Shown: positions 1 to 64,000, numbered from the stretch's first letter. The stretch: 64,000 nt of DNA from Pseudomonadota bacterium (GCA_039195235.1 JBCCVO010000001.1:20933-84932), one strand, 5' to 3'. The notes: generated by a model from the sequence alone, not told the origin. Translations and numbers: made by a program.

Positions 1-582
1 CCCGCGCCGGTGCTCACCGAAGAGCTGCAAGCCCGCACCATGACCGAGATCATCCATCCGACCGTGCGCGCCATGGCCATCGAGGGAATGCCCTATTCGG
101 GCGTGCTCTATGCCGGACTGATGCTGACGGCCGACGGCCCCAAGCTGATCGAATACAATTGCCGGTTCGGCGATCCGGAATGTCAGGTGCTAATGATGAG
201 ATTGCAGAGCGATCTGGCGGAGGTGATGCTGGCTTGCGCAAAGGGCGAACTGCATGGTGTCGAAGTTAAGTTCGCTGCGGAAACTGCGCTCACTGTGGTG
301 ATGGCAGCCAATGGCTATCCCGGTACACCCGAAAAGGGCGGGCCGATCGAACTGGGCGAAGCCCAAGCAGGCGGTGCGAAGGTCTTCCACGCAGGAACTG
401 CGGTCAAGGACGGCGCACTGGTCTCGAACGGAGGCCGCGTGCTCAACGTGACCGCGCTCGGGTCAAACGCCACTGAAGCGCAGGGTGCCGCGTATCGCGC
501 AGTCAACGCGGTCAAGTTCCCAAGCGGATTCCATCGGGAGGATATCGGCTGGCGCGAGGTTGAGCGGGAAGCCGAACAGTAA
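1..582 (+). CDS. purD: phosphoribosylamine--glycine ligase, C-terminal part (5' end outside window)
   Basis: Motifs GVLYAGLM, IEYNCRFGDPECQ, VFHAGT, NGGRVL. Confidence 0.95.
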   Translation, partial: PAPVLTEELQARTMTEIIHPTVRAMAIEGMPYSGVLYAGLMLTADGPKLIEYNCRFGDPECQVLMMRLQSDLAEVMLACAKGELHGVEVKFAAETALTVVMAANGYPGTPEKGGPIELGEAQAGGAKVFHAGTAVKDGALVSNGGRVLNVTALGSNATEAQGAAYRAVNAVKFPSGFHREDIGWREVEREAEQ

Positions 583-593
583 GCCGGACGGCC

Positions 594-1526
594 TTATTCG
601 TGGTCCATCGCTCCATCCGGATTATCGGCAAACACGCTCTGAAACTCCCGCATCAGCCATGCGCGGAAAGCTCTTACCTTTGCGGAGTGTCGTCGCACCT
701 CCGGGTAGACCAATCTGAACTTGGTACCCGGCCAAACCACTGCCTTGCCCACCCTTTGCAGTTTGCGATCTGCGATCTCGGCCGTGAACAGCGTCGAAGC
801 CAGGATCGCAATGCCGTCCCCACTCGCTGCGGCGGCCGCATCGAGCACCTGGGAATCGAACTGCAATCCGCGCGGAACGCTACCGTCATTGATCCCGGCC
901 CGGTTCGCGCAGCGCGTATCATCCCACAACTGCCACCAGGGATTGCCAGGGGAGATCCGGTATTCGTCCAGAATTGACGGGTCTTCAGCCTGCAAATCAG
1001 CGTGACGCGCGATGAAGTCGGGACTGGCGAAAGGCGCGATCCCCAGCCGCATCAGGAAATGCGAGACCAAAGATGCAGATACGTCCCGCGACAAGCGGAT
1101 GGCGACATCGCACTCACCAGCTTCGAGATCGACATACGCATCGCTTACATCAAGACGCACCGCGATCTCGGGATGCTCCAGCTGGAACTTGCCGAGACGC
1201 GGGGCGAGTATCTTCGTCGCAAACGTCTGAAAACACGCAATCGACAGCACGGAATCTTCGGCGTCCCCCAGGCTCGCAAACGCGCGCTCCATCGATGTGA
1301 AAGCCTGCGCGATACGTGGCGCAAGCGCTTCGCCAGCGGGGGTCAGTTCCATACTCCGGCCGTTGCGAACGAACAGGATGGTGCCAACACGCTGTTCGAG
1401 ATTCCTGATCTGATAGCTCACGCCAGCCTGCGTGAGACCCAGTTCCTCTCCGGCGCGGGTGTAGTTCCTGTGCCGGGCTGCGGCTTCAAAGGCGCGGATG
1501 GCTGACAAGGGGGGCAGGGCTCGCAT
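594..1526 (-). CDS. LysR-family regulator (GcvA-like)
   Basis: N-terminal LPPLSAIRAFEAAARH...ELGLTQAGVSYQIRNLE HTH; C-terminal KVRAFRAWL; ATG at 1526. Confidence 0.92.
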   Translation of the reverse strand: MRALPPLSAIRAFEAAARHRNYTRAGEELGLTQAGVSYQIRNLEQRVGTILFVRNGRSMELTPAGEALAPRIAQAFTSMERAFASLGDAEDSVLSIACFQTFATKILAPRLGKFQLEHPEIAVRLDVSDAYVDLEAGECDVAIRLSRDVSASLVSHFLMRLGIAPFASPDFIARHADLQAEDPSILDEYRISPGNPWWQLWDDTRCANRAGINDGSVPRGLQFDSQVLDAAAAASGDGIAILASTLFTAEIADRKLQRVGKAVVWPGTKFRLVYPEVRRHSAKVRAFRAWLMREFQSVFADNPDGAMDHE

Positions 1527-1534
1527 CGGCAATA

Positions 1535-1551
1535 CATAAGTTAAACTTATG
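1535..1551. promoter_or_regulatory. LysR-type T-N11-A operator
   Basis: Palindrome CATAAG-TTAAA-CTTATG between divergent lysR and urcA. Confidence 0.7.
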
Positions 1552-1627
1552 ATTATGGCCAGCGTTTGATTGGCCTTCCCACTGAGATTGGATCATCTCT
1601 TGTGCATCGAACACAAGGGAGACCGAT

Positions 1628-1954
1628 ATGAAGAAAGTAGCATTCGCAGTCGCACTTGCGCTTGGAATGGTGTCAAATCCCGCTTTGGCGGATGGTTCGG
1701 AAAAAAGGGCCTTCGCGACCTACTCCGACCTTGATCTGACCAAGGCAGCGGGGCGCGCCACGTTCGACAGGCGGCTCAAAAACGCCATCAACAAAGTCTG
1801 TCAGTCTGATTGGTCACGCTCAGTCCGCGTCAATTCCGAAGCCAGGAAATGCAAGGCGAAGCTGCGCGAGAAAACCACCCCCATGCGCGACGCCATCATC
1901 GCCAAGGCGCAGGCGCGGGCGAGCCGCAATACGCTTGCGGCAAACCCGCGCTGA
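1628..1954 (+). CDS. UrcA-family periplasmic protein
   Basis: Signal peptide; YSDLDLTKAAGRATFDRRLKNAINKVC motif and second Cys; RBS GGGAG. Confidence 0.85.
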   Translation: MKKVAFAVALALGMVSNPALADGSEKRAFATYSDLDLTKAAGRATFDRRLKNAINKVCQSDWSRSVRVNSEARKCKAKLREKTTPMRDAIIAKAQARASRNTLAANPR

Positions 1955-1960
1955 CCTGAA

Positions 1961-1997
1961 CGACCCCGCCTGACGTTGTCCCTGTCAGGCGGGGTCG
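1961..1997 (+). terminator. 14-bp GC-rich hairpin after urcA (terminator-like, no U-tract)
   Basis: CGACCCCGCCTGAC-gttgtccct-GTCAGGCGGGGTCG, perfect inverted repeat. Confidence 0.6.
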
Positions 1998-2072
1998 CTC
2001 AACACCGCGCCGAAGGACCTCGTCGCATAAGCTGAACGCATGGTCCCGGGCCATGAAGTGGCCTTGTCAAAT

Positions 2073-2086
2073 TTGACCTCGATCAA
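2073..2086 (+). promoter_or_regulatory. FNR/FixK-type box
   Basis: TTGAC-CTCG-ATCAA, one mismatch to TTGAT-N4-ATCAA, 33 bp before the cytochrome c ATG. Confidence 0.7.
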
Positions 2087-2119
2087 TGAAGCTGACGCAC
2101 GGTTGTGCTCATTGGAAGC

Positions 2120-2506
2120 ATGACACAGCGCCCTTTCCTACGTTCCGCTCTGGTCGCCTCTCTGGCGGCCTTCGCAGCCCTTTTGGCAGCCTGCCAGACC
2201 TATGGCACTCCGGCGGCAGAAAGCGCCTCTGCTCAGACCACGGCCAATCCGCCCGCTTTCGTCGAAGCGGCCTGCGGGGGATGTCAGGCGGTGGAGCCAC
2301 CGTTTCTCTCGCCCAATCCGGAAGCGCCCAGCTTTGAGGCGATCGCCAATCGCGAAGGGCTGACCGAGGCGACGCTCGCGAGCTGGCTGACAGATGCGCA
2401 CAACTATCCGGAGGTGATGGACTTCGATCTCATGCCCGAGCAGGCGCAGGAAATCGCGGATTACATGATCACCCTGCGGCAAGCCGATTATCGCCGCGTC
2501 GAATAG
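2120..2506 (+). CDS. cytochrome c-like lipoprotein with variant CxxCQ motif
   Basis: Lipobox LAAC; CGGCQ; SPNPEAPSFEAIAN; candidate distal Met in YPEVMDF. Confidence 0.75.
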   Translation: MTQRPFLRSALVASLAAFAALLAACQTYGTPAAESASAQTTANPPAFVEAACGGCQAVEPPFLSPNPEAPSFEAIANREGLTEATLASWLTDAHNYPEVMDFDLMPEQAQEIADYMITLRQADYRRVE

Positions 2507-2734
2507 CGGGCTTTCCTACCCGACCAGCGCTGGGTAGCGTTGGCTCGCTCTTTCACATCGTCGGCATCATTCCAGAACGCGCATTTCACTCGTAACGTGT
2601 CAACTTCGCCATCTTGTCACAACCCACTCTTTATAAGAGATAATTCGTTCCAAACATCGGGCGACACACTGTCAACTTTGTCAACTTTGGAAGGGGTGTT
2701 AATCTTCCTCACCTCATGCAGAGCGTGCAGAAAG

Positions 2735-3727
2735 CTACAACCTCTCGCTCATCAGCTCCTGCATATTGGCTTCAGGGCGCGGGCCGTAATGCGAGATCAC
2801 TTCCGATGCCGCGATCGCACCGCGCTTCAAGCAGCTGGTCAATGGCTCGTCCTTGGCAAAGCCCGACAGAAAGCCGGCGGCGAACTGATCGCCCGCTCCG
2901 GTCGTATCGACCACTTTGGTCACGGGTACGGCCGCGACTTCGGCGCGATCTCCATGAGCGATGGCAACCGCACCCTTTTCGCTGCGGGTCGCGACCAACA
3001 CCGGAACCTTGTCTGAGACGGCCGCGATTCCGGCTTCAAAATCATCCTCGCCAGTCAGGGTCGCCAGCTCGCTTTCATTGACAAACAGGATGTCGATCAC
3101 GCCGTCGTCGATCATCTGACGGAAATCGTCGCCGTGGCGATCGATCACGAAGCTTTCGCTGGCAGTGAAGGCGATCTTGCGACCCGCTTCGCGCGCAACC
3201 TCAATGGCGCGGCGCATCGCGCGGCGCGGCTCTTCGGGATCCCACAGATATCCTTCGAGATAAAGGATCGCGCCACTTGCTATCAATGCCTCGTCCAGCG
3301 CGCTCGCCGGCAGGTACTGGCCCGCGCCAAGGAACGTATTCATGGTCCGTTCGCCATCTGGCGTCACGAAGATCAGCACACGACCCGTCGCCGGCTCGCC
3401 GTCTCGCGCAGGCGTGTCGAAATCGATGCCGGTGGCGTTCATGTCATGACGGAAGACCTTGCCAAGCTGATCGTCTGCGACCTGGCCAATAAAGGCGCAT
3501 TGCAAGCCAAGTGTCGAAAGACCCGCCAGCGTGTTCGCGGCTGACCCGCCCGAGACTTCGCGCGCGGGCGGCATGGCGTTGTATAGTTCGTCGGCCCGTG
3601 CCTCGTCGATCAGGGTCATACCCCCGCGATTGAGCTGCAATTCCTCGATCAGCTCCTCTTCGCACGAGGCAATTACGTCGACCACGGCATTGCCGATGGC
3701 GATCACATCATAGCGCGGCTCAGTCAC
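2735..3727 (-). CDS. PfkB-family carbohydrate/adenosine kinase
   Basis: GNAVVD, GGSAAN, DGERTM, VVDTTGAGDQFAAGF. Confidence 0.93.
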   Translation of the reverse strand: MTEPRYDVIAIGNAVVDVIASCEEELIEELQLNRGGMTLIDEARADELYNAMPPAREVSGGSAANTLAGLSTLGLQCAFIGQVADDQLGKVFRHDMNATGIDFDTPARDGEPATGRVLIFVTPDGERTMNTFLGAGQYLPASALDEALIASGAILYLEGYLWDPEEPRRAMRRAIEVAREAGRKIAFTASESFVIDRHGDDFRQMIDDGVIDILFVNESELATLTGEDDFEAGIAAVSDKVPVLVATRSEKGAVAIAHGDRAEVAAVPVTKVVDTTGAGDQFAAGFLSGFAKDEPLTSCLKRGAIAASEVISHYGPRPEANMQELMSERL

Positions 3728-3897
3728 TCAGATCCATCCTGTAGATACGGAAAACACATTATGGGCATCGCCTAGCGGGGTCCGCGCGATTGGCCAAGGG
3801 CGCATGACCTGCGCCTGCGTTAAATTTCAGATTGTCTGGGAATGGCGGCCGATCGCGGTTTGACTTGGCTGGCGATATGGGCGCATTCCCCAGAGCC

Positions 3898-4605
3898 ATG
3901 ACGGCCATTATCGCCTCACTCATCAAAGCCGTCCGACAGCTCGCCGATCCAGCCGTGCTGGGCATCGCGGCAAAGAGCGTTGCGATCACGCTGGCAGTGT
4001 TCGTCGCCGGCGGCATCGGGCTGTATTTCGGGCTGGTCTATGCGTTTGAAAGGTTCGGGCTTGAAGGCAGCGGCTTCGCCAGCGCTGTCGCCGCCGCAAT
4101 CACCGCAATGGTCGCGTTCTGGTTCCTGTTCCGCATCGTAGCGCTGGCGGTACTGCAGTTCTTTGCAGATGAGATCGTCGCTGCGGTGGAGAAACAGCAC
4201 TACCCAGAAGCCGCGTGCCAGGCTCGCGCGCTACCCTTTCGCCGCGACCTTGCCAATTCACTGCGCGGGCTGGGGCGGGCAGTCCTGTTCAACCTGCTCG
4301 CGCTGCCGGTGGCGATAGCCTTGATATTCACGGCGATTGGTCCGGCGATCGTGTTTCTGCTGGTCAACGCAGTGCTGTTGGGCCGCGAGTTGACCGATAT
4401 GGCATGGTTACGGCATTGCGGCGATGAGCCAGCGAACAGCCCGGTGCCCGCTTTCGACAGGTTCATCCTTGGCGGTGCGATTGCTGCGCTGATGCTTGTT
4501 CCGCTTGCAGGCTTGCTTGCGCCGATAATCGGCGCAGCGGCTGGAACACATGTCACCCAACGTGCGATCGGCAATCGATCGCAAGGCGGATTGACCAATG
4601 CGTAA
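3898..4605 (+). CDS. EI24/CysZ-like membrane protein
   Basis: Several TM segments; FADEIVAAVEKQHYP; LVNAVLLGREL; start may be 3877. Confidence 0.75.
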   Translation: MTAIIASLIKAVRQLADPAVLGIAAKSVAITLAVFVAGGIGLYFGLVYAFERFGLEGSGFASAVAAAITAMVAFWFLFRIVALAVLQFFADEIVAAVEKQHYPEAACQARALPFRRDLANSLRGLGRAVLFNLLALPVAIALIFTAIGPAIVFLLVNAVLLGRELTDMAWLRHCGDEPANSPVPAFDRFILGGAIAALMLVPLAGLLAPIIGAAAGTHVTQRAIGNRSQGGLTNA

Positions 4606-4996
4606 GTCTGTCATCTTGTTCTGCACACTGGCGCTGTCGGCCTGCGCAGGCGGCTCTGCCGAAGCACCGATCCAGCGTCCAGTCGCGGCTCCACCCGCAC
4701 AGCCAAGCGGATCATTCCGCGCGCCGGAAGTACAGCGCGAGCGTGGTATCGACGGAGTGATCGGTGCGCGCGCGGCTGAGCTCACCCGGCGATTTGGCAG
4801 CGCACGCATTGACCTTGCCGAAGGGGACGCACGCAAATTGCAGTTCAGCGGGCGTCGCTGCGTGCTCGATATCTTTCTCTACCCCCTCGAACCGGGGCAG
4901 GAACCGGTTGCCACCCATGTTGAGGCCAGGCTCCGTAAAGGTGGCGACGAAGTCGACCGCGGCCGCTGCATCTCCGAGATTTCAGGCCAGAATTGA
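4598..4996 (+). CDS. conserved lipoprotein, unknown function
   Basis: Lipobox LSAC; EGDARKLQF...CVLDIFLYP; overlaps upstream stop. Confidence 0.75.
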   Translation: MRKSVILFCTLALSACAGGSAEAPIQRPVAAPPAQPSGSFRAPEVQRERGIDGVIGARAAELTRRFGSARIDLAEGDARKLQFSGRRCVLDIFLYPLEPGQEPVATHVEARLRKGGDEVDRGRCISEISGQN

Positions 4997-5076
4997 GCTG
5001 CATTCAAAGATGGTAACGCGGTCTTAAGCGTGTTCGTGCGATATCATGTGCGAACTAAAGAAGGTTTGACCGGCAT

Positions 5077-6030
5077 ATGACCACGCATTTTTCCGAACTT
5101 GCACAGCGCGCCGCCGCTGACGGCCAGGTTTCGCCAGAGGAAGTCCTCGCGCTTCGCCGCCAGGGCTGGGGCGATGGCGCGATCCATCAGGACGAAGCCG
5201 AGGCACTGTTCGCACTCAACGACTCGCTCACTGAACGGTCCGAGGAATGGTGTGATTTCTTCGTCGAGGCCATCGGCGAATACGTGCTCAACGGCACGAA
5301 ACCGCGCTTGCAGTGCAGCGATTCAGAGGCCGAGTGGCTGATTGCCAAGGTTGATCACGATGGCGTGCTGGAAAGCATGGTCGAGCTCGAAACAATCGTC
5401 CGCATCATCGAACGCGCGGAAAACGTGCCCGAGCGGCTCAAGCAATATGTGCTCGAACAGGTCGAGCGCGAAGTGCTGACCGGCACCGGACCAACCCGTT
5501 GTGGCGGCGAGCTGTCTGCGACGCATATAAGCTCCGCTGAATGCCGCATCCTGCGCCGCGTGATCTTCGCCAGCGGCGGCCATGGCCCTGCAGCGGTAAG
5601 TCGGTTCGATGCCGAATTGCTGTTCCGACTGAAAGACGCAACGCTGGCCGATGAAAACGCTGAGGAATGGGGCGACCTGTTCGTCGATGGTGTTGCAAAC
5701 TTCCTGCGAGGTTTTGTGCTCGACAACGCGCAGCTAACTCACGCGCGCAAGGCCGAGCTGGTCAAATTCGTCGAGACGGAAAGCAAAGGTCACGGCGCGT
5801 TTCTCGCCAACATGGTCCGCTCTGCCCCCAATCTGAGGCGCAATATCACCTGGGCACGTGAACACCTTGCGGGCACGGACGGCCCGCAAAACGACTACGA
5901 AGCAGACGCGGCGGCCGGGCATGAGGTTACCTCGCACGAGCAGAGCTGGCTCGACGGCGCGCTAGATGCCGACGGCCATATCGACGAGCTGGAACAGCGT
6001 CTGATCAAGCGGTTGGCCGACGAAGACTGA
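5077..6030 (+). CDS. acidic alpha-helical hypothetical protein with internal duplication (possibly TerB-like)
   Basis: 317-aa ORF; two similar halves (AEALFAL...EEWCDFFVEAI / AELLFRL...EEWGDLFVDGV). Confidence 0.75.
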   Translation: MTTHFSELAQRAAADGQVSPEEVLALRRQGWGDGAIHQDEAEALFALNDSLTERSEEWCDFFVEAIGEYVLNGTKPRLQCSDSEAEWLIAKVDHDGVLESMVELETIVRIIERAENVPERLKQYVLEQVEREVLTGTGPTRCGGELSATHISSAECRILRRVIFASGGHGPAAVSRFDAELLFRLKDATLADENAEEWGDLFVDGVANFLRGFVLDNAQLTHARKAELVKFVETESKGHGAFLANMVRSAPNLRRNITWAREHLAGTDGPQNDYEADAAAGHEVTSHEQSWLDGALDADGHIDELEQRLIKRLADED

Positions 6031-6053
6031 TAAATCGCTGACCGCGAGATCAG

Positions 6054-6410
6054 TCAGACCATGAAGCTTTCACCGCAGCCGCAGGCACCTTTGGCATTCG
6101 GATTCTCGAACACGAAGCCGGCAGTGAAATCATCCTCCTGCCAGTCCATGATTGAGCCTACGAGATAGAGGACGCTCGCGCCGTCGATATAAAATGTACC
6201 GCCTGGAGTTTCGATTTTCTCGTCGAACTTGGCCTCTTCGGTGACGTAGTCGACCGAATAGGCAAGGCCCGAACATCCGCGGCGCGGGGTTGAGAGTTTC
6301 ACGCCGATTGCGTCGTCCGGTGCCTGGCTCATCAGGTGCGCAATGCGCGATTCGGCACCGGCAGTCAGGACAACGGCAGCAGGCCGTTCGCGGGCTTTCA
6401 TATCGGTCAT
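6054..6410 (-). CDS. sufA: A-type Fe-S carrier (SufA/IscA)
   Basis: RGCSGLAY and NPNAKGACGCGESF; last gene of the suf operon. Confidence 0.9.
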   Translation of the reverse strand: MTDMKARERPAAVVLTAGAESRIAHLMSQAPDDAIGVKLSTPRRGCSGLAYSVDYVTEEAKFDEKIETPGGTFYIDGASVLYLVGSIMDWQEDDFTAGFVFENPNAKGACGCGESFMV

Positions 6411-6898
6411 GCAGCCAACTCCTTTTGCCAGAAAAGGGCATTACCCTTGCTCGGGTCCAGCTGATAGTCACCATAGCCCAAGGAGCCATACAACGCCTTA
6501 GCTGGCTCGTTACCGCTCAGCACTTCCAGTGTGACCTTGCAGGCACCCCTCGCAGCGGCCATGGCCTCGATTTCCGCGAACAGCGCCTTGCCAATGCCCT
6601 GGCCGCGAAACTCGGCCTTAACGATCACGTCATGAATATTGACCAGCGGCTTGGCGGCGAACGTAGAGAAGCCGACAAAGCAATTGGCGAGCCCAGCTGG
6701 AGCATTGTCGGCGTAGGCAATCAGGGAAAAAGCATTGGGCTGATCTTGAAGCCTTGCAGCGAGTGCCTCTTTAGCGTCTGCCGGCAATGGCTGACCGCCA
6801 CCCATGGGATCGCGCGCATAATAGTCGAGTAGATGTGTCAGATCGGAAGCGTCCGCTTGATCGGAATAGTCGACCTGCCTGATCTTGATGGTCGCCAT
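6407..6898 (-). CDS. GNAT-family N-acetyltransferase
   Basis: Acetyl-CoA motif FRGQGIG; LEVLSGNEPAKALYGSLGY; overlaps both neighbours. Confidence 0.9.
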   Translation of the reverse strand: MATIKIRQVDYSDQADASDLTHLLDYYARDPMGGGQPLPADAKEALAARLQDQPNAFSLIAYADNAPAGLANCFVGFSTFAAKPLVNIHDVIVKAEFRGQGIGKALFAEIEAMAAARGACKVTLEVLSGNEPAKALYGSLGYGDYQLDPSKGNALFWQKELAA

Positions 6899-7419
6899 CA
6901 CAGCATCCCCAGTTCGAGGCGCGCTTCATCCGACATCTTTTCCGGGCTCCACGGCGGATCCCAGACGAGATTGACCTCCGCATCGCGAATGCCAGGCACT
7001 GACGAGGCGCGCAGCTCAACCTCGCCTGGCATCGTCTCGGCGACCGGACAATGCGGCGTGGTCAACGTCATAGTGACCGTGACATCGGCTTCATCATCGA
7101 CATCGACACCATAGATCAGGCCAAGATCGTAGATGTTGACCGGGATTTCGGGGTCGTAGATTTCCTTCAGCGCATCGACGACCGCGGACTGCAATTCGCT
7201 GCCTGCGCCACCAACCGAATCGTCGGCGGGCCTGGCCGCGAGGAAGCCGTCAAGATAGTCGCGCTCGCGCTTTTTCGTAGCGATGGGAAGTTCTTCGTCC
7301 GGATCAATCGCGTCTGACACCCGCGCGCGAGGCGGCTTTTGCGTCAAGATCTCATCATTCGGAGCGGGTGCGGCGACAAATTCGCGTTCTTCGCCAAGAT
7401 CGTTCGACATCTTGTTCAT
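6898..7419 (-). CDS. sufT: SUF Fe-S assembly protein (DUF59/SufT)
   Basis: IYDPEIPVNIYDLGLIY, TLTTPHCP, WDPPW...MSDEARLELGML. Confidence 0.9.
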   Translation of the reverse strand: MNKMSNDLGEEREFVAAPAPNDEILTQKPPRARVSDAIDPDEELPIATKKRERDYLDGFLAARPADDSVGGAGSELQSAVVDALKEIYDPEIPVNIYDLGLIYGVDVDDEADVTVTMTLTTPHCPVAETMPGEVELRASSVPGIRDAEVNLVWDPPWSPEKMSDEARLELGML

Positions 7420-7423
7420 GGGC

Positions 7424-8650
7424 CTACTCTCTTCCAAAAATCCGGCGCGTGCGGTCGATCCCTTCGAGCAGCGCATCGACATCGGCGTCTGTGGAATACA
7501 CACCGAAACTCGCGCGAGCGGTCGCGGGAACGCCGAGATAATCCATCAGCGGCTGCGCGCAATGATGCCCGGCCCGGATCGCGACACTGGCTTCGTCGAG
7601 GATGGTGCCTAGATCGTGTGGATGTATCCCGTCAATTGCGAAGCTGACAATCCCGGCGCTGTCAGAAGGGCCGAACAGGGTCACATCGTTCATGGCGCCA
7701 AGCTCGCGGCGCAACCTGGTGACCAGGGCTGCCTCGATCTCGTGAATGTGCGCCATCCCGATCTCATGAACGTAGTCGGCAGCTGCAGCAAAAGCGATGG
7801 CCTCGGTGATCGCCGGAGTGCCTGCCTCGAAACGCTGCGGCGCGGGCGCGTAGGTGGTTTTTTCGAAGGTTACGCGGTCGATCATCGAGCCACCGCCTTC
7901 CCAAGGTGGCATCGCATCCAGGATTTCGCCGCGCGCCCACAAGGCGCCGATCCCGGTCGGGCCATAGAGCTTGTGCGCGCTGAAGACGTAGAAGTCGCAA
8001 TCCATGGCGCTCACATCAACCGGCATGTGTGGAGCAGACTGGCAGCCATCGAGCAGCAATTTCGCACCGACTGCGTGCGCGAGTTCTGCCGCGCGGGGCG
8101 CATCAAGCACGCTGCCCAGCACGTTCGATACGTGGCACAGCGCAACCAGCTTGTGCCGTTCGCTCAGCATCTCTTCTGCCGCATCCAAGTCGATCTGATG
8201 ATCGTCGGTCAGCGGGCATATGTCGATCTCGGCACCGGTTGCATCTGCGACCATCTGCCAAGGCACGATGTTCGAGTGGTGCTCCAATTGAGAGAGAAGG
8301 ATGCGGTCGCCTGTTTTCAGGCTCGCCCTGCCCCAACTGTTCGCAACCAGGTTGATCGCCTCGGTCGCCCCGCGTGTAAAGACGACCTCTTCCTCACGGC
8401 CACCGAGGAAGCTCGCGATCTGCCGACGCGCGCCTTCGTAGGCCAGCGTCATCTCCGCCGAACGCGAGTAAACGCCGCGATGAACGGTCGCGTAATCCTC
8501 ACCCAGCGCGCGCGCCATCGCGTCGATAACAGCGCGCGGCTTTTGCGCGGTCGCAGCGGTGTCGAGATAGTGCCACGGCGCGCCGTCCCGGCTAACAAGG
8601 CCAGGAAAGTCGGCTCGCAGGTCACGATCGATGGCAGTTGGGGCGTTCAC
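7424..8650 (-). CDS. sufS: cysteine desulfurase
   Basis: YLDTAATAQKP, EHHSNIVPW, SAHKLYGPTG, RAGHHCAQP. Confidence 0.95.
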   Translation of the reverse strand: MNAPTAIDRDLRADFPGLVSRDGAPWHYLDTAATAQKPRAVIDAMARALGEDYATVHRGVYSRSAEMTLAYEGARRQIASFLGGREEEVVFTRGATEAINLVANSWGRASLKTGDRILLSQLEHHSNIVPWQMVADATGAEIDICPLTDDHQIDLDAAEEMLSERHKLVALCHVSNVLGSVLDAPRAAELAHAVGAKLLLDGCQSAPHMPVDVSAMDCDFYVFSAHKLYGPTGIGALWARGEILDAMPPWEGGGSMIDRVTFEKTTYAPAPQRFEAGTPAITEAIAFAAAADYVHEIGMAHIHEIEAALVTRLRRELGAMNDVTLFGPSDSAGIVSFAIDGIHPHDLGTILDEASVAIRAGHHCAQPLMDYLGVPATARASFGVYSTDADVDALLEGIDRTRRIFGRE

Positions 8651-9405
8651 AGAGTAGCTCCCTCCAGCGCATCAAGCGCCGCGTCGAGTAGCTTTGCCCG
8701 TTCGGCTTCGTCTTCGAGTTCGACGAAAGCATCACCGAGAAAAGCCTGCACCAGCAGACGCTGGGCCAATTCCGGCCCAATACCACGCGCGGCCATGTAA
8801 TACCGCGCTGCCTCGTCCAACTCCCCGACGGTCGCGCCGTGGGCGCATTTCACGTCATCGGCGAAGATTTCGAGCTGCGGCACGGCATTGGCGCTTGCTC
8901 CGGCTTCCAGCAGCAGGCCTTTAAAGTCCTGCGCAGCGTCAGTTTTCTGTGCGTCGCGTACGACCTTGATCTCGCCGAGAAAGTTGCCGGTGCCGGTACC
9001 CCAGTGGACCGACCGGACGGTCTGATTGCTGGTCGCGTCGGGTTCTGTGTGAACGGTCTGGGTTACGAATTCGCGCACGGCATCGCCGCCGCCAATCGTA
9101 ACTCCGCCAAACTCGAAATGCGCACCGCGCGCGAGAGTGACTTCAACCTCGACCCGGGTGTAATCGGCACCTTTGTTCGTCACGAACAGTTCGGCCCGGG
9201 CGCCTTCACCTACCGTCAGGCGGATGCGGTGCAGTTCGGGCGCGTCACTACCGACCACCATCGCCTGCCGACGCGTCTCGCCCGCCGCGAGGGTAATCTC
9301 ATCCCAAGCATCGAGTGCCTCCACGCCGAGACGTTCGAGCGCCGCGATGTCGGCATAGCGCCACACTTCATCGCGCCGGGTCGGGAGGGTCGCCGCCTCA
9401 GGCAT
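8647..9405 (-). CDS. sufD: Fe-S cluster assembly protein SufD
   Basis: PTRRDEVWRY; PQLEIFADDVKCAHGATVG. Confidence 0.92.
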   Translation of the reverse strand: MPEAATLPTRRDEVWRYADIAALERLGVEALDAWDEITLAAGETRRQAMVVGSDAPELHRIRLTVGEGARAELFVTNKGADYTRVEVEVTLARGAHFEFGGVTIGGGDAVREFVTQTVHTEPDATSNQTVRSVHWGTGTGNFLGEIKVVRDAQKTDAAQDFKGLLLEAGASANAVPQLEIFADDVKCAHGATVGELDEAARYYMAARGIGPELAQRLLVQAFLGDAFVELEDEAERAKLLDAALDALEGATL

Positions 9406-10147
9406 CAGCCATCACCGCATCGTAGCCTTCGTCTTCGAGCCGCAGCGCGAGATCAGGTCCGCCGGTCTGGATGATCTGACCATCGGCCAGCACGCTGACC
9501 TTGTCCGGCTTCACGACGTCGAGCAGCCGCTGGTAGTGCGTGATCAGCAGCACGCCCTTACCGGAAGCGCGCATGATCGCATTGATGCCTTCGCCGACGA
9601 TCCGCAATGCGTCGATATCGAGGCCGCTATCCGTCTCGTCCAGCACCGCAAAGGCCGGATTGAGAATGCCCATCTGGACCATTTCGGCGCGCTTCTTCTC
9701 GCCTCCTGAAAACCCGACATTCACCTGCCGCTTGAGCATTTCCATATCCATCTTGAGCAGGCCAGCCTTCTCCTTGGCGAGCTTCAGGAACTCGCCACCG
9801 GTCAGCGCTTCTTCGCCGCGCGCCTTGCGTTGGGAATTGAGTGCTTCACGCAGGAACTGCACATTGGAGACGCCAGGAATTTCGACCGGGTACTGAAAGC
9901 CGAGGAACAGTCCGGCAGCGGCGCGTTCATGCGGGTCGAGGTCGAACAGGTCCTGCCCGCGAAACTCAACCGAGCCGGCTGTCACTTCGTAACCTGGCTT
10001 GCCGCCCAGCACATTGGCGAGCGTCGACTTGCCCGCGCCGTTGGGCCCCATGATTGCATGCACTTCGCCCGCAGCGACTTCAAGCGTCAGCCCTTTGAGG
10101 ATTGTCTTGCCGTCAATCTCGGCGTGAAGGTTGTCAATTGTGAGCAT
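9398..10147 (-). CDS. sufC: Fe-S assembly ATPase SufC
   Basis: GPNGAGKST, FQYPVEIPGV, FSGGEKKR, LDETDSGLDID. Confidence 0.96.
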   Translation of the reverse strand: MLTIDNLHAEIDGKTILKGLTLEVAAGEVHAIMGPNGAGKSTLANVLGGKPGYEVTAGSVEFRGQDLFDLDPHERAAAGLFLGFQYPVEIPGVSNVQFLREALNSQRKARGEEALTGGEFLKLAKEKAGLLKMDMEMLKRQVNVGFSGGEKKRAEMVQMGILNPAFAVLDETDSGLDIDALRIVGEGINAIMRASGKGVLLITHYQRLLDVVKPDKVSVLADGQIIQTGGPDLALRLEDEGYDAVMADA

Positions 10148-11144
10148 TGGGGGTTCCATTGAAATGATCGCGGCGTGCCTGCCGCTTGTCTTCGATGCGC
10201 ATGCGCATACCGGCAGTGATCCGGTCGAGCACGGCGTCCATATTGTCCATGATATCGGAGGCCTTGATCCGCATCACACGAATGCCGACCGCCTCCAGAC
10301 TCTTGTCGCGACGTTTGGCGAGGGCCTCATCCGCGTCTTCCTCGTCGATCATGATCGCCATGCCGAGATTGTGGCAGTTGAAGTCGACAATCGCGCTGCC
10401 GACGACAGCGTGGCGCTTGAATGTGTATCGGCCAAGATTTGCACCCGCGAACTTCTCTGCAAGCGCCTTATGCGCAGGCGAAGCAAAACGCTTCATCTCG
10501 CGGGCGCGATCATGAAGCTCGTCGAGCCGCTTGTCCGAAATCTTCCACCCGCGGCCCTTTTTATTGAGGGCGGGGACTGTGTCGGAGGTATCCTTGAGGC
10601 CGAGAGTTTTACGGTTCTGACCCTTCGAAACTCCTGCTTTCAGCGAATATCGCTTGTGCACTCTGTCCACCGGCGTTCCATCGGCGAGCGGAATGCCCAG
10701 CGTCACATCATGATCCTCGAAGTCCATCTTCGAGTAGAACGCCAAACCGCCGGTATTGTCGGCGCGGATCGTGGCGTTGATGGCCTTAAGGTCAAGCTCT
10801 CGAGCACGGGCCAAGGTCGCTTTAAACAGGCTCGTACCGATCCCGCGTTGCGTCGTGCCCACCTTTGCAAAAGTCGCGACATCGCCGATATCGTCCGGGA
10901 GCGAGCCATTTTTAACCAGGGTCTGGAAGCCGATCAGCTCACCAGTTCCGTCATCGACTGCCACCACACAATTGAGAACGAGGGGTCCGATCAGATAAGT
11001 GTCTGCAAGCTGTTGAGGCGTGAACGGCTCCTCCAAAGCTGTGGTGCCACCTAGCTCAATGATTTCGTTGAGCAACTCAGCGAGACTAACAGAGTCGGCC
11101 GCAGTGACGGGCCGGACTTCAATGGTATTGGCGAGCAGAGTCAC
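10134..11144 (-). CDS. fusion of GNAT acetyltransferase and degenerate DUF559 (Vsr-like) domain
   Basis: N-half QRGIGTSL...[13 protein letters not shown]; C-half RAREMKR...[16 protein letters not shown]...[16 protein letters not shown]; GTG start overlaps sufB TGA. Confidence 0.8.
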
Positions 11145-12643
11145 CCCACACTCCCTTCGAGCGAGATCGCCAGCAGCTTCTGGGCCTCGACCGCAAACTC
11201 CATCGGCAGCTCTTTAAGCACATCCTTGGCAAAGCCGTTGACGATCAGCGCCACCGCTTCCTCTTCGTCGAGGCCGCGTTGCTGGGCGTAGAACATTTGC
11301 TCGTCAGAGATTTTTGACGTGGTCGCCTCGTGCTCGATCTGCGCGCCGGGGTTCTTCACCTCGATATAGGGAACAGTATGCGCGCCGCATTCATCGCCGA
11401 GCAGCAGGCTGTCGCACTGGGTGAAGTTGCGGACGCCCTCGGCTTTGGGGCCGACACGAACGAGCCCGCGATAAGTGTTGTTTGATTTGCCCGCACTGAT
11501 CCCCTTGGAGATGATCGTCGAGCGCGATCCCTGACCATTGTGGATCATCTTGGTGCCGGTATCGGCCTGCTGGAAATTGTTGGTCACCGCGACGGAGTAG
11601 AATTCGCCGACGCTGTCTTCACCGTTTAGTACGCAGCTTGGGTACTTCCACGTCACCGCAGATCCGGTTTCGACCTGAGTCCAGCTGATCTTTGAGCGGT
11701 CGCCCTGGCACAGCCCGCGCTTGGTGACGAAATTGTAGATTCCGCCAACACCTTCGGAATTGCCGGGATACCAGTTCTGCACGGTAGAATACTTGATCTC
11801 GGCATCTTCCAGCGCGACCAGTTCAACCACGGCGGCATGGAGCTGATTTTCGTCGCGCATCGGAGCAGTGCAACCTTCGAGATAGGAGACATAAGACCCC
11901 TTCTCGGCGATGATCAGTGTGCGTTCGAACTGACCGGTGTTTTCAGCGTTGATGCGAAAATAGGTGGAAAGCTCCATCGGGCATCGCACGCCTTCGGGCA
12001 CGTAGACGAATGTACCGTCAGAGAAGACCGCGGAGTTGAGCGTCGCGAAAAAGTTGTCACGCTGCGGCACAACCCGCCCGAGCCATTTCTTGACCAGTTC
12101 CGGATGCTCCTTGATCGCTTCGCTGATCGACAGGAAGATCACGCCCGCTTTCTTGAGCTCTTCGCGGAATGTCGTTGCGACCGAGACACTGTCGAACACG
12201 GCATCTACTGCGACCTTGCGCGCGCCTTCGACCCCGGCGAGCACTTCCTGCTCCGCCACGGGAATACCAAGCTTGTCGTAGACTGCCTTGATCTCCGGAT
12301 CGAGCTCGTCGAGCGAGGCGAGCTTCGGCTTCGCCTTGGGCGCGGCATAATAATAGGCATCCTGATAATCGATCGCCGGATAGCCAATCTTGGCCCAGTC
12401 GGGCTCTTCCATGTCTTGCCACAGGCGAAACGCCTTAAGGCGCCAGTCGAGCATCCATTCGGGCTCGCCTTTCTTGGCCGAAATGAATCGGACGGTATCC
12501 TCGTTCAGGCCCTTCTCGGCGAACTCGGTTTCGATATCCGCAGACCAGCCATGCTCGTACTCATCGGCATTGGCCGCTGCTGCGGCTTTGGCATCTGCGT
12601 CAATTTCGCGTTCGGGCGCTTCAAAATCGAGATTGTCGGTCAT
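11141..12643 (-). CDS. sufB: Fe-S cluster assembly protein SufB
   Basis: [46 protein letters not shown]. Confidence 0.97.
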
Positions 12644-13083
12644 GCCACTTCTTCTTTGGTTGGATTGGATTTCTGTGCGGCGGGGGGCGTGCGCAATTCG
12701 GTAAGGGTGATATCGGCCAGCGCGCCGCGCAGAGCCTCATTTATGATCGGCCAGTGCGGCTTCATCTTGCAGCGAGCCTCATGCTCGCATCCGCCGTTCG
12801 CTTCGATACACGCAGTAAGCGCAATCGGCCCTTCAACCGCTTCAACAATGTCAGCAACGGTAATCGCGGCTGCCGGTCGGCCAAGCTGCAACCCGCCATG
12901 CGCACCCCGAACAGAGCGCAGAAGGCCCGCAGCAGTCAGCTTCGAAACGAGCCGCTGCACCGTCGGCACCGGCAGCCCGGTTTCCGCCGCCAATTCAGCC
13001 GCGCTCACTCGTCCATCCCCGCAATGACGCGAGGCCTGGCACATCGTTATAACGGCATAATCGGCAAGGTTGGACAGGCGCAT
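12640..13083 (-). CDS. Rrf2-family SUF regulator
   Basis: [33 protein letters not shown]...C...C. Confidence 0.92.
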
Positions 13084-13095
13084 GCGACTCAAACA

Positions 13096-13150
13096 CTAAT
13101 TCGGACAGATTTGTTCCGAATTAGGAAATAAGACCGATTCGGTCGGATTT
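13096..13150. promoter_or_regulatory. two adjacent palindromes, probable Rrf2/IscR-type operators
   Basis: CTAATTCGGA-N9-TCCGAATTAG (13096-13124) and AAAT-aa-GACCGA-t-TCGGTC-gg-ATTT (13126-13150), just upstream of the suf operon. Confidence 0.65.
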
Positions 13151-13166
13151 CAACGCAAATCCATCT

Positions 13167-13185
13167 GTTGCGAGTCGTTAGCGTT
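13167..13185. promoter_or_regulatory. possible alphaproteobacterial Fur box
   Basis: GTTGCGAGTCGTTAGCGTT contains the TGCGAGT half-site of Caulobacter-type Fur boxes; upstream of suf. Confidence 0.45.
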
Positions 13186-13250
13186 TTTGCTTGCGCGCAC
13201 CGTTGACAGCTGCTGCCACCATTGTTTCACCCGGACACAACCAGGCCACA

Positions 13251-14120
13251 TCATCCAATCGCACGAAATTGCTCCAGGCGGTCGAGATTCTTCATTTGCA
13301 GCAGAGTCTGGAAGATCGGGTCGGTTGTGCCGCCGAGGCGTGACGGGGTGTATCCGCAATAGGTTCGGATTTCGCGGATCATGTGCGGCTGGTCGACGAA
13401 CGCATCGGCGATCTCGGCCTCACCTTCATCGCTCAAATCATCTTTCGAAAGCAGCGCAGCGGCCCGGATCGCGCGATACTTGCGCGCAAGCGCCGCTGGT
13501 GGAAGTCCGAAATAGCGCTCGACCAACCTCTCGGCATGGCGGCGCGAGTATATCAGGGGCTCGAACAAGCGGTCTATCTCGGGATTGAGTGACGTTCCGA
13601 GCCAGCCGATAGTCGTCTCTATCAACCTCTCATGGGCTGGCGGAATTTGCTTGAGCCGCGCACCAATCCAGTTCGCAAGTTCGTGACACGCCTGGTCGCC
13701 CGATATCTCGCCGGCACTATAGCGTCTGTTCAGATCGCCGCTGAAATCGACCACCTCTTGTCCAAGGAATTCTGAAGCATGGGGAAAACGATCGATATGC
13801 TCATTGGAAGGTTCGCCGCTTAGTGCAGCCCAGCCGAGTGGAGACAACGACGCGCCGATCGCATGCCATGGCCCCTTCATATGGATCGCAGCCGCAGAGC
13901 TGAAACCGCTGAACAGGTACGCGCCCGGACCGGCCGGATCGAAGCGATCGCCGAATTGCAGACCACCTTCGCCGCAGGGAAACAGGACAAGCTGTCCTAA
14001 AGCGCCTGGGTGGCGATCCTCGATCTGTCCAGCACCTGTAGCAAAGCAGAAAGTCGCCAGAATGTGCCGATTCAGCTCGACGGGCGGATCGAAATAGGAA
14101 AGGGAAAAATGGGACGACAT
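13251..14120 (-). CDS. AraC-family transcriptional regulator
   Basis: C-terminal ERYFGLPPAALARKYR...FVDQPHMIREIR...GYTP; ATG at 14120. Confidence 0.88.
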   Translation of the reverse strand: MSSHFSLSYFDPPVELNRHILATFCFATGAGQIEDRHPGALGQLVLFPCGEGGLQFGDRFDPAGPGAYLFSGFSSAAAIHMKGPWHAIGASLSPLGWAALSGEPSNEHIDRFPHASEFLGQEVVDFSGDLNRRYSAGEISGDQACHELANWIGARLKQIPPAHERLIETTIGWLGTSLNPEIDRLFEPLIYSRRHAERLVERYFGLPPAALARKYRAIRAAALLSKDDLSDEGEAEIADAFVDQPHMIREIRTYCGYTPSRLGGTTDPIFQTLLQMKNLDRLEQFRAIG

Positions 14121-14278
14121 GGCAGCCAGGAGCGACCCGCCGCTATGCCGTCCCACATGCCGATGGAACCAAACCCGAAGGGCTCTTTTCAATCGGCTTG
14201 TGGTCAGCAATTAGCCGGGAGGGTCGTTTGCTCATTGTATCACAGCGACATTGCGGGCGGTTGTCGACGAGCAGCGCA

Positions 14279-16120
14279 TTATCCGTTTCGGCGCCGCGCG
14301 TACCGTCCCGCTTTTGAAGCCTCCACCCAATTCATGACATTCTCTTCCAATATCGATAACGGCACCGGTCCGCTGGTCAGAACAATATCGTGGAATCCAC
14401 GAATGTCGAAATCGTCGCCTAGCTCTTCGCGTGCCCGTGCCCGCAATTCCATTATCTTCAGCTTGCCGATCATGTAGGCGGTCGCCTGACCAGGAGTGGT
14501 GATGTAGCGCTCTATCGCCTTGACGATATCGCCTTGTGGATTTGGCGTGTTATCCGAGAGATAGGCGATCGCCTTCTCGCGGCTCCAGCGCTTTGAATGG
14601 ATCCCCGTGTCGACCACGAGGCGACACGCCCGCCACAGCTCCATACCGAGCCGCCCGAAATCGGAATAGGGGTCTTGGTAGAAGCCCATGTCCTTTCCCA
14701 GTTCCTCGGTATAAAGGCCCCAACCCTCTGTGTAGGCAGTAAAGCCGCCAAACCGGCGAAACGGCGGCAGATTGCCGAGTTCTGTCTGAAGCGCCCGCTG
14801 CAAATGGTGGCCGGGGAAGCCCTCATGATAGGCGAGCGCTTCCATTTCGTTCTTGGACATGTCGCGCAGGTTGTAGAGATTCACATAGTAGGTGCCCGGT
14901 CGTGAACCGTCGGCTGCAGGACTCTGGTAGAAGGCCTTTCCCGCACTCTTCTCGCGAAACGCCTCGACCGGCTTGATGATCATCGGCGCTTTGGGAAGCA
15001 CACCAAAAAACTCAGGTAGCTTGACCTCCATCGCATCAAGCTTGGCCTGCGCGTCCTCGAGATAGTCTTCGCGCGTGGTGTAGAAGAACTGGTCGTCGGT
15101 TCGAGTAAACTCGAAGAAGTCCTGAAGGCTGCCTTCAAAGCCCACCTTCGCCATGATCTCGAGCATTTCGCCGTGGATACGATCAACTTCGCGAAGACCG
15201 ATATTGTGGATCTCGTCGGAGGTCAGATCGGTGGTCGTATAGCTCTTGAGCAGCGCATCGTAATACGCCTCGCCCTCAGGCAGACGCCAGATGCCGTCAT
15301 CAGTCGGTGCAATCGCCTGCTGACGTTTCATTTCGGTAAGGAGACGCTGGTAACCGGGAATTGCCGAGGCCCACCAGGCATCTTTGGCATCGCCATTGAT
15401 TCCCGCCTTCGTATCGTCGTCGAGATCGAGCCTTTCGACCTTCGCGGCGAGATCAGCGAGCACTGCGTTGTCATCACCAGCTGAAATCAAGTTTTCGAGA
15501 TCGGATATGACGTAAGGATACACCCAGTCGGGCGGCATCACGCCCGCATCGGCGCGTTCGCGAGCCTCGGCGATCAACGCGTCCATCTGCGGGCCGATTC
15601 CCCGAACACGCGACACATACGCCTCGGCGTCTTCAAAGCTGCCAACGCGATGGATGTTGATCAAGAAGGCGGGAATAGAAGTATGCGCCCCGCGCCGGTG
15701 ATCGAACAGGAAGCCATATTCGCGATAGGGATAGAGCGAGGCACTGCGCTCGGCGAGCGCTTCGAACAGCCGATATGACAGCCCATCCTGGTCTGACAAG
15801 TTGGCCGGATCATAGCGATCACGCATCTTTGCTGCAGTGCGTTGCAGCAGCAGATACTCGCGCTCATCGGCCTCGTCGGAAACCTCATTCCATTGGCCAT
15901 ACGCCTCATCACGAATGCCGCGATAGGCTTTGCCGAGCGGGGACAGGCCGAGTTGCGCCTCGTCATATTGTTCGAACAGGGTGTTGATGCTGCTCACGTC
16001 GTCCGATTGGTCCGATGCAGCCACGTCGCCCGCTTGAGTGGTGGAACCCGCATAGCTGGCCGTCGCCCCGGCAGCGGTCAGCGCGATCAAAAGGGCGGCG
16101 ATTGGAGAGAGTCGACTCAT
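14279..16120 (-). CDS. DUF885-family secreted putative metallopeptidase
   Basis: Signal peptide; AYHEGFPGHHLQ, YTEGWGLYTE, RLVVDTGIH, PGQATAYMIG. Confidence 0.9.
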   Translation of the reverse strand: MSRLSPIAALLIALTAAGATASYAGSTTQAGDVAASDQSDDVSSINTLFEQYDEAQLGLSPLGKAYRGIRDEAYGQWNEVSDEADEREYLLLQRTAAKMRDRYDPANLSDQDGLSYRLFEALAERSASLYPYREYGFLFDHRRGAHTSIPAFLINIHRVGSFEDAEAYVSRVRGIGPQMDALIAEARERADAGVMPPDWVYPYVISDLENLISAGDDNAVLADLAAKVERLDLDDDTKAGINGDAKDAWWASAIPGYQRLLTEMKRQQAIAPTDDGIWRLPEGEAYYDALLKSYTTTDLTSDEIHNIGLREVDRIHGEMLEIMAKVGFEGSLQDFFEFTRTDDQFFYTTREDYLEDAQAKLDAMEVKLPEFFGVLPKAPMIIKPVEAFREKSAGKAFYQSPAADGSRPGTYYVNLYNLRDMSKNEMEALAYHEGFPGHHLQRALQTELGNLPPFRRFGGFTAYTEGWGLYTEELGKDMGFYQDPYSDFGRLGMELWRACRLVVDTGIHSKRWSREKAIAYLSDNTPNPQGDIVKAIERYITTPGQATAYMIGKLKIMELRARAREELGDDFDIRGFHDIVLTSGPVPLSILEENVMNWVEASKAGRYARRRNG

Positions 16121-16187
16121 GGGTTTTCCCTATTTGGCAGGTCTGGCATCAATAACGCAGGCGCGAGCGAATGGGCTGAAAAATGCC

Positions 16188-17114
16188 CTACCGGCCGAGC
16201 TCGCGGAAGTTCTTTGGGTCGATCATCTCGCTTAGGAACGGACTATCATCATCAGTGAGCCTTGCTGGCGTGCGCCCGGCAAACCGGTTGATCTCGCGAA
16301 TCATATGCGGCTGGTCGAAAAACGCATCACCCAGTTCTGCTTCGAATTCCGGGGTCAGCGTCGGGAACGACAGCAGGGCTGCGGCTCGCAAGGCACGGTA
16401 CTTACGCGCCAGAGCTTGCGGCGGAAGCCCGAAATACCGTTCGGTCAGGCGCTGGACCTGACGGTCCGAATAAGCCGCCTTGTCCATCAGATCGCGAAGT
16501 TCCGGATTGAGCGATGAGCCAAGCCAGGTGTTCACCAGCCGGATCAAATCGGCATGGCGCTGATTGATCGGCTTGACCTTGCGCCCAATGAACGCCCCGA
16601 TCTCAAGCGCACATTCGCGCCCGCCAATCTCGCCTGCGCGATAGGCGTTGTTAAGCCAGTGCCCCAACGCCGCGACATCATCGCCGAGAATCTCGCTCGC
16701 ATCACGCAACCGGTCGCGGTGCTCACCCGCGTGCAAGCCTGTGAGCGCCGCCCAACCGAGTGGGGTCAGCGCTGCGCCAATCACGTGAAACGGCCCTTCG
16801 ACCACGATCGGCGTTGCAGTCGAGAGCGGAGTGAGAATGGCAGTCTCGTAATTGGGATCGCGATGCCCTTCGCGAAACAGCATCTCACCCTTGCCGTAGG
16901 GAAAGAGCGACAGATGCCCAACAGAGGCAGGTTGGATGTCTCGGATCAGGGGCTCGTCGCAACGAAAGTGGTACAGTGTTGTGATGTAGTCACTGATCGC
17001 GGCCGGAGGGGCGATATAGTCGACATTGATAAGGGAGGACGAGGTAAGCTCGTGTTCCTCCTCAGCAAATTCCAATCGTTCTGGACTGGATGTCGAATCT
17101 TGAAAATCGGTCAT
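16188..17114 (-). CDS. AraC-family regulator, paralogue of 13251..14120
   Basis: ERYFGLPPQALARKYR...FFDQPHMIREINRFAGRTP. Confidence 0.88.
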   Translation of the reverse strand: MTDFQDSTSSPERLEFAEEEHELTSSSLINVDYIAPPAAISDYITTLYHFRCDEPLIRDIQPASVGHLSLFPYGKGEMLFREGHRDPNYETAILTPLSTATPIVVEGPFHVIGAALTPLGWAALTGLHAGEHRDRLRDASEILGDDVAALGHWLNNAYRAGEIGGRECALEIGAFIGRKVKPINQRHADLIRLVNTWLGSSLNPELRDLMDKAAYSDRQVQRLTERYFGLPPQALARKYRALRAAALLSFPTLTPEFEAELGDAFFDQPHMIREINRFAGRTPARLTDDDSPFLSEMIDPKNFRELGR

Positions 17115-17165
17115 GCATGACGCCCCGTAACGCGCCGTTTACGAGATTTTGCCTCGTTTTGACAC

Positions 17166-17197
17166 AAAAAAAGGGCGGCCCAATTACTGGACCGCCC
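17166..17197 (-). terminator. intrinsic terminator
   Basis: GGGCGGUCCA-GUAAU-UGGGCCGCCC-UUUUUUU on minus strand. Confidence 0.85.
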
Positions 17198-17252
17198 ATT
17201 TGAGTTGAGGAACTCTTCGCATTGCTGCTCCGAGCCCTTCGGGTCGCAGAGA
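17166..17252 (-). ncRNA. candidate small RNA (about 85 nt) or terminated leader
   Basis: Minus strand: CCC-GAA-GGG, GCA-GCAA-UGC and GAGUU-CCUC-AACUC hairpins, then a 10-bp terminator with U7; 5' end approximate. Confidence 0.55.
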
Positions 17253-17454
17253 TGTAGATAGCGAGCGAATCGCATTAAGAATTGTATGCAAACGACAAGG
17301 TTGCATACGTAACCCATAGCGAACGAATATTTCGTGGATTTCTCAGCAATCCGAATCCCTTACGGAATGCGGGGCTTCCATGTAATATAGTATCAATTGG
17401 CAATCCTGCAGCGCGCACTCGACAGCACAATTTTTTTTGGCTTAGGCGCTCGTC

Positions 17455-18507
17455 ATGCTGTTTCGCCTTCTCAAGCCAGCCCTGTTCGCACTCGATTCGG
17501 AAACGGGCCACCGCCTCGCGATCGCCTCGTTGAAGATGCTGCCTGTTCGCGAGGCGCGTTCATCGCTCACCCAGCCAGAAGCACTCGCAATCGAGGTAGC
17601 GGGTCTGCACTTTCCCAATCCGATCGGCGTGGCAGCAGGCTTCGATAAGGATGCCGAAGTGCCCGATGCACTGTTGGGTCTCGGATTTGGCTTCACTGAA
17701 GTCGGCTCGATCACTCCGCGTCCGCAGGCAGGCAATCCGAAGCCACGACTGTTCCGACTGGTTGAGGACAACGCGGTTATCAACCGCATGGGCTTCAACA
17801 ATGCCGGGGCCGATGCCGCCATCACGCGATTGAAAGAACGTGTCGGCAAACCAGGCATTCTGGGGATCAATATCGGCGCGAACAAGGATTCGGATGATCG
17901 CATCGCCGATTACGCCACCATGGCGCGGGCAATGACGCCCTATGCCAGCTATCTCGCGGTCAATGTCTCCAGCCCCAACACGCCGGGCCTGCGCGCGCTT
18001 CAGGACGAATCGGCGCTCACGGCACTTATCGATGCTGTGATCGAGGCGCGCGCTGAGGCTGACGAAGGGGCCCGACCCCCAATCTTCCTCAAGGTCGCGC
18101 CGGATCTTGAACCTGCTGACATTGATGCGATCTCCCGCATCGCGCTTGATAAGCAGCTCGGCGCTCTGATCGTGTCGAACACCACCATATCGCGGCCCAG
18201 TCTACGCTCGCACCATGCGGGCGAAACCGGTGGCCTTTCGGGAGCGCCCTTGCGTGCATTGGCGCTTCAGAGAGTGCGTGACTTCCGCACGGCAACCGGC
18301 GGTGCGATTCCGCTGATTGGCGTGGGCGGCATTGCCAACGCCGAGCATGCCTGGGAACGCATCTGCGCAGGGGCGAGCCTCGTCCAGCTCTATTCGGCGA
18401 TGGTCTATGACGGGCCGGGCCTGGGCGCGCGAGTAGCGCAAGGGCTGGAGAGGCTTATGAAACGCGATGGCTTTGCAAGCATTGCGGACGCGGTTGGAAG
18501 CGAATAG
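17455..18507 (+). CDS. pyrD: dihydroorotate dehydrogenase (quinone)
   Basis: NPIGVAAGFDK, GNPKPRLFRL, INRMGFNN, NVSSPNTPGLR. Confidence 0.97.
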   Translation: MLFRLLKPALFALDSETGHRLAIASLKMLPVREARSSLTQPEALAIEVAGLHFPNPIGVAAGFDKDAEVPDALLGLGFGFTEVGSITPRPQAGNPKPRLFRLVEDNAVINRMGFNNAGADAAITRLKERVGKPGILGINIGANKDSDDRIADYATMARAMTPYASYLAVNVSSPNTPGLRALQDESALTALIDAVIEARAEADEGARPPIFLKVAPDLEPADIDAISRIALDKQLGALIVSNTTISRPSLRSHHAGETGGLSGAPLRALALQRVRDFRTATGGAIPLIGVGGIANAEHAWERICAGASLVQLYSAMVYDGPGLGARVAQGLERLMKRDGFASIADAVGSE

Positions 18508-18517
18508 CGCAAGGGAC

Positions 18518-20239
18518 ATGATGATCAGGACACTTTCGATCGGCCTCGCGGCTGTCGTTTCGCTCGGCGGATGCGCGGAATACAGCGCGCCGACATCCAC
18601 CCCGACTGCCACTGCGCAGACCACGTCAAACGGCGCAGTCAGCTCAGCCGATCCGCGCGCAACCGCGGCAGGTGAAGCGATCCTTGCCCAGGGCGGCTCG
18701 GCCACCGACGCGGCGATTGCGGTGATGCTGGCGCTCACCGTGGTCGAACCGCAAAGCTCCGGTATTGGTGGCGGCGGGTTCATGGTCCGTTCTAACGGCG
18801 AAAGCGTCATCACCATCGACGGCCGCGAAACCGCACCTGCGGCGGCAACAGGCACACGATTCCTTGATGCCGATGGCGAACGCCTGCCGCGCGACAAGCG
18901 GGTAATCTCCGGCCTCAGTGTCGGCGTACCCGGCAATATCGCGCTCGCAGCCAAGGCGCATGCCGAATACGGCCGACTGCCCTGGGCCGATCTGTTCCAG
19001 CCCGCAATCAAGCTGGCGCGCGACGGCTTCCTCATGAACCGTCGATTGAACGAGTCGCTTTCCAGTCGAAAGGACCGAGCGGGCAAGACTGCCGATGCGC
19101 GGCGGGTCTTCTTCGGACCTGATGGCGAGGCAAAACCGGTCGGCACCTTGATCCGGAACGAAGAGTTTGCCGACACTCTCGCCGATCTGGCGGAAACAGG
19201 ACCGGAGGCGATGTACAAGCTCAATGCCGCCAGCCTTGCGGGCTATGTCGCTCGGGAAACCCCACAAGACGGCATAATGACAGAAGCGGATGTCACCTCC
19301 TATACCGCCAAGGACCGCGATCCGATCTGCGCGACATACCGCATCTACAAGGTCTGCGGTATGGGTCCGCCCTCATCGGGGGGCATCGCGGTGGCACAGA
19401 TGCTCGGCCAGCTTGAACGCTTCGACCTCGCCGCGCTCGGCCGGGATAGCGCCGAATTCTGGCACCTGTTCCTAGAATCGCAGCGCGTCGCGTACGCCGA
19501 CCGTGAACTGTATGTCGGTGATACCGACTTCGTCTCGGTGCCGGTCGCGGGCCTTGTCGACCCCGACTACATAGCCAGCCGCAGTGCACTGATCGATCCG
19601 GGCAAAGCCATTGCCGAAGTTACGCCCGGCACACCTCCCGGAGCGCCACTCGCCCGCGCGGATGGCGACGAACCACCTGAGAACGGCACCACGCACTTCT
19701 CTGTCGTCGATGCAGAGGGCAACGCGATCAGCTACACTTCCACCGTCGAAGGCGCGTTCGGATCGGGACTGTTCTTCGGCGGCTTCTATCTCAATAACGA
19801 GCTCACCGATTTCAGCTCGACCCCGGAAAAGGACGGAAAGCCCGTGGCCAACCGCGTCGAAGGCGGAAAGCGACCGCGCAGCTCGATGGCCCCGACCATC
19901 GTGTTCGACGCGGATGGCGAAATCGTGCTCGTGATCGGCGCGGCCGGCGGGCCGACAATCCCTGTGCAGGTGGCGCGCTCGATCATCGGCGTTGTGGATT
20001 TCGGCATGAGCGCTCAGGAGGCGCTCGGCCTGCCGCTTATAATGGCGTTCGGCCCAACGGTGATCCTGGAAGAAGGCACCGCGCTCGAAGGGATGCAGGA
20101 CGCCTTCAAGGCACGCGGACACGAAACCATCCGCAGCTTCTCACCGTCGCTCAAGGCCAACGCGCTGCGCAAAACCGAGAACGGCACATGGGAAGTCGCG
20201 ACAGATCCACGCATCGCACCGAAACTTGTGTACGAGTAA
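18518..20239 (+). CDS. ggt: gamma-glutamyltransferase (lipoprotein)
   Basis: VEPQSSGIGGGGF, IDGRETAP, nucleophile TTHFSVVD, KRPRSSMAP; lipobox LGGC. Confidence 0.93.
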   Translation: MMIRTLSIGLAAVVSLGGCAEYSAPTSTPTATAQTTSNGAVSSADPRATAAGEAILAQGGSATDAAIAVMLALTVVEPQSSGIGGGGFMVRSNGESVITIDGRETAPAAATGTRFLDADGERLPRDKRVISGLSVGVPGNIALAAKAHAEYGRLPWADLFQPAIKLARDGFLMNRRLNESLSSRKDRAGKTADARRVFFGPDGEAKPVGTLIRNEEFADTLADLAETGPEAMYKLNAASLAGYVARETPQDGIMTEADVTSYTAKDRDPICATYRIYKVCGMGPPSSGGIAVAQMLGQLERFDLAALGRDSAEFWHLFLESQRVAYADRELYVGDTDFVSVPVAGLVDPDYIASRSALIDPGKAIAEVTPGTPPGAPLARADGDEPPENGTTHFSVVDAEGNAISYTSTVEGAFGSGLFFGGFYLNNELTDFSSTPEKDGKPVANRVEGGKRPRSSMAPTIVFDADGEIVLVIGAAGGPTIPVQVARSIIGVVDFGMSAQEALGLPLIMAFGPTVILEEGTALEGMQDAFKARGHETIRSFSPSLKANALRKTENGTWEVATDPRIAPKLVYE

Positions 20240-20402
20240 AATTTTGAAATAGCAGAGAATTCGGCACGCAGTCCACGGCTTCGCCCCCGGTCGGCGCTTG
20301 CCGCTGCAGTGTTAAGGCCCTAATTCGGACGCATAAACGAAACATGTCTCGCTCGAAGCGCTCCGTAACGACGGCTAGGCGCGCCCGAGGGAAGAGGAGC
20401 CA

Positions 20403-22262
20403 GTGTCAGTGCATTCCCCAACCGTCCCGCCCAACGCCGCACCAGTCGTCAATCCGGACGACGATCAGCACCTGCAGGATATTGACGCCGCGAATAACCT
20501 TGTGGCCCTGTTCGTGATGCGCGCCGATCAAAAGGGCGATGCGCCCTTTCTCGGTCGGAAGAAGGATGGCGAATGGCGGACGCAGAGCTGGTCTGAAGTC
20601 GCGCAGCAAGTCTGCCTGCTGGCTGAAAGTTTGCGTCGGATCGGCCTCAATGCTGGCGATCGGGTCGCAATCGTATCCGAGAATCGCCCCGAATGGTGCA
20701 TTGCAGACCTTGCCATAATGGCTGCAGGCTGCATTTCGGTGCCGACTTACATCACCAATACAGAGCGTGATCACTGCCATATCCTCGACAATTCGGGCGC
20801 TCGAGCGGTCATCGTCTCGAACGAGAAGCTGCTTGGTCCGCTCCACGGTGCGATCCAGTCGACAGGGCTCGCCGAGCATGTGATCGGCATTGAAGACCTG
20901 CACCGCAAACAGGCGAGCAGTTTCGAGTATCACGATTGGGGCAAGCTGACCCAGGGCGATACTGTTGCCGCACGCGAAGCGGTCGACAAGCGGATCGCCG
21001 CGATATCGCGCGACGACACCGCCTGCCTGATCTACACCAGCGGCACTGGTGGTGCACCGCGCGGTGTGAAGCAGCATCACGGATCAATCTTGTGCAATGC
21101 GGCTGGTGCTGCAGAAATCCTGATCACCGATTTCGGCATTACCAACGAACGCTTCCTGTCATTCCTGCCGCTCTCACACGCCTACGAACATACGGGCGGG
21201 CAATATCTGCCAATCTCGGTCGGCGCAGAGATCTTCTATTCGGAAGGTCTCGAAAAGCTCGCCTCAAACATCGAAGAAGTCCGCCCAACGATCATGGTGG
21301 TCGTCCCGCGGCTGTTCGAAGTGCTGCGCACCCGAATTATCAAGCAGATCGAAAAACAGGGCCGCATTGCCAATTTCATGCTCGATAAGGCGATGAAGAT
21401 TGCGGACCACTCGACCGAGGGCAAAACCCGCAAGCGCGACAAGCCACTCGATTTCCTGGTCGAGAGGACGCTCCGCCCCAAGATCCGCCAGAAGTTCGGC
21501 GGTCGGATCAAGGCGATGGTTTCAGGCGGCGCGCCGCTAAACCCGGAAGTCGGCAGTTTCTTTGAAGCCATGGGTCTCACCATGCTGCAGGGCTATGGAC
21601 AGACCGAGGCTGGTCCGGTGATGAGCTGCAACAGGCCCAAGGTCGGGTTGAAGATGGATACGGTCGGCCCGCCTATGCGCGGAGTTGACATCAAGATCGC
21701 GGATGATGGCGAGATCCTGTGCCGCGGTGAGCTGGTGATGCACGGATACTGGCAAAACGAGGCCGAGACTGCACGCACGATCCAGGATGGCTGGCTGCAC
21801 ACCGGCGATATCGGGCATTTGGACGAGAAGGGCCGGATCGTCATTACCGATCGCAAGAAGGATATGATCGTCAATGACAAGGGCGACAACGTCGCTCCGC
21901 AAAAGATCGAAGGCATGCTGACGCTGCAGCCAGAAATCGCGCAGGCGATGGTGAGCGGCGACAAGCGGCCCTACGTCGTGGGCCTGATCGTGCCCGATGC
22001 CGAATGGGCGCTCGAATGGGCGCGCGCCAATGACGAGAAGTTCGATCTGAAAGCACTGCAGGATCTGCCCGCCTTCAAGAAAGCCGTTCGCGCAGCCGTC
22101 GATCGTACCAACAAGGACCTCTCCGTGGTCGAAAAGGTGCGCAAGTTCGAGTTCGCCGCCGAGGCTTTCGGAATCGAAAACGAGGAAATGACGCCGAGTA
22201 TGAAAATCCGTCGACACAAGATCCGTGACCGGTATCAGGAGCGCATCGACGGACTGTATTAA
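20403..22262 (+). CDS. long-chain fatty acid--CoA ligase
   Basis: YTSGTGGAPRG, QGYGQTE, GWLHTGDIG, TDRKKD. Confidence 0.92.
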   Translation: MSVHSPTVPPNAAPVVNPDDDQHLQDIDAANNLVALFVMRADQKGDAPFLGRKKDGEWRTQSWSEVAQQVCLLAESLRRIGLNAGDRVAIVSENRPEWCIADLAIMAAGCISVPTYITNTERDHCHILDNSGARAVIVSNEKLLGPLHGAIQSTGLAEHVIGIEDLHRKQASSFEYHDWGKLTQGDTVAAREAVDKRIAAISRDDTACLIYTSGTGGAPRGVKQHHGSILCNAAGAAEILITDFGITNERFLSFLPLSHAYEHTGGQYLPISVGAEIFYSEGLEKLASNIEEVRPTIMVVVPRLFEVLRTRIIKQIEKQGRIANFMLDKAMKIADHSTEGKTRKRDKPLDFLVERTLRPKIRQKFGGRIKAMVSGGAPLNPEVGSFFEAMGLTMLQGYGQTEAGPVMSCNRPKVGLKMDTVGPPMRGVDIKIADDGEILCRGELVMHGYWQNEAETARTIQDGWLHTGDIGHLDEKGRIVITDRKKDMIVNDKGDNVAPQKIEGMLTLQPEIAQAMVSGDKRPYVVGLIVPDAEWALEWARANDEKFDLKALQDLPAFKKAVRAAVDRTNKDLSVVEKVRKFEFAAEAFGIENEEMTPSMKIRRHKIRDRYQERIDGLY

Positions 22263-22279
22263 GGGGGCAGAATACAGTC

Positions 22280-22972
22280 ATGCTTCGCCTGCTCGCGAGC
22301 GAGATGCTTGGCACGCTGCTTCTGGTGGCGACCGTAGTTGGTTCGGGCATCATGGCCGAGACACTTTCCGACGGAAATGTCGCGCTCGCCCTGCTGGCGA
22401 ACACGATTGCCACAGGTGCCATCCTCTACGTCCTGATCACGATGCTGGGTCCGGTTTCAGGAGCGCATTTCAATCCAGCCGTTACGCTCGCATTCTGGCT
22501 TCGTCGCGATATCGCTCTGGGCACGGCACTGATATTCGTCGCGGTTCAATGTGTTGGCGGGGTTGCTGGCAGCGTCCTGGCCCACGCGATGTTCGACCAG
22601 CCATTGTTGCAGGTTTCAGAGCGCGTCCGAACAGGCGGGGCGCAGTGGTTATCGGAAAGTGTGGCTACCTTTGCGCTGGTCTTTACGATCATCGGGACAT
22701 TGCGCGCTCGACCGCAGGCGGTTCCAACCGCGGTCGCGCTGGTTATCGTGGCGGGCTATTGGTTCACAGCTTCCACATCCTTCGCCAATCCGGCAGTCAC
22801 GCTGGGTCGGGCGTTTTCCAATACTTTCAGCGGGATTTCACCCGTGGACGCGCCAGGTTTTGTCTTTGCGCAACTGGCCGGAGCGATCCTGGCCTGGGCC
22901 ACAGCCCGGTACGTTTTCGGCTGGGAAGCGGCTCCGGAAGAGACCGCCTCGCTTGCTAGGTCGGACGATTAA
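22280..22972 (+). CDS. MIP/aquaporin-family channel
   Basis: Two NPA motifs (SGAHFNPAVT, STSFANPAVT). Confidence 0.9.
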   Translation: MLRLLASEMLGTLLLVATVVGSGIMAETLSDGNVALALLANTIATGAILYVLITMLGPVSGAHFNPAVTLAFWLRRDIALGTALIFVAVQCVGGVAGSVLAHAMFDQPLLQVSERVRTGGAQWLSESVATFALVFTIIGTLRARPQAVPTAVALVIVAGYWFTASTSFANPAVTLGRAFSNTFSGISPVDAPGFVFAQLAGAILAWATARYVFGWEAAPEETASLARSDD

Positions 22973-22981
22973 TCGGCCCGC

Positions 22982-23518
22982 TCAAGCCGCCTCGGCTTCC
23001 TCGACATATTCCGGATAGAAGCTCGGTGCTCGGTCCGACCAGCCGGGCGCAGTCGCGGCGGCTTCGCTGAGGCTCTGCAGCAGCATTTTGCGCTGTTCCG
23101 GGCGGATCTGCGGGAGGGCAGCTGCCGCGCAGAAGGCCGCGGGAAGATAAGGCCGCACTCCGGGGCCCAGCAGGCGCTCGTATAGGAACCGGAATGCCGA
23201 GAAGCTCTGAACCTTTTCCTGCTCCAGATCGAAAACGGTCATGCGTACCAACTTGCCGAGCAGACGCTCGACCTCGCCGATCGCGCCTTCCTGCGGGACA
23301 AGATCGCGCAACGCCTTGAGATCCTGATAGGCCACATATTGCCGTCTGATCGCGGTGTTCTCTTGCTCGCTGCGGCCCCACAGCTTGAATGCATCACAGC
23401 GCGCCAGCCCGATATCGAGGCTGCGCTTGATATAGCGCTGCTCGCAAGCCGCAAAGCTGGCGAATTCGCGCATCTCACTGATGGTCATGGTCGCGGTGTT
23501 GGCAAGTGTCACAATCAT
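22982..23518 (-). CDS. hypothetical soluble protein
   Basis: 178-aa ORF with host-like codon use, GGGGG RBS; start uncertain. Confidence 0.75.
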   Translation of the reverse strand: MIVTLANTATMTISEMREFASFAACEQRYIKRSLDIGLARCDAFKLWGRSEQENTAIRRQYVAYQDLKALRDLVPQEGAIGEVERLLGKLVRMTVFDLEQEKVQSFSAFRFLYERLLGPGVRPYLPAAFCAAAALPQIRPEQRKMLLQSLSEAAATAPGWSDRAPSFYPEYVEEAEAA

Positions 23519-23696
23519 TTCCCCCGTTGAGAGGGCATGTGTCGGACAGTTTGGTTAACACGCAGTAAGGGCCGGTGAAAAATAACTGAGCTGATCCGCT
23601 ACACGTTATTGCATCTCTGTCATTTAGGATTGGAACTGGCACGCGGCGCCGAGATCGAAATCAATCCAGTGCTTGGCACGCGCAGCACCTGAGCGC

Positions 23697-23996
23697 CTAG
23701 CCCGAGATCACGTCCGCCCAGTCCGGGTGACGATCGGCCTGCGCTTTGAAGAACGGGCAGAGAGGAACGATCTTGAACCCCTGCTCTCGTGCGTCGGCAA
23801 CGACGCGTTCGGCGAGCAGTTTGCCGTAGCCCTTTCCACGAAACACGTCCGGCACACCGGTGTGATCGACGATGATCAGGGTATCCGAAGCACGGGAGTA
23901 GGTCAGCTCTGCCTCTTCGCTAGCACCCTCAGGGCGCAGAACATAGCGACCCTTTTGGCCATGGTCTTCCAGTGTGATTTTCGGTGCGCTGGTCAT
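23697..23996 (-). CDS. small GNAT-family protein (YjdJ-like)
   Basis: IIVDHTGVPDVFRGKGYG...KIVPLCPF. Confidence 0.88.
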   Translation of the reverse strand: MTSAPKITLEDHGQKGRYVLRPEGASEEAELTYSRASDTLIIVDHTGVPDVFRGKGYGKLLAERVVADAREQGFKIVPLCPFFKAQADRHPDWADVISG

Positions 23997-23998
23997 AA

Positions 23999-24991
23999 TC
24001 AAATCAGTCCCGCGAGTGGGGAGCTGGGGTCGGCATACTTGCGGCGACCCATGCGTCCGGCAAGATAGGCGTCGCGCCCAGCCTCAACCGCTAGCTTCAT
24101 CGCCCGCGCCATGCGGATCGGGTCCTTCGCTTCGGCGATCGCAGTATTCATCAGGATGCCATCGCAACCGAGCTCCATACCGACTGCGGCATCCGAAGCC
24201 GTGCCGACACCCGCATCAACCAAAACCGGCACATTCGCGCCTTCGACGATCAGGCGGATGGTCACCTTGTTCTGAATCCCAAGACCCGAACCGATCGGAG
24301 CGCCCAGTGGCATGATTGCAACCGCGCCTGCATCTTCCAATTGCTTGGCAGCAATGGGATCATCGACGCAGTAGACCATCGGCAGAAAGCCTTCCTTGGC
24401 AAGCACCTCGGTCGCGTTAAGCGTTTCGCGCATGTCCGGATAGAGCGTGCGCGCTTCGCCAAGCACTTCGAGTTTCACCAAGTCCCAACCACCCGCCTCG
24501 CGCGCGAGACGCAAAGTCCGCACAGCGTCTTCTCCGGTGAAGCACCCGGCTGTGTTGGGCAGGTACGTGATTTTCTTGGGATCGATGAAATCGGTCAGCA
24601 TCGGCGCCTTGGGATCGCTGACATTCACCCGGCGCACGGCCACGGTGACAATGTCCGCACCGCTTGCCTCGACCGCCGCAGCGTTCTCCTCAAAGTCCTT
24701 GTATTTCCCGGTCCCGACAATCAGCCGTGATTTGAACGTGCGCCCGGCTACTGTCCACGTATCGCCAGATGCGCTCTGATGATCGCCGCCGCCTACAAAG
24801 TGCACGATTTCCAGCGTATCACCGGCACCCAAAGCGGCCTGTTCCAGCGTCGAACGTGGAACGATCTCGCCATTACGTTCAACCGCAACCTTTTCCGGAG
24901 CAAGCTCAAGCTCACGTACGAGATCCGCTATGGTTGCCGCAATTGTGCTGCGCGACTCGCCATTCAGTGTGATGTTCTTGGTATCGGTCAT
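23999..24991 (-). CDS. thiG: ThiS-ThiG fusion (sulfur carrier + thiazole synthase)
   Basis: ThiS part ITLNGE...[10 protein letters not shown]...EIVHFVGGG, then Thi[27 protein letters not shown]. Confidence 0.95.
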
Positions 24992-25057
24992 GGTTGCCGA
25001 AATAGGCGCATGGGCAGCGCGCGCAACCATCTGTTTGTAGACAATATCGCCCGAGTG

Positions 25058-25435
25058 CTAGCGCGCAGCGCGTAGATTGAGCAAATGCCCAATTGATACG
25101 AGTGCGATACCAATCAGGGTCAGCACAATCTCTTCTGTGCCGTGGGGCACCGCCAAGGCGCCTCCCATGAAAGTCAGGCCCATCATCGCGATAACAAAGG
25201 GTGCCGCCTGGCGATGCTTGACCGCGCCCCAACCAATCGCGACAGCTGCGACGATCAGCGCGAGCAAGAGACCAAAGCGATGAATCTCGGGTGACGCCAG
25301 AAAATGCCCGCCAAGCCCAAGCGCCGACACAACAAAGATCGTCGCAACGCAATGCAGAGCACACAGACCGGCGAGGCCGATACCAACGTGATCAAGACGT
25401 CGACGAATCGATAAAGGCGCTTTCGTGTCCTGCAT
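25058..25435 (-). CDS. MerC-domain membrane protein
   Basis: RLDHVGIGLAGLCALHC, four TM segments, C-terminal GHLLNLR. Confidence 0.82.
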   Translation of the reverse strand: MQDTKAPLSIRRRLDHVGIGLAGLCALHCVATIFVVSALGLGGHFLASPEIHRFGLLLALIVAAVAIGWGAVKHRQAAPFVIAMMGLTFMGGALAVPHGTEEIVLTLIGIALVSIGHLLNLRAAR

Positions 25436-25449
25436 GGCTGCGGGAGCTC

Positions 25450-25470
25450 ATATGTAACAGTATCACATTT
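25450..25470. promoter_or_regulatory. Zur-box-like palindrome
   Basis: Minus strand AAATGTGATACTGTTACATAT resembles AAATGTTATANTATAACATTT; 14 bp before the MerC-domain ATG. Confidence 0.6.
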
Positions 25471-25576
25471 CGCAAGGGCGGTTTGGTCTCAAGCGCATAG
25501 TCTTGCGGTTTGCGCACCGAGCTGTGCGGCAAACATGCTTGCAAGAACGCTTCGCCCGGCACACTTAGGCCTTACT

Positions 25577-26653
25577 ATGGCGACAACTGCCCCCTCTACC
25601 GCAGCGTTGGATACGCAAGGCGGCATCCGATCACGACCTCTTGTGCTGGCACGATGGTTGGAATTCGTCGCGGCCATGATCGTAGTCATAGTCGTGGTGG
25701 GCGGAATAACAAGGCTCACCGAAAGCGGCCTGTCGATCACGCAATGGCAGCCAGTAACGGGCATCCTCCCCCCCTTGAGCGATGCGGCATGGCAGGCAGA
25801 GTTCGCCGAGTATCGCGCAACGCCGGAATACCGCTACGAGGCAAGCGTGACCGGCATGACGCTGGCCGAGTTCAAGTTTATCTATTTCTGGGAGTGGTTT
25901 CATCGCGTCCTCGGTCGCCTGATCGGGCTGGCTTATGGACTGCCGCTTGCCTGGTTCTGGGTGAAGCGCGCAATCCCATCAGGGTACAAACCGCGCCTGA
26001 TCGCACTGCTCGGACTTGGCGCCTTGCAAGGCACCTTTGGCTGGCTGATGGTGCGTAGCGGGCTTTCGGGGCAGATGACTGATGTGAGCCATTTCTGGCT
26101 GTCGGTACATCTGCTCACCGCTCTGTTTACGCTTGGCGGCCTGATTTGGACTGCGCTTGACTTGCGGCGGCTGGCCAAAGATCCGACCGCACGACCCGCC
26201 CCCTTGACCGTTTCGGCCTTCATCGTGTCGGTCGTTCTATTCGTACAGCTGCTTTTGGGAGCATGGGTCGCCGGACTGAATGCCGGTCACGCGGCCTATG
26301 ACTGGCCGTTGATGAACGGTCGACTGGTGCCGGAGATCGACTGGTCAGGCGGCGTCTGGTGGACTTTGACGCATGATCCCTTCTTGCTCCATTTCCTCCA
26401 TCGCTGGTGGGCCTGGGTCGCGGTGGCGGCGCTGGTCTGGATTGCCCGCAGGGTTCGTAAGTCCAACCGAATGGCCTCGGTCGCCGTGCACAGCGCGTTC
26501 GGGACCATGGTTATTCTCGGCATTGCTACGGTAATGAGCGGCGTCTCTTTATGGATTGCGGTTGCGCACCAACTTACTGGTGCCTTGCTGGTTGCCAGCC
26601 TTGCGTGGGCAATGCACGCCGATGGTGTCAGGACTCGCACTGCCCGCGCATGA
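25577..26653 (+). CDS. ctaA: heme A synthase (COX15/CtaA)
   Basis: GGITRLTESGLSITQW, FKFIYFWEWFHR, GWLMVRSGL, HFLHR. Confidence 0.95.
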   Translation: MATTAPSTAALDTQGGIRSRPLVLARWLEFVAAMIVVIVVVGGITRLTESGLSITQWQPVTGILPPLSDAAWQAEFAEYRATPEYRYEASVTGMTLAEFKFIYFWEWFHRVLGRLIGLAYGLPLAWFWVKRAIPSGYKPRLIALLGLGALQGTFGWLMVRSGLSGQMTDVSHFWLSVHLLTALFTLGGLIWTALDLRRLAKDPTARPAPLTVSAFIVSVVLFVQLLLGAWVAGLNAGHAAYDWPLMNGRLVPEIDWSGGVWWTLTHDPFLLHFLHRWWAWVAVAALVWIARRVRKSNRMASVAVHSAFGTMVILGIATVMSGVSLWIAVAHQLTGALLVASLAWAMHADGVRTRTARA

Positions 26654-26985
26654 CCGAGACTGTCGCTGCATTGGCCTGGTGCCCCTTTCCTGACCTCGAG
26701 AGCGCGCGCGATATCAGCGGGGCGCTGCTTGATGAGAGGTTGATCGGCTGCGCAAATATCCTTGGCGAGATCGAGGCCCTGTTCGAATGGGAGGGCGAGC
26801 GATCGCGTGGCACCGAAGTCGCGGTGCTGTTTAAAACGAACGGCGACATTCTTGATCGGCTGATCGAGCGGTTGGGCGAGCTTCATCCCTATGATACACC
26901 TGCAATACTTGCTTGGCGTTGTGATGCTGCTCATCCTTCGACGCTGGCATGGTTGGGCGATTTGGGGGCGAAGGAGCAGTCATGA
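26650..26985 (+). CDS. cutA: divalent-cation tolerance protein CutA
   Basis: LLDERLIGCANI, FEWEGE, LHPYDTPAI. Confidence 0.9.
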   Translation: MTETVAALAWCPFPDLESARDISGALLDERLIGCANILGEIEALFEWEGERSRGTEVAVLFKTNGDILDRLIERLGELHPYDTPAILAWRCDAAHPSTLAWLGDLGAKEQS

Positions 26986-27707
26986 AAGGGATCACGCGTC
27001 GGGGCGCCTTGGGCAGCGCTATGGCCGTCGCAGTCGCTGGCCTTGCAGGTCAGGCAGTACCAGCAGGTGCAGCAAGGCCATCAATCATTCCGAGCCAGCC
27101 GATGAAACTGGCCAGGCGGATCGAACGAGGCATGCGTGGCGGGGCAATTCTGACGGTCGAGCGCTTCTGGCAGGTCCGCTTTGCACGCCAGGGCGATGGC
27201 ATTGTCATTACGGGAGAGCAGATCTCCGCCAGAGTTGATGCGCCTCAGGCACTTGCTGCTCTTGCCCACATTGAGGAATCCCGATCGACCACTGGGATGT
27301 TCCCGATCCTGCTTTCTGGCGATGGCTCGATCTTGGCGGCGGGGGACTATATACAAGGATCCGATCTCGACGCTGCGGTTGGGCAAGCCGAGACCATGAT
27401 CGCCAAACGTGCCGTGCCACAGGACGCCAAGGCGCAACTGCTTTATTATCTTTCACAGCTCCAGCGCAGCAGCACGACTTTGCTGGACCGGATGCCACCT
27501 GACTTGTTCTTCCCGATCAGCCCACCCTCAAGAGCAGTGCGTCCGGTTAGCCTGCCTGATGGTTTGATGGGCGAGTTCGAGGTCACTTACGAGGCCCGCC
27601 CCGCTCCTGGTTGCGACTGGCTGGATCGCGCGGTGCGCCGGGTTATCACGCGCATCGGGAATAGCGAACGACGCTCCAGTGAGGTCTGGTTGCTCACCGA
27701 TATCTGA
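26982..27707 (+). CDS. hypothetical exported protein with Tat-like signal
   Basis: MKGITRRGALGSAMAVAVAG twin-Arg signal; ATGA overlap with cutA. Confidence 0.75.
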   Translation: MKGITRRGALGSAMAVAVAGLAGQAVPAGAARPSIIPSQPMKLARRIERGMRGGAILTVERFWQVRFARQGDGIVITGEQISARVDAPQALAALAHIEESRSTTGMFPILLSGDGSILAAGDYIQGSDLDAAVGQAETMIAKRAVPQDAKAQLLYYLSQLQRSSTTLLDRMPPDLFFPISPPSRAVRPVSLPDGLMGEFEVTYEARPAPGCDWLDRAVRRVITRIGNSERRSSEVWLLTDI

Positions 27708-27900
27708 TGGCCAGTGTCATAGAGGTATTATTTTACCTCTGTCGAAACGCTCGGTTTTGCTTGACTTCGAGACCACCAAACGACAAACGCCCGCCATTAC
27801 TGCGACGCTCGAATCATTCAGCGATGCACCTCGCCCGATCCACAGCATCGCTGCGGACGGTCGAAACAAACCAGCCAATTTGGGTTAAGGACATTCAGCC

Positions 27901-28380
27901 ATGAAGGCTCTGAGCAAACAGACCCGGTCGATCAAGCCGGCCGAGGTCGAAAAGAAATGGCACCTGATCGATGCCGACGGCCTCGTGGTCGGTCGGCTTG
28001 CTTCGATCATCGCCAATATCCTGCGCGGCAAGCACAAGCCGAGCTACACTCCGCATGTCGATTGCGGCGATCACGTGATCGTCATCAACGCCGACAAGGT
28101 GAAATTCACCAGCAATAAGGCAAGCAAGAAGATCTATTACAAGCACACCGGCCACCCGGGCGGTATCAAGGAAACCACGCCTGAAAAAATTCTGGAAGGT
28201 CGTTTCCCGGAGCGTGTGCTTCAAAAGGCGGTCGAGCGGATGATCCCGCGCGGACCTCTGGGGCGCCAGCAGATGAAGGCGCTGCACCTCTACAACGGCA
28301 CCGAGCACCCGCATGACGGCCAGTCGCCCGAAGTGCTCGACGTTGCTTCCATGAACCGCAAGAACAAGGTCACCGCATAA
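27901..28380 (+). CDS. rplM: 50S ribosomal protein L13
   Basis: GRLAS...[17 protein letters not shown]. Confidence 0.98.
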
Positions 28381-28916
28381 TGGCTGACGAGAACAAGAAC
28401 GAAACCGTTTCGGATCTCGCCGATCTGAAGGACATTGCCGGTGATGCGCCCGCAGCAGACGCTGCCGAAATCGCCGAGACCACTGCCGCAAACCCGCCCG
28501 CGCCGCTGCGCGAGCAGGAACTTGACGGACAGGGCCGCGCCTATGCAACCGGTCGCCGTAAGGATGCGGTCGCACGCGTCTGGGTAAAGCCTGGCTCGGG
28601 CAAGATCACGATCAACGGCAAGGATCAGGAAACATATTTCGCACGCCCTACCCTTCGTCTTATCCTGAATCAGCCCTTCGCAATCACAGAACGTGAAGGT
28701 CAGTACGACGTGGTCGCCACAGTGCGCGGCGGCGGGCTCTCTGGTCAGGCGGGCGCCGTAAAGCACGGTATCAGTCAGGCTTTGAGCAAGTATGAGCCGG
28801 AACTGCGCTCGACGGTCAAAGCTGCTGGCTTCCTTACCCGCGACAGCCGTGTGGTTGAGCGGAAAAAGTACGGTCGCGCCAAGGCACGTCGTAGCTTCCA
28901 GTTCTCGAAGCGCTAG
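28380..28916 (+). CDS. rpsI: 30S ribosomal protein S9
   Basis: [35 protein letters not shown]. Confidence 0.98.
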
Positions 28917-28937
28917 AACGCTTCCAGGCTTTCGAGC

Positions 28938-28975
28938 AAAAAAGGGCGGGTCCCAACGCGGGATCCGCCCTTTTT
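28938..28975. terminator. bidirectional intrinsic terminator
   Basis: AAAAAA-GGGCGGGTCCC-aacgc-GGGATCCGCCC-TTTTT between convergent genes. Confidence 0.9.
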
Positions 28976-29013
28976 GTTGTTCGGTCTGCTTTTGCCAGGG
29001 CTCGTGCAGGCGC

Positions 29014-29214
29014 CTATTTCTGCAGCAGCATAATGCCCCACGAAAGCCCGGTGCCCGCAAGGAAGAGCGGCCACGACCAGAACACCTTGAAACTGTTGCC
29101 CATCGCCATCGAATGCACGTCAAGATAGCCGCCGCTAGACCCTTGCGAGCCGACGACGAGGGCCACAGAGTACGTCAAAACCACGGCCAGCAACATTGCT
29201 TTCACTACGTCCAT
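29014..29214 (-). CDS. small two-TM membrane protein
   Basis: 66 aa, hydrophobic, purine-rich RBS; converges on the rpsI terminator. Confidence 0.7.
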   Translation of the reverse strand: MDVVKAMLLAVVLTYSVALVVGSQGSSGGYLDVHSMAMGNSFKVFWSWPLFLAGTGLSWGIMLLQK

Positions 29215-29350
29215 ACTTACCCCCTTCTTCGCCAAGCTGAGCATTCAAACACGCCAAAACCGATCGCGCAAAAGCACGCGCCGGATTTCACTGACGAACG
29301 TCACCAACAATTCGTTACTGTGAATACGCTAAAAAAGGTTAAGAACTCGC

Positions 29351-30112
29351 TCAGGTGTTTTGCGTGGCATATTTGCCTAGCCGTCTGAGATCGACATCTA
29401 TCGCTCCACCCGGGCCGCAAGTGAGCACCTGATAGGACGCTGGTTCACCATGGCGCAGCCGTGTGGACATAGTTCCCGCGCCAATCATCCGCATGCCGTG
29501 ATCGCCCGCCTGCCGGACATTGTCGAACGGGTGGTGGACATGCCCGGAAATCACCGCATCAGCCCCCACAGCAGCGATTGCCGCAAAGGCGCGATCGCCG
29601 CCGATAGTCGGATTGCGGCGGCCATTAGCGGGGCCCAGCAAAGGGTGGTGCGCCGTCACTATCTTCGTCCGCGCGTCACTTTTCAACGCAGCCAGCAGAC
29701 CCAGCGTCTTGCTCAAAGCCTTTCGCGTCACAACCCCGTCAGACCAGGGAAAACGCGGTTGGGCGCGTACCACCGTCTTCAACGGCACCAGCACCACATC
29801 GTCTGATTCCAATGTGCTTCCCACGGCTCGCTCCAACCGGCGATAGCGGCGATACGGGTCAGTGAACCGCTCCCACATGTTGTAATACGGCATGTCGTGG
29901 TTGCCTGGATCTAGCACCACCGGCACTCCAAGAGAGGCAAACCAGTCGGCCGCGGCAGCATATTGGCCATGCGTCGCACGCTGGGTCAGGTCGCCCGTGC
30001 AGACCAGCGCGTCGGGCTTCTCCTGTGCAACCGCCTCAGCGATCTGGATCAACGCATCGCGATCTTCGACCCCGAAATGCACATCGCTCATATGAAACAG
30101 GCGGGTTGTCAT
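29351..30112 (-). CDS. calcineurin-like metallophosphoesterase
   Basis: SDVHFG, TGDLT, PGNHD, HHP, SGHVH. Confidence 0.92.
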   Translation of the reverse strand: MTTRLFHMSDVHFGVEDRDALIQIAEAVAQEKPDALVCTGDLTQRATHGQYAAAADWFASLGVPVVLDPGNHDMPYYNMWERFTDPYRRYRRLERAVGSTLESDDVVLVPLKTVVRAQPRFPWSDGVVTRKALSKTLGLLAALKSDARTKIVTAHHPLLGPANGRRNPTIGGDRAFAAIAAVGADAVISGHVHHPFDNVRQAGDHGMRMIGAGTMSTRLRHGEPASYQVLTCGPGGAIDVDLRRLGKYATQNT

Positions 30113-30168
30113 GGTGCTCAATCCAAAGCGTGATTATCGCGACGCTGCAACGGCAAATACGAATCCGT

Positions 30169-30441
30169 TCAGACCCGGCCCGATAGGATCAGCCATGCAG
30201 CAAGTGCGTTTAGCGCGGTGTAGGCCAGATAGGCCCAGGCCAGCATCGGCCACCCATTGGCCGCCAGCAACAAGGCGGCCAGCAGCACCAGAAACTCCGC
30301 CACGAGCGACAACCGTCCGCCAAGCACCTGTACGTACCCCGGAATCTGCCCCATCAGCGGATGCCCGCTTTCGAGCACCGCGCGGTGCAGGGCGAAGTTG
30401 CCGATACCCAGCAACGCTATAATCACAACAGCGAAGGTCAT
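30169..30441 (-). CDS. small membrane protein
   Basis: 90 aa with three hydrophobic segments. Confidence 0.7.
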   Translation of the reverse strand: MTFAVVIIALLGIGNFALHRAVLESGHPLMGQIPGYVQVLGGRLSLVAEFLVLLAALLLAANGWPMLAWAYLAYTALNALAAWLILSGRV

Positions 30442-30526
30442 ACATGACAGTATGGCGTAAACGCCCGTCGGGTGGAAACACCCTTTTGTCGGTAAGATTA
30501 GGTCGTCGGTCCTTTTGCTGCTGCAT

Positions 30527-30555
30527 CAATCGAGGCCAATCCACCCGCAATCGAG
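30527..30555 (+). promoter_or_regulatory. direct repeat with 21-bp period, candidate LytTR site
   Basis: CAATCGAG at 30527 and 30548, upstream of urcA and next to the LytTR system. Confidence 0.45.
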
Positions 30556-30666
30556 CAATAAATGATCACGCGAGGAGGTTGGTCTAGTTCTTACTTCGAC
30601 AGGGCGCCTTTCAACCCCGTTTGACCCCCGATCAAACAAAGGCGTTCTGGCATGGAGGATAACAGA

Positions 30667-30975
30667 ATGAAGACTTTTGCATTGGCAGCTGCTGCTTTCG
30701 GCCTTGCCGTGACCGCCACCCCCGCATTTGCTGGCTCTCAAGACAAGCAATCGCTCGACGTGAGCTTCGCCGGGCTCGATTTGTCGACCGCTGAAGGCCA
30801 GAAGGCACTGGAAAAACGGATTGAAACTGCGGCTCGCAAATTGTGCGGCGTCGACGCGGTGCGCACGGGCACCCGGATGAAATCACAGTCATCAGTCACT
30901 TGTTACAAAGAAGCAGTGGCCAGCGCGAAGCGCCAGGTCGCCGCGGCGGTCGCCGATCAACAGCGCGGCGGCTGA
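30667..30975 (+). CDS. UrcA-family periplasmic protein
   Basis: Signal peptide; VSFAGLDLSTAEGQKALEKRIETAARKLC and second Cys; RBS GGAGG. Confidence 0.88.
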   Translation: MKTFALAAAAFGLAVTATPAFAGSQDKQSLDVSFAGLDLSTAEGQKALEKRIETAARKLCGVDAVRTGTRMKSQSSVTCYKEAVASAKRQVAAAVADQQRGG

Positions 30976-31008
30976 TACCAGCTACCCCTGCACCTTTTAG
31001 GTGCAAAC

Positions 31009-31056
31009 TGCGGTCCGAGCTTCTCCAGTCCCGAAGTTCGGACCGCACCATTTTTT
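31009..31056 (+). terminator. 15-bp hairpin followed by U-tract
   Basis: TGCGGTCCGAGCTTC-tccagtccc-GAAGTTCGGACCGCA-cca-TTTTTT. Confidence 0.75.
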
Positions 31057-31089
31057 CCGATTCGTCACGCGAATAGTATCGTCCGCCGC

Positions 31090-31845
31090 CTAGCGACCGG
31101 CCATTGCCTTCACTTTCGACAGGTAAGTTCGCCCGATCCGCAGCGCATCGCCATTCTGCAATTCAGCCGACCATACGCCGAGTCCATCGTGGCGCAGCCC
31201 GCGAATGTTGTCGCGGCGCAGGATGGTCGAGCGGTGGATCCGAATATACTCGTCGGGATCGAGCCGCTTTTCCAGGCCTGCAATGGTCTGAAGCAACAGA
31301 TAGGAGCGGACCTGTTCCGGGTCGCCGACATGCAACCGCACGTAGTCGCGCTCAGCGTCAATCCTATGCACTTCGTTCACTGCGATGCGCAACAATTCCG
31401 AACGATGCGGCACCCACAATTCGTCAAGCCACTCGCTCGCTTTTTCCTTGCGCTCCCCTCGTCGCGCGACCGCACGCTCGATAGCGCGCTCCAGCCGGTC
31501 GGCTGAAACGGGCTTCAGGACATAATCGATCGCTTCCAGATCGAAGGCTTCGACTGCAAAATGATCATGCGCGGTCACGAAAATCACCGCAGGGGGTGTT
31601 TCGCTCTCAGCAAGCTTGCGGGCAACGCCAAGACCATCAAGCTCTGGCATCGTCATGTCGAGCAGTACGAGGTCAGGATCAAGCTTGTCAGCGAGCCGCA
31701 GCGCAGCCGCGCCATCGCTCGCGGTACCGACCACGCGAATGGAATCGATCTCGGCACAGATCACCTGGATCCGCTCAACCGCCAAAGGCTCATCATCGAC
31801 GATGAGAGTGCGCAGTGCGCCAGTTTCTGTCTCGTTATCAACCAT
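31090..31845 (-). CDS. LytTR-family response regulator
   Basis: IVDDEPLA, LLDMTMP, AFDLEAIDYVLKP, RIHRSTI. Confidence 0.93.
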   Translation of the reverse strand: MVDNETETGALRTLIVDDEPLAVERIQVICAEIDSIRVVGTASDGAAALRLADKLDPDLVLLDMTMPELDGLGVARKLAESETPPAVIFVTAHDHFAVEAFDLEAIDYVLKPVSADRLERAIERAVARRGERKEKASEWLDELWVPHRSELLRIAVNEVHRIDAERDYVRLHVGDPEQVRSYLLLQTIAGLEKRLDPDEYIRIHRSTILRRDNIRGLRHDGLGVWSAELQNGDALRIGRTYLSKVKAMAGR

Positions 31846-33073
31846 GCCTGGTGAGTGGAATCCGGATTTCAGTGAGATAGCCGCCCGGAACAGAGCCTGA
31901 TGTCAGGGCGATATCGCTTCCAAAGCGCGCTTCAAGCCGGTCGCTGACATTGGCGAGGCCGATGCCAAAGCCATGCGCCATGCCTTCGGGCACGCCGGGA
32001 CCATCATCTGAGACTGTAACGACCAGTCGATCGAATTCTTCGCGCGCAGTAACTCTGATCGTGACCTCCCGACTGACAGCGGACACTGCATATTTGACCG
32101 AGTTTTCGATCAGCGGTTGTAGGATCATGCCCGGAACGCGCGCCTCCTCAAGATCCTCGGGAAGATCGAATACGCAGGTCAAACGTTCGGGGAACCGGAC
32201 CGCCTCAATATCGAGATAGAGCTTTTGCAGGTCAAATTCGTCTTTCAGCGGCACATCAGAGGTCGGATCATCGGCAAGGCTGTGGCGATAGAAGCGGCTA
32301 ATCGTCTGGATCATCCGCTCGGCGCGCTCACCTTTGCCCGTCATGACCAGTGCCGAAAGCGAGTTCAATGTGTTGAACAGGAAGTGCGGATTGACCTGAT
32401 ATCGCAGCGAGCGCAATTCTGCGGCCTTGGCGGCGGACCGGAACTGCTCCTCTCGTCGTTCAGCAGCACGCGCCTGGGCGATTGCCAGAAGCGCGATATA
32501 GAAGGCGGACCAGGTCAACAGGATGTAATACCGGCTGAGCGCGGAATCGACGATCGGCTGCCACCGCCCGCCTTTGTCTTTGGCGTCTTGCAGGGTGACG
32601 GTGATCATCGGCTGCTTCGGCGCGCCCTCCTCGTCCTCCGATTCGACTTCCCAATCAACGGGTTGGGGTATCTCGGCGAGCAGGTTACCGGCTTCGTCGC
32701 GGCGGATGCTGAAACCGCGCTCCTCGGCAAACTTGCGTTCCATTTTTTCGTTGATGGGTGCGAACAACGCTTGGTTAAGCTGCGAGACAAGCAAAGCCGC
32801 TGGCAAAGCCGCTACCATCGCGACGCCGATCATGATCCAGCGCTTGCGGCCCTCAAACAGGCGTAAAATAGTCCAGATAAAGAGTGTTACACAAACCCCG
32901 ACTGCACAAACAATCGTGCGCCGCCAGAGTATTTCAAAATCTGCGCCGTATCCGATGAGGGAGCTGCGTGCGCTGATCAGCACGAAATAGAAAGTCCACA
33001 GCCCGACCGCCGAAAATATGACGGTCCGCAGGGGCACGCTTGGCTGCGCTTCGACGAGTTGAGCTTTATCCAT
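31838..33073 (-). CDS. LytS/YehU-type sensor histidine kinase
   Basis: LRYQVNPHFLFNTLN, LQPLIENSVKY, DDGPG, GIGLANV; N-terminal TM segments. Confidence 0.93.
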   Translation of the reverse strand: MDKAQLVEAQPSVPLRTVIFSAVGLWTFYFVLISARSSLIGYGADFEILWRRTIVCAVGVCVTLFIWTILRLFEGRKRWIMIGVAMVAALPAALLVSQLNQALFAPINEKMERKFAEERGFSIRRDEAGNLLAEIPQPVDWEVESEDEEGAPKQPMITVTLQDAKDKGGRWQPIVDSALSRYYILLTWSAFYIALLAIAQARAAERREEQFRSAAKAAELRSLRYQVNPHFLFNTLNSLSALVMTGKGERAERMIQTISRFYRHSLADDPTSDVPLKDEFDLQKLYLDIEAVRFPERLTCVFDLPEDLEEARVPGMILQPLIENSVKYAVSAVSREVTIRVTAREEFDRLVVTVSDDGPGVPEGMAHGFGIGLANVSDRLEARFGSDIALTSGSVPGGYLTEIRIPLTRHG

Positions 33074-33193
33074 GGACGAATCGACAGGTAGTCATTCGGT
33101 CGGGGATCGCATAGGTCTGCTCCGGCGGATCATCGGACTGGGTCATGCCTTGGTCGAATGCTGGACATATTGGCGAACTATTGAGCCGAAATC

Positions 33194-34627
33194 CTAGTCT
33201 TTGGGCTTGATCATCTCAGCGGGCACGATCCATTCGGCGAATTGCTCTTCACTCAGCAAGCCGAGCTCCATACCCGCTTCTTTCAATGTTGTGCCATCCG
33301 CATGCGCTTTCTTCGCGATCTTGGCCGCGTTGTCATAGCCGATATGCGGGTTGAGCGCAGTCACCAGCATCAGGCTCTCATTCATAAGCTTATCGATGCG
33401 ATCAGTGTTCGCTTCGATCCCGACCACGCAATGGTCGGCGAAGCTGCGGACCGAGTCCGACAGCAGGCGGATCGATTGCAGCACGTTGTAGATCATGACC
33501 GGCTTGAACACGTTGAGCTCCAGATGACCGTTTGACCCCGCTATGCTCACGGTGGTGTGATTGCCCATCACCTGCGCGCATACCATCGTCAGCGCCTCGC
33601 ACTGGGTCGGGTTTACCTTGCCCGGCATGATCGAAGAGCCTGGCTCATTCGCGGGAAGCGATATCTCACCCAACCCCGAGCGAGGGCCGGAACCCAGCAA
33701 ACGGATATCATTGGCAATTTTCATCAGGCTGACGCCGACCGAATTAAGCGCTCCCGACAGCTCGACCAGTGCGTCATGCGCCGCGAGCGCTTCGAACTTG
33801 TTGGCCGCAGTCACGAAATCGTGGCCGGTCGAGGAAGCGACCTGCGCTGCGAACTTCTCCGCGAATCCGGTCTTGGAATTGATCCCGGTGCCGACCGCCG
33901 TGCCGCCCTGCGCCAGTTCAAGCACACGTGGCAGGGCGTTTTCGAGCCGCGCGATGCTGTATTCGACCTGCTTGGCGTAGCCGGAAAACTCCTGGCCCAA
34001 GGTCAATGGCGTTGCATCCTGCAAATGCGTGCGGCCAATCTTGACGATATCGGCAAACGCTGTTGCCTTCGCGTCGAGCGCGCCATGGAGATGCTGCAAG
34101 GCAGGGATCAACTGCTCTGCGGTCTCGCTCGCCGCAGCGATGTGCATTGCCGTCGGAAAAGTATCGTTCGACGACTGACCCATGTTGCAGTGATCGTTGG
34201 GGTGCACCGGCTCTTTGCCACCATGCTGGCCGGTCAGAATCTGGTTCGCTCGACTGGCGATCACTTCGTTGGCGTTCATGTTCGATTGCGTGCCCGACCC
34301 GGTCTGCCAGACGCTCAAGGGAAACTGGCTCGCCAGCGTCCCGTCGATCACTTCGCCCGCAGCCTGGACGATTGCATCGCCCAGCTTCGCATCGAGCACG
34401 CCAAGCTCCATATTCGCCCTGGCGGCGGATTGTTTCTGGATTCCAAGCGCTTTTACCAGCGGAGCGGGCATGGTTTCGGTGCCAATCGCAAAGTTGGCGA
34501 GGCTGCGCTGCGTCTGCGCACCCCAATGACCATCTGCTGGCACGGCCACTTCGCCAAGCGAATCGGTTTCGACGCGAACAACGCCCTTTGCACCGAAAAT
34601 CTCGCCATCATTACGAATGTCGCTCAT
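33194..34627 (-). CDS. fumC: fumarate hydratase class II
   Basis: [37 protein letters not shown]. Confidence 0.97.
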
Positions 34628-34773
34628 CGAAGCCTTCCTTCTGCCCGTCGATTGAAGGCTCCCATAAGCATCGCGGATCAGACACGTCAAAGCTCTTGTA
34701 GATCAAATGTCATATAGTGGCCGATTACGTGGCCAAATACCTTGGAAGAGCAAGTCGCTGAGGCTAGGAAGGG

Positions 34774-34805
34774 TTGACGTGCTGTGTTGTGTTACTAATA
34801 CAGCA
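34774..34805 (+). promoter_or_regulatory. promoter (-35 TTGACG) overlapped by an operator palindrome
   Basis: TGCTGTGTT-N8-AATACAGCA at 34780-34805, before pcm-tolC. Confidence 0.55.
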
Positions 34806-34818
34806 ATCCGGAGTTTGC

Positions 34819-35424
34819 ATGAACAGTACCGCCAAAACCTTTGATACTACCGCCGCACGCCGGGCGATGATCGACAGCCAGCTGCGGACCAGCGGGGTGA
34901 ACGAAGAATTCGTTCTCGCGCGAATGATGGCCGTGCCGCGCGAGGACTTTCTCTCTGATGACAAGGCCACGATCGCTTATATCGATCGCGCGGTAACGCT
35001 TTCAAATGGCGGACACCTCGCCTCGCCGCTGTTTTACGGCAAGCTTATGATCGAAGCAGCCCCGATGCCGGATGACCGCGTGCTCGTGGTCGAGGGAGGT
35101 ACCGGTTATCTTGCTGAATTGCTGCGTCCTCTGGTCACCGAAGTGGATGTGATGAGCGCCGCCGACGCAGCGGGTGCGAGCGGATCGAAGGCCAAGACCT
35201 ACTCGCTCGTTGTAATCGACGGCGCGATTGAGCAACTGCCCGATGAGCTCGCTGGGCAGATTGAAGATGGCGGGCGGATCGTATCTGGTCTGCTGCTGCG
35301 TCAGGTTACTCGCCTTGCCGCGGGTCGCAAGATCGCAGGCAACGTCTCGCTGCTGCCTGTCGAAGATATCGGCATTCCCGTGCTTCGTGTATTCGAAAAG
35401 CCGAAGAGCTGGTCCTTTTCATGA
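34819..35424 (+). CDS. pcm: protein-L-isoaspartate O-methyltransferase family
   Basis: ARRAMIDSQLR, VPREDF, AYIDR, GTGY; pcm-tolC-popZ order. Confidence 0.85.
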   Translation: MNSTAKTFDTTAARRAMIDSQLRTSGVNEEFVLARMMAVPREDFLSDDKATIAYIDRAVTLSNGGHLASPLFYGKLMIEAAPMPDDRVLVVEGGTGYLAELLRPLVTEVDVMSAADAAGASGSKAKTYSLVVIDGAIEQLPDELAGQIEDGGRIVSGLLLRQVTRLAAGRKIAGNVSLLPVEDIGIPVLRVFEKPKSWSFS

Positions 35425-36887
35425 TGAGCCGCAAAGGTCGCCTTTTCGCTCTGAGTCTCGGTGCTGCGTGCTCCGCAATCGCGCTTGCCGCGCCGGTGCA
35501 GGCCGATACATTGCGTGAAGCATTGACAAGCGCTTACAACACCAACCCGACACTCGCAGGGGCTCGCGCGGATTTACGCGCAACCGACGAAGACGTGCCG
35601 ATAAACGTCGCGCAGGGTACGCCGACGGTAACTACGACAGCGACTTACGTCGAATTTGTCCGCCAGTCGGCGAACGCCTTTACCGCCCCCGAACGCAACC
35701 TTGGCGTGAATACGCAGCTGCAGGTCCCGATCTATTCGGGTGGTGCAGTCAGAAACGGTATCAAGGCGTCAAGAGAGCGGATCCAGGCGGGTCGCGCGAC
35801 CCTGCGCGGAACAGAAAGCTCTGTCTTTAGTCAAACTGTCGCCGCCTACATGGATGTGCTGCGCACCGAGGCTTTGGCGAGCCTCGCGCAGAATCAGGTC
35901 GACGTTCTGACGGTTAACCTTGAGGCGACCAGTGATCGCTTCGAAATCGGGGATCTGACCCGCACCGATGTCGCCCAGTCACAGTCGCGCCTTGCCGTGG
36001 CTCAGGGCGAATTGCGTACCGCGATGGCAAACCTCATTTCCGCGCGGGAGACCTATATCCAGCTTGTCGGCAAAGCACCGACCCAGCTTGAAGCGCCGCC
36101 ACCCTTGCCCAACCTGCCTGACACTGTCGGGCTGGCGGTGGTTTCTGCGTTGGAAAACAATCCTGATCTGATCGCGGCAAAGGAAAATGCCGAGGCAGCC
36201 GGGTTCGACACGGAGGTCGCAGGCGCCGCTCGTCTTCCAACACTGGGCGCATTCGCTAGCGCCGACTATTCGAACTTCTTCGGCAGCCTGGGCGGGCCGA
36301 TCGCGGCCGATTTCGTGCAAGAAGAAGTCACAGGCAATATTGGCCTGCAACTGACCATCCCAATCTTTCAGGGCGGCCTGACCGCGGCGCGCCAACGGCA
36401 GGCCGGCGCACGCGAGACAAGCGCACTCGAACAGGTGATCGCGACCGAGCGAAACGTGATCCAGCAGGTCCGCGCAGCCTATGCCAATTGGCAGGCCTCG
36501 AATGCAGTAATCGAAAGTTCCAAGGTTGCTGTAGAGAGCGCCGAAGTCAGCCTCGAGGGCGTGCGAGCGGAAAATTCAATCGGAAACCGCACCATCCTTG
36601 ACGTTCTCAACGCGGAACAGGAGCTGCTGCAATCGCGCTCCCAGCTGGTGACGGCACGACGCAACGCTTATGTTGCCGGCTTTACCTTGCTCGCTGCCAT
36701 GGGGCGCGCCGAAGCACGCGACCTTAACCTTGATACGGGCGGGCCGCTCTATGACCCGGTCATCAACGCCGACCGGGTTAAGAACAAGCTGTGGGACTGG
36801 GACCGTGATCCGGAGCCTGAGGCAACTGCGACCCGAACCAATGACATTCCAGCGGCAGACGCAATGATCGGGCCACCCGACGAATAA
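35421..36887 (+). CDS. tolC: TolC-family outer-membrane protein
   Basis: TLREALTSAYNTNP, RFEIGDLTRTDVAQ, GNRTILDVLNAEQE. Confidence 0.92.
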   Translation: MMSRKGRLFALSLGAACSAIALAAPVQADTLREALTSAYNTNPTLAGARADLRATDEDVPINVAQGTPTVTTTATYVEFVRQSANAFTAPERNLGVNTQLQVPIYSGGAVRNGIKASRERIQAGRATLRGTESSVFSQTVAAYMDVLRTEALASLAQNQVDVLTVNLEATSDRFEIGDLTRTDVAQSQSRLAVAQGELRTAMANLISARETYIQLVGKAPTQLEAPPPLPNLPDTVGLAVVSALENNPDLIAAKENAEAAGFDTEVAGAARLPTLGAFASADYSNFFGSLGGPIAADFVQEEVTGNIGLQLTIPIFQGGLTAARQRQAGARETSALEQVIATERNVIQQVRAAYANWQASNAVIESSKVAVESAEVSLEGVRAENSIGNRTILDVLNAEQELLQSRSQLVTARRNAYVAGFTLLAAMGRAEARDLNLDTGGPLYDPVINADRVKNKLWDWDRDPEPEATATRTNDIPAADAMIGPPDE

Positions 36888-36962
36888 GGTTCTGATGCTG
36901 GGTCCCGTTTCGGTACACTCCGTGCTAGACTTGGCAGGTAATACGATTAAGTTGACGCGCCT

Positions 36963-37487
36963 ATGGCACAAGACAGCGAAGCATCGGTCGAAGAAATTCT
37001 GGAATCGATCAAGAAAGTGATCGCCCGCGACAATCGCGATGGTGCGATCCAGGCGCGTCGACGTCTTGAAGCGGAGGCTGAAGAAGCGGAAGCGGAAGCT
37101 ACTCAAACACCACCTGACGGAGCCGTTGAACCGGACACTGTAACAGCCGATGCGGCTGGCGGTTCCGAGGAAGTGCTTGATCTCGCTGAAATGGAATTCG
37201 CCGACGAGATCGAAGACGGTGATGACGGAAGAAGCAGTAGCGCCGAAATCCCGCTGATCGCCGAAGAAGTGCGCGGCGCGATGCAGGAAAATCTCGCAGC
37301 GCTGGCCATGCTGGCCGAGCCGGGCGCTAAACCGCAAATTGTACGCTCGGGCGAAACCTCACTCGAAGGACTCACCCGCGAATTGCTCCGGCCGATGCTG
37401 GCTGAATGGCTCGACCGGAACCTTCCGGGGATGGTCGAAAAGCTTGTACAGGCCGAAATCGCGCGGATTGCTGGCAAGAAGCGCTGA
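36963..37487 (+). CDS. popZ: pole-organizing protein PopZ (DUF2497)
   Basis: SVEEILESIKKVI helix, acidic linker, ELLRPMLAEWLDRNLP...EIARI. Confidence 0.92.
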   Translation: MAQDSEASVEEILESIKKVIARDNRDGAIQARRRLEAEAEEAEAEATQTPPDGAVEPDTVTADAAGGSEEVLDLAEMEFADEIEDGDDGRSSSAEIPLIAEEVRGAMQENLAALAMLAEPGAKPQIVRSGETSLEGLTRELLRPMLAEWLDRNLPGMVEKLVQAEIARIAGKKR

Positions 37488-37562
37488 CGTCACACGCGCT
37501 AAAGCGGTCGATTGTCGCGGTTTCGCTGGCTTAGTCGCACCTCTCCCGTTAAGTCCGTCCCC

Positions 37563-39764
37563 ATGCAAGGGATGCTTAGAATCGTGGCTGCCTCGGCAGT
37601 CGCAGCAACCGTTTCGGCGCCGCTACTCGCCGACAACCACACCGTAAGAGAGGGCGCGTCTACCGCTCGCACGATACCTGGACTTTCCGCTCCACCGATG
37701 TCCGCCGTGGATCTGGTCACCATGCCACGCCTTGGCGGGCCGACAGTGACGCCATTTGGTCGCTACGCAGTCTATTCTGTCACTGAAACAGATCCCGAGA
37801 GCTATGAGCGGACGCGCAATCACTACGTTCTCGACCTCGCGCAACCCTATGCTCAGCCGGTTACAATCGATCTCGGCATCGACGGTCATTCGCTTGCGTT
37901 CGGCGCTGATAACTTCCTCTATTTCCTGAGTGTCGAAAGCACCGACGAAGAGGCGGAACTGCGCTCTCGCCTCTGGCGCGTCGCGCTTGAAGGGGCGGGC
38001 GATGTCACCGGGCCCATGCCTGTCGCCGATATCCCCGGCACCGATATTGCCGGTTTCAAAATCGCGCCGAGCGGCGACAAGATTGCCCTTTGGGCCGAGG
38101 TTTCACGCGATTGCCCGCGTCTAGGCTGCGAAGAGGATGGCACAGCCAGCTTTCCCAGGCCCGGCAGCGGGAGGCTCTACGAAGGCGACGGTGGCTTCTT
38201 CCGGCATTGGGACCGCTGGTCGACACCTGACACATTCAACCGTGTATTTGTGTTCGGATTGGAAGACGGAGCGCTGATCGGCGACGGCGTCCCCGCAGAT
38301 GGACGCGATCCCGCAACCGGAGTGACCGGCAACACACCGACCATGCCATTTGGTGGCGGTGAGGATATTGCGTGGGCCGTAGATAGCTCTGGCGTCTATT
38401 TTGTCGCCCGCGAAGCCGGGAAGCAAGAGCCGTTCTCGACCGACTTCGACATCTACTTCTCAGACCTATCGGGGTCCGCGCCGAGCGAAGTGACCGCGGC
38501 CAATGAAGCGCTCGATACGGCACCAACGCCTTCGCCCGACGGCAAATACCTTGCCTACCTTGCAATGACGCGCCCCGGATACGAATCCGACCGTATGGTC
38601 GTGCAAATGCGCGATCTGGAAACCGGTGAGACACGCGCGCTGACGCAGGATGTCGACCTGTCATTCGGAAGCCTGACGTGGTCCGCTGATGGTCGGTACC
38701 TGCTCGCGACCGCTGGAGATGTGCTCGATACACCAGTGTTCCGGATCGATCCGAGAACAGGTGAGACGACCAAACTCGATCTGATGGCAGGCAATGAAGC
38801 GCATATCGGCAATCTGACAACACTGCCGGGCGACCGCCTGCTGTTCACGCGCGATTCGATCGGTTCACCAAACGAACTCTTCCTCTCGACTGGATTCACG
38901 CAAGCACTGCCGCTGACCGACGCCGTGACCACCCATATGGGCAAGAAGGCCTCGACCGTCACGACACGCTTCAGCTTTGCCGGTGCTGATGGTGAGACCG
39001 TCTGGGGGCAGATCACCCGACTTGAAGAGCAGAAGGGGCCGATCCCGGCAATCCTTTACATCCATGGAGGACCGCAGGGTTCTTTCAGTGATCGCTGGTC
39101 CTCACGCTGGAACCCGCGCGTGGTCGCCAGTCAAGGCTACGCAGTGATCTCGATCGATTTCCACGGCAGCACCGGATACGGGCAGGCCTTCACCGACGCG
39201 ATCAACAAGGACTGGGGTGGCAAGCCGCTGATCGACCTTCAGGAAGGTCTCGCCGCCGCGCTGGCACTCGACCCGCAGATTGATGGCACCCGCGCATGCG
39301 CGATGGGCGCAAGCTATGGTGGCTATATGATCAACTGGATCGCAGGGAACTGGTCTGACCGGTTCGATTGCCTTGTTCAGCACGATGGCCTGTTCGACAT
39401 GCGCAGCTTCTACTACTCAACCGAAGAACTGTGGTTTCCGCGCTGGGATTTCGGCGGATCATACAGCGAGGCGCGCGAGGTCTACGAACGCTGGAACCCG
39501 GTGAACCATGTCGACAAGTGGCAGACGCCGATGCTGGTGATCACGGGTGAAAAGGACTTCCGCGTGCCTTACAGCCAGGGTCTGCAAAGCTTCACCGCAT
39601 TGCAGGAACGTGAAATCCCGTCACAGTTGTTGGTATTCCCGGATGAGAATCACTGGGTGCTCGGTGCAGAGAACTCGCTGCAGTGGCACAACACCGTATT
39701 CGACTGGCTCGATCGGTGGTTGAGCGAGGGTGCAGAAATCCCCAAAGCCGACGCCGCCGAATAG
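37563..39764 (+). CDS. S9-family secreted serine peptidase
   Basis: Signal peptide, IHGGPQ, GASYGG, KDFRV, DENHW. Confidence 0.93.
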   Translation: MQGMLRIVAASAVAATVSAPLLADNHTVREGASTARTIPGLSAPPMSAVDLVTMPRLGGPTVTPFGRYAVYSVTETDPESYERTRNHYVLDLAQPYAQPVTIDLGIDGHSLAFGADNFLYFLSVESTDEEAELRSRLWRVALEGAGDVTGPMPVADIPGTDIAGFKIAPSGDKIALWAEVSRDCPRLGCEEDGTASFPRPGSGRLYEGDGGFFRHWDRWSTPDTFNRVFVFGLEDGALIGDGVPADGRDPATGVTGNTPTMPFGGGEDIAWAVDSSGVYFVAREAGKQEPFSTDFDIYFSDLSGSAPSEVTAANEALDTAPTPSPDGKYLAYLAMTRPGYESDRMVVQMRDLETGETRALTQDVDLSFGSLTWSADGRYLLATAGDVLDTPVFRIDPRTGETTKLDLMAGNEAHIGNLTTLPGDRLLFTRDSIGSPNELFLSTGFTQALPLTDAVTTHMGKKASTVTTRFSFAGADGETVWGQITRLEEQKGPIPAILYIHGGPQGSFSDRWSSRWNPRVVASQGYAVISIDFHGSTGYGQAFTDAINKDWGGKPLIDLQEGLAAALALDPQIDGTRACAMGASYGGYMINWIAGNWSDRFDCLVQHDGLFDMRSFYYSTEELWFPRWDFGGSYSEAREVYERWNPVNHVDKWQTPMLVITGEKDFRVPYSQGLQSFTALQEREIPSQLLVFPDENHWVLGAENSLQWHNTVFDWLDRWLSEGAEIPKADAAE

Positions 39765-39766
39765 AC

Positions 39767-40081
39767 TTACTCGTCTTTCTTGCCCGACCAAAGTTCGTCA
39801 CTGCGCGGAAGGCGGTTGTCGACCGATTCGTCATGCCCGGTTCCGTTTGACAGGAAAACCAGCCCCATCAGCCCACCTGCGAGCAGCATCGTAAAACTGA
39901 TCCCTAGCGCCACAGCGATATAAAAATGCACGGAAATCATGCCGTTAAAGAAGTAGAGCAGGCCGAGCGCCAAGGCGACAGTAAGCACCGTCACCGCCAT
40001 CAGCATTTTCATGATCTGACGATAGCGTGCCCAGGCATATGCCGCGTTTTCCGGATCATCGAGTGGGGATTTGTTGGCCAT
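39767..40081 (-). CDS. small membrane protein
   Basis: Two TM segments; LMGLVFLSNGTGHD. Confidence 0.75.
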   Translation of the reverse strand: MANKSPLDDPENAAYAWARYRQIMKMLMAVTVLTVALALGLLYFFNGMISVHFYIAVALGISFTMLLAGGLMGLVFLSNGTGHDESVDNRLPRSDELWSGKKDE

Positions 40082-40207
40082 TGACCACACATGCTCCCCG
40101 CAAAGGGGCTTTGCAATGGCAATGCAAGCACTTCAGGTTGCAACGAATGTGGATTCGCCTTTTCCGCGCTTCCATGGCACCTTTCTGTTTGAGAGAGGAG
40201 GCCCATC

Positions 40208-40639
40208 ATGACTATTGCCAAGATAATAACCGAGCGCTCTGTCGATGATATAATCTCATGCGATGTGGCAACTTCCGTTTCCGATGCCGTGCACATGTTG
40301 GCAGGCAAGCGAATCGGTGCGCTGCCGGTCCTGCGCGACGGCAAGATTGCCGGGATCATATCCGAACGCGACGTGATCTACCGACTTGCAGAAATGGGCG
40401 GTTCATGCCTTGATCGACCAGTCGAGGAAATCATGACCTCGCCTGCGGTAACGGTTGAGCCGAGTACCAAGATCGACGATGCGCTTGCCCTGATGACCAA
40501 GCGCCGGTTCCGCCATTTCCCGGTTGTAGCAAGCGGTGAATTGGTCGCATTCATCTCAATCGGTGATCTTGTGAAGAACAAGATCGACGAGATCGAGCAT
40601 GAGGCAGAGGCACTGCGCAGCTATATCCAGACAGCATAA
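40208..40639 (+). CDS. CBS-domain protein
   Basis: RIGALPV, GIISERD, RFRHFPVV, ISIGDLVK. Confidence 0.92.
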   Translation: MTIAKIITERSVDDIISCDVATSVSDAVHMLAGKRIGALPVLRDGKIAGIISERDVIYRLAEMGGSCLDRPVEEIMTSPAVTVEPSTKIDDALALMTKRRFRHFPVVASGELVAFISIGDLVKNKIDEIEHEAEALRSYIQTA

Positions 40640-40679
40640 GCTTGAGGATCGGCTCCGCGCTTACTAGATAGATTGTATC

Positions 40680-41009
40680 ATGTCCGAGATGCTGACCCTG
40701 ACCCCCGCTGCTGCAAAGCGCATTGCGCTTATCGCTGAGAAACAGACCAAGCCTGCAATCCTGCGACTTTCGGTCGAGGGTGGCGGCTGTTCGGGCTTTC
40801 AGTACAAGTTCGATCTGGCCGAAGCGCCCGATGGTGAAGATTCTGTAAGCGAGACGGATGGAGTGCAGCTTGTGGTCGATCCGATCAGCCTCGATCTCGT
40901 CGGCGGCAGCGTCGTCGATTTCGTCGAATCGCTGGGTGGGGCGGCTTTCCGGGTCGAAAACCCCAAGGCGGCGGCCGGGTGCGGCTGCGGATCGAGCTTC
41001 GGGATTTGA
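40680..41009 (+). CDS. erpA: A-type Fe-S insertion protein (ErpA-like)
   Basis: VEGGGCSGFQY, NPKAAAGCGCGSSF; adjacent to xth. Confidence 0.85.
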   Translation: MSEMLTLTPAAAKRIALIAEKQTKPAILRLSVEGGGCSGFQYKFDLAEAPDGEDSVSETDGVQLVVDPISLDLVGGSVVDFVESLGGAAFRVENPKAAAGCGCGSSFGI

Positions 41010-41083
41010 CTTTACCAGTCATGTGATCGGAGCCACCACGTGCCACAATGGACGTGGGCACATTCATGGGCCATGACGGCCGC

Positions 41084-41896
41084 ATGAAAATAGCCACCTA
41101 CAATATCAACGGAATCAAGGCGCGACTTCCGCGTTTGAAGGAATGGCTCGCCGAAACGCGGCCTTCCGTTGCCTGCCTGCAAGAGATCAAGAGCCAGGAC
41201 GAAGGCTTTCCCGCCTCCGAGTTCGAAGAGATCGGCTACCACCCGATCTGGCACGGACAAAAGAGCTTCAATGGGGTAGCCATCCTGACCGATGGCGAGG
41301 CGGGTTATGAGCCACCCAAGGAAATCCAGCGCGGGCTGGGCATTGATGGGCCGAAGGATGGCGAGGGAGAACAGTCGCGGTATCTTGAGGCGGACATCAT
41401 TCACAAGAATGGGGACACCGCGCGGATCGTGTGTATCTACCTGCCCAACGGCAATCCGCATCCGGGGCCGAAGTTCGACTACAAGCTCGCCTGGATGGAC
41501 AGGCTGCGTGCGCGGATGGGCGAAATCTGGGCCGAAGAAGTGCCTGCCGCCGTTCTGGGCGATTACAACGTGATTCCCGAGGATGACGACACCTATTCCG
41601 TCAAGGCGATGGCATCTGACGCCCTGATGCAGCCCGAATCGCGCGCGGCCTATGCAAGTCTACTCAGCGATGGCTGGACGGATGCGATGCGGACTCTCAA
41701 CCCGCGTGGCGGAGTCTGGACCTATTGGGACTACCAGGCAGGTGCATGGCAGCGCGATCATGGATTCCGCATCGACCACATCCTGCTTTCACCCGAACTG
41801 GCTGACAGGCTGATGGCTGTTGGTGTAGACCGAGAACATCGTGGGCGCGAGAAGGCCAGCGACCACGCGCCTGTCTGGACCTTGTTGAGGGACTAG
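41084..41896 (+). CDS. xth: exodeoxyribonuclease III
   Basis: ATYNING, CLQEIK, YLPNG, GDYN, RIDH, SDHAPV. Confidence 0.95.
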   Translation: MKIATYNINGIKARLPRLKEWLAETRPSVACLQEIKSQDEGFPASEFEEIGYHPIWHGQKSFNGVAILTDGEAGYEPPKEIQRGLGIDGPKDGEGEQSRYLEADIIHKNGDTARIVCIYLPNGNPHPGPKFDYKLAWMDRLRARMGEIWAEEVPAAVLGDYNVIPEDDDTYSVKAMASDALMQPESRAAYASLLSDGWTDAMRTLNPRGGVWTYWDYQAGAWQRDHGFRIDHILLSPELADRLMAVGVDREHRGREKASDHAPVWTLLRD

Positions 41897-41897
41897 C

Positions 41898-41988
41898 ACC
41901 CTACCGCGTACGCTCCGGGTATGCGATCCGACCGGTCAGGCCGGAAAGCCAAGCGGTCCGGATGGGTCGCGCCCTGCGCTTGTAGGGT
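41898..41988 (+). repeat. long imperfect palindrome between convergent xth and cell wall hydrolase genes
   Basis: Nested arms ACCCTAC/GTAGGGT, GCGTA/TGCGC, TGCGATCC/GGGTCGCG, GACCG/CGGTC. Confidence 0.55.
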
Positions 41989-42671
41989 CACCGATAGAAA
42001 ATATGAGTGTCGATTTGCGCGGTGCGGGTCTTCTTTCGGCTCCATTTCGGACGCACGTATGTCGCGTGGAAATACACTGCATCGGCAGCTTCGGATTCCC
42101 ACATCCCGTTGTGAGCGATCTTCGCAATTGCGCGGGCTCGTGCCCATGCAGCTGAATTCGTCTTAACCTGCGGCATGCGGCCGTTCTTTACAAATGAGAA
42201 CTGCGCGCGCTGATAGACCACCCCGCAATAGCTGGCAGGGAAGCGGCGATCTTCGGCGCGGTTGATGACGACACTGGCGACGGCAAGCTGCCCGGCGAGT
42301 GGCTCACCGCGCGATTCGAAATAGACCGCACTGGCAAGGCACTGCATCTGCTCGGTCATTTCTGCTTCGGCATCGACGACGCCGACCAGCTCGTGCAGCG
42401 ATTTCGCTTCGTAGGCGATTTCGGCTGCGTCGGATGCTTCATCCGCCTGCGGAAGAGGCTGCACCACTTCCTCGGATACGAACACTGGCTGCGTGGGAAC
42501 GATTTCAACCACTGCGTCAGTTTCCGTTTGAGCTTCGTTGGCTAGGGCAAGGGCCACCTCTTCGGTATCGGCCTCTTGCGCGAAAGCTCCGGCGCCATCG
42601 GCGCTCGAGAAGCTTAATCCGGCTATCGCGGCCACAGCGACAGCATTCAGTGAATAAGTCTTGCGACTCAT
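41988..42671 (-). CDS. SleB-family cell wall hydrolase
   Basis: CLASAVYFESRGE, VVINR, CGVVYQRAQFS, YFHA, HIFYR. Confidence 0.93.
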   Translation of the reverse strand: MSRKTYSLNAVAVAAIAGLSFSSADGAGAFAQEADTEEVALALANEAQTETDAVVEIVPTQPVFVSEEVVQPLPQADEASDAAEIAYEAKSLHELVGVVDAEAEMTEQMQCLASAVYFESRGEPLAGQLAVASVVINRAEDRRFPASYCGVVYQRAQFSFVKNGRMPQVKTNSAAWARARAIAKIAHNGMWESEAADAVYFHATYVRPKWSRKKTRTAQIDTHIFYR

Positions 42672-42873
42672 GATCTTTTCATTCTGTGCGGTGAGCGAGC
42701 TCAGACGCAGGCGCGAACCTGTTGCGATTTTTCGCGGACTTTTATGTGGGTTCGAATTTGCCTGCCGGCCGCCCCCCGTCTGCGTGCCAGTGGGTCGACC
42801 GTATTGCCGCACCCGCCAGCCTGCGCATCTGGAAGCTGGCGCGCCAAATAGTCACATCTGAAACTAAGTCAAG

Positions 42874-43209
42874 TTAACGGGGGAGATTGTCGACGAAGCG
42901 TTCCGTCTCGTCGATATCCACTTCAAGAATCCAGATGTCCGGATCCTGAGTGCGTCTGCGCTCCAGATACTCGGAAAATTCAAACGGTTTATCAGGGTCT
43001 TGTGCCTTGGTGACCACAAAAGATCGCGATCCGTCGAGCTGCGGCATTCTTTCGAGAAGTTGCGCGTTCTGGCCGCGATTCACGGTTACCAGCAAAATCG
43101 TGCCCGCATCGGCCTCACCTTTGGAAAGCACCATGGCAGAGCCGCCTTTGGCCTCCGCCAAACGGATGAAAGCACCCACTTCGAGGTGTGCGGGCAGCCG
43201 AGCGCTCAT
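42874..43209 (-). CDS. DUF1491-family protein
   Basis: VLSKGEADAGTI...RRRTQDPDIWILEVD. Confidence 0.85.
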   Translation of the reverse strand: MSARLPAHLEVGAFIRLAEAKGGSAMVLSKGEADAGTILLVTVNRGQNAQLLERMPQLDGSRSFVVTKAQDPDKPFEFSEYLERRRTQDPDIWILEVDIDETERFVDNLPR

Positions 43210-43212
43210 GCG

Positions 43213-43710
43213 TCAGACATCAGCCGAGGATTCGCTAGCGTCATATCCTTCAAGACTCGAAAGCGCGATCCGCGAGCGCATGAACGTGCCGGTTCCACGT
43301 CCGATTTCATCCCCTTCGGCATCAACCAGCCGCGATTCGGCCACGAACACCCGGCGTTTGCCGCTGACCCAGCGCCCGTCGGCCGTGACTTCGCCCGCGC
43401 GAACGGGCTTGGTAAAGTGAAGGTTGAAACTGGTGGTCAGCAGGAAACGATCGGTCGCTAACGTGTTCGCTGCATAAAACGCAGCATCGTCGAGCATCTT
43501 GAAATAGATCGTCCCATGGGCCGCGCCGGCAGCATGGTAGACTTCCTCATCGACAGTGAAGGTCAGGCGTGACTGGCCACGCCCCACAATCTCCAGCTTC
43601 GACGCGAATTTCCGATTCACCGGAGCCGAAGCGTAGAGCCGCTCCAGCGCACGGTGATGCAGATCGGCGCCAGCACTGTTGGCGGGATCGGCCGAATTGT
43701 CAGGCGGCAT
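43213..43710 (-). CDS. PaaI-family thioesterase
   Basis: HAAGAAHGTIYFKMLDDA. Confidence 0.88.
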   Translation of the reverse strand: MPPDNSADPANSAGADLHHRALERLYASAPVNRKFASKLEIVGRGQSRLTFTVDEEVYHAAGAAHGTIYFKMLDDAAFYAANTLATDRFLLTTSFNLHFTKPVRAGEVTADGRWVSGKRRVFVAESRLVDAEGDEIGRGTGTFMRSRIALSSLEGYDASESSADV

Positions 43711-44161
43711 CACGCAGGAACTGGTTTGTCAGGACCGCGTACAGAGCTTCTCTGTCAGGCGCGTCGAACATTTGTTGAAGCATTGCCTCATCTCGCGTTG
43801 GGCGTGATATCGCGGCCAGCGCGTGAAGATGCGTCGCCCCGGCATTCTCGGGTGAGACAAGGCCGAAGATAAGCGAAACAGGCATGGCGTCAGCGGCTGC
43901 AAAATCGACAGGTTGTTCGAGTTTGAGCAGAACGCCAATCGGACGCTTCACATCCGCACTGCGACAATGCGGGATCGCGACGCCACGACCAAATCCGGTC
44001 GAGCCGAGCGCTTCGCGTTGTTCAAGACCTTCGAGCACAGCGTCTTCATCAAGCCCGTAAACTTCCGCAAATTTCTGCGAAAGCTGGGTGAGAACCTCAC
44101 GCTTCGTATCGATCCGAGTCAGAGCGACGGCTTCAGGCAGCATTCTAAAATTGACGTTCAT
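43700..44161 (-). CDS. ptsN: PTS IIA(Ntr)
   Basis: REALGSTGFGRGVAIPH; follows hpf. Confidence 0.9.
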   Translation of the reverse strand: MNVNFRMLPEAVALTRIDTKREVLTQLSQKFAEVYGLDEDAVLEGLEQREALGSTGFGRGVAIPHCRSADVKRPIGVLLKLEQPVDFAAADAMPVSLIFGLVSPENAGATHLHALAAISRPTRDEAMLQQMFDAPDREALYAVLTNQFLRDAA

Positions 44162-44312
44162 TATGAATTCGAAATCCCGTTACGAGCTATGTAGGCTCAC
44201 GTTCCAGCGAGCGCCGCATGCGGGGATACGCGGCTGCTCTTGGATATTCGTGAGTTAGACCTATGTCGTTACCGTTCAACTGTGTGTCAAAAAAACGGCG
44301 CTTTTTGTGGTC

Positions 44313-44876
44313 CTAATGAGGCTCAACCCATCCGATCGATCCATCGGCGCGGCGATAAACCATATTATGCCTGCCAGTTCCAGCATTTTTGAAAAACAGC
44401 GCATTGGTGTCACGCAGATCGAGCTGCATCACCGCATCGGCAACGCTGCTGTTAGGAATGTCGATACTGGTTTCAGCAATGACCGGTGGGGCCTCCTCCG
44501 TCAGTTCCTCAGCATCATCGTCCGCAGCGAAGATCGTGTAGGCGGCCTCTTCCTCAGCGCGGGCAAACGTGGCTTGTTCGTGATGGTCCTTGAGCCGCCG
44601 TTTGTGACGTCGCAACTGCTTTTCGATCTTGCTGGCTGCGTTATCAAGCGCGACATGCGCATCATGTGCCTCGCCCTGTGCCTTCAGGATCAGCCCTTGC
44701 TTTACATGGGTCACGATGTCGCAGGTAAACGCCCCGGCACCGCCTTTCCCGAAGGTGACATGCGACGTTAAAGCGCGGTCAAAATACTTTTCGACGATAT
44801 CATCCAAACGGTCGGCCGCGTGTTCCTGCAAAGCGGCACCTGTCTCCACCTGGTGTCCCGAAACCCGGATATCCAT
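44313..44876 (-). CDS. hpf: ribosome hibernation promoting factor (long HPF)
   Basis: MDIRVSG, KIEKQLRRHKRRL, NMVYRRADGSIGW. Confidence 0.93.
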   Translation of the reverse strand: MDIRVSGHQVETGAALQEHAADRLDDIVEKYFDRALTSHVTFGKGGAGAFTCDIVTHVKQGLILKAQGEAHDAHVALDNAASKIEKQLRRHKRRLKDHHEQATFARAEEEAAYTIFAADDDAEELTEEAPPVIAETSIDIPNSSVADAVMQLDLRDTNALFFKNAGTGRHNMVYRRADGSIGWVEPH

Positions 44877-44932
44877 TGTCGCCTTGCCTCCTACGTCGGT
44901 GTTGACTGACTGTACGCGCGAGGCGCGGACAA

Positions 44933-45637
44933 TCAGCGCGCCCAGATCGAGTTTTCGATCCCGGACATGAATTCCTGGTGCCGCGCAAGCTCCTCCGGCA
45001 GAGGTGCATGCGGGCGCGGTTCACGGCATGGGCGGCCTGTCGCTTTTGGCCGCGAACCATTGGCATTACCAACTCGCTCGCCCTGTGCCGCTGCGGCTTC
45101 TGCTGCAGCGAGTTCCAACCCGATCTGTCGTCCACCAGTCAGTTCGACATAAACCTGCGCCAGCAATTCTGCATCGAGCAGCGCGCCATGCTTCACCCGA
45201 TGGCTGCGATCGATCCCGTAGCGCGTGCACAGCGCATCAAGCGAGAGCTTCGCGCCGGGATGCCGCTTGCGTGCGAGGGCAACTGTGTCAATCATCCGAT
45301 CCATGCCCACTGGCTCACGGCCAATCCGCTCCAATTCTGCGTTGAGAAACCCAAAATCGAACCCGGCATTGTGCGCCACCAGCGGGGCGTCACCAATAAA
45401 GTTGATCAGCTCATGCGCAATATCGACAAACAACGGCTTGCCTGAAAGGAAACTCGATGAAAGCCCATGCACCGCTTCTGCCGCGGCAGGCATGTCACGC
45501 TGAGGGTTATAATAGGCGTGGTAGGTTTCACCGGTTGCAACCCGGCCAACCATTTCGACACATCCTATTTCTACCATCCGGTCCCCTGTTTTGGGGTCTA
45601 GTCCGGTGGTTTCAGTGTCAAAAATGATTTCCCGCAT
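44933..45637 (-). CDS. dnaQ: DNA polymerase III epsilon subunit
   Basis: FDTETTG, HNAGFD, HGALLDAELL, GGRQ. Confidence 0.96.
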   Translation of the reverse strand: MREIIFDTETTGLDPKTGDRMVEIGCVEMVGRVATGETYHAYYNPQRDMPAAAEAVHGLSSSFLSGKPLFVDIAHELINFIGDAPLVAHNAGFDFGFLNAELERIGREPVGMDRMIDTVALARKRHPGAKLSLDALCTRYGIDRSHRVKHGALLDAELLAQVYVELTGGRQIGLELAAAEAAAAQGERVGNANGSRPKATGRPCREPRPHAPLPEELARHQEFMSGIENSIWAR

Positions 45638-45697
45638 TGAAGGCACTATCAACCCAAGCGGTCGATTTCGCAAGAGGCTGGATGTACCGGATCGGAG

Positions 45698-46309
45698 CTA
45701 TCCTTGCGTTCCGGTCAATTTGGCGATCAGGGCCGCGACCTGTGCCTCGGTTTCTTCAAGCGTGGTGCCAGTTTGGATAATGTGATCGGCGCGTTCGCGT
45801 TTTTCGGCATCGGGCACTTGCAGTTCGAGAATGTGATCGAATTTCTCGACTGTCATGCCGGGCCGGGCAAGGACGCGTTCGCGCTGAATCTCCGCGGGGG
45901 CGGAGACAACGACGGTTGCATCAAGCGTTTCGTGTCCGCCGCGTTCGAACAGCAAGGGAATATCGAACACCAGCACCGGTGCCTCTGCATTGTCAGCCAG
46001 GAATTGCGCCCTGTTCGCACCGACAGCGGGGTGAACAATTGCTTCGAGGCGTTGTAAAGCATCCTTATCGGCAAACACCTGCTTGCCCAAGGCATCGCGA
46101 TCGACCCCGGCTGGCCCGGTCGATCCAGGAAATGTCGCTTCGATAGCGGGCAGCAACGCGCCGCCTGGACCCTGCATGGCGCGCACTTCAGCGTCAGCGT
46201 CAAACACCGGAATACCGGCACGCTCGAACATATCGGCGACCGTGGACTTGCCCATTCCGATTGAGCCGGTGAGGCCAATCATTAATGGTTTGTTCTCTTG
46301 CTTGCTCAT
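45698..46309 (-). CDS. coaE: dephospho-CoA kinase
   Basis: GLTGSIGMGKST, LEAIVHP, DIPLLFE. Confidence 0.96.
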   Translation of the reverse strand: MSKQENKPLMIGLTGSIGMGKSTVADMFERAGIPVFDADAEVRAMQGPGGALLPAIEATFPGSTGPAGVDRDALGKQVFADKDALQRLEAIVHPAVGANRAQFLADNAEAPVLVFDIPLLFERGGHETLDATVVVSAPAEIQRERVLARPGMTVEKFDHILELQVPDAEKRERADHIIQTGTTLEETEAQVAALIAKLTGTQG

Positions 46310-47175
46310 CCGCGCAGGATCTCCAGCAATTCTGCATCGAACTCGCGCGGAGGGGTTTCGCCGAAGAACTTCTCGAACGAGACCGCCGCCTGTCCAACGA
46401 GCATGGAGAGGCCGCCAATGGTCGAGAAACCGGCCCCACGCGCTTTTTTGAGGAACGGTGTCTCCAGTGGATCGGTGACGATGTCGTAGGCGATGCTGCC
46501 AGGTGGGGCGTGGCTCCAGTCGAAAGCGAGGGCAGGGCTCCCGCGCATTCCCAAGGGCGATGCGTTAACGACCAAGTCCAGGCACCCCTCGCGATCATCA
46601 AAAGCGAAGTCAGTGGCTTCAGCAAAGTGAGTCAGGGGGGCAGTGTGGTGCTCGCCGTCGGCAGCCAGCTCATCCAGCAGCGCGCGAGCTTTCGCTTCGT
46701 TACGGCCTGCCACTACGAGGGTGAAGTTGTGTTGTGCCAACGCGGCGATGATGGCCCGCGCTGCTCCGCCCGTTCCAATAATCCGCGCCATGCGGAACAA
46801 GTGATCGCCTTTGAGTGCGTCGGTAAGCGGCTCAAGAAAACCCGGCGCATCGGTGTTGGCGCCGATCAAAGCGCCTGCGCCATCGCGATAGACGGTGTTG
46901 ACTGCACCGACCGCTGCGGCGTCCGACTCCACATGATCGAGCAGCGGGATTGCCGCCCGTTTCAGTGGCATGGTGATATTGCATCCACGCCAATAATGAT
47001 CGCCCCGGCGCTCATCGAAGTACCTTTCAAGGCCGTCTGGCGTGACACGTTTGGAACCATAGCGCGCCGCAATTCCCAGTCGAGTGAGCCAGAATCCGTG
47101 GATCAGCGGAGATTTCGACTGGCTGATCGGATCGCCGATCACCTCGGCATAGAGCATGGATGCCTCATCGCTCAT
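46306..47175 (-). CDS. aroE: shikimate dehydrogenase
   Basis: GDPISQSKSP, GCNITMPLK, GAVNT, NTD, GTGGAARA. Confidence 0.95.
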   Translation of the reverse strand: MSDEASMLYAEVIGDPISQSKSPLIHGFWLTRLGIAARYGSKRVTPDGLERYFDERRGDHYWRGCNITMPLKRAAIPLLDHVESDAAAVGAVNTVYRDGAGALIGANTDAPGFLEPLTDALKGDHLFRMARIIGTGGAARAIIAALAQHNFTLVVAGRNEAKARALLDELAADGEHHTAPLTHFAEATDFAFDDREGCLDLVVNASPLGMRGSPALAFDWSHAPPGSIAYDIVTDPLETPFLKKARGAGFSTIGGLSMLVGQAAVSFEKFFGETPPREFDAELLEILRG

Positions 47176-47768
47176 GCAAGCAGCATCCCCTGTTCGCGAA
47201 GCGCGCCTAGCAGAGGTAGCAATGGCATGCCGAGCACTGTGAACTGGTCACCCTCTATGCTTTCGAACAGCTGTACACCCATCGCCTCGATCCGAAACAC
47301 GCCGACAGTAAAGCCGACCTCGGGCCATTCGCGCTCGAGATAGTGATCGATAAATGCGTCGGAGAGTTCGCGGACATGCAGGGAAGCGATGCTGGCTTGG
47401 CTCCACTCACAAGTGTCGTCGCGGACCAGCGCAGCGGCGCTATGCAGTTCGAGAGACTTGCCGGAGAAGAAACGCAAATGTTCAGCGGCGTTGCGGCGTG
47501 AACTGGGCTTGTTGAACCGCTGCCCCTCGACAACCACGAGTGAATCGCTGCCCAGCACCAGTGCATCGGGATATACGGTCGCAAGAGCTGCGGCCTTGGC
47601 GACACTCAGTGCTTCGGCAACTTCAGGCGGAGTGGCGCCTGCAAGACCTTCCTCAATAGCCCGCTCATCAATATCCGCAGGGATCGCCTCATAGAAGACG
47701 CCCGCCGCATCAAGCATCATGCGGCGCGAGGCCGATTTGGAAGCCAGGATCAGACGCGGCGTACTCAT
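47172..47768 (-). CDS. maf: Maf-family nucleotide pyrophosphatase
   Basis: LILASKSASRR, IDE, VLGSDS, LGMPL. Confidence 0.92.
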   Translation of the reverse strand: MSTPRLILASKSASRRMMLDAAGVFYEAIPADIDERAIEEGLAGATPPEVAEALSVAKAAALATVYPDALVLGSDSLVVVEGQRFNKPSSRRNAAEHLRFFSGKSLELHSAAALVRDDTCEWSQASIASLHVRELSDAFIDHYLEREWPEVGFTVGVFRIEAMGVQLFESIEGDQFTVLGMPLLPLLGALREQGMLLA

Positions 47769-48610
47769 ATCGGTTTCGAAACTCCATCAACCGGCTTGTC
47801 ACGACGCTCGCGTTCCTGCGCCAGCCGGATGATCGCTGCTGCGCTTTCCTCAATCGAGCGGCGAGTCACATCGATCACCGGCCAGCCATTGTCGGCAAAC
47901 ATCCGGCGGGCGAATTGCAGCTCACTCTTCACCCGCTCATTGTCGACATAGGACGTCTCAGTGCCCTCATTGAGCGACAACAGCCGGTTGCGGCGAATCT
48001 GCACCAAGCGCTCAGGCGCGGTTGTCAGGCCCACAACCAGAGGGTGACGCAGTCCGAATAGGGCCTTTGGAGGAGGACTTTCGACTACGAGTGGAATGTT
48101 GGCGGTCTTGTATCCGCGATTGGCGAGATAAATGCTGGTTGGGGTTTTTGATGTGCGCGAAACCCCTGCGAGGAGAATATCCGCCTCTTCCCAGTCTTCG
48201 TGACCAACCCCGTCATCATGTGCAATCGTGTACTGGATCGCGTCCACCCGCTTGAAATAATCGGCGTCCATGGAATGTTGACGACCAGGACGACCATGCG
48301 CCTCCTGCCCCAGCTGCGCTTCAAGGGCAGCGGTCACGCCGTCGAGCACCGGAACGGCGGGGAGGCCAAGATGGCGACAATGCTCCTCCAGCCGCGATCT
48401 TGTATCGGGATTGACGAGCGTGAACAGCACCAACCCCGGATTGTCAGCGAGATCGGGAACAATCCGGTCGAGATGCTGGCGCGAGCGTACCATCGGCCAG
48501 AAATGCCGGCTAACCGTCGGATCGTCGAATTGCGCCAGCGCCGCTTTCGCAATCATTTCAAGTGTCTCGCCCGTTGAATCCGAGACAAGGTGCAGATTCA
48601 GGCGAGTCAT
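47765..48610 (-). CDS. ppsR: pyruvate,water dikinase regulatory protein (DUF299)
   Basis: HLVSDSTGET, HDDG, GVSRTSKTP, IDVTRRSIEE. Confidence 0.93.
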   Translation of the reverse strand: MTRLNLHLVSDSTGETLEMIAKAALAQFDDPTVSRHFWPMVRSRQHLDRIVPDLADNPGLVLFTLVNPDTRSRLEEHCRHLGLPAVPVLDGVTAALEAQLGQEAHGRPGRQHSMDADYFKRVDAIQYTIAHDDGVGHEDWEEADILLAGVSRTSKTPTSIYLANRGYKTANIPLVVESPPPKALFGLRHPLVVGLTTAPERLVQIRRNRLLSLNEGTETSYVDNERVKSELQFARRMFADNGWPVIDVTRRSIEESAAAIIRLAQERERRDKPVDGVSKPI

Positions 48611-48939
48611 GAAAGGTCCGGTACGGTTTCGATCGACTTGTGGATAGAACCCAGCATAAACCACGGGAGAGAATGGTCGACAAGCAGGGGATGCAATTTC
48701 CTCCTCGTTCGCGGGTATTTGCTCTGGGTATTTTTCACCACAGGACAGCGTCTTTCGACAGGCTGGGGAGAGCGGGGATAGTTCGTGCTTGACTGCGCAG
48801 GATCGCAGATTCGCACCCTTATTCAGGGCTGTTCAGCTCAGGAGAAATCGGGCAGTAGCCGGGAATTCCCGCTATCCACAGGGCCAACAGTCTCCATCAA
48901 ACCTTTTAATAAATATTAATATTTGATTAGAGGAGCGCC
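48611..48939. other. oriC: probable chromosomal replication origin oriC
   Basis: Non-coding gap between ppsR and hemE (usual alphaproteobacterial position); DnaA-type boxes TGTGGATAG 48639-48647 and CTATCCACA 48872-48880; AT-rich tract 48904-48928; parS/parAB nearby. Confidence 0.85.
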
Positions 48940-49959
48940 ATGCCTGGCCCATTGCTCGATACTCTCAAAGGTCTGAAACAAGACATTCCTCCCGTTTGGC
49001 TAATGCGTCAGGCTGGGCGGTATCTTCCCGAATATCGCGAATTGCGTGCGGAGAAAGGTGGGTTCCTTGAACTTGTCTATGACAGCGAGGCCGCAGCCGA
49101 GATTACGGTGCAACCGATCCGCCGATTCGGATTCGATGGAGCGATCCTGTTTTCCGACATCCTGATCGTGCCGCATGCGATGGGGCAAGGGCTGGCCTTT
49201 ATGGCAGGCGAGGGGCCTAAACTGAGCCCGACCCTGCTTGAAGGCGCGCTCGCGGATTTCACTCCGGCGAAGGAGCGGTTTGACCCCATCTACGAGACGG
49301 TACGACAAACGCGTGCGCAGATCAGCGATGCCGTTACTATGCTGGGCTTTGCAGGATCCCCATGGACGGTCGCGACCTACATGATTGCGGGTGAAGGTTC
49401 AAAGGATCAGGGACCTGCGCGTCTGCTGGCCTACCGCGATCCGGCCCAGATGCAGGCGATCCTCGATGCGATAATCGGTGTGTCGATCGAATATCTGCGT
49501 GGTCAGATTGATGCAGGCGCGGAAGCTGTGCAATTGTTCGATAGCTGGGCTGGCAGCTTGGCCCCCGATGAATTTGAGCGCTGGGTGATAGCTCCTAACG
49601 CGATCATCACGGCCGCAATCAAGCAATCGCATCCCGATACGCCCGTGATTGGTTTTCCTAAAGGGGCGGGAGCCAAGCTCCCCGCCTATGCGCGCGAGAC
49701 AGGCGTCGATGCGGTCGGTCTGGACGAAACGCTCGACCCGGTCTGGGCGCATGCAAACCTGCCGGAGAACATGCCTGTGCAGGGCAATCTCGATCCTTTG
49801 CTGGTCGAAGCGGGCGGCCCAGCTCTGCCGAAACGTGTCCGTACGATTGTTGAGGCGTTCGAAGACCGTCCGCATATCTTCAATCTGGGCCATGGAATCG
49901 GGCAGTTCACGCCGATTGAGCATGTCGAACAATTGCTGACCGCGCTGCGGCAGAGGTAG
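48940..49959 (+). CDS. hemE: uroporphyrinogen decarboxylase
   Basis: WLMRQAGRYLPEY, ILFSDIL, QLFDSW, FNLGHG. Confidence 0.97.
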   Translation: MPGPLLDTLKGLKQDIPPVWLMRQAGRYLPEYRELRAEKGGFLELVYDSEAAAEITVQPIRRFGFDGAILFSDILIVPHAMGQGLAFMAGEGPKLSPTLLEGALADFTPAKERFDPIYETVRQTRAQISDAVTMLGFAGSPWTVATYMIAGEGSKDQGPARLLAYRDPAQMQAILDAIIGVSIEYLRGQIDAGAEAVQLFDSWAGSLAPDEFERWVIAPNAIITAAIKQSHPDTPVIGFPKGAGAKLPAYARETGVDAVGLDETLDPVWAHANLPENMPVQGNLDPLLVEAGGPALPKRVRTIVEAFEDRPHIFNLGHGIGQFTPIEHVEQLLTALRQR

Positions 49960-49969
49960 GCGACGCGTC

Positions 49970-50413
49970 ATGCAGGATGCGCTTCTCGCAATCTATCCCT
50001 GGCTGAAGATCGGCCATGTGGTCTTCATGGTCTTCTGGCTGGCCGGACTGTTCATGCTGCCGCGCCAGTGCATCTACATGCTCGATCACGCGCCAGGGTC
50101 TGAGGGTGAGGTAAAATGGGCTGTGCGGATGGGCAAGCTGCGCAAAATCATCCTATCACCCAGTCTGATCATTGTCTGGGTTCTGGGCTTGACGATTGCC
50201 TATTCCATCGATGCGTTTGCTCAAGGCTGGTTGCACGCGAAATTGGCGCTGGTGCTGGTTTTGACCGGCTATCATGGCTGGTTGGTTGGCCAGACCAAGA
50301 AAATGGCGCGCGGGGAGCGTCCTCTTACCGAAAAGCGCCTTCGTATGATCGGTGAGGTTCCCGGCCTGTTGCTCGTTCTGATCGTTGCGCTGGTCTATCT
50401 CAAACCGTTCTGA
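49970..50413 (+). CDS. hemJ: protoporphyrinogen oxidase HemJ
   Basis: WLKIGHVV, WLAGLFMLPR, GWLHAKL, GEVP; between hemE and rho. Confidence 0.88.
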   Translation: MQDALLAIYPWLKIGHVVFMVFWLAGLFMLPRQCIYMLDHAPGSEGEVKWAVRMGKLRKIILSPSLIIVWVLGLTIAYSIDAFAQGWLHAKLALVLVLTGYHGWLVGQTKKMARGERPLTEKRLRMIGEVPGLLLVLIVALVYLKPF

Positions 50414-50447
50414 TCCACGTTTTCGCATGCAATCCGCACATCTTTGA

Positions 50448-50637
50448 TTGACCTCGCCGCAAGGGAATCATATTTTGCTCGCATCAACTCGGCGATGGTA
50501 GCGCGCAACGCGGTGCCAAGTCTGCTTTCTCCAAGCCCAACCCTGCCGACTTTACTGTCCTTTCTAAGCAGGGTGCCTCATCTACAAGAGGTACTGACGA
50601 TCCGCCGGCCACCCTTTACCTTTCGGATAATTTCATA
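50448..50637 (+). promoter_or_regulatory. rho promoter and C-rich leader (possible Rho autoregulation)
   Basis: TTGACC-N17-TATTTT at 50448-50476, then about 155 nt C-rich, G-poor leader. Confidence 0.55.
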
Positions 50638-51903
50638 ATGCATCTCAAAGACCTAAAACAGAAAACCCCGGCCGAGCTGGTCAAGATGGCGGAAGAACTC
50701 GGCGTCGAAGGCGCATCGACCATGCGGCGTCAGGACCTGCTGTTCAGCATTCTGCGCGAACTCGCCGAAGACGAAGAATATGAAGAAAAGATCATGGGCA
50801 TCGGCACGATCGAAGTTCTGCAGGATGGCTTTGGCTTCTTGCGGTCCCCTGAGGCGAATTATCTCGCCGGTCCCGATGATATTTATGTTTCGCCCAACCA
50901 GATCCGCAAATGGGGTCTGCGCACCGGTGATACGGTTGAGGGTGAAATCCGCGCTCCCAAGGATGGCGAGCGCTATTTCGCGCTAACCATGCTGACAACG
51001 GTCAATTTCGAAGACCCCGACGCAGTGCGGATGCGCACCAATTTCGACAACTTGACGCCGCTCTATCCAGAGCAGAAGCTCAATCTCGATACGCTCGATC
51101 CTACGGTCAAAGACAAGTCCGCGCGGGTGATCGATATCATCTCGCCGCAGGGTAAGGGCCAGCGTGCTCTTATTGTCGCGCCGCCGCGCACGGGTAAGAC
51201 GGTGCTGCTGCAGAATATCGCTAAGGCAATCACCGACAATCACCCCGAGGTGTTCCTGCTGGTGTTGCTGGTCGACGAACGTCCTGAGGAAGTTACGGAC
51301 ATGCAACGCAGCGTGAAGGGTGAGGTAATCTCCTCAACCTTTGACGAACCGGCAAATCGCCACGTTCAAGTCGCTGAAATGGTAATTGAAAAAGCGAAAC
51401 GCCTGGTCGAGCACAAGAATGATGTGGTGATCCTGCTGGACTCAATCACTCGCCTTGGCCGTGCATACAACACTGTTGTTCCCAGCTCTGGCAAGGTGCT
51501 GACCGGAGGTGTTGATGCCAACGCCTTGCAACGTCCAAAGCGCTTCTTCGGCGCGGCACGCAATATTGAAGAGGGCGGCTCACTGTCCATCATCGCCACC
51601 GCACTGATCGACACTGGCAGCCGCATGGACGAGGTTATCTTCGAGGAATTCAAAGGCACCGGCAATTCGGAAATCGTGCTCGATCGCAAGGTTTCCGACA
51701 AACGCATCTTTCCGGCACTCGATGTCGGCAAGTCCGGCACGCGTAAGGAAGAGCTGCTGGTCGAGAAGGATAAGCTCTCGAAGATGTGGGTGCTGCGCCG
51801 TATCCTCATGCAGATGGGCACTGTCGATGCGATGGAGTTCCTACTCGACAAGATGAAGGATTCGAAAACCAACGAAGACTTTTTCGACACGATGAACCAG
51901 TAG
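50638..51903 (+). CDS. rho: transcription termination factor Rho
   Basis: [37 protein letters not shown]. Confidence 0.98.
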
Positions 51904-51916
51904 GATGGGCCAGGGT

Positions 51917-52309
51917 ATGCTCAGCCAACATCTTTATATCAGCACAGCACCCAGCCTTTCACGCGAGGAGGTTGACGCCATTCTCGCAAGCAGTGCACGT
52001 AACAACCCCGAAAACGGGATCACCGGGCTGCTGCTTTATAACGGTCGCAACTTTCTCCAGCTGCTTGAGGGCGAAGAGGATAGCCTGAAGGCACTGATGC
52101 TGCGGATTGCGAACGATCCTCGGCATACCGGTGTTTCGGTGCTGAGTCACAAGTCGATACAGCAACGTGTATGTCCCGATTGGGCGATGAAGCGGGTTCT
52201 GATTGCAGAATCAGTCGATTCACGACGTAAGATGCTTGAGGCGGATCTTCCGCAAGGATTGAGCGATGAAACTCGCAAGATCATCACGAACTTTGCGGTG
52301 TTGAACTAG
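51917..52309 (+). CDS. stand-alone BLUF blue-light sensor
   Basis: LYIS, ARNN, ITGLLLY, FLQLLEG, DPRH, WAM; alternative ATG at 51905. Confidence 0.9.
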   Translation: MLSQHLYISTAPSLSREEVDAILASSARNNPENGITGLLLYNGRNFLQLLEGEEDSLKALMLRIANDPRHTGVSVLSHKSIQQRVCPDWAMKRVLIAESVDSRRKMLEADLPQGLSDETRKIITNFAVLN

Positions 52310-52397
52310 CTAGGTCGGTATTCGCCACTCGAATTTAAGGCGTTAATATTTCAAGATTTAATCTTGAAGTACCGCTTCACAATTCTGTGCAAATGAC

Positions 52398-53096
52398 TCA
52401 ATTCAGATGCTCGTCAAAGAACGCCGCAGTGCGACTATCAGCCAGCGTGGCGGCTTCTTCATCGCGGCGCTTGCCGACCTCGGTTGCGAAGCCGTGGTCC
52501 AGACCCTCATAGTCGAACAGAGTTACGCAAGGGTGGTCGTCTAGCCCTGCATGCATCGCAGCCTGCGTTTCCTTGTCGACAAACCCGTCCTCGGTTGGGA
52601 TGTGGAGCAGGACCGGATTGGCGATGGCTTCCTTCTCGCCAAGCAGTCCATCGATGCCAACGCCATAATAGCCGACAGACGCATCAACACTAGTTCGTGC
52701 CGCGGTCATGAAAGCCAGCCTTCCGCCAAGGCAGTAGCCGACGCAGCCGACCTTTTGGATTCCGTAATGACCACGCAAGTGGTTTATGGCAGCCTGAATA
52801 TCTTCAATACCCTTATCCTGATCGAACTTTCCCATTAAATCAAGTGCTTGATGAAATTCGGGTTCGATATCCGGATCGAGTTCAACACCGGGCTCCAAGT
52901 GCCAGAACAGGTCGGGAGCAAGGGCGAGATAGCCATCAGCGGCCAGCTTATCGCACTTCTGGCGAATCCCGGGATTTACACCAAATATCTCCTGAATGAC
53001 GATGATAGCAGCCTTGGCATCGCCCTCCGGACGAGCAAAATAGGCGGAAAACTCACCGTCATAGGCGAGGGAGGGGATGCTAACGGTTTCAGACAT
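52398..53096 (-). CDS. dienelactone hydrolase family
   Basis: QEIFGVN, APDLFW, GYCLGG, HGF. Confidence 0.92.
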   Translation of the reverse strand: MSETVSIPSLAYDGEFSAYFARPEGDAKAAIIVIQEIFGVNPGIRQKCDKLAADGYLALAPDLFWHLEPGVELDPDIEPEFHQALDLMGKFDQDKGIEDIQAAINHLRGHYGIQKVGCVGYCLGGRLAFMTAARTSVDASVGYYGVGIDGLLGEKEAIANPVLLHIPTEDGFVDKETQAAMHAGLDDHPCVTLFDYEGLDHGFATEVGKRRDEEAATLADSRTAAFFDEHLN

Positions 53097-53238
53097 CGTG
53101 TGTGCGCTCCTGTCAGAATGGGACAAGTGTGTTAGGCGTGAAGGTCTATCCATTGCGTTTGGTGATTGCCAAACCCAAATACCATAAAGTGATAGCGGAG
53201 TGCGTTGATGAGCGCTGCGCATGACGGGAGTAGACCTT

Positions 53239-53514
53239 TTGAAGATCAACATCGAAATCGATTGCTCACCTGAAGAAGCGCGCAGCTTCATGGGTCTTCC
53301 CGACGTAAGCCAGGCGAACACCGTTTATGTCGACAATATTGCCAAGGCGATGAAGGGTGTGAGCAACCCTGATCAATTGCAGGAATATGCGCAGGCGCTG
53401 GCTCCGATGGGGCAGGTGGGGCTCAAGCTGTTCCAGAGTTTTGTCGAAGGCGGCATGCGCGCTGGCAGTGGCTCAAGCGGATCATCGTCGGACAAGGAAA
53501 AGTCGGACGACTGA
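53239..53514 (+). CDS. DUF6489-family protein
   Basis: KINIEIDCSPEEARSFMGLPDV; TTG start after GGGAG. Confidence 0.8.
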   Translation: MKINIEIDCSPEEARSFMGLPDVSQANTVYVDNIAKAMKGVSNPDQLQEYAQALAPMGQVGLKLFQSFVEGGMRAGSGSSGSSSDKEKSDD

Positions 53515-53544
53515 TTTCATCCACGATTGCTGAGTTGGCGTATA

Positions 53545-54828
53545 ATGGCGCATGAGGCGACCATCTTTGCCGTTTCGAGCGGTGCCGCGCCAGCTGCAAT
53601 CGGTGTCGTCCGAGTAAGCGGTCCAGACGCGGCAGGGGCGCTTCAGACCCTTACCGGCCGATCTTTCACTCCGCGGCGTGCGAGCCTTGCGAAACTGCGC
53701 GATATCTCGGGTGTTTTGCTCGATCAGGCCTTGGTCCTATGGTTTCCTGGTCCAAACACAGCGACAGGCGAGGATCTGGCGGAATTGCACTGCCATGGCG
53801 GGCGAGCTGTGCTGGCCGCTATTGAACTCGCTCTGAGCGAAATTGCCGGTTTGCGCTCAGCGGAACCAGGTGAGTTCACTCGGCGCGCTTTTGCCAATGG
53901 TCGAATTGATCTGGCTGAGGCGGAAGGTCTGGCCGATTTGCTGTCCGCCGAGACCGAGCTTCAGCGTGCATCGGCTATCGCCAATGCTAGCGGCGCAATG
54001 TCGGGGGCAGTGGAGGCCTGGCGCAGGGAATTGCTGAGGCTTTCCGCTCAAGTGGAGGCGGCTCTCGATTTCTCGGATGAGGACGACGTTACCGATTTGC
54101 CCGAAGGTTTCACAAGGAACATAGATCAGCTCGTTGAAGAACTTCACACCTGGCTTTCTCGCCCACGATCGGAGAAGTTGGGGGAGGGGTATCGGGTCGT
54201 GCTGGCTGGGCCACCGAATTCCGGAAAGTCGACACTTTTCAATGTATTGACTGAGAGTGAAGCGGCAATTACCTCGCCTATCGCGGGCACTACCAGAGAT
54301 GTGATCGAACGCTCTGTGGCAGTTGGTGGTGTGCCCTTTACCTTTGTGGATACGGCTGGGCTCCGGGAAAGCGAGGCTGATTCGATAGAAGCGATCGGTA
54401 TTGACCGCGCTAGAGATCAGCTGGATCGCGGCGATGTCGTCTTGTGGCTTGGTGACGAAGGTTCGGGGCCAGACGACGTGTGGGAAGTTTCAGCGCGGTG
54501 CGATGCACCCGATTTCGCAGAAAAACGTCATGCGAAGGCGGTTGTTTCCGCTGTCACAGGTGAGGGCATTGAGGATCTGAAGGCGGCCCTGATCGGCACG
54601 GCGCGCGGGGCGTTACCCAAGCCTGGGGAAGCGGCACTCAATGCGCGGCAGCATGCCCGCGTGGAGGAAGCCGTTGAAGCCCTTCGGTCTGCGCAGTCCC
54701 AATCGGATCTTCTGTTGGTCGGGGAAGAGCTTCGCCGCGCCCGAGTTGCCTTCGATCGCCTGATCGGCCGCGCAACAACGGAAGACATGCTTGACGCGCT
54801 TTTTGGACGCTTTTGCATCGGGAAATAG
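53545..54828 (+). CDS. mnmE: tRNA modification GTPase MnmE
   Basis: TGEDLAELHCHGG, PGEFTRRAF, GPPNSGKST, DTAG, terminal FCIGK. Confidence 0.97.
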   Translation: MAHEATIFAVSSGAAPAAIGVVRVSGPDAAGALQTLTGRSFTPRRASLAKLRDISGVLLDQALVLWFPGPNTATGEDLAELHCHGGRAVLAAIELALSEIAGLRSAEPGEFTRRAFANGRIDLAEAEGLADLLSAETELQRASAIANASGAMSGAVEAWRRELLRLSAQVEAALDFSDEDDVTDLPEGFTRNIDQLVEELHTWLSRPRSEKLGEGYRVVLAGPPNSGKSTLFNVLTESEAAITSPIAGTTRDVIERSVAVGGVPFTFVDTAGLRESEADSIEAIGIDRARDQLDRGDVVLWLGDEGSGPDDVWEVSARCDAPDFAEKRHAKAVVSAVTGEGIEDLKAALIGTARGALPKPGEAALNARQHARVEEAVEALRSAQSQSDLLLVGEELRRARVAFDRLIGRATTEDMLDALFGRFCIGK

Positions 54829-54849
54829 TCTAGAGGCGCTACAACATAG

Positions 54850-54865
54850 TGTTTCACGTGAAACA
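54850..54865. other. parS: parS site (perfect consensus)
   Basis: TGTTTCACGTGAAACA between mnmE and mnmG. Confidence 0.95.
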
Positions 54866-54927
54866 CCCCTAAAATCTGCGTAAGTCAGGCTTTGACGGAC
54901 CAGATGCCAACGCTTATCTGGCCGATT

Positions 54928-56793
54928 ATGCAATCGTTCGATGTTCTTGTAATCGGCGGCGGACATGCCGGGGTCGAAGCCGCTTGCGCGGCTGCGCGCA
55001 TGGGTGCGCGAACGGGTCTCGTAAGTTTCGATCTGGATGCGATCGGTGCGATGAGCTGCAATCCCGCGATCGGTGGCCTCGGGAAGGGTCATTTGGTGTG
55101 CGAGGTCGATGCGCTCGATGGAGTTCTGGGCCGGGCCGCCGATGCCGGTGCGATCCATTATCGCATGCTCAACCGTTCCAAGGGTAGTGCGGTGTGGGGT
55201 CCGCGGGTGCAAGCGGATCGTCAGTTGTTCAAGGCCTCAGTGCAGCGTCAGGTGCATGCGCAGGAAAACCTGAGCCTGATTGAAGGCGAGGCAGCTGCTC
55301 TGATCCTTCAGGGTGGAATGGTTGCGGGCCTTGAGCTTTCTGACGGAGCCAAGCTTCATGCACCGCGCGTCATTCTGTGTACCGGCACCTTCCTGGGTGG
55401 AGTGTTGTTTCGGGGCGAAGAACGCTTTGAAGGTGGGCGCATCGGCGAGAACGCAGCGACGCGCCTGGCAGAACAGCTTCGTGGGGTGGATCTGCCAATG
55501 GCGCGGCTCAAGACAGGTACGCCGCCGCGACTTGATGGTCGAACCATCGAATGGGCTGTGCTGCCCGAGCAGCACTCTGACGCGGACCAGTGGACAATGT
55601 CGCCGCTTACCACCGAGCGTTCCAATCCTCAGGTCTTTTGCGCTATTACGCGCACGACCCATGCCGCGCATGATGCGATCCGTGCCAACCTTCATCGCTC
55701 TCCATTGTTCTCCGGTGCGATCGATGCTGCGGGGCCACGGTATTGCCCCTCGATCGAGGACAAGATTCATCGATTCGGAGATCGGGATGGCCATCAGGTG
55801 TTTCTTGAGCCTGAGGGTCTGAACACTCATGTGGTCTATCCCAACGGTATCAGTACATCACTCCCGGTCGATGTGCAGCAAGAGATGCTTCGCGCAATGC
55901 CGGGCCTTGAACGGGTTGAAATGGTCGTGCCGGGCTATGCCGTTGAATACGATCACATTGATCCGCGAGCGCTGACTCCCGATCTGCAGCTTCGCGCTAT
56001 CCCCGGCCTCTATTGCGCGGGGCAGATCAATGGCACGACCGGTTACGAGGAGGCCGCCGCTCAAGGATTGGTTGCGGGCTTGGAGGCGGCCGCAGCAGTT
56101 CTCGGCAAAGAAGCGCCCAAACTTGACCGAGCCAACTCATATATCGCGGTGATGGTCGACGATCTTACTCTGCAAGGTGTGAGCGAACCTTATAGGATGC
56201 TCACGTCTAGGGCCGAGTATCGCCTCCGTCTGCGCGCAAACAATGCATCTTCGCGGCTGACGGGGTCGGCGATTGAAGCCGGCTGCGTGGGTGAGGAGCG
56301 TCGCGAGTGGTTTGAGCGCCGGGAAGCGGCGCGTGGACAATTGTCAGAGGCGTATGGCCGTTCTGTACACGCCCGCGAACTGGCTGATGCAGGGCTCCCG
56401 GTGCGGCGCGATGGTGGTGAGAAGCGCTTCTCCGAATGGTTGCGACATGATGGGCTCGACCTTGATACGCTTGCCCCGTGGCTAGGTGAGGCTGTGCCGC
56501 TTAACCCGCAGCTTGCTGCGGAAATGGCCGAGGATGCAGCTTATGCGCCCTATCTTGCCCGCCAGGATGCAGAGCTACGGGACTTGCGCGCAAGCGAGGA
56601 ACTGCCGTTGCGGTCAGACTTCCCCTATGGTGACGTGCCGGGTCTTTCCAACGAGATGGTTGAACGATTGAGCACCGCCGCGCCGACCACGTTGGCGGCG
56701 GCGGGGCGAGTGCCGGGTGTCACGCCGGCTGCGCTTTCTGCCTTGTTGGTCCATGCTCGCCAAGACGATGCTCGCCTGCAGGGCGTCGTGTGA
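54928..56793 (+). CDS. mnmG: tRNA uridine 5-carboxymethylaminomethyl modification enzyme MnmG (GidA)
   Basis: [50 protein letters not shown]. Confidence 0.97.
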
Positions 56794-56992
56794 ACGCTCA
56801 TCGATTGATTGAAACGGAACAGCAGGCTCGTGATTATGTCGCGCAATGGGGTGATGTTCCTGCTATGGAGCGTCTCGAGCGCTTCATCGATCTGCTTACT
56901 GCAGAAAATCAAAGACAAAATCTGATCAGCAAACCTTCGGAAGCGATGATCTGGCGGCGGCACCTGGCTGACAGTGCGCAATTGCTTGAGTA

Positions 56993-57008
56993 TGTTCCAC
57001 GCGAAACA
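56993..57008. other. parS: parS-like site inside rsmG
   Basis: TGTTCCACGCGAAACA. Confidence 0.7.
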
Positions 57009-57375
57009 CTGCGTGGGGGCCCTGGCACAGGCCGCTGGCTCGACCTTGGCACCGGAGCGGGTTTTCCTGGTATTGTAATTGCCGCTCTCTGCCCGCAAAT
57101 CGATACAGTTCTTGTGGAGTCTCGCGCACGCAGAGTGGAGTTCTTGCAGCGCTGTATTGACGAACTTGACCTTGAGCGATGCACTGTAATTGGAGAGCGT
57201 TTGGAGCGGATAGAGCCCTTTGAAAGCTGGGTCATTTCGGCACGAGCCTTTGCTCCGCTGGAAAAGCTCCTCCGCTTATCCGCACCCTTCTCCACAAAGG
57301 ACAGTCTCTACCTCTAGCCCAAAGGCCGCTCTGCAGCGCAAGAACTGGATGAGCTGAATCGGTCAATTCGGACGA

Positions 57376-57391
57376 TGTTCCACGTGGAACA
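57376..57391. other. parS: parS site inside the rsmG 3' end
   Basis: Perfect palindrome TGTTCCACGTGGAACA. Confidence 0.9.
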
Positions 57392-57490
57392 ATCATTGAC
57401 CGATCGCGATGCGGGTATCATCGTACGATCCTGACCCCGCAAAAGGCGCCACAAGCTTATGGGGCGCGCTAAGGAGGGATTAAGGCCGAT

Positions 57491-58267
57491 ATGCTGACAA
57501 TTGCCATTGCGAACCAGAAGGGCGGGGTGGGCAAGACTACAACCGCCATCAATATTGCCACTGCTATGGCTGCCACTGGTTGGCGCACTCTTCTGATCGA
57601 CCTTGATCCTCAGGGTAATGCGTCCACTGGCATGGGTGTGAGCGCGGATTCTCGCGGTCTTTCAAGCTATGACTTGCTTGTGGATGAGCGCCCGTTGGCC
57701 GACACCATTGTCGAAACCAGCATTCCGGGTCTCGATATCGTCCCAGCAACGCAGGACCTGAGCGGCGCTGAGGTCGAGTTGGTCTCCGTTGAAGAGCGGA
57801 CAGAGCGTCTCCGGCGGGCTTTGGCGAACCATCATGGGCACGAAATCTGCTTTATCGACTGCCCGCCTTCGCTCGGATTGCTGACTTTAAATGCGTTGTG
57901 CGGTGCGGATACGCTCCTGGTTCCGCTTCAATGTGAGTTTTTCGCGCTTGAGGGGCTCAGCCAGCTGCTTCAGACGGTGGAACGCGTGCAACAGCGCTTC
58001 AATCCCTCGCTCGATATCATCGGTGTCGCACTTACGATGTTCGATCGCCGGAACCGCCTGACTGACCAGGTGGCTGATGATGTGCGTGATTGTCTGGGCA
58101 GTCTGGTGTTTGACACTGTCATTCCGCGCAACGTCAGGCTGTCAGAGGCGCCGAGTCATGGCTTGCCTGCGCTCGTGTACGACCACTCCTGTGTTGGTAG
58201 TCGCGCCTATATTGCCTTGGCGCGAGAGCTGATCGGGCGCTTCCCCCCAGAAAGGAAGGCTGCGTGA
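57491..58267 (+). CDS. parA: chromosome partition ATPase ParA
   Basis: NQKGGVGKTT, DLDPQGNA, IDCPPSLG, IPRNVRLSEAPSHG. Confidence 0.96.
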   Translation: MLTIAIANQKGGVGKTTTAINIATAMAATGWRTLLIDLDPQGNASTGMGVSADSRGLSSYDLLVDERPLADTIVETSIPGLDIVPATQDLSGAEVELVSVEERTERLRRALANHHGHEICFIDCPPSLGLLTLNALCGADTLLVPLQCEFFALEGLSQLLQTVERVQQRFNPSLDIIGVALTMFDRRNRLTDQVADDVRDCLGSLVFDTVIPRNVRLSEAPSHGLPALVYDHSCVGSRAYIALARELIGRFPPERKAA

Positions 58268-59265
58268 GCAATAAGTCGACAGATCCTATCCGTTTTTCAG
58301 TACCGCAGCGCGGCCCTGCAGACAAAAAGAAGAAGCTGGGTAAGGGCCTAGGTGCGCTTTTGGGTGAGACCAAGCGAGAGGAACCACTGGTGCGATCCGG
58401 TGACGAGACTGCAACTGACCCAGCGCCATCTGTGGCCCCGCGCTCTGATTCTCCGCTGAAATCGCTCTCAATAGCGTCGATCGAACCGCTTCCTGGCAAC
58501 CCGCGCAAGCATTTTGACGAAGGCGCGCTAGATGAGCTCGCCGGGTCGATCGCCAAGCGCGGCGTGATTCAGCCGATTATTGTGCGTCCACAAGGTAATG
58601 GTCGATTCCAGCTGGTCGCTGGTGAACGCCGCTGGCGCGCGGCACAGCGTGCACGGCTGCATGAAATCCCTGCGCTTGTCCGCGATCTTGATGATCGCGA
58701 GGTGATGGCACTGGCGCTCATCGAGAACCTTCAGCGGGAAGACCTCAATCCGGTAGAAGAAGCGAGGGCTTATCAAAGGCTTGCTGACGATGAGGGCATG
58801 ACCCAGGCTGAAATCGCCCGAATGGTCGAAAAATCCCGTAGCCATGTCGCGAATATTCAACGTCTGCTCAACTTGCCCGAAAAGGTGCTCGATCTGGTTG
58901 AGGCTGGTCGCCTGTCTATGGGTCATGCCCGTGCTCTGATCGGTCAGGACGACGCCGCTACGCTCGCTCAGAGAGCGGTGAACGATAATCTATCGGTCCG
59001 CGAGATCGAAAAGCTCGTTCGCAAGGTTGCAAAGCAGGTCAACGGTCTTGCTGATGGCGGGGCAGGCGGCTCACCACAATCGGTTCGCGATGCGACGAGC
59101 GATGCCGATATCGCTGCGGTTCAGAGTCATCTGGAGGAATTCCTGGGCCTGCCGGTACGGATCAAGGCCGATTCGGACCCGCGATCGGGGGCAGTCACGA
59201 TTCGTTATCGGACGCTCGATCAGCTCGACCTTGTTTGTCAAAGATTGACCGGCGGCGATATTTAA
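58264..59265 (+). CDS. parB: chromosome partition protein ParB
   Basis: LGKGLGALL, NPRKHF, AGERRWRA, ALIENLQREDL, GHARAL. Confidence 0.96.
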   Translation: MSNKSTDPIRFSVPQRGPADKKKKLGKGLGALLGETKREEPLVRSGDETATDPAPSVAPRSDSPLKSLSIASIEPLPGNPRKHFDEGALDELAGSIAKRGVIQPIIVRPQGNGRFQLVAGERRWRAAQRARLHEIPALVRDLDDREVMALALIENLQREDLNPVEEARAYQRLADDEGMTQAEIARMVEKSRSHVANIQRLLNLPEKVLDLVEAGRLSMGHARALIGQDDAATLAQRAVNDNLSVREIEKLVRKVAKQVNGLADGGAGGSPQSVRDATSDADIAAVQSHLEEFLGLPVRIKADSDPRSGAVTIRYRTLDQLDLVCQRLTGGDI

Positions 59266-59497
59266 GACGAAATTAGGCAAGGGGGTTTCAGATAAAGTTC
59301 TGAAGAAAAGGAGTATTTTCCGTTTTCGTCGGAAAGTCCTACTCCACCATTAACCCTACTCACAAACGAAGCTTGAACTCGGGGTTCCTACTTAAGCGAG
59401 GCAATCGGGCAGCACTGTCCGGTTCAGCAGACGTTGCCGACCGACCAGTCCGGTGGCGACTGCAACGGGACAAAGACCACGCTTGGAAGGACCAATA

Positions 59498-60046
59498 ATG
59501 ACCAAGACCATTCGTTTCGGTGCCGCTGGCATCGCCATGTTTGCCGCACTGGGCATGAGCACTGTTGCTCACGCCGACACCGAAACTGCTGACGCACGCG
59601 CAGAAGTTCTCGACGCACTCGTTCTCACCAACACAGGCGCCCTCGATTTCGGCACCATGGTAGTGAGCGGTGCCGGCATCGTTGTGCTGGACTCCGGCAA
59701 CAACCTGACCTGCACCGATCCGGACATCATCTGCTCGGGCACCACTTCGGCTGCTGCATTTGACGTCGAAGGCACCGCCAACAAGGCCGTGACCATCAAC
59801 TTGCCGACCGCAGGCATCAACCTGCGCCACCCGAGCTACAATGCGGGTGTCAGCACCGGTGAGCACACCATCGAGCTGTCGGCTTTCACCTCGAGCGACA
59901 CCAACGCGACTTCGGGCGATCCGGAAGTGACCCTTGATGGTGCTGGCGATGCGACCTTCACCGTTGGTGGCACGATCACCGTCGACGGCAGCGAAGAAGC
60001 AGGCCTGTTCGAAGGCACTTTCGACGTTTCGGTCGAATATTCTTAA
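59498..60046 (+). CDS. DUF4402-family secreted protein, probable pilus subunit
   Basis: Signal peptide ending AHA; LDFG motif; two Cys; C-terminal strand GLFEGTFDVSVEYS; codon choice typical of highly expressed genes. Confidence 0.8.
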   Translation: MTKTIRFGAAGIAMFAALGMSTVAHADTETADARAEVLDALVLTNTGALDFGTMVVSGAGIVVLDSGNNLTCTDPDIICSGTTSAAAFDVEGTANKAVTINLPTAGINLRHPSYNAGVSTGEHTIELSAFTSSDTNATSGDPEVTLDGAGDATFTVGGTITVDGSEEAGLFEGTFDVSVEYS

Positions 60047-60089
60047 AATTGTAGTCGCCGCATAGAGCGGCGCGCAATCGACAAGCGTT

Positions 60090-60121
60090 AGGCCGCGTTC
60101 CTTAGTTGGAGCGCGGCCTTT
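60090..60121 (+). terminator. hairpin after pilin-like gene
   Basis: AGGCCGCGTTCC-ttagtt-GGAGCGCGGCCT with a short T run. Confidence 0.65.
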
Positions 60122-60263
60122 CGCTGTCTTGAGACCAGCCCGGGCGCGCAATCGGGCCATTCTGCTTTAATCAATCTTAACCCTATCCACTTACCAAGCT
60201 CCGTGAAACCACGCACTTCCGCAGCGCATGCGGAGCGCGTCCATTTCGGGGGCCAGCTTAAGA

Positions 60264-61100
60264 ATGTCATTCAAATCCTTGCGCAATTTTGTCCGTAGGG
60301 CTGCAATCGCCACCGCCATTTCCACTTCAGTGGTTGCGCCGTCGGCATATGCCCAGGGCGATCTACTGGTCGCCCCGACACGCGTGATCCTCGATGGCAG
60401 CCGCGGAACTGAAGTGATCCTGAGCAATATTGGCTCGGAAGAAGCGACCTATCGCATTGGGCTCGAGTTGCGCCGGATGATGGAAAACGGACGCTTGGTG
60501 CCGGTCGAAAAAGTCGACGCAAACGATGCCGAAGAGGCGGCGCTCGGCATGATTCGTTATGCGCCACGCCGCATCACACTCCCCCCGGGTCAGCCACAAG
60601 CTGTGCGTCTCGCTGCACGCCCTGGGGCAGACCTTCCCGACGGCGAATATCGGGTCCACATGTCGTTCAAGGCGATTCCAAAGCCTCGCTCGGTCACCGA
60701 CGAGCAACCGCAGTCGGACAGTGTATCGATCCAGCTGATCCCAATCTATGGCGTGACCATACCGATCATCGTTCGTCATGGTCGCGTAGAGGCGCAGGTC
60801 GCGATAAACCAACCAAGCATAATACAGGGCGAGAAGGGCCCCGAACTCGCGGTCAGTCTTAGTCGCGCAGGTGACAGCTCAACCTATGGCGAGCTGCGCA
60901 TCACCAAACCCGGCATGGAAGATCCTGTGGCGCTGCTCCGTGGTGTTGCGATCTATCCAGAAGTGGGCAAACGCGAGCTGCGCATTCAGCTCACGCAGGA
61001 GCAGGCTGCCGCGCTGACTGGTCAGTTGCGGTTCGAATATCGCGAAATGCCTGAGGCCGGCGGCGGTCTCATCGCCGCGGTGGATGCGTTTGTCAGCTGA
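60264..61100 (+). CDS. periplasmic pilus-assembly chaperone (PapD-like)
   Basis: Signal peptide ending AYA; LLVAPTRVIL, YAPRRITLPPGQPQAVRL, DGEYRVHM, GVTIPIIVR. Confidence 0.8.
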   Translation: MSFKSLRNFVRRAAIATAISTSVVAPSAYAQGDLLVAPTRVILDGSRGTEVILSNIGSEEATYRIGLELRRMMENGRLVPVEKVDANDAEEAALGMIRYAPRRITLPPGQPQAVRLAARPGADLPDGEYRVHMSFKAIPKPRSVTDEQPQSDSVSIQLIPIYGVTIPIIVRHGRVEAQVAINQPSIIQGEKGPELAVSLSRAGDSSTYGELRITKPGMEDPVALLRGVAIYPEVGKRELRIQLTQEQAAALTGQLRFEYREMPEAGGGLIAAVDAFVS

Positions 61101-61141
61101 TCCGGCCGATCGGCGGGACGCCCGCTGAGCTCACAACCATC

Positions 61142-64000
61142 ATGTCTATCCATCGTCATCCAATCCTGGGCGCCGCCGCGAACATCGCGGTGGCGTTTAG
61201 CGCGTTTGGTGTCGGTGCAATGGCGCTTTCAGCACCCACGCATGCTCGCGCGGAGGTCGCGCCGGTTTCTGTGTCTACCCAGGGGTCTGCTCAGGTGTCT
61301 GCAGCGCCCGCTGCACAAAGCTGGCAGGCGAATGATGACGATTTCCTGTTCCTCCAACTCGTTGTCGACAGCTACCGTCTGAATTACGACGTAAGGGGGT
61401 ATCAGACTGATCGCGGCGTGTGCCTTGATCTGGCAGATGTCATTCAGTCGCTCGACCTCCCTGTGCGCATCGACAAGAAGTCGCGCCGCGCGACTGGCTG
61501 GCTATTCAGTGAGGATCAGAAGTTCACACTTGATCGCGATTCCAATACAGTACAAAACGTGAACAATGGTCGCGCACCCGTCGCATCCGACATCTACGAC
61601 ACACCGGAAGGGTGGTGCGTCAACGTCAAAGCCCTTTCGCGCTGGTTTGGGATCGATTTCAGACCAGATCTCTTCAATGCGGTCGTTCGGTTGGAGTCCG
61701 AACAGGATCTGCCCTTTATTCAGGCGATCGAACGCAGAAGTCGCGCCGCGCGACTTCGTGGCAAATCCAAAGAGTTCGACCTGTCAAAGTTCCCGACCGC
61801 CGATATGGAGTACCGCGCCTGGCGCACGCCTTCGCTCGACGTGGTTGCTCAGGCCGGCTACCAGACGGGTGGCGCGGTTGGCGGACGTGACGGCGCATCG
61901 GGCCGGGTAGAACTCTACGCAGCGGGCGAGGCGCTCGGCGCCAGCTACACCGCTCGTGTGGCAACCGATGATCAGCTTGTACCGCAAACCGTCCGCGTTC
62001 GCGCCTATCGCAACGATCCTGAGGGCAACCTTTTAGGCCCACTCAAGGCGACGCAAATCGCTATTGGCGATGTTGAGACACTCGCGGGCCGCCTGACGGC
62101 GCAAACCGCGATCGGGCGCGGTGCGTTCGTCACCAATCGTCCGCTGGGGCAGTCATCACGGTTTGATACCACAACCCTGCGTGGAACTTTGCCCGCTGGG
62201 TGGGATGCAGAATTGTACCGCAACGGCCAGTTGATCGCGTTTCAAGACGATCGCGGTGACGGGCGGTACGAGTTCCTTGAAGTTGAGCTGTTCTTCGGCC
62301 GCAACGAGCTCGAAGTGGTACTGTACGGCCCGCAAGGGCAGATCCGCCGCGAGAAAACGTCTGTGCCGATCGGGATGAACCAGATTGAGCCGGGTCAGAC
62401 CTATTATTGGGCCGGAATCGTTCAGAACGAACGTGATCTGATTGATCTTGGCAACGGGGCGCAGCGTGCGCCACCACGATGGCGTGGCGGCGTTGGAGTC
62501 CAGCGCGGCCTCGATCAAAGGACCAGCGCCGCTCTTGGATTACAGAGCCTCGTCTTTGCTGGCGCCCGTCGCAACTATGCGGAGGGCGCGGTTGCACGCA
62601 GTTTCGGGCGATTGCAGCTCGAACTGGGTGGTGCCCACGAGTTCGGCGCCGGCAGCGTTGCCGAAACGAACGCGGCAGGGCGTTTTGGACGGTTCAATTT
62701 CGGTGCGAACGCGCTCGTCACCTTTGGCAACTTTACCAGCGAGTTCGTAACTGACGAACTGGACTATCGCGCGGGCCTGACATTCGATACATCCTTGCGG
62801 ATGGGCAAGTTCGGTCTGCCGATCCAGGGTGACTTCACCCATTCCAAGCTCGCCAATGGGTCAGAGGTTAACGAGTTCTTACTGACGACTTCTGTCAATG
62901 CGGGGCGCGTGGCGATCTCGGCGCAGCTGGATCATCAGGAGCAGAGCGCCAGCGCAACATCTGTGGCACGGCAGGATACGCGGTTGCGGCTCCTCGCGAA
63001 CACGCGACTGAAAGGGATCCGTCTGCGTGGTAACGCCACGTTCCTGCTCAATGGTCGTCAGCAGGGCCTCGATTCTGCGAATATTCGGATCGACAAGGAG
63101 CTCGATCGCGATTCTGAACTGCAGGGCCAGCTGGAATACACAGAGCGATTCAACGAATTCCGCATCGCGGCAGGATATTCCCGCCGGTTCGACAAGCTTT
63201 CGCTCCGCTCTGATGCCTTTGTAACGAGCCGTGGTGGGGTGGGCGCGCAGGTGCAGCTTGCCTTCAGCCTCGGACCGAACCCGGCGGCCGGAGGCATCCG
63301 TGTGACCCACAACAAGCTCGCTCGCAATGGTCAGGCCGATGTCACCGTCTTCAGAGACGAAGATGGCGATGGTGTGCACGATCCGGGTGAGGACGTAATC
63401 AAGGATGTGCTGGTCGAAGCGGGTTTGCGCAGCACCGACGCGATAACCGGTGAGAATGGTCGTGCCATCGTTGATGACCTACGCCCGTTCCGTCCAGTAC
63501 TGGTCGGTGTCGATGAGAGCACGCTCGGTGATCCGTTTCTCGCTCCAGCCGTCAAAGGCATCGTGATCACGCCGCGTCCGGGTGTCATCGCGCAAATCGA
63601 GCTACCGATCACGCCGACTGGTGAGATCGAAGGGACTCTGTTCAATCCTTCGGGCGTCGAGCAACCGGGCGTCGAGCTGGAGCTGGTAGACGGTCGCGGT
63701 AATGTCACTGCATCGACGATGAGCGAATTCGACGGGTTCTTCCTGCTGCAGAAGGTGCCCTATGGCGAATACACACTGCGCGTCGGCGAGGAGGCGGCGA
63801 CCACGCTGGCTGTGCAGTCGATTCTGACGAGCGAGAAACTCGTGAAGGGTCTCCGAGTTAGCCGCGATGAGGATGTCGTGCGGCTTGGCTCGATCAAGCT
63901 GCGCCTGGCCGACACGGCTGATGATCCGGAAATTGACATGACAACAATTGCTGTCGCGCCGCCACCTGCATCGGGTGCCCTGCCCTTGCCGGAAGCGCCG
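61142..64000 (+). CDS. large outer-membrane usher-like protein (no stop within window)
   Basis: Hand translation from ATG 61142, same frame in spot checks up to 64000 (953 codons): signal peptide, GWDAELYRNG...VVLYGPQGQ plug-like region, beta-strand-rich middle, FRDEDGDG and SEFDGFFLLQKVPYGEY C-terminal domains. Absent from the ORF track because it has no stop. Confidence 0.8.
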   Translation, partial: MSIHRHPILGAAANIAVAFSAFGVGAMALSAPTHARAEVAPVSVSTQGSAQVSAAPAAQSWQANDDDFLFLQLVVDSYRLNYDVRGYQTDRGVCLDLADVIQSLDLPVRIDKKSRRATGWLFSEDQKFTLDRDSNTVQNVNNGRAPVASDIYDTPEGWCVNVKALSRWFGIDFRPDLFNAVVRLESEQDLPFIQAIERRSRAARLRGKSKEFDLSKFPTADMEYRAWRTPSLDVVAQAGYQTGGAVGGRDGASGRVELYAAGEALGASYTARVATDDQLVPQTVRVRAYRNDPEGNLLGPLKATQIAIGDVETLAGRLTAQTAIGRGAFVTNRPLGQSSRFDTTTLRGTLPAGWDAELYRNGQLIAFQDDRGDGRYEFLEVELFFGRNELEVVLYGPQGQIRREKTSVPIGMNQIEPGQTYYWAGIVQNERDLIDLGNGAQRAPPRWRGGVGVQRGLDQRTSAALGLQSLVFAGARRNYAEGAVARSFGRLQLELGGAHEFGAGSVAETNAAGRFGRFNFGANALVTFGNFTSEFVTDELDYRAGLTFDTSLRMGKFGLPIQGDFTHSKLANGSEVNEFLLTTSVNAGRVAISAQLDHQEQSASATSVARQDTRLRLLANTRLKGIRLRGNATFLLNGRQQGLDSANIRIDKELDRDSELQGQLEYTERFNEFRIAAGYSRRFDKLSLRSDAFVTSRGGVGAQVQLAFSLGPNPAAGGIRVTHNKLARNGQADVTVFRDEDGDGVHDPGEDVIKDVLVEAGLRSTDAITGENGRAIVDDLRPFRPVLVGVDESTLGDPFLAPAVKGIVITPRPGVIAQIELPITPTGEIEGTLFNPSGVEQPGVELELVDGRGNVTASTMSEFDGFFLLQKVPYGEYTLRVGEEAATTLAVQSILTSEKLVKGLRVSRDEDVVRLGSIKLRLADTADDPEIDMTTIAVAPPPASGALPLPEAP

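Follow-up and report, generated by a model that had tools for sequence, protein, structure and literature searches.

The window, a 64,000-nucleotide stretch of DNA, carries near its 3' end (59498-64009, the last nine nucleotides lying just beyond it) an operon that sits just after parB in an Erythrobacter-like genome. The upstream gene was identified as parB by domain search (ParB_N, 7.6e-34; HTH_ParB, 5.5e-32; ParB_C, 2.9e-12). Only one consensus promoter-like site occurs near the spacer that follows, at 59235-59262; it falls within the end of parB and does not count as functional evidence. From 59498 to 64000 the sequence contains a gene for a DUF4402 protein, a hairpin, a gene for a second exported protein, and a large ORF. 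As the initial annotation proposed, the three genes are co-oriented on the + strand and their products begin with signal-peptide-like N termini; the ORFs are all intact and free of internal stops. No adhesin gene or second pilin gene was found in the operon. An orphan DUF4402 paralog is encoded elsewhere in the genome, with no match to the chaperone or usher within 1.5 kb of it. Profile comparisons and predicted structures identify the three genes as remote homologs of the pilin, chaperone, and outer-membrane usher of chaperone-usher (CU) pili. The features are as follows:

59266..59497, + strand: parB-to-pilin spacer (232 nt, read from the sequence), presumed promoter and leader region
59498..60046, + strand: DUF4402 subunit gene, predicted major pilin (182 aa; Pfam PF14352)
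59498-59575, + strand: subunit signal peptide, about residues 1-26 (cleavage site judged by eye)
59576-60043, + strand: mature subunit, 156 aa (cut at the cleavage site read by eye)
60084..60131, + strand: GC-rich hairpin, then a T-rich tract, in the pilin-chaperone spacer (inverted repeat, RNA fold)
60264..61100, + strand: predicted periplasmic PapD-like chaperone gene (278 aa from ATG 60264; profile comparison)
61142..64000 (stop ends at 64009), + strand: predicted outer-membrane usher gene (955 codons; model, Foldseek, hhalign)
61334..61696, + strand: usher N-terminal periplasmic domain, residues ~65-185 (model secondary structure, pLDDT; usher profile)
61820..63307, + strand: usher translocation barrel, residues ~227-722 (DSSP strands; barrel assigned from the strand list, not from coordinates)
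62168..62371, + strand: plug-like beta domain within the barrel, residues ~343-410 (six strands between barrel strands 6 and 7)
63329..63571, + strand: usher C-terminal domain 1, residues ~730-810, with an acidic DEDGDG..DPGED loop (model)
63587..63901, + strand: usher C-terminal domain 2, residues ~816-920, prealbumin/SdrD-B-like (model, sub-threshold Pfam)

The first protein matches Pfam DUF4402 (PF14352) with an E value of 1.2e-18 and 68.5 bits (cut-off, 25.2). Its earlier description as a small Thr/Gly/Asp-rich protein with two Cys holds for the mature form, taken from the cleavage site judged by eye: T makes up 14.7%, G 11.5%, A 11.5%, and D 9.0% of the 156 residues, there are two Cys, and the C terminus reads ...GLFEGTFDVSVEYS. 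The mature protein has 24 acidic and 3 basic residues (pI ~4.05), and the term "acidic fiber" used below refers to this composition only. Neither Cys column is conserved in the family (34 of 71 sequences have Cys in one, 36 of 69 in the other). The mature N terminus (residues ~1-11) carries a conserved alternating A5, A7, A9, V11 stretch that aligns with the donor-strand region of SCPU pilins. Compared by hhalign with 10 SCPU pilins, the subunit family profile aligned at 92.7% probability (E 4.3e-7; 124 columns); the alignment starts at the N-terminal strand and extends to a C-terminal G.Y....V.V.Y motif. When the AlphaFold model (pLDDT 95.7) was compared with 48,161 chains in an unbiased VIA search, its best match was CsuA/B in the Csu pilus (rmsd 3.2 over 110 residues) at a Z of 7.5, which falls in a range that, by the tool's own guidance, models lacking a true match often reach; 30 of the 50 rows listed were CU pilins or pilin domains. 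Foldseek found no match to this model at E<=0.001, and Caf1 chains were among the weak matches (Foldseek E 0.014-0.05; VIA Z 5.7). The fold evidence from the subunit alone is therefore weak. The proposal that DUF4402 is a pilin gains support from the SCPU profile homology and from the pilin-like behavior of the subunit in the predicted complex described below.

The hairpin that the initial annotation placed 3' of the DUF4402 gene was recovered as the top inverted repeat of the region (arms at 60084-60101 and 60108-60125), folding into a 12-bp core with a U-rich tract after it. None of 200 shuffled versions of the pilin-chaperone spacer folds as well as the native sequence (z, -3.96). All 11 related loci examined have a hairpin in this spacer, with energies of -25.7 to -34.1 kcal/mol and differing sequences. 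The predicted function of the hairpin is that of a partial terminator or a transcript-stabilizing stem-loop.

For the middle protein, public gene calls use the ATG at 60264; an alternative in-frame ATG at 60228 would give 290 aa (ORF 60228-61100). The window copy had no match in Pfam or NCBIfam at E<0.1. Its assignment as a PapD-like chaperone was nonetheless upheld by hhalign comparison of the family profile with five PapD_N-positive chaperones (97.5%; E 6e-12; 218 columns, spanning both domains), in which the invariant Pro101 of the family aligns with the invariant Pro of PapD_N chaperones. PMC4654587 describes this proline as the sole invariant residue across the CU superfamily. Searching the PDB with the chaperone profile yielded weak matches only, every one at E>0.004, and six of eight of these were pilus chaperones (E 0.012-0.38). 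One family member (G034) meets the PapD_N cut-off, and in the Atlas the chaperone neighbors clusters that bear the name fimbrial chaperone, in which 11% and 46% of members carry PapD_N. A conserved Arg on the first strand (..APTRV.., 22 of 25 sequences) falls within the predicted interface with the subunit. Where non-classical chaperones have their conserved carboxylate-anchoring Arg, 24 of 25 sequences have an aligned His, and 18 of 25 have an Arg two residues before this position.

The large ORF, previously put at 953 codons or more, has 955 codons in the genome; its stop ends only 9 nt past the window, so almost nothing of the ORF is missing. The AlphaFold model (pLDDT 88.4; pTM 0.77) begins with a signal peptide and low-confidence tail (residues 1-56), followed by the N-terminal domain, 6 strands, an inserted 6-strand domain, 18 strands, two C-terminal beta domains, and a disordered Pro-rich tail. 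This predicted architecture accords with an usher barrel containing a plug. Structural searches point the same way: Foldseek ranks 1 to 18 in the PDB were all FimD/PapC (E 8.4e-29 to 7.4e-13), with the first other protein at E 4e-9, and the top 15 VIA rows were likewise all FimD/PapC (Z 17.3-19.9), aligned over 536-562 residues in 11 rows and 361-480 in the other four. VIA rows below these were other barrels, at a Z of 15 and ~285 residues aligned. Model residues 211-921 align to FimD 125-833; within this span, residues 229-710 match the FimD translocation domain (139-656) with a Z of 19.3 and an rmsd of 5.3 over 386 residues.

Profile comparison extends the usher assignment to sequence families. 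An alignment of 97 usher family sequences matched eight Pfam-positive alphaproteobacterial ushers (hhalign, 99.7%; E 1.3e-25; 700 columns), taking in the plug motif; an HMM built from those eight matched 27 of the 97 members at E<=1e-3 (Z set to 1e6). The N-terminal domain aligns to the N-terminal part of the usher profile with an insertion. The plug-like motif noticed initially (GWDAELYRNG...GRYEF...GRNELEVVLYGPQGQ) aligns column by column with the V.VYVN...GPF...G...D.LGR plug of Pfam-positive ushers. The reported C-terminal DxDGDG and Ig-like domains were also located: DEDGDG spans residues 739-744, within a conserved RVF.D.NGDG..D.GE consensus (97-sequence alignment), and C-terminal domain 2 is prealbumin/Ig-like, with CarboxypepD_reg (31.7 bits) and SdrD_B (27.0 bits) both just under the Pfam cut-off and a PDB profile match to the SdrD B domain (E 7.3e-9). 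A C-terminal SPOR domain exceeds the Pfam cut-off in 5 of 47 family members (one also has LysM), which would fit a periplasmic C terminus, as in ushers. Pfam Usher (PF00577) had no match in the window usher or in its ~70% complete genome; its cut-off was reached by none of the 47 family members, two of which gave sub-threshold matches. Searching PDB sequences with the usher profile found no usher.

Structure prediction of the pilin-chaperone pair, suggested in the initial annotation, gave ipSAE values of 0.78, 0.67, and 0.79 in three runs, against 0.00 for the best control; in a benchmark, 116 of 157 solved complexes but 2 of 215 mismatched pairs scored at this level, counts that hold only roughly because custom alignments were used here. 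At least 80% of contacts agreed between runs, and partner pLDDT was at least 80. The G1 strand of the chaperone (residues 151-167, SDSVSIQLIPIYGVTIP) is modeled parallel to the last strand of the subunit (143-156, GLFEGTFDVSVEYS), and the chaperone A1 strand (residues 31-40) packs against subunit residues 12-19. Chaperone residue 164 contacts subunit residues 17 and 153, placing the donated strand between the first and last strands of the subunit. The predicted complex thus shows donor-strand complementation geometry. It also bears on whether DUF4402 could be a complete fold: as modeled, the subunit accepts the chaperone strand like an incomplete pilin. As the tool itself cautions, part of the score may stem from solved chaperone-pilin complexes that the model has memorized.

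At the family level, the order parB-pilin-hairpin-chaperone-usher was found in 11 of 11 related loci examined. Because gene order and spacer hairpin recur in every one, these features go beyond chance. The subunit is the fastest-evolving part (39-52% identity in related loci, versus 57-66% for the chaperone and 53-68% for the usher), and the window copies keep the conserved residues of each protein family. A match was found in 36 of 101 genomes of the taxonomic family, and the chaperone query matched 30 of 401 genomes sampled across the class. In 20 of 29 of those class loci, an usher-family ORF is located no more than 1.5 kb from the chaperone; among 30 hand-picked small upstream ORFs, 18 match DUF4402 at E<=0.01, 17 of them above the cut-off. 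The usher family comprises 3741 clusters at 50% identity, and the pattern GW[ED][VA]ELY[RH]N picked out 598 relatives among 599 candidates. Carriers found in these searches are Sphingomonadales and other Alphaproteobacteria.

Together, the homologies and models indicate that the operon probably assembles a thin, acidic surface fiber by donor-strand complementation and exchange. Subunit, chaperone, and usher, with their signal-peptide-like N termini, would be exported by Sec. In the periplasm, the chaperone would capture the subunit by laying its G1 strand beside the subunit's last strand, as in the predicted complex, with the subunit C terminus probably seated in the inter-domain cleft near the conserved Arg40 and His132. 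The complex would then dock on the usher N-terminal domain, where, by homology to SCPU and Csu pilins, the N-terminal extension of the next subunit (mature residues ~1-11) would displace the chaperone strand and link subunits head to tail. By homology to FimD/PapC, the polymer would exit through the 24-strand barrel once the plug shifts, and the two C-terminal domains would hold the chaperone-capped base. The conserved hairpin may raise pilin message above that of chaperone and usher. With a single pilin gene and no gene for an adhesin in the operon, the fiber would be a homopolymer; more speculatively, the orphan DUF4402 paralog might join it. The fiber would probably serve in attachment or biofilm formation.

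A working CU system could also yield a capsule- or coat-like layer of thin flexible polymers, like Caf1 or a spore-coat-U-like coat. The single subunit gene, the absence of an adhesin gene from the operon, the strongly acidic subunit (pI ~4.05; 24 acidic versus 3 basic residues), and Caf1 among the weak structural matches all lean this way. However, the subunit's best relatives are the rod-forming archaic pilins (CsuA/B at a Z of 7.5, and SCPU), and we consider such a layer unlikely; the assembly mechanism would be identical in either case. A greater departure would be an usher-fold protein serving as some other outer-membrane exporter or pore, with DUF4402 a secreted or surface-attached monomer that does not polymerize. 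Pfam models do miss both usher and chaperone, other beta-barrels score Z 13-15 against the usher model, and the orphan DUF4402 gene stands apart from any chaperone or usher. Yet the usher alignments cover nearly twice as many residues as those of other barrels (536-562 in 11 of the top 15 rows versus ~285) and extend beyond the barrel to the plug and C-terminal domains. Each of the three proteins is homologous to its CU counterpart, the A/A/A/V N terminus of the subunit aligns with the SCPU donor-strand region, and the predicted complex has donor-strand geometry. This exporter reading is accordingly very improbable.

The operon could instead be a silent or decaying remnant with no product, as its patchy occurrence in the family (36 of 101 genomes) and the lack of a match to the query in the one other genome of the same genus might suggest. 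Against decay, the three ORFs are uninterrupted, the window copies retain family-conserved residues, and order, hairpin, and sequence are conserved across the 11 loci at 39-68% protein identity; of the alternatives weighed, a remnant seems the most remote.

The reading as a fiber-assembling CU operon can be set beside known systems. The archaic (sigma) CU pili, namely Csu of Acinetobacter baumannii, CupE of Pseudomonas aeruginosa, and alphaproteobacterial SCPU-type operons, share the three-part machine and, judging from the predicted complex, a similar strand-donation geometry. The likeness extends to each component: by profile the subunit is a homolog of SCPU pilins (92.7%) and by structure it is closest to CsuA/B in the Csu rod, the usher and chaperone profiles align with those of SCPU-type operons at 99.7% and 97.5%, and the chaperone keeps the superfamily's invariant proline. 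There are also differences. Pfam places the subunit in DUF4402 rather than SCPU, and its family does not conserve the Cys pair that is invariant in archaic pilin domains according to PMC4654587. The chaperone family has His (24 of 25) in place of the marker Arg of non-classical chaperones (CsuC Arg89), and the usher and the window copy of the chaperone fall under the Pfam Usher and PapD_N cut-offs. Relative to archaic ushers, the operon's usher is ~150 residues longer: its N-terminal domain is larger, C-terminal domain 1 bears an acidic DxDGDG loop, and C-terminal domain 2 is SdrD-B/prealbumin-like. Whereas the csu gene list in PMC4654587 has four subunit genes, the DUF4402 operon has one pilin gene and no tip adhesin.

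Over nearly its full length, and at a sequence identity of 10-14%, the usher finds its best structural matches (Z 17-20) in the ushers of two classical Escherichia coli systems, the type 1 (FimC/FimD) and P (PapD/PapC) pili; sequence and profile searches of the PDB with the usher did not find FimD/PapC. To our knowledge, FimD and PapC are the only solved ushers. Classical pilins carry a C-terminal motif of a penultimate Tyr and a Gly 14 residues from the end, and the DUF4402 subunit has both. The conserved first-strand Arg of the chaperone resembles the A1-strand Arg of classical chaperones, exemplified in PMC4654587 by Arg20 of Caf1M. Unlike classical pili, the operon has no gene for a tip fibrillum, adaptor, or terminator subunit. 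Classical CU systems occur only in Beta- and Gammaproteobacteria according to PMC4654587, whereas the DUF4402 system occurs in Sphingomonadales and other Alphaproteobacteria.

The Caf1 (F1 antigen) system consists of one subunit, one chaperone, and one usher, the same minimal gene content as the operon; the likeness of Caf1 to the DUF4402 subunit is at the fold level only (Z 5.7). Consistent with the initial statement that no experimental description was known, a full-text literature search for DUF4402 / PF14352 found no paper. Within the literature searched, no describing paper was found for this operon, a predicted CU branch that standard annotation misses; curated models recognize only one of its three parts, DUF4402.

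The window derives from a draft genome (∼70% complete, 69 contigs), and the closest public homologs of its proteins carry the names Erythrobacter, Qipengyuania, and related ones. The initial annotation had given the last of three co-oriented genes at least 953 codons and had called for inspection of the genes after position 64000. Read past the window, this ORF has 955 codons in the genome sequence; its stop codon ends 9 nt beyond the window, and the gene after it converges from the opposite strand. Because of this end point and the convergent neighbor, the operon consists of exactly three genes, which are listed here with the genes before them in window coordinates.

54892 to 59265, directly 5′ of the pilus operon: mnmG, rsmG, parA, and parB, in that order
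59498 to 60046, co-oriented, forward strand: ORF 1, 182 aa, DUF4402 subunit
60228 or 60264 to 61100, co-oriented, forward strand: ORF 2, 290 or 278 aa, chaperone
from 61142, co-oriented, forward strand: ORF 3, usher, 955 codons

The four upstream genes form a classical origin-proximal set, with rsmG, parA, and parB confirmed by Pfam. Within rsmG (GidB), an in-frame TAG at 57315 to 57317 ends the ORF at 175 aa (Pfam model 3 to 139 of 184). The frame continues beyond it for ∼38 further codons (...PKGRSAAQELDEL...FHVEQS...), a stretch that we take to resemble the RsmG C terminus, and the TAG may stem from faulty sequencing or assembly or be a genuine nonsense codon of the draft genome. On the other side, in a genome stretch reaching past the window end (L002), two minus-strand genes lie downstream of the operon and point toward it: one for an exported, Pro-rich protein of 308 aa that contains a glycine-zipper segment (L002 5965 to 6891; Rick_17kDa_Anti and YMGG matches, both subthreshold) and one for a 177-aa GAF-domain protein (L002 7039 to 7572).

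All 11 family-level loci share one gene order: parB, subunit, chaperone, usher. Since the operon follows parB in 11/11 related genomes examined, we regard it as an old insertion at a fixed chromosomal site that was vertically kept or repeatedly lost. Its occurrence is patchy: 36 of the family's 101 genomes have the system, and the query did not detect it in the only other genome available for the genus. Cultured carriers include Erythrobacter longus DSM 6997, Novosphingobium arvoryzae KCTC 32422, and Qipengyuania sp. DGS2-2. Across the 11 loci, divergence is greatest in the subunit (39 to 52% identity, compared with 57 to 66% for the chaperone and 53 to 68% for the usher). The pilin-chaperone spacer contains a strong hairpin with a U-rich tract behind it, and a hairpin is found in the same spacer in 11/11 loci (−25.7 to −34.1 kcal/mol), with differing sequences. 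An Rfam scan of 59200 to 61300 returned one chance-level match, to a trypanosomatid snoRNA (E = 0.28); a promoter scan gave 2 consensus sites against 0.9 expected, neither of them between parB and the pilin gene; and, apart from the hairpin, no prominent inverted repeat pointed to an invertible promoter switch.

Across the class, an usher-family ORF lay at most 1.5 kb from a chaperone homolog in 20 of 29 loci, and among 30 small upstream ORFs picked by eye, 18 matched DUF4402 at an E value of ≤0.01, 17 of these over the cutoff. The chaperone type was detected in 30/401 class-sample genomes (protein query, E ≤ 0.001) and Pfam-recognized ushers at the cutoff in 10/201, two counts that allow a rough comparison only, given the different criteria (protein query versus curated Pfam cutoff).

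The Pfam-like part of the large ORF is limited to ∼60 C-terminal residues (CarboxypepD_reg and SdrD_B, both below the cutoff), and for this reason its public names are "carboxypeptidase-like regulatory domain-containing protein" and "MSCRAMM family protein"; among 10 distant usher-family representatives, the only public names are "SPOR domain-containing protein" and "hypothetical protein." The Usher family (PF00577) gave no match at an E value of <0.1 in the window usher and is absent from the window's genome (∼70% complete). In a Pfam scan covering 47 of the 97 usher-family members plus long forms, the Usher cutoff was reached by none of the 47, with subthreshold matches in 2. A single-sequence search of the PDB returned no match for the usher, the usher-family profile matched only the C-terminal SdrD-B-like domain there and no usher, and an NCBIfam search of all three operon proteins assigned no family. 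The reading of the large ORF as an adhesin, as the public names (MSCRAMM, collagen-binding) would have it, was dropped because the similarity is confined to those ∼60 C-terminal residues and the remainder is an usher.

The evidence for an usher comes from structure prediction and from profile comparison. An AlphaFold model built with 97 sequences (pLDDT, 88.4; pTM, 0.77) starts with a domain at residues 65 to 185, a helix, six long strands, and a six-strand inserted domain at 343 to 410, and continues with eighteen long strands and beta domains at 730 to 810 and 816 to 920 (strands counted by DSSP on the predicted model). This domain order is the usher plan of PapC and FimD. The comparison with FimD and PapC by Foldseek that the initial annotation had proposed came out in its favor: ranks 1 to 18 are all FimD or PapC (E = 8.4e−29 to 7.4e−13), and the next kind of protein follows at 4e−9. 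In VIA, a structure search not relying on Foldseek, the best 15 rows are likewise all FimD or PapC (Z = 17.3 to 19.9), 11 of them aligning 536 to 562 residues, with model residues 211 to 921 on FimD 125 to 833; non-usher barrels come next, at a Z of 15 and with ∼285 residues aligned. The usher-family profile also aligns with a profile of eight Pfam-positive alphaproteobacterial ushers over 700 columns (99.7% probability, E = 1.3e−25), the GWDAELYRNG...GRYEF...LYGPQGQ stretch mapping to their plug region. An HMM made from the same eight ushers matches 27 of the 97 family members, and a member from sampled genome G067, adjoining a chaperone homolog, has a subthreshold PF00577 match (E = 7.6e−5). 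The large protein is predicted to have usher architecture: one N-terminal and two C-terminal periplasmic domains and, between them, a large barrel into which a plug domain is inserted after strand 6.

By exhaustive search, the usher family comprises 3,741 clusters at 50% identity (E ≤ 0.001), including 1,590 with an E value of ≤1e−30. A SPOR domain exceeds the cutoff at the C terminus of 5 of the 47 scanned members (P0397, P0409, P0410, P0415, and P0476), one of which also carries LysM and Big domains. These tails fit a periplasmic usher C terminus and would tie that end of the usher to peptidoglycan. Several members show weak Cu_amine_oxidN1-like matches in the N-terminal domain.

The window chaperone has no Pfam match at an E value of <0.1, PapD_N (PF00345) included, and its single-sequence PDB search gave chance-level matches only; the PapD_N cutoff is just reached by one family member, from another genome. 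In public records it goes by the names "molecular chaperone," "fimbrial biogenesis chaperone," and "PapD." We built a 25-sequence alignment from the homologs in the 30/401 sampled genomes of the class. Compared with five PapD_N-positive chaperones, this profile gave 97.5% probability (E = 6e−12) with both domains covered, and Pro101, present in 25/25 sequences, falls on the invariant proline of the PapD_N chaperones. Pakharukova et al. 2015 (PMC4654587) describe the strand D1 proline as the sole residue invariant across the chaperone-usher superfamily and an F1-strand arginine (CsuC Arg89), which anchors the subunit C-terminal carboxylate, as a hallmark of archaic and alternative chaperones. 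The column of CsuC Arg89 holds His132 here (His in 24/25), with a two-residue alignment shift possible at such distance; Arg130, which precedes it by two residues and faces the same side of the strand, is Arg in 18/25. In the first strand (..LLVAPTRV..), Arg is found in 22/25 sequences.

Against the PDB, the chaperone profile gave weak matches only, six of the eight being pilus chaperones. The top match (E = 0.004) is no pilus chaperone but EfmWxLIP1, a WxL-interacting protein of Enterococcus faecium. A chaperone-guided donor-strand exchange pilus involving a DUF916 protein in a Gram-positive organism is reported in a 2026 preprint (10.64898/2026.10.17.759780), and a deep relationship may exist between the two chaperone types.

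The subunit scores 68.5 bits on DUF4402 (PF14352; E = 1.2e−18; cutoff, 25.2; model 3 to 129 of 129), the sole Pfam family given for it; SCPU (PF05229) was not assigned. Behind a signal-peptide-like N terminus comes a mature form of 156 aa in which Thr, Gly, Ala, and Asp are abundant and whose pI is ∼4.05. Its final 14 residues are GLFEGTFDVSVEYS; in the 72-sequence family alignment, the Gly of this stretch is found in 70 of the 71 subunits that have no gap there, and 69/72 have the penultimate Tyr. The mature N terminus has a conserved alternation of small and hydrophobic residues (A5, A7, A9, and V11). The AlphaFold model is confident and all beta (pLDDT, 95.7). Foldseek returned no match to it at an E value of ≤0.001, and the weak matches listed are mainly chaperone-usher pilins, led by the PapG pilin domain (E = 0.007). 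In VIA, run against 48,161 chains, the top match was CsuA/B of the archaic Csu pilus (Z = 7.5; root mean square deviation, 3.2; 110 residues), a score that is weak on its own because Z values of <8 are common for unrelated models; chaperone-usher pilins or pilin domains make up 30 of the best 50 rows listed. Single-sequence PDB searches gave chance-level matches only (E = 0.05 to 1.3 for chaperone and subunit), and the subunit-family profile found nothing significant there, with CsuA/B at an E value of 6.

Homology of the subunit to SCPU pilins is visible at the profile-profile level only. The 72-sequence DUF4402 profile matches that of 10 SCPU pilins from alphaproteobacterial archaic operons at 92.7% probability (E = 4.3e−7), in an alignment that begins at the N-terminal strand region, ends at the C-terminal motif, and sets the N-terminal stretch of the subunit on the N-terminal strand of the SCPU pilins. 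We regard this match as the decisive evidence on subunit homology. The two columns of the cysteine pair hold Cys in 34/71 and 36/69 aligned subunits, whereas each of the 10 SCPU pilins has Cys at both positions. Elsewhere in the genome, an orphan DUF4402 gene (contig C18, 32549 to 32932, minus strand; 1495 to 2058, minus strand, in the surrounding stretch L004) encodes a 187-aa protein (Pfam E = 6.1e−10) with a Cys-rich N-terminal stretch and the C-terminal end ...VPISVEYP. It has no chaperone or usher within 1.5 kb, and its neighbors, judged by eye, are a ribD-like ORF and other unrelated-looking ORFs. This protein might join the same fiber as a minor subunit.

In a structure prediction of the pilin-chaperone complex, also proposed at the outset, chaperone residues 31 to 278 and the mature subunit, each with its own alignment, gave ipSAE values of 0.78, 0.67, and 0.79 across runs, against 0.00 in all three controls; the ipSAE mark is attained by 116/157 solved complexes and 2/215 mismatched pairs, counts that apply roughly here because custom alignments were supplied. 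At least 80% of contacts were common to the runs, and partner pLDDT was at least 80. In the predicted complex, chaperone 155 to 166 runs parallel to subunit 144 to 155 and chaperone 31 to 40 lies against subunit 12 to 19; chaperone residue 164 contacts subunit residues 17 and 153, His132 and Arg40 of the chaperone lie within the interface, and subunit residues 1 to 11 are free. These predicted contacts have the geometry of donor-strand complementation, with a chaperone strand parallel to the last strand of the subunit and predicted to complete its unfinished Ig-like fold. The score measures likeness rather than binding, and a high value can arise when the model has learned from related complexes that are already solved.

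If the solved homologous systems are a guide, each subunit, once exported, would be held by the chaperone through strand donation, and the complex would be received by the usher N-terminal domain. The N-terminal extension of the next subunit would displace the chaperone strand, a step for which there is indirect evidence in mature residues 1 to 11, given their freedom in the predicted complex, their conserved alternation, and their match to the SCPU N-terminal strand. The subunit chain would exit through the unplugged usher barrel to form a fiber that may serve in attachment. The hairpin would keep the pilin message in excess. The analysis shows homology for all three parts, along with a predicted usher architecture and a predicted geometry of the complex; from these, export, strand exchange, fiber formation, the influence of the hairpin, and any part in attachment are inferred.

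Chaperone-usher pili are the best understood adhesive fibers of Gram-negative bacteria, and their classification and censuses depend on recognizable ushers. Here the usher goes publicly under carboxypeptidase-like regulatory domain or MSCRAMM names, and the domain that makes up the subunit has had no function assigned. If the reading holds, DUF4402 gains a function, thousands of misnamed outer membrane proteins turn out to be ushers, and the range of the pathway extends to widespread environmental bacteria, Erythrobacter and Novosphingobium among them, whose ecology depends in important ways on attaching to surfaces. Mechanistic work on the pathway could also draw on the variant chaperone cleft and the usher C-terminal domains as informative comparisons supplied by nature. 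A full-text search, within nonsubscription literature, found nothing on DUF4402 or PF14352. Titles and opening lines of abstracts held nothing relevant on chaperone-usher systems in Erythrobacter and, among papers on chaperone-usher systems with AlphaFold, nothing on the DUF4402 type. For pilus biology and for annotation, the system holds real interest; it involves no new principle.

We conclude that the system most likely works like a chaperone-usher pilus and is a member of that superfamily, to which its chaperone, by sequence, belongs as a PapD-like two-domain protein with the invariant proline. A broader proposal, for and against which we find the balance about even, is that DUF4402 operons constitute a separate, large, unstudied major branch beside the classical, alternative, and archaic ones. 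Such a branch would have ushers of distinct architecture (the N-terminal domain enlarged, the C-terminal domains of calcium-loop and prealbumin type, and sometimes peptidoglycan-binding SPOR/LysM tails), a His-based chaperone cleft, and acidic homopolymer fibers in free-living environmental bacteria, and usher-based pilus censuses would have missed it entirely. Compared with chaperone-usher parts as Pfam defines them, the window usher and chaperone fall below the Usher and PapD_N tests. Unlike archaic (sigma) systems, the DUF4402 system lacks SCPU membership with its conserved Cys pair, and its chaperone possibly lacks the F1 arginine. The C-terminal domains of the DUF4402-type usher are of a different flavor.
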